NCBI GenBank assembly: GCA_964016885.1
Contig: OZ024742.1
Span: 155,062,001-155,126,000 of the forward strand
Origin: Eledone cirrhosa
Lineage: Eukaryota
Reading direction: 5' to 3'
Length of the DNA stretch: 64,000 nt
Shown: positions 1-64,000 of the stretch, one piece after another
Position numbering within the stretch: position 1 is the stretch's first letter
Layout of the letters: each line of letters opens with the position of its first letter
Position numbers and translations under genes: made by a program
Notes under the pieces: generated by a model
Seen by the model: the letters and a program-made list of their open reading frames with translations, nothing else
Told to the model about the DNA's origin: nothing
Databases searched by the model: none

Positions 1-299
1 TGTGTGTGTATATATATGGATATAAACATTCATTTAAGCTTAAGTAAGAAACATGTATAGTGAATGGATTAAATTTGGGAAAATATAATTCATCTTGCTC
101 TTAATTCTATATATAAACATGCAAATTTAAAAAGAAATTGCTTTAGTTAAATGTAGGTTAATCTCCACGAAAATACAATATCTTTATTCATATTTCCTTA
201 ATAGATCAACAATATAACTGGTTTTGAATTGATTTCTCAATGCAACACGTTACCAGACATTTTGCATGATATAAGCCAATCAATAGAGAGCCTAAATCT

Positions 300-800
300 T
301 CCTGAATGCTTACATGCCCTTCAATGCTTCATCGACCTTCGTCCCTCCGCTCAACCCTTCTCATCTACCTTTATTCGCCTTTTGGAGCTGGTCCCCATAC
401 ACAACTGCTTTTCCTTCTCAAGTAAGTTCTACCAACATGTATCCAGGCTGACTATGGGCACACAAATGGGTCCTAACTACACCAATATATTCGTCGGATA
501 TGCTGAGGCTCAAATCAAACGTGGCCACATGCACGGCCTCCATTCTGCCGTTATATCGACGAGTGTATCGGCGCTACTTCACTCACCCGCGAACGGCTTG
601 ACTCATTTCTGTCTTTCGTATGCCTCTTCCACGCTCTCTTGAAATCACCATTTCCATCTCAACCACCTCCGTCCAGATTGACCCCTTACCATATTTACCG
701 GTGCCATTGACCCCTTACCCTAGTTCCTTCATCACCTCCACCTTCTTCAAATCCACATTCTCCCATTCCCTCCTCGTACATGGACACACTAACACGACCA
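300..800 (+). mobile_element. Degenerate Penelope-like element reverse transcriptase fragment
   Basis: ORF 229..642 contains LLELVPIHNCFSFSSKFYQHVSRLTMGTQMGPNYTNIFVG, which matches the PLE RT N-x-F-x-F...Y-x-Q..G..MG...P..AN motif. A frameshifted RYIDE (YxDD-like) follows near 549-563. Confidence 0.75.
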
Positions 801-1279
801 TAGACAAATATAAACATTTCATTGTCCCTAACGCTACTAATCAAATAACTAATCATACTAACGCACCTACCTGTATTACACGACCAACTCAAACATTGAC
901 ACTACACTTATTTACCATAACTTGCACGATAGAAATTACTATGCTTCCCAGCAGTATAATAAATTGTATACATTACATAGTTTCTCTTTTCAGATTTAAC
1001 ATATTTACAGATAAAAATCATCACTGTAATAACCCAAGCATAGAATGAATAGTGTGCTAATAAATGTTCATAGTAAAACATCAAAGGGTTCTACATAAAC
1101 GGTGAAGTTTGTCTTTCTGCCTCGACACGTATGATGGTTTATGTTTCGGAAATGTATTAAGCATTCGGATCTATACACTTGACAAACCTTTATTTCCTTT
1201 TCAACCCCAAACCCGAATAATTGTTTAATGACTTTTAACGAATTTCAGTTTATTAATAGTGTGTATTATTTGCTTTTTA

Positions 1280-1600
1280 GGGTGGTGGATTGGCAGTATC
1301 GGTAGAGGGTCGGACGCCATGCTTTCCAGCATAGTTACGTCCCTTTACGATCTGAGTTCAAATCCCGCCGAGGTTGACTTTGCCTTTCATCCTTACGGGG
1401 TCGATAAAATAAAGTACCAGTAATGCACTGGATAATTGCTGGCCTTGTGCCTAAAGTAGAAACAATTATTTGCTTTTTCTGAGTTCAAATCCCGCCGAGG
1501 TTAACTTTGCCTTTCATCCTTACAGGGTCGATAAAATAGAGTACCAGTAATGCACTGGGTATTTGCTGGCCTTGTGACAAAAGTAGAAACAATTATTTGC
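1280..1600 (+). mobile_element. tRNA-derived SINE (main family), full copy followed by a tandem 3'-part duplicate
   Basis: A-box-like TGGCAGTATCGG, B-box GAGTTCAAATCC, central GCCTTTCATCCTTACGGGGTCGATAAAATAAAGTACCAG, end GGCCTTGTGCCTAAAGTAGAAACAATTATT. Positions 1478-1600 repeat the sequence from the B box onward. Confidence 0.9.
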
Positions 1601-2272
1601 TTTACATATAAACTATGTTATCTTGTAGCAATTTCCAAAGATATATTTGGTGCAATGATGTCTACATGGGGTTATGAGACAAGCAATTGTATGTTGCTTT
1701 CATTAGCAATAAAGATATTCTTGAAATGTGCCTTCTTAAAATATAATTGGATATAATTTGATTGTCATTTGTGTCATTGAATTTCAATTTCATTAGAATT
1801 CTATGTTATATTTCTTGAGTTAATTTAGTGATTGTGCCACGAACCCTTTCATACCCCTAAATATTACATCCTTTATTAATTCATTATGTCACTCATTCAA
1901 TCACTGAAGTACATAACACTTTAATATTCCCAAATCTTTTCTTTCGCATCTTTGAAATAATACAATTCATCCATTTCTGCTTTATATATATCTAAACAGA
2001 AATTGTATATTAAAAGATATCCATAATATTACATATGGACTAGTTATAAAGATTGCTTGCTTACAACTGAATACCTTTCATGAACTAAATCGATGTGATC
2101 CAAAGATCAGTTCCTGTCTTATGTTATACATAATTAAAACCATTGTATCTTGACAGTTCGAACTTTCTAACTTCATAGACGTCTTTAAATTTAATCAAAA
2201 CAAATTATCATGATATGAGTATCCAGTAGCTGTGATTGTTTACGCTCAGACACATGCAGACACACACACTCT

Positions 2273-2317
<45 letters not shown>

Positions 2318-2334
2318 GCACACGCACACCCACG

Positions 2335-2400
<66 letters not shown>

Positions 2401-2730
2401 TAGGATGCATTACTAAAATATATTCAAAGATGAATATCAATACTCACGTGAAATTTCCCTTAGTGAAGTTTCAAAACGTAAGTCCGATGTCAATTATCTT
2501 AAGTAACCAAGGCTATAAGTTTCGGGGTAAGATGCTTATGACGCTAGAGATTTACTCGCAATAAGAAAAAAAATCAAGCTTTTCCTGATGAAAATCGCTG
2601 CTTAGTGGACAGGAATGTAAAAGGTACAAATGAACAAATGACAGGATTGAAGGAGTGCTAGAAAGAGTTCACCAAATACTCTGTTAGTTTTACTCAATCC
2701 CAATAGAGTATAATATAACGACCCCCCCCC

Positions 2731-2802
<72 letters not shown>

Positions 2803-2811
2803 TATATACAC

Positions 2812-2916
<105 letters not shown>

Positions 2917-3188
2917 ATATATACATATCTAAGTACGTATTTTTACTTCCACGATAATATTACACATCTCGCAGATATGACGAAAGAGAAAGTAATATTC
3001 GTTTCCCATAGCGTATATATATATAGAAAGAGGATATGGTCCGAAATAAATAGACGTGTCCGAGGAACCTGCGAGTCCAGAGTAAGGTAGATCCACACAC
3101 AGATCGCACCTCAAGCTGTTTGCCGGGGAAACAATTGTAACACACAATAAATTGAGTTCCGATGCACCACTGAATTTTCGTTTTCCAG

Positions 3189-3232
<44 letters not shown>

Positions 3233-3262
3233 TCTCTCTCTCACACACTATCTCTCTCTCTC

Positions 3263-3409
<147 letters not shown>

Positions 3410-3421
3410 ATATATATATAT

Positions 3422-3930
3422 TGTCCGGGTCGGGTCACTCTTGAGTGCTACTGGTAACATGTAACCGAGTACAATCTGTCGCATGTTCGAGTAGTCGGCG
3501 ATTAACCCGGCAACCCCACCGAGTTTACTTGGTGAGGAGGGGGATTTTCGTCATCCTGCAGGACAAACAAACACAACCTGACTTATAAGAGTCAACGGCC
3601 ATCCAATAATGTGTAAATATGTATATATGTATATGTTTATACATATATGTATGTATATGCGCGGGACATAGGAATAGTCGTGATGGATACCTGATCGCGC
3701 GCTTAAACCACTAGGAGTGAAGGACCCCTGACCTTTGTCAAGGCATTATTCTAGGAGAAGGTAACCCAGGAAACTGGGATAACTGTGACATAAAACCTGC
3801 GGCTCAGTGGGTACTGAGGATGTTGATCTGTTCTTCTTTTCTGGCTATAGCTACTGTCACCCAGAGAGTGGGATTGGCTCACTGCACAGTCTTTCCACAC
3901 TTTAAACAAATATTCACGCATTGCACGATA
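3422..3930 (+). mobile_element. RTE-clade 5' UTR-like segment next to (TA)n
   Basis: Shares GGCAACCCCACC..GGTGAGGAGGG..CATCCTGCAGGAC and TTTGTCAAGGCA..TTCTAGGAGAAG with 25170-25368 and 27720-27790. CTAGGAGAAGG(A)AAC is a motif I recall from RTE 5' UTRs. Confidence 0.6.
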
Positions 3931-5333
3931 GCATAACTATTAATAATGCTATATCGTGCAAGGGACAGCACTCGTTGGCTCAACTATACCAGAACTATTA
4001 CTTTTACTTGGCTTATTGATTACTCATAGAAATGACACGAAATTACCTCGCAAAAATTGGAATTAACAACAGTATAACTGAATAGAGTCTGTCTGGTATT
4101 ATACCATTATATTTATCTCCAGCTAGATTAATCAATAATGATAATTTTGAAATGAATATTACCTTTCAATGAGTCTATAATTATGTGTCTGCTATTTAGA
4201 TTATGACATATTTATGTGAATGAATATTTGAAACCCTCCATTTATATAAACACCATGTCTAACGTTAGCCCTTCAAAAATATTTTAAGAAACATTTGCAA
4301 TTATTCATATATTTTTCCTTCTTAACGTTTGAATAAACGACAATATGGCAATTGCTGATTCTTACTTTCTAGATTAATATAAAATAAAGCACATTCGTTT
4401 TTAAGATAACATTGTAGCTAAAGACGCTGTAGTTGCACACTTTTTCACACTTCGATTCTTAACTTACATCATTTGAACTTATTTCAATTCAATTCCTTTT
4501 CATATTCACACACATTATTTGCTTTCGAGGATTATGTTGACTACTAAGAATCAACGATTGGAAAGCAGTAGTTAAATATGGTTTGGATTCTTCTACATTT
4601 AGAAGATATATAATGAAATACTTTTGTCACGTCATCTTATAATTTTCATACACTATATTTAAGATTGTAAATTTCGTTTCATTATTCACAACTGACAAGG
4701 TCTCATATTTAATGGGAAGGCATGTTCCGAAATGCCAGTGTTATATAAAACCAGAGAAGTTTCCAAGTTAAACGTCATGTATTATAACACTAATGTGTTT
4801 AGAGACAATATTTCTGTAAATGTCCCACATATATCACTATATCATTGATGATATATATTCATAGAAATTGGAATAGGCAAGACACCAAAAGTAAAATCTA
4901 ATATATGGAAGTGAGACAAGCACGAAAATAAATAACTATTAGTGCAGAAGGTTGCAAGAATAACGTCGAATGCATTATTTATTGAGATTCCTGGTTTTCA
5001 GACAGTTCTAAATGTTAATTATGTGAAGGAAGGAATATCGTACATTTGGATACATAAATGGGAATGATCGTGGGAAAACTGTCCAATACATAATTTTCAA
5101 CTGCAACATTTGCTTGGTTTTTGCACATCATTCAAATGTTAGTAATAACTGGTTTGTTGCAGAACAAAATATGCCCTGTCAAGTTTATAACATTCTCAGT
5201 CACGAAGACGGTGAAACGTTATTCGTCATTTAAAAGTATTAGAGATGATTTACTCACTGAAAGAAACAGGTATATACAAACATAGACAAACACACACCCA
5301 CTACCTTCCTCCCTCACACGTACATACACACCC

Positions 5334-5416
<83 letters not shown>

Positions 5417-6176
5417 GTGTATATATAAATACACACACACACACATGCATGCACACACACACGAATAAACACCTACACACACATATATAGGCTAAATCTG
5501 TCAAGTTGTTTGCATTAAAAGCTTCTAAGAATCTATTCTTTTATCATTTTCTCAATCCCTTTATAATTTTCTCTTGATATACATTATCTTATTTACCTTG
5601 GTTTCTTCATTGTGAATTACATTTATTAAAGCCTGGTTGTTAGAATCCATTTCTTTGTTTCCTGTAATTTATATAGACCCCACATATAATTCTTCTGAAT
5701 GAAACTAGCTTTTATATAAGGGTTTTATTTGTTATGTATGCTTATACATGCGTAATTTGAAAGCTTATATATATTATCGATACGATCCAACGCTTATTTT
5801 CTTTAGAGACACACGCCAGATGTTGATATCGTCAAGTCCACAGTGTCGCCATTAACGAAATATGTTATATATCATATACAAACTGTATGCAATAGATTAC
5901 ATAGACATTTTATTCGATTCGTTCAATTGTTATATCTACTTGATTCTAAAAAGACCAAAACGTTTAATTTGCGCTTGCACAGGAGTTTATGTGGGTATGC
6001 ATATAAATTTATATATATATATATCGCCAGTATTTTGATAATTTGACTGGTATGAGCAATGTTTAAAATCGAGTGTCACACCATCATTCCAGAGAGAGGG
6101 TTTTAGACGCATCCAACTATATACTAGACAATGAAACATGTTAATACTTCGAATAAACCATACGTGGTAGTTTAAT

Positions 6177-6200
6177 CGTGTTATTCTTCATTGCTTCATT

Positions 6201-6243
<43 letters not shown>

Positions 6244-6376
6244 ATCAAATGATGGTTAAAAGAGTTCCATGTTTTGATCTTATATATTATGTATACTCCA
6301 GTCCTACAAACTGTAGAGTGCTTCTTATCCGATATCTGCATTGCTTTATTGTACTACAATAAAACTCACCTCCTAC

Positions 6377-6419
<43 letters not shown>

Positions 6420-6443
6420 AATGAAGCAATGAAGAATAACACG
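6177..6443. repeat. Inverted repeat pair (about 35 bp arms) around a microsatellite-flanked spacer
   Basis: CGTGTTATTCTTCATTGCTTCATTATACATACA at 6177 is the reverse complement of TGTATGTATAATGAAGCAATGAAGAATAACACG at 6411-6443. Confidence 0.8.
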
Positions 6444-6452
6444 GGTTAGCTA

Positions 6453-6587
<135 letters not shown>

Positions 6588-7003
6588 TTGTGTAGGCAGG
6601 TACATGACGAATGTATAATGGTTTCTGATGTTTCAGCTAGATTTGATGCATTAAAATGCCTAAGCAAATATTTCCCCTCTGTGTACGGTGTTCAGAAACA
6701 GATAGATATACTAATCCCCCATAGTTTCAACATTATCTACCGCTTGCTCATATATACTTGACTCATTTTCTTATAGCCAAATGTGAATAGAAGCGTGCCG
6801 TATATATACATTTAATAGACACGAATAAAATTAAATAATTCGCAAAGGATTGGAGCATGCATTGGGGACATATCATTATTGCATATATACATTCGTACAT
6901 TAAGCTTACACGCCGTTTTCTATCTATTTATTTTCCTTTCCTTGTACTCTCACCGCCCCCCTCTCTCACACACATTTGTATTTATACAAACACATATACA
7001 CCC

Positions 7004-7109
<106 letters not shown>

Positions 7110-7526
7110 GCAGATGTTATATTTAATTTGTTGGCATTCAATAAGCTTAAACATGTTTACAACTGGTATAAAGCACTCAACTGATATGTAGAGTAAATGT
7201 AGAATATATTAATAAATGGAAACTATATTTATAAAACCATAATTATTTTATATATTTTAAGGGCAACCAAGGTACATTATGGTGCGCTTTCATCAGATAA
7301 AATCCATATTTGTTTTATAAATAAATATTGACATACCCGTAAAAAAGACAACCTCAGCAAATTTCAACCGTTGAGGTTGTCTTTTTTCTGGGTATCTCAA
7401 TATTTATTTATAAAACAAATCTGTATTTTATCTGATGAAAGCGCACCGTAATGTACCTCGGTTGCCCTTGAAATATATAAACTAATTATGGTTTTATAAA
7501 TATAGTTTCCATTTATTAATATATTG

Positions 7527-7528
<2 letters not shown>
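7110..7528. mobile_element. Palindromic PLE pseudo-LTR-type insert (family C) with hammerhead motif, flanked by (TA)n
   Basis: Arms about 7203-7356 and 7371-7526 are reverse complements. CTGATGA (7432)...GAAA(7470)TATATA on +, mirrored on -. An extra tail is present only on the left. Confidence 0.75.
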
Positions 7529-7581
<53 letters not shown>

Positions 7582-8655
7582 CCCCAGCATGGCCTCAGCC
7601 AGATGGCTGGAACAGGCAAAATAGTAAAAGAATATATATATATATGGATTTTGTGTATGAACATAAATATGTGCATAGGTATACAATACTTCCATTTCGC
7701 TTCCTAACAATATTTTATTTCTCCTTATATGATATCCCTTACATTTATTCAATATCAACTACGATGCCAGAATTTAAAAAACAAGATTCATGATATTGGA
7801 AGGATAGATGGCTGGTCCTAGGATTTATGTGAGTAAACTAAAAACAGAAAAAGAGTGTCTCATATGTTATTGTATATCTAGACACCTTGACGAAATGCTT
7901 TCAATACTGTGGGAAAATTCAAATGACCAGGTGTTTAACCGGGTGGATGATGAGATCTAGCAATGATTTCTGCAGAAATTGAGATTCATGCGAAACAAGC
8001 TCCTATAACATGTATATTTTGCAAAAAGATATGATATGTTGCCTTGTGAGCTAGCCGTCAATATTTGCTGTGTTCACACAACATATTTACATACTTATTT
8101 GAAGATAAAAATATTCAACGTAAAGCCTATAATTTTTATAGATTTTATTTTTGCGTCTAAATTGGCTTCAATTTAGGAAAAAATTACAAAATCTATCTTG
8201 CCAGATTCCCTTGTTAAAATGTAATATATCATTTACTTTTTCTTAGCAGTTATATAAAATATTCCAGTTGGCATTTGCTTAAGGTCAATTTATAAAGTTA
8301 AAAACATTATTTATGTAAAAAAATTGACTTGGGCAAAAATTGTGTCGACTCAAAACGTTTTATTTGAAGAAAAGCATATTGGCAAATATTTAGATAGTTA
8401 TATTAAGTAACGTTAATTTTTCATTTTATTTCTCTTAGAGATATTGTGCCACCTATTAATTGGTTTGTATTCAACGAAAAACAGTATATTTGTTGAAAAG
8501 ATGCACCTGAAACACATACTTAATGGGACGTATGACGGATAAAGAAACAAAATATTTATATATGCGATTATTCATGAATAGTTATATTGCATAAGAAATG
8601 TCAATTAAATTGACTAGAATGAAGTATGCAAGTATGCAATACTGCTTCCCACTCA

Positions 8656-8702
<47 letters not shown>

Positions 8703-8705
8703 ATA

Positions 8706-8793
<88 letters not shown>

Positions 8794-8794
8794 C

Positions 8795-8834
<40 letters not shown>

Positions 8835-8846
8835 GGAGAGAGAGAG

Positions 8847-8881
<35 letters not shown>

Positions 8882-10064
8882 TAGATATGTCTATGAGTAT
8901 ATGTGTGTGTGTGTGTGAATGTATGTAAGTATGCACGTACAAATGTACATAACCAAATGAATTTTTTTTACTAATTTAAGATTTTGAATCAAAGGACTGG
9001 TTCAGATTTCAGTGGTTCACTGAACCAGATCAACCCAATAATATGGGGTTAAAATATATAACATAAAAAAGGCATATCGTAAACATTAACACACGGAAGA
9101 AATCAGAGGGTAACTAGAGGCGTAGACGCCCCCATACACAGCACTCACACACATGTATTTACGCAAAAGTACGCACATACATGAGCACTCACACACACAA
9201 ACACACACACACATATATATAAAGAAAGAGAGATAGAGAGGGAGGGAGTCAGAGAGAGAAAGAGAAAGATAGAGAGAGTGTAAGAGAGAGAGAGAGAGAT
9301 AGAGAGATAAATAGATAGATAGATAGAGAGAGAGTTTCTGCACATATCTCTCTAGAAAATATTATTCGAGAAATGGGTCAAGAGAGTAGGAAAGAATTCG
9401 CACCTATATGGTTGCGAAGTGAAAGTTTTAACAATATAGATAAAATATCTATATTGACCAAATTGAATATGCATGAGGTAGATAAATATACAGAGAATCC
9501 GGAGCAGAATATAAGAGGAACAACCACAGTAAGAATGTAGAAGAATGAGTGACTGTCTCTAGTGGAAATAATGTTCAGATAGCAACTATAGCGTGTCTTC
9601 TCTCCTTACACTCTGACTTTACTATATGTCTGACTTCTACTATTTCTATAACTTTATGCGTATTCTTTGTTCATAATCCATGTAAGAAGTAAAATATAAA
9701 AGTAAGACAATGGAAAGAAAGAGAGAAAAAAGAAGAACCAAATTCTAACATATAAATTTCGTAGATGTAGTACTTCGTACCGGAGGATGCATTTCGTAGT
9801 TGAGTGAAGCGCTTTGATCAAAAGTATATTTCTATTACATTTATTTCTTTTGATAGTGAAACAGAATCAGTTTTGCCCTAAATATGGAACTGGCGTATTG
9901 ATCTTTTATCAAATTAAATCTTGTTTGTAACGTTCATAAACACAACTGCAATGCTTATTCACAGTGATTCACATACATACATAAACACAGTTACACACAC
10001 ACACACATATATCGTATTCTCTATATGTGTATTACTATCCTCTATCTCTTTTTCTCTCTCTATC

Positions 10065-10180
<116 letters not shown>

Positions 10181-10260
10181 CATACATGTATATATATATA
10201 TATATATACACATATATATATATATACATACATATATATATATATACATATACATATAAA

Positions 10261-10359
<99 letters not shown>

Positions 10360-10376
10360 CAATCTCACTCACTCTC

Positions 10377-10413
<37 letters not shown>

Positions 10414-10837
10414 ACATGCATACACAATTGCTTGCATACATACATGTGCAATTTATATTACGTGATTTCAGAATCTCGTCTTTCTTTTATAGTTTGCAAT
10501 GATAAACATCCATCTTAACACGAAAGAACGGAAACAAAGAAATACAAAAATAATGCAGAATAAAAAAATATATATAAGTACTAGATTGCCACTAGTTGCA
10601 ATCAATGGTCTTATTATTGTCCGGATTGTTTTCAGCCTACAGGATAACTAGAGAATTTATTCCATGAGACTATACATTGATATATTGATTTACATTCAGA
10701 GTGACATTTTATTTCATCCTTGCTATATCTGTCGAAGGTATTCCAGAGTGACAGTCAGATGCAATTAAAATAATATGAAACTTCTATACCTCAAAGGAAA
10801 CGTATTGCTCATTATCTATCGATATCTTTGCAGATTG

Positions 10838-12430
10838 TACACACGCACCAGTTGCTTTCACTTCAATTTATTATAAATTAAATTTATAAATTTAGGAATT
10901 TATAAATTTCCGGTTGGTTGGTTGGTTGGTTGGTTCCACAACCAGATGATTGTTCATATATTGTCAAAGTTCTTTCGTCACACATTCTCTGACCTCTTCA
11001 GTGACTGGGGATTATTTTCTTTCTTTTTGTGCCTCTCCTTTTTTCTGTCCTACGCCATCTGGTTTTTGTGTGTGTTGTGTGCTTAGTTTACGCATATGTT
11101 AAAACCTGGTTTTCAGTGTGTGTTTTTATTTTGCCCTTAATTGTAAGTTTTCCTGTTGCTGTTCCATTCATGTTTTATATTTAATTTTGGTTGGAGTTCA
11201 TTAATGTTTATTGCCTCTGTGATTTGTCTAAACATTGCGTCTTTTCTGTGTGTAGATTCTATTTTTATTTCTATGTTCTCTAATTTAAAGACTTAAACTT
11301 AAACTTAAAGAACAATTAGAAGACAGCAACCTCTCAACCCTGATAATATACTTCCGCTACGTAGGTGATATAAACATCGTAGTAATAACACCCCACTAGA
11401 GAACAGTCAGGAATTAGAGAAAAACACCATGGAAAGCATCCAGCAAATAGCTAACTCCATCTACCAGAGTATTAGAGTTACTATAGACTACACAAGCAAC
11501 CACCCCAACCATCGATTACCTGTACTAGACACAGAGCTCTGGTTAGATACCATTAACAACAAAAAACAAATCCTCCATGCCCATTATGCCAAACCCATGA
11601 CTTCCAAATATCTGATCCACCAAAACTCAGCTGTTTCGGACCACACCAAGTTCAACATACTGGTTGCGGATTTGGTACAGGTGATGAGAAACGTGTCCCG
11701 CATGTGCAACCCCAAATAACTAGAGAGACACATACAACACTTCATCCACCGTATGCACTTCTCTAGTTACAATCAGAGAGATAAAATCAGCGTATATAGA
11801 GGAGCCAGAACCAAATGGAAAAAATGGTAAATAATGATACAAATGGGACCTGCCCCTTGTATAGGAGAAAAGTTTGGAATAGAATAGAAAGAACTAGGAA
11901 TAAGGTTAATAGAATAAACTCATGGTATGATAGCAATAAATACCAGAGTGTAATGTTCATCGATATAACCCCTAGAGTTACACATTTAGAAGGCCCTAGA
12001 TAAACATAAACACAATAGTAAGATAGTAGAAAGACCAGGTACCTCCATAAATACATTATTAGCAATACATACCCTTTTCAAAGACCTCCCTGTATAGATA
12101 AGATATGTATAATCTGTAAACTAAGCCCCGATAATAACTGTAAAACTAGAAATGTAGTTTATAGCATAAGATGTACTGAAGGACAATGTGGAGATGTGTG
12201 ACGAAAGAACTTAGACAATATATGAACGATCATCTGGTTGTGGAACCCACCAACCAACCGGAAATTTATAAATTCCTAAATTTATGAATTTAATTTATAA
12301 TAAATTGAAGTGAGGGCAACTAGTGCGTGTGTTTCTTATTGGCAACATGACCCTCCCAAAATATAACAATATCGGTTTCAACATACGTTTTCAGATAAAG
12401 AATCTTGCTAAACAAATTCAGAAACGATAT
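10838..12430 (+). mobile_element. Truncated Penelope-like element (family B; Neptune/Naiad-like) with inverted 5' pLTR
   Basis: Broken ORF about 11340-12195: FRYVGDINIV (YxDD-like), LPVLDTELW, HYAKPMTSKYLIHQNSA, and NCKTRNVVYSIRCTEGQC (start of GIY-YIG). 10838-10985 is the reverse complement of 12195-12330. Minimal hammerhead on - at 10963-11006. Confidence 0.85.
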
Positions 12431-12431
12431 A

Positions 12432-12472
<41 letters not shown>

Positions 12473-12788
12473 GTGGATATGCGTCTACAGATCTATGTGT
12501 ATTTATCTCTGTATTAGTTTGTGTATGTGCTTACACGTATGCAGGGATAGTGGTATTATTCTATGTTTCGCATATTTTTTTTTGTTTTATGCGCAATATC
12601 ACATGTTATCAGTGCGATTTCAAAATAATGCCCTGTCGAATATTGAATTGTATATACAGTATATATATCTATATAGAGAGACATATAAGTATATATACAA
12701 ATATATATATATATATAAAATATAAATATGTGTGTGTGTGTGTGTGTTACACGTCTATACATATATAGTAATAATAATAATAATAATA

Positions 12789-12960
12789 AGAAGAAAATTG
12801 GCCTCGGCACGCTTTTTGGAAAGCTTCAAAAGGCATGCTTGCTGGGAACAGCAAGAACCCTCCGATACGTCCTGAATATCTGAGGCTGCAGGTAGTGGTT
12901 TGATATTCATTTCAATAAACTTTCCAGTTAACTAACATCAATGACTGAGACTCAAAGAAC

Positions 12961-12962
<2 letters not shown>
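12789..12962 (+). mobile_element. 3' terminal fragment of R4/Dong-type LINE within (TAA)n
   Basis: Encodes LQKACLLGTARTLRYVLNI* plus a 3' UTR homologous to 43053-43225 (-). (TAA)n on both sides. Confidence 0.85.
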
Positions 12963-13011
<49 letters not shown>

Positions 13012-13012
<1 letters not shown>

Positions 13013-13218
13013 GTGAAGACTAAAATTCAAAGAGGGATCGATAAGGATAAATATATATCAAATATATAAGAAGCATATATAGAGCAAATATTTATCAAAA
13101 TAACAGATTAAAGTTTAAGCAAAGACTCGCTGCTTTCACCCCTATCAGGATATTCTGAGAATGACTTTCAGAAGATCCCGTTAAGTGTGATAGCAGCGAC
13201 GCTTTGTTTAATCTGGTA

Positions 13219-13225
<7 letters not shown>
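13012..13225. mobile_element. Palindromic PLE pLTR insert (family A)
   Basis: Tail GAAGACTAAAAT..GATAAGG..AGAGCAAATAT plus inverted arms centred near 13162. TTTCAGAAGATCCCGTTAAG core as in the other family A copies. Confidence 0.8.
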
Positions 13226-13255
<30 letters not shown>

Positions 13256-13385
13256 GTGTGTGTCTGTGTGTGTGTATGTATGTGTATCAAAGTATCAAAT
13301 TACATATGTGTAACATTATCACGTATACGTTTAATTATGTATGATCTTTCGATTATATTAATCCACTATTTGTTGATAATTATAT

Positions 13386-13418
13386 GTTTACACTTTTTTT
13401 ATTTCTTTGCAGGTAAGT
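13386..13418 (+). promoter_or_regulatory. Candidate recursive splice site (3' splice site immediately followed by 5' splice site)
   Basis: GTTTACACTTTTTTTATTTCTTTGCAG|GTAAGT: long pyrimidine tract, then CAG, then a perfect GTAAGT. Confidence 0.45.
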
Positions 13419-14685
13419 AATCATGAAAATAATCTTCAGATATATTCGGGAAATCTAATATAAACAGACTTATTTAACATTTTACATGTGAATTAAACAG
13501 TAAGTAGATTTATCTTTAACATAAATTCGTATATATCTACACATAAAATGGATACCTATTTCTGACGATACTTTCAAATTAGGGTATCTTTCGAAACATT
13601 ATATTTTTCCATCGAATTATAATTGATGCTCAAAACCCCACATGCTATGATTGATGTAACGCCATTTCGATATATGTTTTTCAAAGCGAATAACACCAAG
13701 TTTTACATGAATACCGACGCCTTTAACTATGTATATATCAAGCACCACACTCAGACAGTTTCATCAGGAAGCCATAAGTTTAGTTATTGTTTTTAAATAA
13801 TTGCATTGCTATAATTTACTATCAAGCAATTGAGCATATATATATATTCTCTTCGTAGTAAAATCTGCAAGAGAGTTCTAGAGGAATATGTGTTTATTTT
13901 ACATGTGTTACATCTAAGACATCATTCTCGAAAATATGACAGCTTAGCAAATACTATGAGAATTTGGGCTGACAATCTTTATGATTCTAATATTGCTATT
14001 TTGTCGAATGTATATATTCCTACGGTTAAATGTAATTTGTCAATACTCTGACATAAATTGTTGGGCATCATCGTAATTAAGACAATTATGTATGACATAA
14101 CATTTCTAATTCCACTGATATGTTGGTATATTTCCTCAACTCAGAACATTTTAAGAATTCTCTATTGCTAAGTTAATGACTATTTTTCACTGTAAAAAAA
14201 TACTTGCCTTCATGCTTCCACCTGAAAGTTAATTCCCAATCAATACATATCTGCCGCTACCTTGAATGTTTTTTTCTATAATGATAGCTAAATCTGTTTC
14301 AGGTTTCAGATTTAGCGATATACAGTGGAGTTTATTTGGTTTAAGATGAAACAGATGTTTTCATGTGTGCCACCATGAGCTTCATTTATCGTAAAGACAA
14401 ATAAAGCAAAATTCATTTATTTTTCATATATGAAATTTTTAGGATGAAGGCATCTGTGTGCTGGTTGCGGCCGAAAGTTGTGAGGTCAGAATATTTTCAT
14501 TTAGGCCGAAGCTCTGGTCAACTTCATTAATTAGCTATTGATGAAAGTGATGAGAGTGGAATAAAACGTGTTATAATGCTCTTTAATGCATTTATGACAA
14601 GCGGTTCAAACCTCAGAAATTGGGTATGGTTAAATGGGCCTCGTTCCATATTGGAAATCTTAAACAATTTATTGTTGTTATTCGG

Positions 14686-14752
<67 letters not shown>

Positions 14753-14869
14753 GCTGCTGGTGTTTCTCCTCCTCCTCCTACTACTACTACTACAACTACT
14801 ACTACTACTACTACAACTGCTGCTGCCGCCACCGGTGGTTACTCCTAATTGAACCCTGGATATATATAC

Positions 14870-14928
<59 letters not shown>

Positions 14929-14995
14929 CAGGTGGGTTCAAATAGTAGAGTACATACAATGTTTAATATAGTAATGGCTTCTACCGGACTAGAAC

Positions 14996-15210
14996 TCAGT
15001 GAGGCAATATGAGAGGTAGAATGGTGGGGGAAGTGATATTGAAGAAGTCAGCGGATAAAATATGAATACAGATACACATAAACGTGTATACATATATATA
15101 TATAAACACTCAACAAATGATACGTTTATGTTTATCTGTATTCATATTTTATCTGCTGTCTTCTTCAATATCACTTCCCCCACCATTTACCTCTCATATT
15201 GCCTCACTGA
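14996..15210. repeat. Inverted repeat, about 90 bp arms
   Basis: TCAGTGAGGCAATATGAGAGGTAGAATGGTGGGGGAAGTGATATTGAAGAAG... is the reverse complement of ...CTTCTTCAATATCACTTCCCCCACCATTTACCTCTCATATTGCCTCACTGA. Confidence 0.85.
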
Positions 15211-15863
15211 TTTACCTTTTACTCTTTCCTCAAAACTAAACATTTCCCAATCAAACTACCTCCTGTGTGTAATGGTTCTTGCACATTTGTCATATCATTT
15301 GTGTTAAAAAGATAAATCGAGTACAACACTTCTATGATATACGTATATGTACGCATGTGTACGCATGTCTGTATATTTTCCATCAAATACATGCAGTAGT
15401 AATATAAAACAAATAGACGATATGTTAGTGATCGGATATATTTGTTCTGGAAACAAATTAGTGTATTTAATCTTTAAACGTTTCATGAATAGCCTAAGAG
15501 TCTATCCAATACTATTCGTATCATAATGTTTTTGACTAGTTTGTACGTTTAGGTGTTCCGAGAACCTGGCGACAGCCTTGTGTAAAGTTAGCTAGATGTA
15601 AAATTGGCCAATATTAAAGAGAAAGTGAAAGAGATGCAGATAGCCATGTATGATAATAGAAAGAAACGTATGAAATAAAATAAAAGGAAGTAATCGATAT
15701 GGATTCTTGCCAGTAATTTTCTGGTCTACTTTTTAGTACTTACTAATGAAAATGTATTGATTCGTTTGGAATGCTTACCAGGTCCCGTTTTCTTCAATTT
15801 TGCTTCAAATGTAAATATGTGTAGTAACTTTATGTAAACGAAGTATATTATTTGTCTATAACA

Positions 15864-16058
15864 AGGGCGGTGAATTGGCAGTATCGGTAGAGGTTTGAAC
15901 GCCATGCTTTGATGCATAGAGTTACGGCCCTTGCCATTCTGAGTTCAAATCCCGCCGAGGTTAACTTTGCCTTTCATCCTTACGGGGTCGATAAAATAAA
16001 GTACCAGTAATGCACTGGGATAATTGCTGGCCTTGTGCCAAAAGAAGAAACAATTATT
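15864..16058 (+). mobile_element. tRNA-derived SINE (main family)
   Basis: Full-length match to 1280-1478. Confidence 0.9.
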
Positions 16059-16353
16059 TGTATATAACAATAAATATAAGTCCTCGATTCGCAAAATGTC
16101 TCACTATAAACAGGATTTTCGTTAACGACATGATAAATAGGGAGGTTTCTTTAAAACCTGTCAATCCCTGTTTATTTTAAGGAACGAGAGATAACGACTC
16201 ATAAAGCGGCATTTAAACTTACAACACAGCTAGCCAGAACAAAAATTAAAAAAAGACTAATGACAACTAGGCTCTAACACTCTCTCCCCATCCTTACTCT
16301 CTCTCTATCTCTATCACCCCTTTCTCTCAAACTATCTCTCTCTCGCTCTCTCT

Positions 16354-16408
<55 letters not shown>

Positions 16409-16421
16409 TGTGTGTGTGTGA

Positions 16422-16655
16422 CAGCTCACACCTATGCATGATTAGCTGGCCTCCTCCAAAGTATATCTCGTTGGAGGTGTCTTAAGTAATTTAAAGATAG
16501 GGACCTCAGTCCTATCATCTCATGTCTACAGCTGAGTAAACTGGAGCAACGTGAAATGAGGCTCAAGGAAACAACACATCACTCTGTCCTACAATTGAAC
16601 TCACAACCTTTCGATTGCAAGCCCAATGCTCTAACCACTAAGCCATGCTCCTTCA
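16422..16655 (-). mobile_element. Second tRNA-derived SINE family (CORE-like body)
   Basis: Minus strand reads GTGAAGGAGCATGGCTTAGTGGTTAGAGC...GTGAGTTCAATT (A and B boxes), then TCCTTGAGCCTCATTTCACGTTGCTCCAGTTTACTCAGCTG. Confidence 0.7.
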
Positions 16656-16676
16656 CACATACACACACATGCACAT

Positions 16677-16707
<31 letters not shown>

Positions 16708-16829
16708 CATATGCATATTTATCATATATATATATATACATATGCATATTTATCATATTATATATATACATATGCATATTTATCATATATACAAACATAC
16801 ACACACACACGCACATACATACACCCCAT

Positions 16830-16925
<96 letters not shown>

Positions 16926-17067
16926 TATGGGTAGAGTATATTTAAAGCACAACATATTTAACACTATACGGTGTTTATTTAAAAACATTTTGAAGGCTTT
17001 TCGCTATGAATGTTAAGATAATGACGAATGTGATATACCGAGCTTCAGCAGCAAAAGCATGGGGGAG

Positions 17068-17186
<119 letters not shown>

Positions 17187-17992
17187 TGTATGTGTGTGTT
17201 GTCATATTTTAGGCGTAAAAGAAGTGTATCGTGCATTCCTAGATATCAAAACTTTCCATTATAATATTAATTTCACGTTTTGTGTCCTATGTTTTAACAC
17301 TGTTGTTCAATTTTGGGCGGAATCAGGCACAGTGATGAGGAAAATAAGTACCAACCTATAAGTAGAAAGCTTAAACGTGAATGGCCTTGATTTAAGCGCC
17401 TTAAATGTGTGTGGTCTTGTTCAAATACGAAGAATCAATACTTGGAAATAATCAATATATGCGAATACCAATGACTATAATGTCATTTGGAAGTGAAATA
17501 TATTGACTTAGCTGCGTACTTAAACCTTGCAACATGTCGGAAATAGATCTATATTTCAATTTCCAATAGACACCATTACAATGATAGAAATTGGAATATG
17601 TATAGAAAATAAATATTGTTAGAGTAACATTTGTTAAACATCAATGTTTGTATTCATGCGATTGTTATTTTTATTAAACCGTGCTCAACACTATTCTTGC
17701 GGACATCTTATGAAGTTTTTTCAGTCGTATCTCTTTTGTCTTCTATTCAGAGGCTGTGACCTTAGAATCATATAAAACACTGTATCCTACTAGATGTAAT
17801 TACGGGAATGTGGAATTTAAATATCATTCCGGTTTATCTCGCGAACGTCGATATGACACTCACTTATTGTGCGCTACCATTCAGTAATTCGTACACTCGG
17901 CAGCGATGACATTTCTGTAGATGTATAGATTAATATGGAATTTCATAATATTGGCACGCTTTAAATATTTCTATAATTATATAGGGAATCCT

Positions 17993-18135
<143 letters not shown>

Positions 18136-18136
18136 G

Positions 18137-18198
<62 letters not shown>

Positions 18199-18201
<3 letters not shown>

Positions 18202-18735
18202 TAAAATATAAAAGAGAAAACACAGGTAAGCATCAAGAGAAGGATTTTATCCAGATATTTACGACCGTTTCATTGGTAAGTGCAACATTATATTGCTATA
18301 CTGCAAATAGCAGCCACTCAATTATAATTGTTGTTCCGTTTGTCTCCTCACCTTCTAATTCCTCTCTCTCTATACTAGTAAATACAATTCCAAAAAAATG
18401 TTTTTCTCTATATATTAAGAACTATTTCAAGAGTAACTTACTCACTATTTTGAAAATTTGGACTGTGAACAACAATTATAATTGAGTGGCTGGTGTTTGC
18501 AGTATAGCAATATAAGGTTGCACTTACGAATGAAACGGTCGTAAATGCCTGGATAAAATCCTTATTTTAATCCTTACCTGTGTTTTCTCTTATATATTTT
18601 ATACTTTATACTCCAAGATTGAACGGATGTCTTACAAATTGTGGAGTTACCCCTAACCGTTCGTTGAAATCATCCATGAAACTTGCTTTCTTAACAACGA
18701 ACTGCATCACAATAAGCAATTTTCTGCTTCCCTAA
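18199..18735. mobile_element. Asymmetric inverted-repeat insert in (TA)n (family E)
   Basis: 18199-18335 is the reverse complement of about 18470-18605. GAAACGGTC is a hammerhead-like 3' half. About 130 nt of extra tail lies on the right. Confidence 0.65.
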
Positions 18736-18902
18736 CTATATATATATATTTATTTATCTCTCTATCTATCTCTCTATCTATCTATTAGCCTGACGATCTA
18801 ACTGTCAATATATTGATATCCATATCCATGTACTTTCAGTAACGAATTTATTTTTCGATAATATGCAATAAAATAACAATGCACAGATCCAAATATTTGC
18901 CC

Positions 18903-19169
<267 letters not shown>

Positions 19170-19659
19170 TAAAAAAATAATGAATAAAACAATGAAACAG
19201 TTCCTTATATTAAACAAAAAAAGTTCATTATTTAACGATCGTTTCTAGGATATATATGTGTTAGAATTGGTAGATTTATCTACATATATATATATATATT
19301 TATATATAGATATAGATATATATGTCTCTTTATTATATAGATTGATAGCTGGAGAATTAGATAGAATCATAGATAAATAGATACAACGATATACAGCTAT
19401 GTTATTAAACGGATAATTATAGAAAGAGATTTGGAATAAATACGGTAATGGATTTAAAGGTTTTAAAATATAATGGTAATGGCCAGATTGTCAAGAGCAA
19501 GGAAAACGGAGGGTTCATGCACTTTTCACAGTATGGTATACCTAAGAATTATTAAATAAATTATTTATTACTCTAAACTCCTTCATTTTGAGGCGTACTA
19601 GACTAGTCAATAGATAGATATATGTATATGTGTGCTTGTTAGGAGGACATTATTGACAT

Positions 19660-19845
19660 GGATTGGCAGTTTCGGTAGAGGGTCCGACGCCATGCTTTGA
19701 CGCATAGAGTTAAGGCCCTTGCCATTCTGAGTTCAAATCCCGCCGATGTTAACTTTGTCTTTCATCCTTATGGGGTCCATAAAATAAAGTACCAGTAATA
19801 CACTGGACAATTGCTGGCCTTGTGCCAAAAGTAGAAACAATTATT
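19660..19845 (+). mobile_element. tRNA-derived SINE (main family)
   Basis: Matches the 1280 copy. Confidence 0.9.
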
Positions 19846-20750
19846 GACATATGTATCTATTACTTGACCACATATGTCTCACCGTTCTCGTGTGCAACAT
19901 AAGTGAAGCTTTAGACACATGTGGCCTAAAAAGCTTTCTTTGTAATGCAATGGTAGAGATGAATTTTAAGGCTAGTCACTCTCCCGAAAAATATATATCA
20001 TGACATATATATAATTATATATATTTATTTATCCTTGTGTGTGCGTGTGTGTAATTGCATAATTGTTTATGTTTTATGCAGTTATGAACTAAAATCCCTG
20101 AATGCGAAAATTGATATGCTGTGATATTACAAATTTAAGTTTGAACTATATTAGCAAAATATATTGAAAAATAATTTATTAAATACAAAATAATCTTTTG
20201 TTATAAATCCATAAATTTAAAGCCATTAATAAGAAGAAATTTCTGCATTATTTTTTTTAATGTGAAGAAAATTAATATTTTAATTAATATTTTAATTAAA
20301 ATTAATTAACTGCTCTACATTTTATATGTAATGAAATTTGTTTTGGCCTTTATAATGAGCAGTTGAACTTTTGCAGCGTATTAACATAAATTATTTCATT
20401 AAACAGAAAATAGAATCTGAAAGTATAATCATATCCTTCTTTACCTTCAACCCAACACACAATTTCTTACAAAATTTCTGTTGTTTCTTATTAAAAGCGT
20501 CCATTGTATTTCCACGCCAACCATACAATACGGTTCTGCTTTAGTATCCCTGAAATGCTTCTACATTAGTTTTAAATGTATATTCGCAACGTTATGTGGA
20601 GAGATGTGTTCAAGAATTACTTGTATTATTCCTCTATGCATGTAAGTATGTATCCATACATGCATGCATGTATGAATGAATGGATGGATGTATGTACGCA
20701 TATTTCTATGTATGTATGTATATGTGTATGTATGCATGCACATTTGTATG

Positions 20751-20804
<54 letters not shown>

Positions 20805-20902
20805 CATGCATCCACATTCGTATGTATACGTATTTTACATTTGTACAAGCCTATAGACAAATGCAGATATATAAAACACATGCACAGAAACGCAAGCGCA
20901 TG

Positions 20903-21072
<170 letters not shown>

Positions 21073-21103
21073 GTGTATATATATATATATATAAATATAT
21101 ATT

Positions 21104-21134
<31 letters not shown>

Positions 21135-21143
21135 ATATATATT

Positions 21144-21205
<62 letters not shown>

Positions 21206-21553
21206 GTGTGTATGTATGTGTGTTTACATGTATGAACGTTTGTGTATATGCATGTATATAGTTATGTACATATGAATGTATGTGTATGTGTATGCATAAT
21301 GACGTATTTAAATATTCCGAACAATAATTGTTTCGCACACAGTACTGGTGCGTAGAAAGTAAATGTTATTTTCTGGGAGAAATGTGACGTAGTGGTTTTA
21401 TTTATAAAACAGCTATTGAGATGAAACCTGGAATTCATTGCCCAGGAAATATAGTTTCCTCTTGTCTATCTAACTATATATCTATCCACCTATCAATTTA
21501 CCTCTCTCTCTATCTCTATATATATGTATTTCTCTCTCATATCTATCTATCTA

Positions 21554-21633
<80 letters not shown>

Positions 21634-22054
21634 CATTTGATAATATATATACATCATTTCCTCTCCCAATTAGCATAATCACCCACACATAAACCAATTA
21701 AACCAGACTATAAGATTAAAAGGCACATATGAAGAAATAGTAGATAAATAAACGACATCCATCTATTAGCGATCAACCGCTATAAAATATCTACCCAACA
21801 TTTCTATAGCACCTGGAAATCGATTAAATATACCATCAACCATACACAATTAGGTATAAAATTAAAGTTAGAAGAAAAAATGCATATACACATAACAGGA
21901 TTACGTTTCTAACCTTTAGGATTTCGTTCGCCATCGGAATTTATCAAGGATAAATTCTCGAGCTTCGAACTTAACAGGAAACAAACTCACTTGGAGAAAG
22001 ATTTTTCTTAAATGATGCCCGCCAGAAACGAATTCAAAATGGATAAGAACCGTG

Positions 22055-22094
22055 ACGTGTGTTTCTTATTGGCAACATGACCCTCCCAAAGTAT

Positions 22095-22166
<72 letters not shown>

Positions 22167-22590
22167 ATACTTTGTGTGGGTCATGTTTCCAATAAGAAAC
22201 ACACGCATCAGTGCTTTGACTCCAATGTATTATAAATTAAATTTATAAATTTAAGAATTTATAAATTTCCGGTTGGTTGGTTGGTTCCATAACCGGACGG
22301 TTGTTCATATATTGTCAAAGTTCTTTCGTCACACATTCTGACCTAGAGGTCACATAATGTGTGACGAAAGAACTTTGACAATATATGAACAACCGTCCGG
22401 TTATGGAACCAACCAACCCACCGGAAATTCATAAATTCTTAAATTTATAAATTTAATTTATAGTAAATTTGAGTGTATCATTTGGTGCGTCTGTTTCTTA
22501 TTGGCAACGTGACCTTCCCAAAGTATAACAATATCGGATTCAACACACGTTTTCAGATAAATAATCTTGCTAAACAAATACAGAAACGAA
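22055..22590. mobile_element. Palindromic family B pLTR insert plus adjacent family B end
   Basis: Arms 22161-22345 and 22348-22532, centred at CTGACCTAGAGGTCAC inside the hammerhead. Right tail to 22590 matches 12370-12430. Confidence 0.85.
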
Positions 22591-22658
22591 ATATATATAT
22601 ATATATATATATAGTGACGAAACATAAGTCAATTGCATGAACTCATAATCCTTTATTG

Positions 22659-22714
22659 ACTGCTATATATATTTCGATGATAGCCATTGAATGGCTACGA
22701 CCTCACCAGGCAGT
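22659..22714 (-). ncRNA. Minimal type I hammerhead-like motif (core variant CTGGTGA)
   Basis: Minus strand: ACTGC-CTGGTGA-GGTCGTAGCCATTCAATGGCTATCATC-GAAA-TATA-TA-TAGCAGT, followed by AATAAA. Confidence 0.5.
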
Positions 22715-23275
22715 TAGTCTGTTCTTATATATGCCAGCTCTGTGTTTATAGTGTTGATGGTCTCAGAGCTATATATATATATATATATAGGTTGGATCCA
22801 TTGCGGTGGATCAATGGTAGTGTCAACTCTATCACTATAGTGAAGATATGGAGCCAACCATCTGTGAAAAATGTGTAACGGTCGATAAACACACACAGAC
22901 ACATAAACATCTGTTTTTGTCTGTGTGTGTGTGGACCTCTGTGGCTGTCAGTATCTATGTCTATATGTGTGTATATGTGAGTATGCATTTCATGATTATT
23001 ACATACAAGATCTAAGATTTATTTCCACATTCAAGCGAAATTGTGAGTAAATGAAGATTCGAACAATAAGATACAAATATAATTTATTTGATTTTATGCA
23101 TTCTCTAACAAAATTAGCAGACTGGTGTTAATGAAAATAATTGAATAACTGTCACGTGTAATTTATTGAAGTCGCAATACATTTAAATCGATATAGCTGG
23201 AATATATATATATTTATTTTCTTTATTGCCTCTAGATTCAGACTAAATTAACGTAATGAAGACACAACGAATCAT

Positions 23276-23378
23276 TCTTCTTCTTCTTCTTCTTCTTCTT
23301 CTTCTTCTTCTTCTTCTTCTTCTTCTTCTTCTTCTTCTTCTTCTTCTTCTTCTTCTTCTTCTTCTTCTTCTTCTTCTT
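23276..23378. repeat. (TTC)n microsatellite followed by (CT)n and (TA)n
   Basis: Direct reading. Confidence 0.95.
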
Positions 23379-23390
23379 CCTCCTCTTCCC

Positions 23391-23805
<415 letters not shown>

Positions 23806-23835
23806 ATATATATATATGCGAATCAATTTTGTAAT

Positions 23836-23869
<34 letters not shown>

Positions 23870-23871
<2 letters not shown>

Positions 23872-24400
23872 AAAGTTTTATTTAAAATTGTTGGGTTACA
23901 ACGAGTAAATATTTTATAACCTATCTCTCCCACCTCGTATAATAGATATTACTCGATCTACCTCTTTTCTCCCACCACCTATATCTCTTTCTACCTCTCT
24001 TTATTTATTTTTTATTTCTCTCCGTATCCTTAACACTAAATAAATAAATAAATAAATAATTACAGTACCCCCTTCCCTCCTAAATCTCTCATTTGGTGTT
24101 TTCCTTTATCCATACATTTCTTCATCTTCTTCACCTTCCTCTCTAACTCTCCTTAGCACTATACACTTTCTTTTTTTATCTCCGTCTTTCTTTATAACTG
24201 TCCTTAACATTTTCACTACCATAACAACTTTTTAAATGGAAGTTGTAAAGTTTTAAGGTATGCCAAATTTATTTATAAAACTGTTTATATATTGTATTTT
24301 GTCTGAAGAGGGCATACCATAGTTTTAATATGATATCCCTGAAATATGTATAATGAAATAAATATGGTTTTAAAAATGTAGTTCCCATTTGTTTAATATC

Positions 24401-24480
<80 letters not shown>

Positions 24481-24743
24481 ATCAAATTTGTATTGGTGTA
24501 TCTATAGTACGTTTGGAACATCCAAAATATATTTGAGGTGACACGCAATATTCAATGATATTAAATAGATGGAAACCATATTTATAAAACCATATTTATT
24601 GTAGTATATACATTTCGTGGGTAACCAAGACAACATTACTACGCTTTCATCAGATAAGCGTACCAATGTTGTCTTGGTTGCTCTTGAAATATATATAATA
24701 AAATAAATATGGTATTATAAATATAGTTTCATTTATTTAATAT

Positions 24744-24748
<5 letters not shown>
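23870..24748. mobile_element. Two family C pLTR-type inserts
   Basis: CTGAAGA(24303)...GAAATATGTA and ATAAATATGGTTTT..CCATTT shared with 7430-7525 and 55880-55985. Second palindrome at 24548-24748. Confidence 0.65.
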
Positions 24749-24819
<71 letters not shown>

Positions 24820-24820
<1 letters not shown>

Positions 24821-25368
24821 GGTGGCTGCCAACTCGTTTTCGAGTACGGCCACTACTTTATATCCATGTAGGAGAACCCCTACCGATGCGGTGAACGAAT
24901 GTGACTTTTTAGTCCTGCCAGCGACTTGAAAACTCTGGTACAAAGACTACACTTGTGACCATTATTGACACATAGTGCAGGGCCCATGGTACCATGTGAT
25001 GACAAGTGCAGAGAGATCTCCAGATATAAAGCAATGCCTGTGCTGTGAAGCTTTTATAGTTAGCAAAGGCACTGCCCAAAGCCAGTCCCACTCTCTTAAC
25101 CAAGATGATATTTACCAAAAAGAAGAACAAGTCAACATCATTGGATACCATCAGGGTTGCAGGGTCGTTGGCGACTAAACTGGCAACCCCACCAAGTTTT
25201 CTTGGTGAGGAGGGTGACTTTGGACATCCTGCAGGACTAAAAACAAAACCTGTCAAAGGGCAAGGGAGCTCTTAAGAGTCAATAGCCATCCAAAATCACC
25301 GGGAGAGATGACCCCTTAGCCTTTGTCAAGGCAGAATTCTAGGAGAAGAAACACTCTGATATAACACC
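24820..25368 (-). mobile_element. Non-autonomous RTE derivative (5' UTR fused to 3' end) with inverted 5' segment
   Basis: 24820-25162 is collinear with 27387-27724. 25163-25368 is the upstream part in the opposite orientation. Minus strand encodes the HKCSLCTRVFKSLAGLKSHIRSPHR C2H2-like end typical of RTE-BovB. Confidence 0.75.
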
Positions 25369-25729
25369 TATATATATTATATAAACATATATACACACAC
25401 ATATATATATATTTATAAATATAACACAACGACGCACTTTATAGTTATTCTGCTTTCTAAACTTTAATAAGTTATATAGTAATGTAACAATTCAGAATCC
25501 TATATCAAAAATATTTCTTGAAAATATCTCTGTTATGTGATATAACAAATATCCATAGTGATATTGAATCTATTCCTGAAATCTAATTTGGACATCAATC
25601 CATTCAACAACAGCTACCTCTTATGCACATGCACATATATAATGGTTGTAAATGTATTCCATTATTTACAAACAGTTGCATGTTTATAAATAAGTCAATC
25701 TTGTTTAATATATGTTCATATATACATAT

Positions 25730-25826
<97 letters not shown>

Positions 25827-25827
25827 A

Positions 25828-27068
<1,241 letters not shown>

Positions 27069-27137
27069 AAAGAAAAAGAGATGAAATCTAAAATGCAAGG
27101 GGAGTCTTATTTCTTTTTTAAATATATATATTTATTT

Positions 27138-27184
27138 GGTTCCTTTACCGGTTTCGCAGTTCTTCTGCTTTTCAAAAGTAGAGT
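27138..27184 (-). ncRNA. Minimal hammerhead-like motif with U3-A8 core
   Basis: Minus strand: CTT-TTGAAAA-GCAG AAGAA CTGC-GAAA-CCGG-TA-AAG, then AATAAA. The CCGG loop is palindromic. Confidence 0.5.
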
Positions 27185-27386
27185 TGAGATGGAGGGTCTG
27201 TGGTTTATACTTACATACATATATATATATTATAAATATACATAACATATATGTATATTATATATATATACACATACACACATATATATACCTACATACA
27301 TCCAAATATATTATATATATATATATGGTTACATATTATATACATATTATATACATACATACTACCATATATATATATATATATAT

Positions 27387-27790
27387 GGTGGCTGCCAACT
27401 CGTTTTCGAGTACGGCCACTACTTTATATCCATGTAGGAGAACCCCTACCGATGCGGTGAACGAATGTGTCTTTTTAGTCCAGCCAGCGACTTGAAAACT
27501 CTGGTACAAAGACTACACTTGTGACCATTATTGACACATAGTGCAGGGCCCATGGTACCATGTGATGACAAGTGCAGAGAGATCTCCAGATATAAAACCT
27601 GTGCTGTGAAGCTTTTATAGTGAGCAAAGGCACTGCACAAAGCCAGTCCCACTCTCTTAACCAAGATGATATTTACCAAAAAGAAGAACAAGTCAACATC
27701 ATTGGATACCATCCGGGTTGCAGGTGTTATATCATAGTTTTCCTTCTCATAGAATTTTGCCTTGACAAATGCTAAGGGGTCATCTCTCAT
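27387..27790 (-). mobile_element. Non-autonomous RTE derivative, collinear copy
   Basis: ORF 27446..27790 ends HKCSLCTRVFKSLAGLKRHIRSPHR*. Near-identical to 24820-25162. Confidence 0.75.
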
Positions 27791-27883
27791 ATATAGGAAA
27801 ACGTATAACCCACTCTAATACCCTAAGTATTGAGTACTCTGGTGCGTTATGGTCCATCTGGTTCATTACCACAATACCTTCGT

Positions 27884-27952
<69 letters not shown>

Positions 27953-28838
27953 GTGAGTGTGACGGTATACAAACGTGTTTTGAGCGTGTGCGTTTCAGTT
28001 CGTTAAAATAGGGGCAGAGGACAATATAATAGTTTAATCATATTACTTATGCTCTCACTGAAATAGTCTTTAATGAGGCAAATTCAATTGAATTTCCTGG
28101 TAGTATCGATGATGTATTTCTTTGGTTAATATTAAAGAGGCCATATTCCTTTAGAATACATTTAGTACCGCTTGGGAAATTGGTGTTTCGGTATAAATTA
28201 ATGTGACAAAAAAATGAATGCCAAAAAAAATTAGAAAATTAAATCTTTGCGAATATTGTTATATAAAGTACATAACCTCAATAGAGTTGTCATTTATTCG
28301 TAGTCTAAGTGGGTTCATAATTGAAAATATTAATTAAATAACGAGTTAAAAAGAGAGAAGATTGACATCTAGAAAACAGATTTATAGTCGCTCTTAACTT
28401 AAATTTAATTAAAAATATAGCAATTACACTCTGCGCGTCTTTTCATGTTTTTGTTTTAATCTCAGTATGCCTTTATCAATGATATGTTTGTGTGTGTATT
28501 TTATGCGTGTGTTTCTATGTTCCGTGCAATTTTGTATTGGTTTATGATTGGTGGTTTATTGCTCAAATGATCGATTTAAATCCTTAAACATTCCAATTAA
28601 ATGATTTTGATGAGAATGTAAAAGCATTGCTTTCTAGATATCGTCATGTGCCAGTTAAGTAGAAGTGAAAAACAGCTTTATAATCCCATGCTATGAAATC
28701 ATACGTAAAATCACTTGGAATTTCTTAATTCATATCTCTAGCAATTATGGAGTTTTCGAAAATAGAATTATAGGTCAATTGATTCGGTGTCATACAAGAA
28801 CAACTAGTAACGCTCAACTCGAATAATGATGATAATAC

Positions 28839-28911
<73 letters not shown>

Positions 28912-29015
28912 TGTTTCTACTTTAGGCACAAGGCCAGCAATTACCCAGTGCATTACTGGTACTTTATTTTATAATAATAATAATAATAGCACTAATGATA
29001 TTATTATTATTATTT

Positions 29016-29071
<56 letters not shown>

Positions 29072-30126
29072 TGCCTTCACACATTTCACTGATTCGTTAT
29101 GTTCTTAGTAGGATCTTACAGTGCTGAAGTAGGGTTGCCTAGACACAGAGTGTACATTCACTTCTTAATACGCTTGAATCAATTTATTAGAAACGTTCAG
29201 ATGCTTTTACGTGGAGGTCAATGATTATATAACTGCGATAATAATTCCAATAATACGATAAACAGATAAGTTAAAAATAAAATGTTGAATACGTCACCAG
29301 AAAAATATAGATATATGTGAAAGATATTATATTATACCTTATAATAAGAAAAATATTGATCAACAATAATTGAGATGTTCATTTATATTCCATGAAGTCA
29401 AAAGTAATCTCTACAATAAATAAGCATTTCAATAAATAAAGGTTTCACACTCGAATGGAGACCAACCATTCTTCAAATAATCAAACATATCATGTAGTTA
29501 ATATAATCATTTAAATATGTATAACATACATATATATCCCTTAAGCATCTAGTAATTTTGAGATGTAAAAATATATGAGGTGTATATGTATCCATAAATA
29601 TTCAGTAATCTTTAAATCAATACTGCTTAGATTTCATGTGTAGCATCCATTTTCCACGCTAATGTAGATTGAAAAGTTTTACCTCTCTAAAATGGATTTG
29701 TATTCAGATTAGTTCTGATAATCATCTTCTGTATCAATTAGTAATTATGAAGAGCAGACGTTTATAGAAAAAATCCAACATTCTCTTAGAATTAGAAGAG
29801 TAGCCAGAAGTCATCTACTCAGTTGTATTATTTTCTCATGTTTATAGATAAATATAATTTAAAACTCCGTTTTAGAAAAGAAACAACGGACAAAATGTTG
29901 ATTATGTATCTATACCCGGAAACAATAGTCGCAAATATCTATGATGTTCCTTTCACAACCATATGCTTCAGAGCTCGATCCTATTGCTATGTCTGAAATA
30001 CGGTAGATTGTAACTGTTTGAATACATGTATATATGTATATACATAATAACTTGAAATACCCTAAATATCAATTGAACGTCTCTCTGAGAGATACGTACA
30101 CACACACATTTAAGGCTACCAGGATA

Positions 30127-30176
<50 letters not shown>

Positions 30177-30628
30177 CGGGGGGGGGGGGGGGGTTTATGT
30201 ATGTAGGTTTAATCAACGACTTTTCCTGGTATTGCTGGCATATAATTAAAACAAATTGTACAGAAAAAAGCAGCACAATTAAAAAAAACTCACTTGCGCT
30301 CATTAACTTATTCTACGATTAAATAGAATTCCTTCTTCTCTTCCAAAGGAATAGATGCATGGTTATTGCACATTTCTCTCCACTAGATCTCGTATATTGT
30401 ATGATATGGTATTTTCCCTTTATTTCCACGGTGGTCGTAGGAGTGCCGTTGTGGCATACATCATTTGTGCGTTATCATTTTAATCCTGGCAAAGGCTCCC
30501 CCCCCCCCCCCCCCCACCCCCCATATCTCAACACTCTAGATTATTCCACAAACTGATAGAAATTGAGAGAATCATAGATCGGAAGATAGAATGAGATATA
30601 GAGGAAGACTTTACCCGTGTACTAAATA

Positions 30629-30707
<79 letters not shown>

Positions 30708-30847
30708 AACGAAAAAAATGAAATGAAATTTCATTTCCAACTCTTAGTACGGCTGTTACTTAAATATAAGTATGTACACGTACATACATATATGTATACA
30801 TATATATATACATACTACTGTACGTCTGTATACATATATGTATGTAC

Positions 30848-30918
<71 letters not shown>

Positions 30919-31463
30919 ATATTTAGAAACACACAGATACATGCGGACACACACATATACCTGAATGCATCCACACCCAACCGTGAGTTAATGGTGCCAA
31001 CCTTACCGATGTTGCTCAATGAATGACTGGGACAGACCAATCGGGTTGAATTAGACTGAACCAGTATCAGAGATAAAAATACATTATGAAGAGAGAAGAA
31101 ACATTTAGATATAATTAGTAATAACATGTATCATACCTAAACTGCTCCTAGATTCCTCGACTACGTACTTTCGTGGCATAAACAAAAACAATACATCAAT
31201 AAAGATATAGAGTCCTTGCGAAGTCTGCCGACTTATCAAGAGGATACCTCATTTTACTAGCTTCAAGAACGCGTCTACACGACGTGAGAAAGAATCCCAA
31301 AAGGCGGAGGGGGAGATAGTCACGCGATATAACGGTCGAGAAACAGAGCTAAGCCTCTTATAACCCCGAAGAAAATACCACGGAGGCGGAGGGGGTATTT
31401 ATATCGAAGCCGTAGAAGAGGGGGTGAAGGAGGCGAGAAGTATGAGTAATGGCAGCTTTCCAG

Positions 31464-31574
<111 letters not shown>

Positions 31575-31697
31575 CATATATGACTGAATAAAGACTAAAA
31601 TTCATCTAAGAGTGGAACAGAAAAAGTGATTACTTAGTGAAATTTTCTTTGCATAATTGTGCTTTTTAAAATATGTAGTTGACACATATTCATCCAT

Positions 31698-31734
<37 letters not shown>

Positions 31735-32761
31735 GAACACACATGCACTCATATGTATATATATATATACAGGTACACACATGCACTCATATATATATAT
31801 ATAACTCTGACACAAGCATAAATCTCTATTTCCGTATATATCTATACTATTCATTTCTAAGTTCAAAGCTATCTTGCAATAAAAAAACATGCAGGGCACA
31901 TACACCATCGCATCTACTAGTCGATGTAACAACTGTGGAAATTTACATAACAAATTATTTTGTTATTAGTAGTAATAGGAAATAAATAAAATGTCAATAT
32001 GAAATTGTGATGTATATCAGTGGATGTCATAATCTTAATTATGTTGACATACTCAAACAGGATATCTGATGCGAGAATAGTAGAAGTAAATGCACTTGAA
32101 ATCGTTATTCGTGCAAAATATCTTCCTCCGGATGCCGCAAAACAGGACGGAAAATGTGAATGTTTGAAGTGGAATTAAATCATGTAATTTTCCTTGTCCT
32201 TGAATGAACTTAAAAGGTCTCGAAACTCAAGTATCCCCTATGCCAAATGCTCCCAATAATGTTGCTACATAACTAAACACAGTCACAATCTCTACTCCAC
32301 TTCATAAATCTATTTATGGAACACACAAATGTATGGCTTCAAATAATATTTAACATTTCACGCAACACACGATGAAATACAATCTAATGTAAATTTGAAA
32401 GTCTTCCTGTGCAAGAGATTTATTGAAAACTGAAAACATTCTCATTAATATTGCAAAATGTAAAGCGAGAGATCACACATCACATTTATAAGACACAACC
32501 CCTCTCGCCATACCTGAAATATTATAAAGACACCAGGGCTGAATAACAGATTACATTCCAAGCTGATCCCATTGGGGAATATCACGAAGGCATTCATCTG
32601 CACCATTATGTTGCCTTTTAGCTGATGTTACACATTCCAAACAATGAAATCTTTATTTGTAAGCCGAAGTATTACCTGCATAGTATTTGATAATGAATTT
32701 GGAATAGCTATGCCTGCATGCCTCTATCTACATACACACATACACACGCACATACACATTT

Positions 32762-32862
32762 ACTTCTGCGTTCACAGATTGATTTGTTTAGTTTCAGAAG
32801 ATCCCGTTAAGGGAGAAAGCAGCGATACTTTGCTTAAATTTAATCTGTTATTTTAATAAATA
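32762..32862 (+). mobile_element. Family A pLTR arm
   Basis: TTCTGCGTTCACAGATTGA..GTTTCAGAAGATCCCGTTAAGGGAGAAAGCAGCGA..TAATCTGTTATTTTAATAAA, then (TA)n. Confidence 0.8.
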
Positions 32863-32863
32863 A

Positions 32864-32961
<98 letters not shown>

Positions 32962-32976
32962 ATAAGTGTGTATATA

Positions 32977-33018
<42 letters not shown>

Positions 33019-33334
33019 GTATATATGTGTATGCATGTGGATGTCGATGTAGGGAAGCAATTAGTATAAATAAGTATGCACGAAAGAATGATGGGAACGG
33101 AGGCTATGTATATCGCTCTATCTAAATGCACGTAGAGTCAGGAATCGTGCATGACCTAAGAAAATCAAGTTATTTCACCTGTCTATGTCCCTACCTGCCT
33201 CGTACACATTATCTGTACTGACAAAGAATACATACATCTAGGTTATATGACAGTAACACATTTATATCTACACACATAAACCATTTAAACAGACTTTCAT
33301 GATTACTGAGTGGTGTAATCTAAACAATGCATAT

Positions 33335-33475
33335 AATTGTTTCTACTTGAGGCACAGGGCCAGCAATTACCAAGTGCATTACTGGTACTTTATTTTATCG
33401 ACCTCGTAAGGATGAAAGGCAAAGTCAACCTCGGCGGGATTTGAACTCAGATCGTAAAGGGACGTAACTATGCTA
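33335..33475 (-). mobile_element. tRNA-derived SINE (main family), 5'-truncated
   Basis: Reverse-complement match to the main family. Confidence 0.85.
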
Positions 33476-33836
33476 AACAATGCACATAATGATACAAAAT
33501 AGATGTACAAGTACGTAGGATTACACATATAAAAACACATATATATATATTCATACAAACATAATTACGTACGTAAAATGTCATACATACTCATATTAAA
33601 ATATTCTTGCATAATTTTATACATATGTACATACTTACATACATGAATGCATACACAGAATAATTCATATTTGCATACATAGGTACAAAAATACATACGT
33701 TCATACATACATACATTCATTTATATATACATACAAAGATTCAATCATATTTGCTTAAATACGTATAGACATACATTGATACATACATTCATTCATACCC
33801 ATATACATACAAACATATATGCAATCATACACACAC

Positions 33837-33873
<37 letters not shown>

Positions 33874-34520
33874 TACATACATACATACAATATATACATA
33901 CATTCCTTCATACATACAATACATACGTACATACATACATAGGTAGATTTCTTCATAAATACATACAGTCGGATATAGTTGTAGGTATGAATATATAACT
34001 ACATACATACCTACATCTTACACACTTACACCACGATATGTCAGGACTGACAAGAAAATAGCCTGCAGCAGACATTCAGACAGAAATAAATCATGAAAGA
34101 ATGTTATGTATATGGTGGTTGTAGGAAGGATTTCCTTATTGGTGGCGTATTGTTTTTGAAGTTATTTGTTGTGTGTGCAACTGATGTTAGTGTAGTTGCT
34201 TTTAACGGCGTTGAGTGGAGTTTGCAGCTATGTTTTTATTCGTTTTGTTTCTGATAATTATGCCGGTGATAGTGATTGTGATGCTGATGTATGTAATGAA
34301 TATATCGATTACGATAGAAATGTTGGAAGTTCCGTCGCTGGGTGGAGATTTTAGGCACCTTTTAGGCTCCATGGTAATTATGATGATGGTGTTGATGATA
34401 ATGTTGATGTTAATGATGAAGGGGAAGATGTTCATGATGAAATGTGTTTAGTGTTAGGATTAATACACTCTTTCTGAGGCTGATGAAGTTAAGCTCATGT
34501 ATATGATACACACACACACA

Positions 34521-34682
<162 letters not shown>

Positions 34683-34696
34683 AGAGAGAGATAAAT

Positions 34697-35144
34697 CTAC
34701 CAAAATATACGGTAGTGTCCAATCCGTATGAAGAGCTCAATGTAATCCAACATATCATGAAAAGAGAAGATGTATTCAAAAAAATGTTTCGATGAAATTC
34801 ACAGGAAAACAGAGTCAAGATAAATTAATAAAACAATGAATAAAAACAAAGAAACAGTTCCTTATATTAAAACATTCATCATTTTACGATCGTTTCTAGG
34901 ATATATGTGTTAGGATTAATACACTCTTTCTGATGCTGATGAAATAAAGCTCATATAAATTATTTCTGAAGACAGCATATATATGTGTAGGTATGTGTTT
35001 CTCCTCTGATAGTTTGTAACATTTTCACTTAGATCTATATGATATACATACCAACACACACACATATATCCTAGAAACAACCGTAAAATGATGAAGTTTT
35101 TAATATAAGGAACTGTTTCTTTGTTTTTATTCATTGTTTTATTA

Positions 35145-35150
<6 letters not shown>
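34697..35150. mobile_element. Asymmetric palindromic insert (family G)
   Basis: 34820-34910 is the reverse complement of 35060-35150. GAAACGATCGTA on -. Related pieces at 19180-19265 and 34450-34500. Confidence 0.7.
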
Positions 35151-35179
<29 letters not shown>

Positions 35180-35184
<5 letters not shown>

Positions 35185-36554
35185 TAAAATAACAGATTAA
35201 AGTTTAAGCAAAAATCGCTGCTTTCACCCTTAACGGGATCTTCTGAAACTAACACAGTCAATCTGTAAACGCAGAAGTGGATATTTCAAAAAACGTTGCA
35301 ACCGGAGGAAGACAGGAAGACGATACTTTGGTTCGTAGAAACCTTCCCTTCACAAAACATACGGGTAATATATACTTACCTATGCAAATAAGTAATGGTA
35401 TAAACATAACATATACTTAGCTACCACATCAAGACGTAAAATATCCACGTATAGATCGTACTATCCGTTAGGGTATAATGTGATGCTGTAATCCAGGAAA
35501 GTTTTCTGCAGTTTATGTTTACAAGCCGAAATTGCCTCAAATTCTTTGTTTAAGATGTGGTCTGTGGCGTAGAGTATTTCCAGGGCCTCAGCGGCGCAGA
35601 GGTCCCATGGTCATTTATTTCCATTATACGATATAGCCCTAGCTAGGATCTCCCAGTGTAATTTATATTGGGTGTGGTTGTCTTTTAGACAACAGATATA
35701 AGCTGAAAGTGACGTCATATTCCTTCTTAGATGGTAACGAAAAGAATGGGTATGCATGTAAATACGCTGCTTGAATCTATTGGCGAATAACCCTATGTAG
35801 GCCCTACGGGACGTGGGTGTTCCAACCTTACATTTGTAAACAATGTTACTAGAGAGGTATTTCCCGGATAGGGGGCAATGAACCCGATTCCTACAATTAC
35901 AGTTAGTACTAACTACAAGGTTGCACGTGTTCCTACGGCTAGGTAGTTTAGCTAAATTTGAAGCTGTGATGTTATGCGCAATGTTAGGAGTCGTAGAGTA
36001 AGACATTTTAATAGTATTTCTATTAACAATTTTACTATATTTATGTGTAGGGGGAACATGCTTCGTAATAAGGGATAGAAAGATCTTAGCTAATTGTGTG
36101 GCCACCTCCATATTATATGGTAGGTTATACCATATAATGCGACGTGATCTATTTCTTCTAGGTCTATTCTCGTACTCTGTATATGCTACCTTATCGACAA
36201 ATCCACTGCGAGCAAGAGCTTCATTGTAATAAGTGGAATAGTCGTTGAAAATATGCTCGTTAGTAGATAGACGGGAAAGCCTCAACGAAACGTTTCTTAC
36301 CAGGTTCTTGGTTATGCTGTCAGGGTGGTTGGAATGCTTACTTATGTAATTAAGCGTATCATTCGGCTTTCTATACGGGTAATGCAAGACATTCGAAAAA
36401 CTGAGGGTAACGTCGAGGTAATTAACGACCGAGAGGTTCGCCTCAACCTGTATAGAGAGGTTGAAGCCTTTAAAGAAGGTTGTGCGTTCTTTTCTGAACC
36501 TGTTGCAAGCACCAGGGCCGCACTTAGTCATGGTCAAAAGACCATCACAAGGGT

Positions 36555-36555
<1 letters not shown>
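35180..36555 (-). mobile_element. 5'-truncated Penelope-like element (RT thumb plus GIY-YIG endonuclease) ending in family A pLTR
   Basis: ORF 35611..36564: VNYLDVTL, HYPYRKPNDTLNYISKHSNHP, IIWYNLPYN, CNCRNRVHCPLSGK, NIVYKC..RAYIG..NRFKQR..H. The 3' end 35180-35340 is the family A hammerhead arm. (TA)n on both sides. Confidence 0.92.
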
Positions 36556-36643
<88 letters not shown>

Positions 36644-36647
36644 CGTA

Positions 36648-36689
<42 letters not shown>

Positions 36690-36725
36690 TGTGTGTGTCT
36701 TAGTGTGTGTGTTTATGTATACACT

Positions 36726-36784
<59 letters not shown>

Positions 36785-36786
<2 letters not shown>

Positions 36787-36920
36787 CGAAGGAAATGTGG
36801 TAAGGAACCAGGTGGACCATAACGCACCAAAGTACTCAATACTTAGGGTAGTAGAGTGGGTAATAGGAACAAGTAAGACCCCGACGGCTGAGCTCAAGCC
36901 GTTTCGACGGCTAATTCTGT
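36785..36920. mobile_element. Family D arm
   Basis: Near-identical to 26138-26272. Confidence 0.85.
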
Positions 36921-37328
36921 ACACAAAAAAATATATGTGCATATATATATGTATATATGTATATATATAGTGAATATATGTATGTGTATATATATATAGT
37001 GAATATCATTCCACACCTTTTATTGTTAAGATTTTTGATGTTCTATTAAGAGAACCGATTTTACTGAAAACATCGAATAATGTACACCATTTTACCAGGG
37101 GGAAAAAAATACTGGTCCACCCACACACAGACACACACACATATATACACACACACATACACACGCGTACATCAACATACAAAGAGACTTATATATACAC
37201 ACACACACACACACGCACTTCTCCGTATAAGACAAAAGCTGAAAAATATATTTTGACATGCTAAAATACCCCCCATTGCTTTCAGACACAATCTTACTGA
37301 CCATCCCAGCCACCACGAATTACTCTGC

Positions 37329-37369
<41 letters not shown>

Positions 37370-37441
37370 ACACACTTAATAGCCATTTGACACACAACGC
37401 TGCTAACCATTATCACAACATCGAACACCTTACTACTACTA

Positions 37442-37523
<82 letters not shown>

Positions 37524-37548
37524 TTGTTGTGAAAGAGTCATTTCTCAA

Positions 37549-37766
37549 TCTTGGCGCAAAACCAATTGTTTATACACATGACCTCTACCGACCAATCAAA
37601 ATTGTTTTGACCACAATCATTTTTGCTGGAGCCACATTTTAAACATAAAAACAGTCTTGGCGCAAAATCAATTTTTTACATTCACATGACCTCTACCGAC
37701 CAATCAAAATTGTTTTGACCACAAGAATTTTTGCAAATTGGAGCCACTTTTTTAACATAAAAACAG
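37549..37766. repeat. Tandem duplication of about 106-bp unit (2 copies)
   Basis: TCTTGGCGCAAA..CACATGACCTCTACCGACCAATCAAAATTGTTTTGACCACAA..GGAGCCAC..AACATAAAAACAG occurs twice. Confidence 0.9.
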
Positions 37767-37982
37767 GTAGAATTCCCAAAAGTAATCAGATCAGAGCAAA
37801 CAGCACGGACACTCTATCTCAAAATTATTTTTGAAAAGCATTTAGAAATGCGCAACCGGTAAAAACTTAAAAACTTAAAACCACAACTGAATACTAACCC
37901 ATACAATCACTAATACTCTTTTATTCCTAATTAAACCATTTTTCAACTGTGAACAATTTGTCAGCATTTTCTATTCCGTTTA

Positions 37983-38025
<43 letters not shown>

Positions 38026-38029
<4 letters not shown>

Positions 38030-38932
38030 GAGACGTATAGAGATTGTTTTAGCAAGAAGCTAACGGCATTCTATAACATATATGCGACTATAACGTCAAG
38101 ATGGGAAAAGTAGTTAACGAAAGATTTAGGAAAAATAATTCAAACTCATCTCAAAAGAGAATCAGGATACAAATTCATCCACAGAATTTAGTAAAATCCA
38201 TGGAAAAATCTATAGACCTTTAACTCATGATAAAACAAAGTTTGAAACACTTATCCTTCAATTTGGAATAACATCAAATGCTCTGTATAGTCTTAAAATA
38301 CTATTTCATGAAAACTTTCAGTGGAGATGGTCACGGTTGGAATATCATTCATCAGCAGAGCTCAACAGAAAACCAGGGCTCTCACAGTAATATAGTCCGA
38401 AAAAGGGAATTCTAAAACTGGCTAGTTCGCCTTCATGTGTATTTATGAAAAAGCACATGAGGAAAAAACGGGGCTAGTGACGTCAGGATGGAAGTGAATG
38501 TTTATTTACAAGAAATAGCAGTCAAATACATTCTGAAAAAAACTCTACAAGGAGTTCAGCAAAATAGCAATAATTATCACAGTTTTTATGAAAAAAACCG
38601 GGATTAGTCACAGATAGTTTAAGCACTCTAGGAAAAGAATCCGAGTATAAATATAAATGAGACGTATAGAGATTGTTTTAGCAAGAAGCTAACGGCATTC
38701 TATAACATATATGCGACTATAACGTCAAGATGGGAAAAGTAGTTAACGAAAGATTTAGGAAAAATAACTCAAACTCATCTCAAAAGAGAATCAGGATACA
38801 AATTCATCCACAGAATTTAGTAAAATCCATGGAAAAATCTATAGACCTTTAACTCATGATAAAACAAAGTTTGAAACACTTATCCTTCAATTTGGAATAA
38901 CATCAAATGCTCTGTATAGTCTTAAAAGACTA
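38026..38932 (-). mobile_element. Retrozyme-like partial tandem (629-nt period) in (TA)n
   Basis: 38026-38303 is repeated at 38655-38932 with about 2 differences. No long ORF. Hammerhead at the repeat boundary. Confidence 0.75.
38280..38361 (-). ncRNA. Type I hammerhead ribozyme, canonical core
   Basis: Minus strand: GCTCTG-CTGATGA-ATGA...TCAT-GAAA-TAGT attttaag ACTA-TA^CAGAGC. Stem I 6 bp, stem II 4 bp, stem III at least 4 bp. Predicted cleavage between 38286 and 38285. Confidence 0.8.
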
Positions 38933-38952
38933 TATATATATATATATATATA

Positions 38953-39120
38953 AAGTTAAATATAGAAATGGATTCTACAGGACTAGAACTGTTTCATTCA
39001 AAACAAATCTTACTTTCCTGATGATTTATTTAAGAATGGAACATTTCTAGTATTGTAGGCGCCATTTCTATATTAAACGTGATGTTTTACACGCCATGGT
39101 ATCCGGGACTCACACATGTA
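38953..39120. mobile_element. Small palindromic insert with hammerhead motif (family M)
   Basis: ATATAGAAATGG..CTACA..ACTAGAA is mirrored by TTCTAGT..TGTAG..CCATTTCTATAT. CTGATGA at 39018. The left arm on - gives GAAACAGTTC. Confidence 0.6.
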
Positions 39121-39481
39121 AATCTACACACAATAACACAGTATCATATTTACATAAATATATGTTTTAAATCATATATGTTTGCTGGTGATATTAAGAG
39201 TGTTGATGTTCTGGGCGGCGATGCTGTTGTATAACCCCAAATAAGGAATAAAACAATAACCACATGATTATTATACCTGCCGTTAGAAATCCGAAATGTA
39301 AAAAAAACAACATATTAACCAATATATCAATACTTTACTGTATGTGGGATTTGAAGCAAATGAGTTTGTTACTGCTAACTTACTCAACATACAGTTTGAG
39401 AATTCATCGTTATCTATGCTACAAAAGAGTCAAATATATTGAATATACAAAATACAGGATCATTGATTATTCACGCACACA

Positions 39482-39574
<93 letters not shown>

Positions 39575-39630
39575 ACACGCACAGACACACATACAGAGAC
39601 CCACGTGCGCGCGAACACTCTGACACACGC

Positions 39631-39672
<42 letters not shown>

Positions 39673-39758
39673 ATGTGTGTGTGTAGACTCAAGCGTTGTG
39701 CCTGTGGCAACCATAGATAAGGGAGGTACATTGTTAGGGTCTAGTCGTCTTTATTTTA

Positions 39759-39790
39759 TACTAGCATTAAAGCCCGGCGTTGCTCGGGGT
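39759..39790 (-). mobile_element. Helitron-type 3' terminus
   Basis: Minus strand: CCCGAGCAACGCCGGG hairpin, 8 nt, then CTAG|T. Confidence 0.6.
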
Positions 39791-40767
39791 CAGTAAGTTA
39801 CCAAAGTTAAGTTGCACCACCCATTTTATGGCAGCACTTTTTTGTCTGCCAGGCACTGGGTGAATGAATTGCAGACCTGGACTGCTGAAGCAGGAGCTGC
39901 GCCAGCAGTGACAATTGTAGTTTCACCTATGGATATTATATCTGTGCAAAGAAGTGTTGAAATGTATTGTTTCACAGTATTTGCGAAACACGCGCGTAGA
40001 CGATGCCACCCGAACAACAGAGCTGCGATGGAGTTGTTCTGCATGGTTGTCTAATTTGTGTTTTCTAAACTTAAGACAGTAGGAAGGGTTGTCATATGCG
40101 GGATAGTTAGCTGATGTTTCTAGCCGGTTTAGTGACCTCATAGATGATATTATTGTGTATAGTAAATGACTGATACTTCTTTCATCCACGTTCGTTGATA
40201 GATATTTTAAAAAAGATTTATCGCTATTTTTGTTGTTGTTGAATAAATGTATCTGTTGCTTTTGAATAATTGTTGTTTCGTATGAAATGTAATAAATTCT
40301 CTTTGTCATTGAAGTAAATAAATGTTTGACCGTTCCACACTCAAAAACAAACCTTCTCTCTCTCTCTCTCCCTCAAACTATCTCTCCCTCTCACTCTCTC
40401 TCTCTCTACCTATCTCTCTCTCTCTTAAAGTTTGTAAGTTTAATCATCATCATCACAATCATCATCATTATCAATAAAAGGCAGATTGTTGTTGTTGTTG
40501 TGTGTGTGTGTGCATATTCCATGTTTATATTCGATAAAACTACATACATGCTGCAACTTTCTCTGATGAAGGGGAGTAGAGAAAGGATATATGATTGTAT
40601 TACAGGGGTAAAGTGTCATGTATTTAGTTTTATCGATTATTTCCGTAATTGTGGGGTACTTTGAATGAAATAAAAAGTCGGTGACATAAGAGAGACCATT
40701 TACAACATTATTACAGACGTTGATTCGAATCGGTTTGAAATTGTGCAAATGTATAAACACGGAACAT

Positions 40768-40799
<32 letters not shown>

Positions 40800-40823
40800 C
40801 AATAACAATTTGCCTTTTATAGA

Positions 40824-41013
40824 TAATTGTTTCTACTTTAGGCACAAGGCCAGAAATTACCCAGTGCATTACTGTACTTTATTTTATCGACCCCGTAAGG
40901 ATGAAAGGCAAATTCAACCTCGGCGGGATTTGAACTCAGATCGTAAAGGGACGTAACTATACTGGAAAGCATGGCGTCCGACCCTCTACCGATTCTGCCA
41001 ATCCACCGCCCTT
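40824..41013 (-). mobile_element. tRNA-derived SINE (main family)
   Basis: Full-length reverse-complement match. Confidence 0.9.
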
Positions 41014-41077
41014 ATAGATAATGATCCACACACACACACACACGAACACACGGACACACACACACACACACATACAC

Positions 41078-41369
<292 letters not shown>

Positions 41370-41370
41370 G

Positions 41371-41533
<163 letters not shown>

Positions 41534-41538
41534 TTAAT

Positions 41539-41700
41539 AGGCGGCGAATTTTCAGAGTCGTTAGAATGTCGGATAGGTTGTTTTATTGCATTCGTTCCGA
41601 CTCTCTGCTCTCTGAGTTCCAACCATCTGGAGGTCGATATAAAAAAGTACCAGCTAGAACTAGGGTGGATTCCTCCTCTATATCTATTTATCAGTCCCCC
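41539..41700 (+). mobile_element. Diverged SINE related to the main family
   Basis: GGCGGCGAATT..GTTAGA..TCTGAGTTCC..GGTCGATATAAAAAAGTACCAG. Confidence 0.6.
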
Positions 41701-42133
41701 CCCCCCTTCTCTCGCACCTTCTACCGTTCTCACGAAGAAATCTGCTGTACACAGGCCTGGAGAAGAATTGGATCCGCGTGGCTTAAAATGCCCAAGAAAC
41801 GCCGTATGCCAATAGGGCCCTACAACTCTATCATGTATTACGGGACCATACATATATACTTACATACACATGTTCATACATACATACATACATACATAAT
41901 ACATACATATGGCATTAGCATTAAGTCCCTACTTTTATCTTCTGAGTTCAGTATCACGTGGTTATTAAAGACAGTACTGAAGAAACCAGACCAAATGTCT
42001 GTTGATTATGCATTTCCCAAGTTGAACACACTATTGGTAGACTAAATTTTATATGACGCTACTGCTGCTGCTGCTCCTGCTACTACTACTATATACTACT
42101 ACTACTACTACTACTACTACTGATGCTGCCTAT

Positions 42134-42197
<64 letters not shown>

Positions 42198-42267
42198 GCT
42201 ACTACTACAACTCATAATAATAATAATAATAATAATAATGACAAAAATAATAACAATTATAATAATA

Positions 42268-42452
42268 ATTGATTCTACTTTTGGCACAAGGCCAGCAATT
42301 ACTCAGTACATTACTGGTACTTTATTTTATCAACCTCGTAAGGATGAAAGGCGAAGTTAACCTCGGCGGGATTTGAACTCAGATCGTAAAGGGACGTAAC
42401 TATGCTGGAAAGCATGTCCAACCCTCTTCCGATACTGCCAATTCACCGCCCT
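42268..42452 (-). mobile_element. tRNA-derived SINE (main family)
   Basis: Reverse-complement match, embedded in (TAA)n. Confidence 0.9.
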
Positions 42453-42551
42453 ATATTATACAATTATAATAATAATGGTTTCATTCATTGGCCACAAGGG
42501 CCGATATGTGGCCAATAAATGATATCATTATGATTATGATTGTTATTATCT

Positions 42552-43000
42552 GTCTGGTGGCCATGGCGAAAAAGATAGTATGCTGGACGCGTTTGAAAGG
42601 GCTGAAGACGATCACTTACCTCTTCTGTGATGCCCTGATTAACTTTTTCAAATTTCATTTGAAAAGGAAAATTTGGGTAGAGAGGGAAGTGCTCTGTTCC
42701 CAGCATTTTGTGGAAAGATGGGTGAGAGAGGCAAGAATGGCCCGAGTATGTGATTGTAAATTGAAGGTGGAAAACTGGGAGAGGGCACTTGCCCTGGTGG
42801 TCAGGGTCACTGTTGCCTTTTTAATGGGCTTTCTCCACGATGGCCCTCGGTAGTCTCCCCCCTATATGGGAATTTTTGATGTTTATTTTTTTTGTTACAC
42901 GCTGTTTTCGATATTTTTACACGCAGAAATGCCCACTGTATCGTCCTATATTGTCCTGTATTGTCCTTAATGTCTTACGGTGTGGTTAATAAAGAAAGCA
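42552..43000 (+). mobile_element. L1/Tx1-type LINE 3' fragment
   Basis: ORF contains AKKIVCWTR...FFKFHLKRKIWVERE...FVERW, resembling the Tx1/L1 ORF2 C-terminus. 3' UTR ends AATAAAGAAAGC followed by (ATT)n. Confidence 0.55.
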
Positions 43001-43052
43001 TTATTATTATAATTGTTATTATTTTTAGTCATTATTATTATTATTATTTTTA

Positions 43053-45285
43053 TTGCTCTTTGAGTCTCAGTCATTGATGTTATTTAACTGGATAGTTTGT
43101 TAAAATGAATATCAAGCCACTACCTGCAGCCTCAAATATTCAGAACGTATCGGAGGGTTGTTGCTGTTTCCAGCAAGCATGCCTTTTGAAGTGTTCCAAA
43201 AAGCGGGACCAATTTTCTTTAACCATACTTGGAAACTCTTTGAGATAGTATCTGGTGCGCCTATGACAATCGGGACGATTTTGACCTCATGGCAGTTCCA
43301 AATCCTTTTTACCTCCCACTTTAAGTCCTGGTATCGGTTAATTTTCTACCTCTCATTCTCCTGCACTCTCGTGTCGAATGGGCAGGCTACATCCACAATC
43401 AGGCACGATATTTTTTTTCTTTGTCCAAAACCACCAGGTCAGGTCTATTATGTTTCAGTTTCTTCTCCGTCTGTATCCTAAAATCCCACAGCACCTTCAC
43501 CTGATCGTTTTCTATCAGCGACTCTGGCTTATGCTCATACCAGTTCTCATAATGTGGTAAATTGTTTACTTTGCCTAGGTGTCAGTGGATCACCCTGCCC
43601 ATCACAACATGTCTCCAGCCTTTATAGTGAGTCTGGCTAGGTGTTTCCACTCGGATACAATGTGAGCCACAGTCTCCTCTCTCTCTCCACAGATCCTACA
43701 TAGTGGGCTAGCATCCTCCTTGTAAATATGGTGTTTCAGCCACTTCGTTTTGAGGGCCTGCTCTTGCGCAGCCATTATCATTCCTTTTGTAGCCTTTTTA
43801 AGGTCTCCTCTTTTCAACCAGTTCCATGTCTGTGGATCTCTAAATTCAGTTTTCTCAAAGAAGGTACTATGAAGGGATTTTTCATGAAGGTTGCTCTTTC
43901 TCTTGTTGTTATTTCCTCATTGGACATCCCCTGGTCTATTGTCCTCTCCTTCAGTACAATTGTGATCATTGGCTCCCTACTATCAGTCGCGTAGTTGTGT
44001 AGGCTGTTTTTCTCCATCTGAACACAGTCTTCTATGCTGATAAGACCTCTTCCACCTTCAGATCTCCTTAAGTAGATTCTATCGACATCACTCCTCTTGT
44101 GGAACATGTTGTAGATAGTCAATAGCTTCATAGTCTTCCTATCCATTCCTTTTTGTTCAGCAACATTTCATCTCAGAATTCCCGCACTGTACCTAATAAT
44201 AGACACAGCTCGGGAATTTACTGCACTTATGGCATTCCTACTGTTCAGATGTGACTTTAATACGCTCCTTACTCTCCGAATGTATTCCGATCTTATCAAT
44301 TCCTTCATGTGTTGTTCTTGATGTCATCAGCCCCAAGAACACCTACATATTTGTATCCTTCTTCAGCATCAATTTCCTTTATCATCTCACCTGTTGGTAC
44401 CTGGATTCCGTTGCTCCTGCTCAATTTACCCCTCTTCATCACAAGGACTCCACACTTACTAATACCAAATTGCATATATATATATCATTGCTGAAAATAC
44501 GGACATTGTCAACAAGCACATTCAACTCCTTCTCACTCTTCCCGAAGTGCTTAAGATAGTCCATGAAGAGGAGGTGATTGATGGTAAGCTCTCCCTTTCC
44601 CAACTTGTTTCCTACTCTCTCTTTTCGCAGTATAATGGTCAGGGGGATCAAGGCAAGGACAAAGAACAGAGGAGACAAACTATCTCCCTGGAATATACCT
44701 CTCTTGATCTTCACGCCTCCCAAGGATTCTCCGCCCGATGTTACCTCTGTTTTCCAGGACTTCATACTTTTGCTCAACAAATGTCAGATGTTATCTGCCA
44801 CCCTGAAGATCTCTAGACTTTTGGTTATCCAAGAATGAGGTACCATGTCGAATGCCTTTTTGTAGTCTATCCATCCCATGGCAAGACCAGTGTGTCTCCT
44901 CCTGCAATTCCTCATTACCATCTTATCAATAGGTAACTGGTCCTTTGTACCACGGGACTTCTTTCGGCATCCTTTCTATTCGTCCGGTAACAAGTTGTGT
45001 GTGTGGAGGTGATGGTAGATTTCCTCAGACACAATGCTTGCTAACAGTTTCCACATTACGGACAGGCATGTAATAGGTCTATAGCTGGTAACATCATTAC
45101 CCTTGATTCGGTCTTTCATTACCAGAACTGTGGTACCTTTTGTCAACCACTCTGGTGCTTCACCTGACATCAAGCAGTCATTGAACATGGTTGTCAGTTT
45201 CGGGTGGAGGGATGTTATAGTTTTAATCCCATACCCCTGCACACCATCTGGGCCTGGTGATTTCCAGTGGGTTAGTTTTATTTCT
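43053..45285 (-). mobile_element. 5'-truncated, frameshifted R4/Dong-clade non-LTR retrotransposon (RT, CCHC, restriction-like endonuclease)
   Basis: Motifs: [100 protein letters not shown]. (TTA)n at both ends. Confidence 0.92.
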
Positions 45286-45297
45286 AGATGGTTAGTT

Positions 45298-45330
<33 letters not shown>

Positions 45331-45390
45331 GTAGTAGTAGTAGTATTAGTAGTAGTATTAGTAGTAGTATTAGTAGTAGTAGTAGTAGTT

Positions 45391-45429
<39 letters not shown>

Positions 45430-45437
45430 AGATGTTG

Positions 45438-45537
<100 letters not shown>

Positions 45538-45857
45538 TAACAATTATAATAATAATAATAACAATTATAATAATAATAACGTTATTATTAATGCGTTTTG
45601 GGCATAGGTTTTCATGGCGTTGCCGATTACATTGAGTTTAATCACCGCCATAATAAACATCGTTGCTATGAACACGGACATGTTTTATTGTTGTCTTGGG
45701 ACCCATCAAGGAACCATGACATAATTTATCAATATAGAATCACCCTGTACATTATAACAGGAAACATTTAATTGGTTTACACTGAAAATTTTGAATGATA
45801 AATGTCCAACTCTATGGTGTACTTGCTCACGCATACACTCACATGCAGATGTATATG

Positions 45858-45933
<76 letters not shown>

Positions 45934-45951
45934 TTTATGAATATATAAAAA

Positions 45952-46003
<52 letters not shown>

Positions 46004-46009
46004 TTATGA

Positions 46010-46089
<80 letters not shown>

Positions 46090-46303
46090 AATTATGAATA
46101 TATATATTTCATTAGGTTTGTTGGTTCACCACTGGATACAATTGGTCATTCCGTATGGTCAATATTGGTGTAATATTGTGGAGAGTACTCAACGTAGTGC
46201 AGTTCACCCGTCTTCGTTTGTGTAGTTGGTGGTGCCAATACGGGGTTAATTATGAATAAATATAACAGGAGGCTGAACTGGTGTAAATCCCTGAAAGGTT
46301 TAT

Positions 46304-46362
46304 TATACTATGATCATTTCAATGACCGGGTTCCATATGAATCCGGTAATATCATCAGGTAT
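46304..46362 (-). ncRNA. Minimal hammerhead motif, probable PLE pLTR
   Basis: Minus strand: TAC-CTGATGA-TATTACCGGATTCATATGGAACCCGGTCATT-GAAA-TGA-TC-ATAGTA, then AATAAA. Stem II is a long hairpin. A degenerate YRYVRD RT-like motif lies upstream near 47755-47772 (-). Confidence 0.6.
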
Positions 46363-47073
46363 TCGAAATATAACAAAAAATATGTAAAACCATGGGTCCG
46401 AAAAATCAGAGACAGAGAGGAGGACTGACCAACTAGCTGTCTTCACCACGGCCAGTCGCCCTCAAATGATGGCAACTCGATCTACTAATGACCATCTTGT
46501 GAGGGGACGAAGGCTTATAATGTATTACCACCTCTCCGTCAAAGTATAAAAAGGGGAAGAAAGAAAGAAAGAAAGAAGAAAAAAAGAAAGAAAGTAGTCA
46601 GCGTAAGGGTCACTCTACAGTCAAGCTAGAAAACGCCGCGAAAAATGTTATTCTAAAGAATCTATAATTTAACATATGCATATATAATGGGTGTCTGTAT
46701 AGTCTAATGTGTGAACAGAAATTTGGTACATTAAACATATGTTACGAGTTATAGGATGAAATTAAAATAAAAAATAATAAATTGATAATTGGAAAATATA
46801 TATTTATATATATAGAAATTACATGAATCAAAGTTCAGTTTAAATCATTTATTTGCTTACAATTGTTTCCTCCAAACCGCGGTTTGGTTTCTTCGGAGCA
46901 ATTATTTAATGATTTTTTTACATACTTGACCTCCTTTTCAACACAAGAGACAGTAAGGAATTACTGTCTTTCACTAAAATATATATAACTATAAAAAGGT
47001 TTTATTATATACATAACGATAAATAGTATTCTTAATACTATATATATATATATATATATATATGTATTTATAC

Positions 47074-47148
<75 letters not shown>

Positions 47149-47152
47149 ATTT

Positions 47153-47202
<50 letters not shown>

Positions 47203-47802
47203 AGGATGAATATAAAATGAAAGTGCTTTTTTAAAAAGGAATTTATTAGGTATTGACATATGTTTCTGTAACAGACGAAATACCTATGTATCGCTGCTTG
47301 CGTAATCATATAATGTTAGCAAGTATTCGATAGCAAATGTATAATCGGTTGTCACTTCTTCAGAGATTTTGGATAAATTGGATAAAATCAGAAAAATTGA
47401 AGTATTTATATTAGTAATAGAGGAAGAAAAAGAGGGGATAGTATATGACAGATGGTAAATCAATTTACTGCTAAACAAGTATATAATGGGTTTCTAATGA
47501 GAATACCATGAGTAAATGGTTCATTTTATCTAAATAAGAATTTTTGGGAGTGCCAATTTTAATCTCTACTTGACCAATTGGACAGTGGACAGGGCTGGTC
47601 ATTTGGTGTAGTAGTATTCATTATAAAGTGTCAATTGGGGAAGGGTGATATTTCGATTGCTACTGAATAACATCAATGCTAGTAGCCAGCTGGTATATGC
47701 ATTAGGGAATTGAATTAAGAAATCAGAAATCCCATTTTATCTATAGCAGTTCATCTCTAACGTAACGATATATTATCACTACATTATTGATAACCTGAAA
47801 TT

Positions 47803-47891
<89 letters not shown>

Positions 47892-49711
47892 TATATATAT
47901 ATACATACATATGTGTAAGTGTGTATGTATGATGGCTGACAGTTCACAAATAATGCAGAGGGTGTAGCAGCATCAGCGACAATAACATCGCGGCTGCTCA
48001 TGCTTATACTATCCCTTGTCGAAACTGCAAATTGAACTTCGTTTCATTTTCGCTGATGGCTGTAATGCAAGGAAAATTTCACCGTCAGCATATGTCTGCA
48101 TAAGTGTCAAGCGTTGCATATGCTTACATGGATGGAGCTTTAAAATGCACAGATATTTTACTGATGATATTTTTCGAAACTAGAATAATTATCTAAATAT
48201 TTCAAGTCCATATGATAACACAAATTTGTATGAAATCACTATGACCTGAGAGCCCGAAACTTAGGTCTTATGTACAGATATCACACGCACACACAGAGAA
48301 ACATGCAAAGCCACTTATGGACTTATTTCAATAGCAAATTATTTGGTTGTTATTTGGGGAGATTTCATTTTCTTCCTTATAAAATTTACTAGAAGCGCAC
48401 TCATAACCAAAGATGTTAGCTGGTGTACTTGTTCAAAATACGACGACCTCATTTTCTCCTACTGAGTAAATCTATATATCTGTTTTATGGGTGGCAGATA
48501 TGTCATGCATGTAATTATGCATATATTCATATATTTATATATTACAGGGTTTGTGTTTATATATGCATATATTTATGTATGTGTATATATTTCTGAGCGT
48601 TTGTTAATGACGGTATCTGTGCATGTGTGTGTGTGCTCTTGCTTATGTGTATAAGTATGTAAATAATTACTTCTTCCTTCTCCTCTTAATGTTATGTCAT
48701 GTTTTCCCTTACATTGTCTAAAAGTACCCTCAATGTGCTTCATGTTAATGAACTTTTAAAAATATAAAAGTAACCATCTGCAAATTTATCGGTAAATATC
48801 AAACACCATCCCATTGTCATGAAGAGTCCAAACATATATTCATCTGGAACAAAATACCAGATTCCACATATTTCCCCAGCAAACGACATCATGTTTGCAT
48901 ACTAACTGACAAAATTACAATGAAAACAATAATCTTTGCTGTTTAACATACTTGTAGAACAGAAGATGATATTCCCAGCGTAGACATTATATGCAAACAT
49001 TCATACACATAAATGTATAAATAACCACATACATACATAAATATAGATAAATGTATGTGTGTGTGTGCGTGTGTGGTGTATGTGTGTGTGTTTGTGTGTG
49101 TTTGTGCGTATGTGTGTGAATATACGATGGGATTGTGACGAACATATACATAAATATAGGTATGATCTGATAAGCGAAGATTTGGTGTCCCTGATATCGA
49201 CGGATGAGTGGGTTTAAGCGGAAATTAAAAGAGCGGCATCTTCTAGCCGCTAGAACTATAATAACAATCACATATTTAACATTGTATTGCGTGAAATATT
49301 ATTTTTAAATGAGAAAAAATTACAAAAACAACAAAAACATGTGTGGTGCTTAAACGTTAATATTGATAAGTTTTGTGGTGAAAATCATTAAGCTTGGACA
49401 GAATAAATGCTTAAAAATCAACATTCTACTATAATAAAACACTTGCATATAACCTTCGACGTTATATAATCTAAAAGCCCTCTGCTTATATTAGTGATAT
49501 CGTTGTATATTTCATATTAACCTACATACAAATTTCTAAACATATTCGTATATAATCAATATGATGACCTATATATCCGTTTGATAAGTGAAACATTTGA
49601 GAATACGGAAAAATATTCACAGTTTCTGCTGTAAAAGTATATGATTAACTATTACGATTATGATTAATCTCAAATTCGTAAACTTCATAGACGCTTGTCT
49701 TGATTTATATC

Positions 49712-50033
49712 CATAGGCGGTTGATCTAGTTGGAGAGGGGGTGCAGGCAGGCCATGCCCCCACCACCAATAATTATACTTTTCTCCCCAAAGTGCCAAAA
49801 CACATCTATTTGTATATGCGCTGCGATATATGTACATTTTATATACCATTATATCATGGTTGATATAATGATATATAAAGTATCAGTAATGCACTGGGTA
49901 ATTGGTGGCCTTGTGCCTAAAGTAGAAACAATTATATCATGGTTGATATTTGATAATAACAGCGAAATTAATCACTAAATTGACCAATCCCCCCACCCGA
50001 CACCCCAATTTAAAAATGCTTCCAACGTCCCTG
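49712..50033. mobile_element. Possible non-autonomous DNA transposon (hAT-like ends) with an internal SINE fragment at 49875-49933
   Basis: Begins CATAGGCGG..GGGGGTGCAG and ends CCCCAATTTAAAAATGCTTCCAACGTCCCTG. No clean TSD seen. Confidence 0.3.
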
Positions 50034-53000
50034 ATATCAGGATTTTTTACCATAGAGAAACCAAGAAACCAGGGTGAAATATTTAATAAAACACACATGA
50101 TGTGTTCAGGAATATAGTTGCAAACAGTTTCTACAAATTTTCAATTTTGTATTGAAAGAAACTTGTTTTCCCATGTGCATGTAAACTATTTTAAGAATAG
50201 ACTTAACCGATTCATATTCTCTGTTAAAATACTTCATCCTGTTTCAAGAAGGTATGCAGTTTATATATATTGACATGCAGTGAAATATGTTTTATTGTCT
50301 GTCAGCCTAAATATATCAAGTTGACAAAGTAAATGCTGATCTATAAAAGTATTTTCCTGGATCCTATAACGGTAAACATTTCTCGCGTTCTGACTCCCTA
50401 AATCACTTCTTTCCTCCAGTCGATCGATTTGACTTCGGCCCTTAGCAAAAAAGGACTCTGTTGTTTATATGTTTTAGGATCTCCCTGCTATCCTACTGGG
50501 TAAGGATTTTGCCATTCTTATATTGGAAACATGAAACAACATTTTGAATACATTACAATCGCTAGACAGTATCTAAGTATGAATTACAACATCATGCTAA
50601 TGCTAATTATACTAGTATTGAACCTAAAATCTGGGGAATAGAAAATAATTGAATGAATTTAACCCAGTAAAATAATTGTTGTTATTGTACATTGAACATA
50701 AATATGAAACGATGAGTCAACGCTTACGTAATTTAAATATAAAAATCCGTGACGAAATATCATAATTATGATATATAGTTTCAGATTATAACCCCGTGAG
50801 ACATTAATTTGTCAGAAGGATTGGCAAATATCAACACAAAAGTGAAGTGGGAAAGAAAAAGAATAAATATATTTCGAGATGAAATGTTAATCATATTTGT
50901 AAGATACAAATATAAAATAAAAAAATAAAAAAAAATACTTTATGGTAGAAGGAAAAACACATTTTTATATTGGGTATAATATTAAAGTCAACAACGAAGT
51001 ATGTTTCCGGGAGTGGTAAAAATGAAATATATTATTTAAAAACGAAGTTACTATTGAAACACTTAACTAAGTGATGTTATGATTGTCAGTTTAAAGAAAG
51101 ACCAACAGCACACTGGTGATACTTTGGAAAACACACCTATGTATATTGGCAGATGTTATATGAACACACTTTGACAAACATGCTACAGGCAGTCTGAACA
51201 ATAATAGCGTAAGAATATGAGGGTACATGTCGATTTGTGAAAAGAGAAATAATGGGTAACACTCAAAATAATTTTGTTAATATGAGATGTTGATGTACTC
51301 CAAGCAGCATATCTATATTTTTATAACTGGGATTTTATAGGTTATACAACTACAACATGTACATCAAGCACATAAATAATTGTTAACATATCCATATATT
51401 AATAGTGCCTAATCAGCAATGTGTTATGAAATCTGATGAATCCATTTCCAAGAAGACAATGCAGAAAATGCTACACATATTTCAATAGTGGTACGTTATT
51501 TTGTATTTATAGTTGTAGCTTCTATAATATGGCCAATGATGACGCACGAACGTCATTGCTAATTAAAAAAAAAACAAAAAACGATAAATATACATCGTAG
51601 TATGTATTTCACAATATAACATAAAATAAAATGTCTAGGACTATTCTGTGCAGCAATGAATAATACTCGAGTCGTTAGCATTATAATAAAATCCTATATA
51701 CTATATAAAAATCCCCAAAGTAAAAAGACTTGCGCTATGACCTACTTTAGTCTTCCTGCGAATATCTGAATTACATAGTAATGAACTTATTGATAAAATG
51801 GATAAGACCAATAGAACAGAGTGAAATTTCCTTACGAGGATAATGTATAGTGACTTTTTCTCTACCAGAGAATTTAATACGACTCATTTTATCGCTTTTG
51901 CAAGGATGAATGTCAGAATTGCTACTGATGATGGTGGAGAGTAAAATGTAAAGAATTTCTATTTTGTTCATCCTATTAATATTAATAATAGTGATAATAA
52001 TAAGAATGGCTATAATATTGGTAGCATTGATAGTAGTGGTGGTGATAGTAGTAATAGTAGCAGCAGCAGCAATAGTAGCAGCAGTGGCAGGAGCACCAGC
52101 AACCTAATATTATGTGTCAATTACGCAATAAAAACCCAATAAAATAACACAACTCATACAATACACAGACGAACGACTCACTGCCAATCAATATATAATA
52201 ACGACAGTCTTAAAGATCAAAGGATCCTCATCCCTATCAAATTAACAGGTAAGAGAGAGAGCATTATAGAATCACGTGGGCGCATAACTTAATTCTCGTG
52301 AACATTGAAACTGATAGTGGCTTATAATTTAAAACATTGACATTGTCAATATGACCGGCTTCCAAACAGATAATCAAATGATATCCAGAATGCTTATGTC
52401 AATCTGACGCTTCTGCAGAAGACACTTGTCTAAGGTTACATGCCGTGGTGCTGGATCTGTCTCCACACGTAAATGAAGAGTAACATTTAACTTTCACACA
52501 TGCTTCTCCAAGTATTATTAGTACTAGCAGAAAAACCACCCTACGGGTGGCTTTCTGCTGGCATGTGTATTGTGTATATTGATATTATACGCAAGTATAT
52601 ATACATGTAGATATGATACATCAAATAACATCGTCTTTGACAATATATAATGCATAGAAATTGAACGGAGACTGCGTTACACTGTCTTATTTAATCAGTA
52701 ACGTAATCCATGATACATTAAAAATAGACGATATTATATATAAACTGCATTAGGAGAAAATTAGTGACAGAAAACGAGTATGTTTATTTAAGCGATGGCC
52801 AACCGGAAGTGTTGACATTTCAGAAATGTTAAAGAAGTGAATCTTTAAATTAACAAAATATATTTAATAGATACATTATGTAATATTCATTTATTATTTA
52901 TTCAAAGTAATCCAACTTATTTAACTAATGGGATAAACAATTATAAACCGTACGCAGTCCCGCGCTCCTTACTGTATTATTGTTTAGATTAGTGACTCCA

Positions 53001-53245
53001 TATTTCTAATTATGTATCATATATGTTTTTAATATTCTATATTGTCAAATATTTGTTTTCTCATATTTAATCATCAAAATATTTCATTATATTCTATCAT
53101 TTATGTATATTTTATCATCTACACTCATCGTTATATAGCATACTATTGTCCAATTTTGAAGTTTCCTCTACTGGAATTTTTAGTTTATATCAAATTTTAC
53201 ATTACCTCATCATCGTCAGTTCTCATTATCTCAGGCATTCTCAAA

Positions 53246-53349
53246 GTCTCGCTGATTCATGTTAAACCACCAGTACACACCCGTGGCTATGCGTGTATAT
53301 ATGTACACACATATGTCTCTCTCTTTTTCTTTCTATCTCTCCCTCTCCG

Positions 53350-53390
<41 letters not shown>

Positions 53391-53509
53391 ATATATATAC
53401 ATGTACAGAGGGAGAGAGATATAAAGAGAGAGAGAGAGACATATGTGTGTCCATATATACACGCGTAGCCACGGGTGTGTACAGGTGGTTTAACATGAAT
53501 CAGCGAGAC

Positions 53510-53510
<1 letters not shown>
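53246..53510. repeat. Palindrome (about 125 bp arms) centred on a (TA)n tract
   Basis: AGTCTCGCTGATTCATGTTAAACCACCAGTACACACCCGTGGCTA / TAGCCACGGGTGTGTACAGGTGGTTTAACATGAATCAGCGAGACT. Confidence 0.9.
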
Positions 53511-53557
<47 letters not shown>

Positions 53558-53907
53558 TACATGTGGCTGATTACATTTCTTTCTCTTTGTCCACCCACTT
53601 CCTTTTTATCTCAATAACTTACTTTAGTTATTGTTTCGCCCTAGGCTGAGGTATGCTGTCTCTAATTCGAAGAAATACCTATGATGCCTAGTAAAAAACT
53701 GATGATGGATAATCCTAACTTCTAATGTCTAACTTTTCATTATATATATATGGTATAACAAGTTATTGTTTTAGCTAATCCAGTTAGAGGTTGTGAGTGC
53801 TTTGTATTATGGATAGTTTGAACATACGGAACTGTTTGATCAACAAGAGGTTTCCTTAGTTAGGTAGCGAGTTTGCGAGAATTCACATGCAGGTCATTCT
53901 TTGAGTA

Positions 53908-54180
53908 ATAGTAGTGAAAGATTGAAGAATAACATGGTCGGCTGTACAATATTTACTGTATTAACAATTGCTTCATTGATCAGGGGTGAATCTAAAGGCC
54001 TCTAAGCACTCCAAGTTGCGTCATTCGACGTTAAATACAGTGTGTGTCTCTGATCAAATCATTGTAATACTGGTGATTAGCGGCCTTTAGACTCACCTGA
54101 TCAATGTAACAATTGTTAATACTGTAAATTAAAGCCTTTTTGTACAGCCGACCATGTTATTATTCACTCTGTCACTACTA
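53908..54180. repeat. Inverted repeat (about 95 bp arms) ending at (TA)n
   Basis: AATAACATGGTCGGCTGTACAA..AACAATTG..CATTGATCAGG..TCTAAAGGCC is mirrored at 54082-54162. Confidence 0.8.
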
Positions 54181-54350
54181 TATATATATACATATATATA
54201 TACATACACATATATATATATATATATGAAAATACGATCGACTTTCGTCAAATAGGACCGAGGGAACAATGTTTCCGTTGGTCTTTCCAATTGCTAATAC
54301 TATCTATCGGTCGCAACTCCAGGTAGAAGGAGCAACCTGAAATAAAGTGT

Positions 54351-54423
<73 letters not shown>

Positions 54424-54905
54424 ATTTATTTATATGCATATATATAATTGTTTTGCAGGATTTTTCATATTAAATCGTGTGTTGAAACAAATACTGTTAT
54501 ATTTGGTCAGGATCATGTTAATATATATATATTATGATAACATATTAAAGTTAAAGCAAATAATCGCTGCTTTAACCCTTAACGGGGTCTTCTAAAAGAT
54601 TTAGTCTTCACATTTATTATTAATACTATATATATATATATATATATATATGTTTGTGTATGTATGTACATACATATATATATATATGAATTTCTCTATT
54701 CTCTCCGACATCAGCATTTTTGAACACATAAGGTATATGTTGAAACGATTATGAAACCATATCTCACAATAGGTTTGGGTTTCTATTCACATTATATGAC
54801 CAACTTAATATTTCCATGCACTCGTTCTGTCAAATCATATCATATAGCATTTATCAATATTTCTCTTAAAATTATGCGCGCTAAATACAGATTAATACAC
54901 ACACG

Positions 54906-54962
<57 letters not shown>

Positions 54963-55107
54963 GTAATTGTTTCTACTTTTGGCACAATGCCAGATAATTA
55001 CCAGTGTATTACTGGTACTTTATATATAGTAATAATAATAAATTTGAAGACTAAAATCCAAAGAGGACTCGATAAGGATAAATATATATCACGTATATAA
55101 GAACCGT

Positions 55108-55165
<58 letters not shown>

Positions 55166-55186
55166 ATATCTCTCTATATATACATA

Positions 55187-55281
<95 letters not shown>

Positions 55282-55300
55282 ATATATATATATATATATG

Positions 55301-55348
<48 letters not shown>

Positions 55349-55380
55349 TATATACATATATATATATATATATGTATATA

Positions 55381-55424
<44 letters not shown>

Positions 55425-55429
55425 TATAT

Positions 55430-55582
<153 letters not shown>

Positions 55583-55613
55583 TATATGTAAATATATATA
55601 TATGTATATACAT

Positions 55614-55988
55614 GTAAAGTTATATTTAAAATTGTTGGGTTACAACTAGTAAATATTTATAACTGATATAAAAGCACTCGACAAATATTTGGAGTATATT
55701 TACAATATTAAATAAATGGAAAACTATATTTATAAAACCATATTTATTTCATTATATATGTTTCGGGGATATCATATTAACAATATGCTATGCCTTCATC
55801 AGACAAAATACAATATAAACAGTTTTATAGATAAATATATTCAACATATTTATATTTATCTATAAAACTGTTTATATTGTATTTTGTCTGATGAAGGCAT
55901 AGCATATTGTTAATATGATATCCTCGAAATATATATAATGAAATAAATATGGTTTTATAAATATAGTTTTCCATTTATTTAATATTGT
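55614..55988. mobile_element. Palindromic family C insert with hammerhead on both strands
   Basis: Arms about 55700-55835 and 55855-55988. CTGATGA(55888)..GAAA(55926)TATATA. Left tail about 85 nt. Confidence 0.8.
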
Positions 55989-55989
55989 A

Positions 55990-56722
<733 letters not shown>

Positions 56723-56732
56723 GTATATATAT

Positions 56733-57180
56733 ATTTGACTTGGGCTTTGGTGTTGGTGTAGAACAGTGATATCAGGTCCACTATCCTCTTGGGGATTCCA
56801 TAAGCCTGTAAGATCTTCATCAGACAGTAACGGTCCACAGAATCAGGATGGCTCTGAACATTAATCAGTATACACTGAGGATGAAAAACTCAGAGCTGTA
56901 TGGGAGCATCCCAAAAGTCAGCTCAAAAGTGACACAGAGGAGTGTGAGGCTGGCTGGACATGCTCACCGACATCCAGAGTTGACATTGCACACAGTGCTC
57001 CTTTGGGACCCCCTACATGGACACACTAGAAGAGGAAGACCAAGGTTAACATATGTTGATGCCCTAAGGACAGACACTGGTCTGTTGGAGATGCAGGATA
57101 TGGCAGCGATAATGAGGGACAGAGACCGCTGGAGAGAACTCGTCCATGGATCTCGGGAATTTTACCCGCCTTAGATAGAT
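56733..57180 (+). mobile_element. RTE-clade LINE 3' fragment with inverted upstream RT piece
   Basis: On +: [37 protein letters not shown], then a (TAGA)n tail. On - at 56733-56845: [36 protein letters not shown]. Confidence 0.85.
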
Positions 57181-57187
57181 AGATATA

Positions 57188-57241
<54 letters not shown>

Positions 57242-57343
57242 CATATACATATATACATATACATATATATACATATACATATATATACATATACATATAT
57301 ATACATATACATATACATATATCTATAAATACCTATATCTATC

Positions 57344-58440
<1,097 letters not shown>

Positions 58441-58442
58441 CA

Positions 58443-58496
<54 letters not shown>

Positions 58497-58497
58497 C

Positions 58498-58528
<31 letters not shown>

Positions 58529-58594
58529 CATATATATATACATATATATATATATATACACACATATCTGTATATATATATATATATATATGTG

Positions 58595-58742
<148 letters not shown>

Positions 58743-58756
58743 TATATATATATATA

Positions 58757-59195
58757 TTTCGTTTCTGAATTAGTTTAGCAAGATTCTTTATCTGAAATCG
58801 TGTGTTGAAACCGATATTGTTATACTTTGGGAGGGTCATGTTGCCAATAAGAAACACACGCACCAGTAGCTTTCACTTCAATTTATTATATATTTACAAA
58901 TTTATAAATCTACAAATCTATAAATTTCTGGTTTCACACAGAAACAAAATGGCGTAGGATAGAAGAAAGGAAAGGCACAGAAACAAAGAAAGGAATCCCC
59001 AGTCACTGAAGAGGTCACATAGTGTGTGACGAAAGGACTATGACTATATATAAACAACTATCTGGTTGTGGAACCAACCAACCAACCAGAAATTTATAGA
59101 TTTGTAGATTTATAAATTTATAAATATATAATAAATTGAAGTGAAAGCAACTGGTGCGTGTGTTTCTTATTGGCAACATGACCCTCCCAAAGTAT

Positions 59196-59200
<5 letters not shown>
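58757..59200. mobile_element. Palindromic family B insert with intact minimal hammerhead
   Basis: 59001-59045: AGTCA-CTGAAGA-GGTCAC ATAGTGT GTGAC-GAAA-GGAC-TA-TGACT. Arms are mirrored, tail on the left. Confidence 0.85.
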
Positions 59201-59256
<56 letters not shown>

Positions 59257-59323
59257 TATATATATATATACATATATATATATATGTATATACATATATA
59301 TATATATACACATATATATATAC

Positions 59324-59409
<86 letters not shown>

Positions 59410-59429
59410 ACACATATATACACATATAT

Positions 59430-59472
<43 letters not shown>

Positions 59473-59497
59473 TATATACATATATATACATATATAT

Positions 59498-59558
<61 letters not shown>

Positions 59559-59581
59559 TATACATATACATATGTATATAC

Positions 59582-59619
<38 letters not shown>

Positions 59620-59677
59620 ATACATATATATATATATATAGAAATATATATATATATATATATATAAATATATATAT

Positions 59678-59746
<69 letters not shown>

Positions 59747-60682
59747 CGTGTGTGTGTGTGTTTCTGTGTGTATCTGTTTTATATGTGCGTGCGTCGGGCG
59801 TGCTTCTGTGTATGTATGAATATATAGTTTTATGCACCGTCTATTTATATTGTTAGCCCGTACATGCATATCCCTAAGTGTGTATAAGTTTATGTGTAAA
59901 GGCACGTCGAAACACACATACAACCCACCTACACAGATAAAAATATATATATTTAGATAGATTATATGAGGGAAACACTAGTATAAATCTATAAAATTAT
60001 GTAATCAGTATTAATGTTTTCCTTTGATGTACTTTGTTATATTGTATCGAAGATGCTTTAGAGATCGAATGATAAAATCAATACAAATGTCTTGAGTTAT
60101 GGACAGCATTGTCCGTTATTGAGAATGTTATGTTAGGCAATATAGTTCCAAATAATATTATTTGTGCTGCTTGTTTTTCAAACCTTACTTGTGTAAATTC
60201 TTGTCAGTAAAAGGCGAATATTGATTCGTTACTATACGTGTTCATCCTGTTGTGCTTGCTGCTGTTGCTCCTGTAGCTGTTCATATTACTGTTGTTCATA
60301 TTACTGTTGAATGATGGTTATTTTAATGGCAACAGAACAGCTTTTAGAGAATTAAGTAAGAGAAGGCTACTTGTACAGCTGGTCATTTAAGCATGCCAAC
60401 CTAGAATGCTGTCAATAGAATTTCAAACTCGATTTGATAAGTTTTTCTACAGTCGGTTGGCCGGCTGGAATATGATACAAATCTTATGACAATCCATGCC
60501 ACGAATTCTGTTAATATCGATGTAACCTGTCACATTGTTCAAGTTTCGCATATCTGGGTAGCAATCGGATGCAATAGTAAAACATTTTCATTTATTTTGA
60601 AATGTCGACAACAAAAATATTCTATCATAATATAATCGAAATGTAATGGTGATGTTGATAATGGCAGCAGATAAAACAAAAT

Positions 60683-60730
<48 letters not shown>

Positions 60731-60737
60731 TGTATAT

Positions 60738-60945
60738 TATTTAGGCTCAAGGCCAGAAATTTGAAGGGGAGGCGAAAGCCGATAAAATCAACCCCAGTGC
60801 GTAACTAGTGCTTTATTTATCGACCCCGTAGGATGAAATGCAAAAATAACGTCAGCGGGATTTCAACTCAAAACGTAAAGGGGCGTAACTATATGCTACG
60901 ATGCATAGTGTCCGACACTCTACCGATACTGTCTAGCCACCAGGC

Positions 60946-60982
<37 letters not shown>

Positions 60983-61365
60983 TGTTTCTACTTTTGGCAC
61001 AAGGCCAGCAAACACCCAGTGAATTACTGGTACTTTATTTTATCGACCTCGTAAGGATAAAAGGCAAAGTTAACCTCAGCGGGATTTGAACTCAGATCGT
61101 AAAGGGACGTAACTACGCTGGAAATCATGTCTGACCCTCTACCAATACTACCAATTCACCGCCCTTAATAATAATAATAATAATCATAATAATAATTGTT
61201 TCTACTTTTGCACAAGGCCAGCAATTATTCTACTGGTACTTTATTTTATCGACCCCGTAAGGATGAAAGGCAATAATAACCTCGGTGGGATTTGAACTCA
61301 TATCGTAAAGGGCCGTAACTGTATGCTGCAAATCATGGTGTCTGACCATTTACCGATACTGCCAA
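60738..61365 (-). mobile_element. Three consecutive SINEs separated by (TAA)n
   Basis: Copies at about 60738-60945 (longer subfamily), 60980-61166 and 61194-61365, all on -. Confidence 0.9.
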
Positions 61366-62322
61366 TAATACTAACAACAAAAACATCAATATATTCCCAG
61401 CTGTATATATAACATATTTTTCTATTATATATTCCCAAGAAACACAAAATTATTTTATACTTAAAAAAAAAAACGCACAAACCAAGTCAACACGGTCATG
61501 GCTGTTAAATATATTTAATAGAATTCATGCATCAATGAATTAATGTCTTATGAATCTTCTGACTTTATTTAACCACGTAAAAACATTTCTCCGTACTCTT
61601 CGTCAGAGCTCTATTTTCTTTAAATTTAAGATGACGATGTATTAACTAAAATCTTATGTTTCATATGTAAGCTACTTAAACACTGTCAACTGTGTTTACG
61701 TGGAAATTTAAATGGGTTCCAATCACAATATACTTTTAAAATGTTATGCATGTGCCCTTCGTTCAAAATTATTCTATGGCTTAAACAAATGTTATCATTT
61801 TCTAACCATATATGAATCGTTCTCTAATTATCGTTTAGTACCACACTACCAGGGGTAGTTTAATCCATGAGTTATACCATGGATTAAACAAGAAAGAAAA
61901 CTCTGGAAAATATGAGCTTGTCTGATGACCGGAGAAAATTGTAAGGGATGATTCTTTACTTCTTTATCGCTCCTTCTTGTTAATTATAGAGCATATGCAC
62001 CTGCTAGAATCGTAGCTGAGCAGCTACGGCATATCTCGTGTCTTTCACATATCAAATCTGGTGCAGCAAATCCCTTTGATGGCAACAAAATAGGTTCCAA
62101 TAGAAGCATCATCGTACCAATGACTGTGTTACTTGGTGTGGCGAAGTGTGCCTCACAACAAGGAACGGATTATGTACAACATTAATTCCATTAAAACAAC
62201 TCATATTGACCTGATGAGCGCCGATATGTGATTTGCAATACATTTCAGCTCATAATATGACTGGCAAACTGGCATTTATGGATTTTTTTCAGAAAACGAA
62301 TATTCACACACACACACACACA

Positions 62323-62389
<67 letters not shown>

Positions 62390-62433
62390 ACACACACACA
62401 CACACGCACATACACACGCACACACACACACAT

Positions 62434-62510
<77 letters not shown>

Positions 62511-62607
62511 ACAAGGTTCAATGAATTCATCAATAAGTAAAGTGAGAGAAAGAGAGAGAGAGAGAGACAGAAATAGCGAGAGAGAAATATAGATACATAT
62601 ATATACA

Positions 62608-62744
<137 letters not shown>

Positions 62745-63258
62745 TACATATGTACTTATATTTCATCATAGGTACATATACAATGTATACATATATACAT
62801 ATATACAAATATATATAAATATGTACATACATATGTATATATATATGTACATACATATGTATATATATACACACATAAATACACACATATATATATATAC
62901 ATACAAGGAGAGAGAAAAAGAGAAGATAATGTGTAGGTTAAAGTCATACGTTGGCCAGTTGTGAAATGACAAACACAATTTAGATGGATAAATTCAATCT
63001 AGACAAACGTTTGAAATATTGATGAAGGCAATTCCAGAATAGTCAGTGTAGTATTTCTCATTGTCAAAGTAATTATATGCGCTGAATAACAACCGACCAT
63101 TATTTAGATACTTACCTACACCCGATCACATTCATACATGGTAATATCTGCTAATCTTACTCAAGCATACACTCACCACCCCAATGGCATAATTAGGACC
63201 TGCCACAATTTCTCCTCTCCTCTTGTCAATACTATCACAGACACTTCCTTCTTTCTCG

Positions 63259-63441
63259 TGGATTGGCAGTATCGGTAGAGGGTCGGACGCCATGCTTTCC
63301 AGCATAGTTACGTCCCTTTACGATCTGAGTTCAAATCCTGCCGAGGTTGACTTTGCCTTTCATCCTTACGGGGTCGATAAAATAAAGTACCAGTAATGCA
63401 CTGGATAATTGCTGGCCTTGTGCCTAAAGTAGAAACAATTA
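63259..63441 (+). mobile_element. tRNA-derived SINE (main family)
   Basis: Nearly identical to 1286-1468. Confidence 0.92.
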
Positions 63442-63510
63442 ATGTAATATGCAGCAAAGTTAACTACATGTATATGTTCGAATGCATAAATATTTTGATG
63501 AATAAACTGA

Positions 63511-63783
<273 letters not shown>

Positions 63784-63826
63784 GTATATATATATGTAAA
63801 TATATATACATATATATATATATATG

Positions 63827-63885
<59 letters not shown>

Positions 63886-63888
63886 GTA

Positions 63889-63943
<55 letters not shown>

Positions 63944-63944
63944 G

Positions 63945-64000
<56 letters not shown>

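Follow-up and report, generated by a model that had tools for sequence, protein, structure and literature searches.

Hammerhead-bearing non-coding insertions in (TA)n tracts of Eledone cirrhosa belong to a large retrozyme-like family, probably copied from RNA circles

Features of the locus

We analysed a window of 64,000 nucleotides from the Eledone cirrhosa genome (contig OZ024742.1, positions 155,062,001 to 155,126,000, forward strand), in which a minus-strand insertion lies between two (TA)n tracts (Table 1). A 278-nt block at 38027-38304 is found again at 38656-38933 with a spacing of 629 nt and two differences, at 38139/38768 and 38299/38928, and the match grows to 288 nt when a TA-rich overlap is included. 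The original prediction had described this repeat (~277 nt, ~2 differences, 629 nt apart), and the (TA)n bounds that it gave are present on both sides. The type I hammerhead that it placed on the minus strand is matched by a descriptor with stems I, II and III, and the second copy of the cut site is present in sequence. The unit is numbered from 1 to 629 along the minus strand, i.e. from 38655 to 38027, with the hammerhead at 295-376 and the predicted cut after 370.

Table 1. Coordinates of the features of the insertion and its flanks in the window.
Feature	Position	Strand	Remarks
Whole insertion	38027..38933	-	907 nt = 1.44 units; unit position 352 at the 5' end and 629 at the 3' end
Full 629-nt unit in the genome	38027..38655	-	unit positions 629 to 1
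5' partial unit (second lap)	38656..38933	-	positions 629 to 352; 2 differences from 38027-38304
Predicted RNA monomer, cut-site sequence to cut-site sequence	38286..38914	-	629 nt; putative as an RNA
Type I hammerhead motif	38280..38361	-	cut 38286|38285
Hammerhead stem I	38361-38356 with 38285-38280	-	6 bp
Hammerhead core CUGAUGA	38355-38349	-	
Hammerhead stem II	38348-38345 with 38311-38308	-	4 bp, 33-nt loop region
Hammerhead GAAA	38307-38304	-	
Hammerhead stem III	38303-38288	-	5 bp in the window copy; cut after AUA
Partial second ribozyme	38909..38933	-	stem III, cut-site sequence 38915|38914, 3' arm of stem I; without core
Fixed 3' end of the family	38022..38031 (38027|38026)	-	CATT then (TA)n; putative priming site
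Internal copy of the 3'-end site	38646..38660	-	RNA continues UAUAUUUAUA; left single-stranded by the consensus fold
(TA)n target, 3' side	37986..38026	.	tail of a Penelope-like 3' UTR on the opposite strand
(TA)n target, 5' side	38934..38952	.	

The upstream repeat begins at unit position 352 and hence lacks the catalytic core, so that this partial repeat leaves the window copy with one whole ribozyme, not two. As predicted, the unit is non-coding, the longest stop-to-stop frame of the copy being 51 aa on the ribozyme strand and 83 aa on the other, and the GC content of the 2-kb bin holding it is 0.35. A change private to this copy shortens stem III from 8 to 5 pairs. With this shortened stem and only one core, the window copy is probably a poor source element. 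Its 5' start sits at a TA microhomology.

The family in the genome

The insertion is one copy of a large, dispersed and non-coding family that bears hammerheads. A genome search with the unit gave 89 matches from the best 40 of 2646 candidates, mostly 99-100% identical to the unit, which are spread over many contigs and in several cases stand head to tail. Exact patterns recovered 193 young 3' ends (at least one of them an internal junction variant) and 80 internal junctions, and a pattern for the 3' half of the ribozyme, allowing up to 3 mismatches, matched 1130 times, with 0 matches for the reversed-pattern controls. The family is thus multicopy, dispersed and retrozyme-like as had been foreseen, and the genome search found the tandem arrays with variable end points that the original prediction had proposed to look for.

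Older or sister subfamilies were reached through diverged neighbours and divergent ribozyme patterns. The identities of the subfamilies to the unit are about 100, 91-98, 83, 77 and 70%. Subfamily B (~83%) is itself young, subfamily C stands at ~77%, and subfamily D is ~72-88% identical to C and about 70-77% identical to the unit. The monomers of subfamilies A, B and C measure 626-641 nt, and the subfamily alignment is rich in non-triplet indels. No ORF is joined to the unit in any locus examined, subfamilies included, and copies that are long enough always run into another unit, never into an ORF. Two short motifs are kept across the subfamilies and paired in the consensus fold, i.e. the palindromic TGACGTCA at 38478-38485, which we take to resemble a CRE promoter site, and GTGACTA at 38605-38611.

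Ends, lengths and targets of the insertions

The informative end of these insertions is the fixed 3' end, which the original prediction had passed over. It falls on a UAUAU stretch that matches the (TA)n target, 259 nt beyond the cut. We scored 39 arrays among 40 loci chosen by the ribozyme alone, and all 39 end at unit 628/629, with TATA next in 38 of them. These 38 ends and the 82 of 132 5' junctions that adjoin (TA)n (five loci being left out of the latter test) bear out the predicted targeting of (TA)n. Subfamilies B and C have their 3' end at the same unit position, and so by tally do 20 of the 25 loci with the D pattern; among the other five, one has this end when judged by eye, two lie outside the family and two are incomplete. 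The exception is one array (L068) that ends at unit 485 instead of 629. Inside arrays the 3'-end site continues TATATTTATA, which allows the RNA to form at least 5 base pairs with a DNA end in (TA)n. In the consensus fold this site is unpaired and the stretch is closed by a conserved stem.

The 5' ends are scattered, and the insertions span 0.03 to about 6 units. For the first 100 of the 193 young ends listed, the median insertion length is 356 nt, and 59 insertions pass the cut site, 33 exceed one unit (the more-than-unit-length copies that had been predicted), 7 exceed two and 3 exceed three; 14 of the 100 are long enough for two whole ribozymes. Five of these lengths were corrected by hand and one is censored at an assembly gap. 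Since the 5' ends scatter, the start of the window copy in stem III is a matter of chance, one draw among many. The original prediction had laid weight on this start, which does not hold over the 100 insertions, where only 1 of 86 passes stops at the cut. A 5' end as the mark of an RNA end was likewise rejected on account of the scatter. We also considered the unit junction as a re-primed TA tail and rejected it, the junction being invariant in 80 matches; a junction form longer by 2 nt is found in L202, L205 and subfamily B.

Clear target duplications number two (60 and 63 nt) among 132 junctions, with (TA)n hiding the rest and a control of 24/1500 short words. Two insertions, L068 and L124, carry 5' inversions. 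The fixed internal start, partial tandems, 5' inversions and (TA)n ends agree with the Penelope-like origin that had been proposed, and the anatomy of the unit is, judging by these features, that of endonuclease-bearing Penelope-like elements.

Three further observations concern the ends. The 5' truncations number ~3-5 per kb at unit 355-186 and 629-531 (38301-38470 and 38027-38125) and ~0.6 per kb at unit 530-356, where a long hairpin is predicted, in bins picked post hoc; such phase-dependent truncation repeated only weakly in 18 later-lap ends and was dropped as evidence. Short templated duplications of the element, mixed with TA, are found at the 5' junctions of L016, L027, L049, L145 and L153, which suggests that end-joining with fill-in may have taken place there. 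At 22069-22192 and at L115 a single (TA)n run separates two facing ends of the same repeat, which is what targeting of both microsatellite strands would give.

Conservation of the ribozyme

The ribozyme structure is conserved across the subfamilies over ~30% divergence, and cleavage is predicted from it. A descriptor with the stem lengths of the window copy had 0 matches in 3000 dinucleotide shuffles of the 906-nt element, and a looser descriptor had 2 in 3000. Across 21 distinct ribozyme sequences, 96.3% of cells are paired. Both sides of a pair have changed in stem I, where the innermost pair went from G-C to A-U, and in stem II, where the second pair went from U-A to C-G, with zero both-side pair changes in slid controls, and by reading of the alignments a third such change in stem I is found in 16 of the 25 D-pattern loci. 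These compensatory changes stand for ~3 independent events, related copies not being independent, and the count of covarying pairs (2) is equalled or exceeded in 428 of 500 shuffles and is not above control. The core varies chiefly at the free position 7. In nine of the 21 sequences the first stem II pair is U.U, which is known from one axolotl ribozyme described in PMC7229834. The three-unit array L163 has GAAC in place of GAAA in every unit, a change that should cripple the ribozyme of its template.

Rfam recognised no hammerhead family in 38027-38932 at E-values up to 10; the probable reasons are the 33-nt region of loop II and the length of stem III. Its two weak snoRNA matches in the element were taken as chance, and a scan of the whole window gave only microsatellite-driven miRNA matches among the 150 of 291 matches listed. 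The folding z-scores of the ribozyme alone (0.34, -1.48 and 1.06) are not significant. The 629-nt predicted monomer folds better than 20 of 20 shuffles (z -3.35), and stem I pairs its two ends in the linear consensus fold of the family. In the minimum-energy fold of the youngest subfamily the 3' arm of stem II pairs with AUGAA of the core, an inactive register that could mean either slow cleavage or a device keeping the circle shut. For comparison, eight of nine Xenopus retrozyme dimers are reported by Li 2026 (10.64898/2026.07.22.740005) to show no cleavage in vitro.

Penelope-like elements in the genome

Many Penelope-like families in this genome end in (TA)n, and in most of them a hammerhead precedes this end by 45 or ~140 nt. 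A very young family among them, with intact elements, has a 784-aa frame with a reverse transcriptase (RT) plus a GIY-YIG domain at the C terminus, six copies that are 98.8-100% identical, and an end in (TA)n; judged by its sequence, it is a candidate for an active enzyme. A truncated copy of this family, on the opposite strand, provides the (TA)n tail that holds the window insertion, and this position shows a shared target, no more. The stretch 36931-37986 (+) is a 5'-truncated 3' UTR of the 784-aa family. Two 3' ends, separated by 39 nt, occur in this family, each with TAT after it inside tandems; a pattern search found no type I hammerhead between its ORFs.

A partner with shared sequence was not found in the Penelope-like families compared, other families being viewed only in flanks. 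Apart from embedded copies, the unit has no DNA match in 30 Neptune-type loci or in 18 loci of the 784-aa family, and an RT plus GIY-YIG ORF is absent from the examined copies of the unit's own family. The partner candidates that we tried, i.e. the Neptune-type family, the 784-aa family, ORFs in the flanks and divergent ribozyme patterns, brought up only older non-coding subfamilies.

The window and the flanks hold other Penelope-like elements and hammerheads. A 3' fragment of a Neptune-type Penelope-like element with a degenerate hammerhead ~45 nt before (TA)n lies at 35200-36550 (-); the label of its family is presumptive and is based on motifs. This family is very abundant, with 713-aa frames, which have no match in Pfam. 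At 24295-24360 (+) another (TA)n-ending family has a type I hammerhead, 49 nt before the microsatellite, with a minimal palindromic stem III and a long stem II, and a weaker one lies at about 7425-7490 (+). More than ten further hammerhead types were seen in the flanks of many loci, for example L019, L027, L050, L053, L122, L146 and L158, and most of these types have their end in (TA)n, 45-55 or 135-145 nt beyond the cut. One of them, common to L050 and L146, has a near-palindromic stem III and may belong to a second retrozyme of about 480 nt, its ends lying 77 and 559 nt beyond the cut.

Template of the insertions

The cut site is crossed without a stop or an indel nearly always. The single stop in 86 passes falls at unit 366-376, and among 178 segments crossing the cut 171 are exact, 6 have one substitution and 1 has a 19-nt deletion, leaving 177 free of indels. 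Copying moves towards the cut, where a linear monomer would end, and hence these counts point to a continuous template, circular or uncut, in line with the circular or multimeric RNA of the original prediction.

The units of an array share their variants, with 143 fixed against 7 common variants that are mixed. In 64 multi-unit arrays (16 duplicate loci and 30 Neptune loci left out) 122 shared and 21 private variants are found in every overlapping unit and 7 common variants are mixed; a further 12 private variants reach several units without occupying all of them, and 109 are confined to a single one. Older arrays diverge by 0.84% within and 2.33% between arrays, with many haplotypes, each uniform along its array. 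The divergence is equal in the young subfamily (0.447% within and 0.449% between arrays), where a noisy six-unit array weighs on the first value. In 31 young arrays of 1.x units (L160 and L063 set aside), six rare variants occur in the partial and the full copy alike and eight in one of them; the both-copy rare variants come to 0.53 per unit in these arrays, a rate equal to that of 12 longer ones (0.59). Local duplication cannot help in 1.x arrays, so their both-copy variants need another cause. A new variant does not get into both copies through copying of a linear multimer, and reading one monomer twice gives it. The remaining way out is gene conversion, and the many unconverted differences argue against its being frequent. 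The alternating or patchwork variant patterns of L113, L126 and L063 show duplication after insertion, and in L024 the units disagree at a lineage marker (T, C, C at 479), which a CpG reversion might explain. The ends show the arrays to have been, in all likelihood, mostly made at insertion.

We consider that the family is a non-LTR retrozyme copied from a circular 629-nt monomer by a Penelope-like enzyme, with a probability of roughly 0.65. Several observations weigh against this reading: the missing Rfam match and the partly hidden core of the youngest subfamily, GAAC in L163, the U.U pairs and the count of covarying pairs, the equal divergences in the young subfamily, the mixed marker of L024, the later duplications in L113, L126 and L063, the end of L068 at unit 485, the lack of a partner with shared sequence among the families compared, and the published findings on the purified Penelope-like system and on the Xenopus dimers. 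An alternative template would be an uncut multimeric read-through transcript, primed internally like the anole Poseidon, with the uniformity of the arrays coming from gene conversion and local duplication and the ribozyme acting late or only in trimming. It explains the clean cut-site junctions and the lack of stops equally well, and fits the broken core of L163, the inactive lowest-energy register and the arrays with a dimer period. The sole purified Penelope-like system also speaks for it, since Frangieh 2024 (PMC11167929) describes cleavage there as not needed in vitro, uncleaved RNA as the main template and no RNA reads as ending at the site. We still think it unlikely. A single-unit variant cannot reach both daughter copies linearly, and six such cases were found in the 31 young 1.x arrays, four of them with the variant also at other loci. 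Conversion would have to leave the 109 single-unit differences unconverted. The longest young arrays each have a different fixed variant, no young array exceeds about six units among the 80 exact junction matches, and under this alternative arrays could only shrink across generations, with the ribozyme fold kept over about 30% divergence all the same.

A second alternative is that the monomers are self-cleaved and linear, the enzyme making a precise jump off the 5' end of one monomer and onto the 3' end of this or a sister molecule while stem I, which pairs the two ends, holds them. Monomer-level uniformity would follow from this as well, and three loci resemble template switches: L024 with its mixed marker, L043 with the 19-nt deletion across the cut, and L206 with a jump from 131 to 629. 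Truncations are also commoner in the 170 nt after the cut is crossed. Such jumps would however have to leave no more than one stop among 86 passes and one indel among 178 junctions, and a pile of 259-nt insertions would be expected, yet 0 of 59 first passes end in 385-356; we regard this account as improbable.

That the unit is only the terminal repeat (pLTR) of an autonomous Penelope-like element, a local satellite or an assembly artefact has very little left in its favour: many true Penelope-like families here do have a hammerhead shortly before their (TA)n end, and a coding relative could escape searches that scored the best 40 of 2000-3000 candidates, but in the loci examined neither these readings nor a single-copy sequence came true, for long enough copies enter another unit, the copies are dispersed across many contigs, a repeat with a 3.7-4.0 kb spacing on C2 (a candidate coding tandem) has no ORF joined to the unit, and public contigs of one study (four runs, possibly of the assembled sample) hold the unit and its subfamily variants.

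Copying from a circular monomer would proceed as follows. An array with two cut sites would be transcribed, and the hammerheads are predicted from their structure and conservation to excise the monomer, which a host ligase would likely close into a circle by analogy with the coral, mussel and axolotl retrozymes. A GIY-YIG endonuclease would nick (TA)n, and the DNA end would pair with the unpaired UAUAU 259 nt past the cut. The anatomy of the insertions suggests that the reverse transcriptase would then circle the template with a ~20-40% chance of finishing each lap, the new 5' end being joined to the target mostly at TA. Some arrays grow later by local duplication, as seen in three long arrays.

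More tentatively, with somewhat less than an even chance in our estimate, the family may be the record of target-primed rolling-circle reverse transcription of a long-lived RNA circle without a detectable coding parent, whose ribozyme would have been under selection through at least five successive subfamilies and whose exposed UAUAU loop would pair with nicked (TA)n. If this is true, circles rather than uncut precursors would be the template of transposition, and the family would map the cis signals that load any RNA circle onto a Penelope-like enzyme.

Comparison with known systems

By every feature testable here the family is a metazoan non-LTR retrozyme, with cleavage and circles as predictions. 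Each of its tandem units carries a type I hammerhead motif (in the window copy one is whole and the other partial), and it is non-coding, multicopy and mobile, without a fixed LTR structure and with a GC content below 50%. The metazoan non-LTR retrozymes described by Cervera and de la Pena 2020 (PMC7229834) are likewise non-coding low-GC tandems with one type I hammerhead each and no LTRs, have a stable stem III in the invertebrate examples, and coexist with Penelope-like elements; target duplications in them are long when present, and the model given there predicts multi-unit cDNA from a circle. Our unit differs from them in its length (629 nt vs 170-400 nt), its mostly short dispersed arrays, its one fixed internal 3' end in (TA)n and its long bulged stem II. 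Circles have been demonstrated for those retrozymes and are predicted for ours.

The original prediction had taken the unit to be longer than known metazoan retrozymes. This does not hold, as 629 nt is within the 51-972 bp reported by Li, Clavereau and Pollet 2026 (10.64898/2026.07.22.740005). In that preprint most families have at most 7 units and a Penelope-like origin is proposed, with local tandem amplification of the pLTR as the favoured route and pLTR homology in 24 of 57 Xenopus families; its 35 species include no mollusc by the text. Our unit differs in having no pLTR homologue among the families compared and arrays mostly made at insertion.

Endonuclease-bearing (EN+) Penelope-like elements, as described for the Anolis Poseidon (PMC11167929) and by Craig et al. 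2021 (10.1101/2021.04.23.441226), have several traits in common with our unit: copying starts internally, downstream of the hammerhead, the copies form partial tandems, are 5'-truncated and in some cases inverted, and the targets are AT-rich or (TA)n. The unit differs in having no ORF, one start instead of two with a 30-40 nt tail (PMC11167929), and a long rather than a minimal stem III. Its start site is a match to the target, and no homology is involved in the start of the anole element.

The plant LTR retrozymes (PMC7761336) resemble the unit in their monomers of 600-1000 nt and a circle lying between two hammerheads. They are described as having a type III ribozyme, LTRs, PBS, PPT and 4-bp duplications, in contrast to the type I ribozyme, variable 5' ends and (TA)n of the unit; with its type I topology and a repeat length that varies from copy to copy, our family is not of the plant LTR type. 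According to the same 2020 review, the repeats of animal retrozymes have no motif that points to the mobilising element.

In the open-access literature, preprint supplements aside, we found no retrozyme with a mapped fixed start, a start site matching the target or copy-level evidence that a monomer was re-read, and no cephalopod retrozyme. The size of the unit is not new; its value lies in a clean genomic record of the insertion mechanism. Circles of animal retrozymes are known, and their reverse transcription has so far been only a model. With the fixed start site and the target rule of this family, its measured distribution of lengths, its variant patterns, which require that a monomer be re-read, and candidate young enzymes in the same genome, the question of circle versus precursor, and the role of the hammerhead in Penelope-type mobility, become directly testable.
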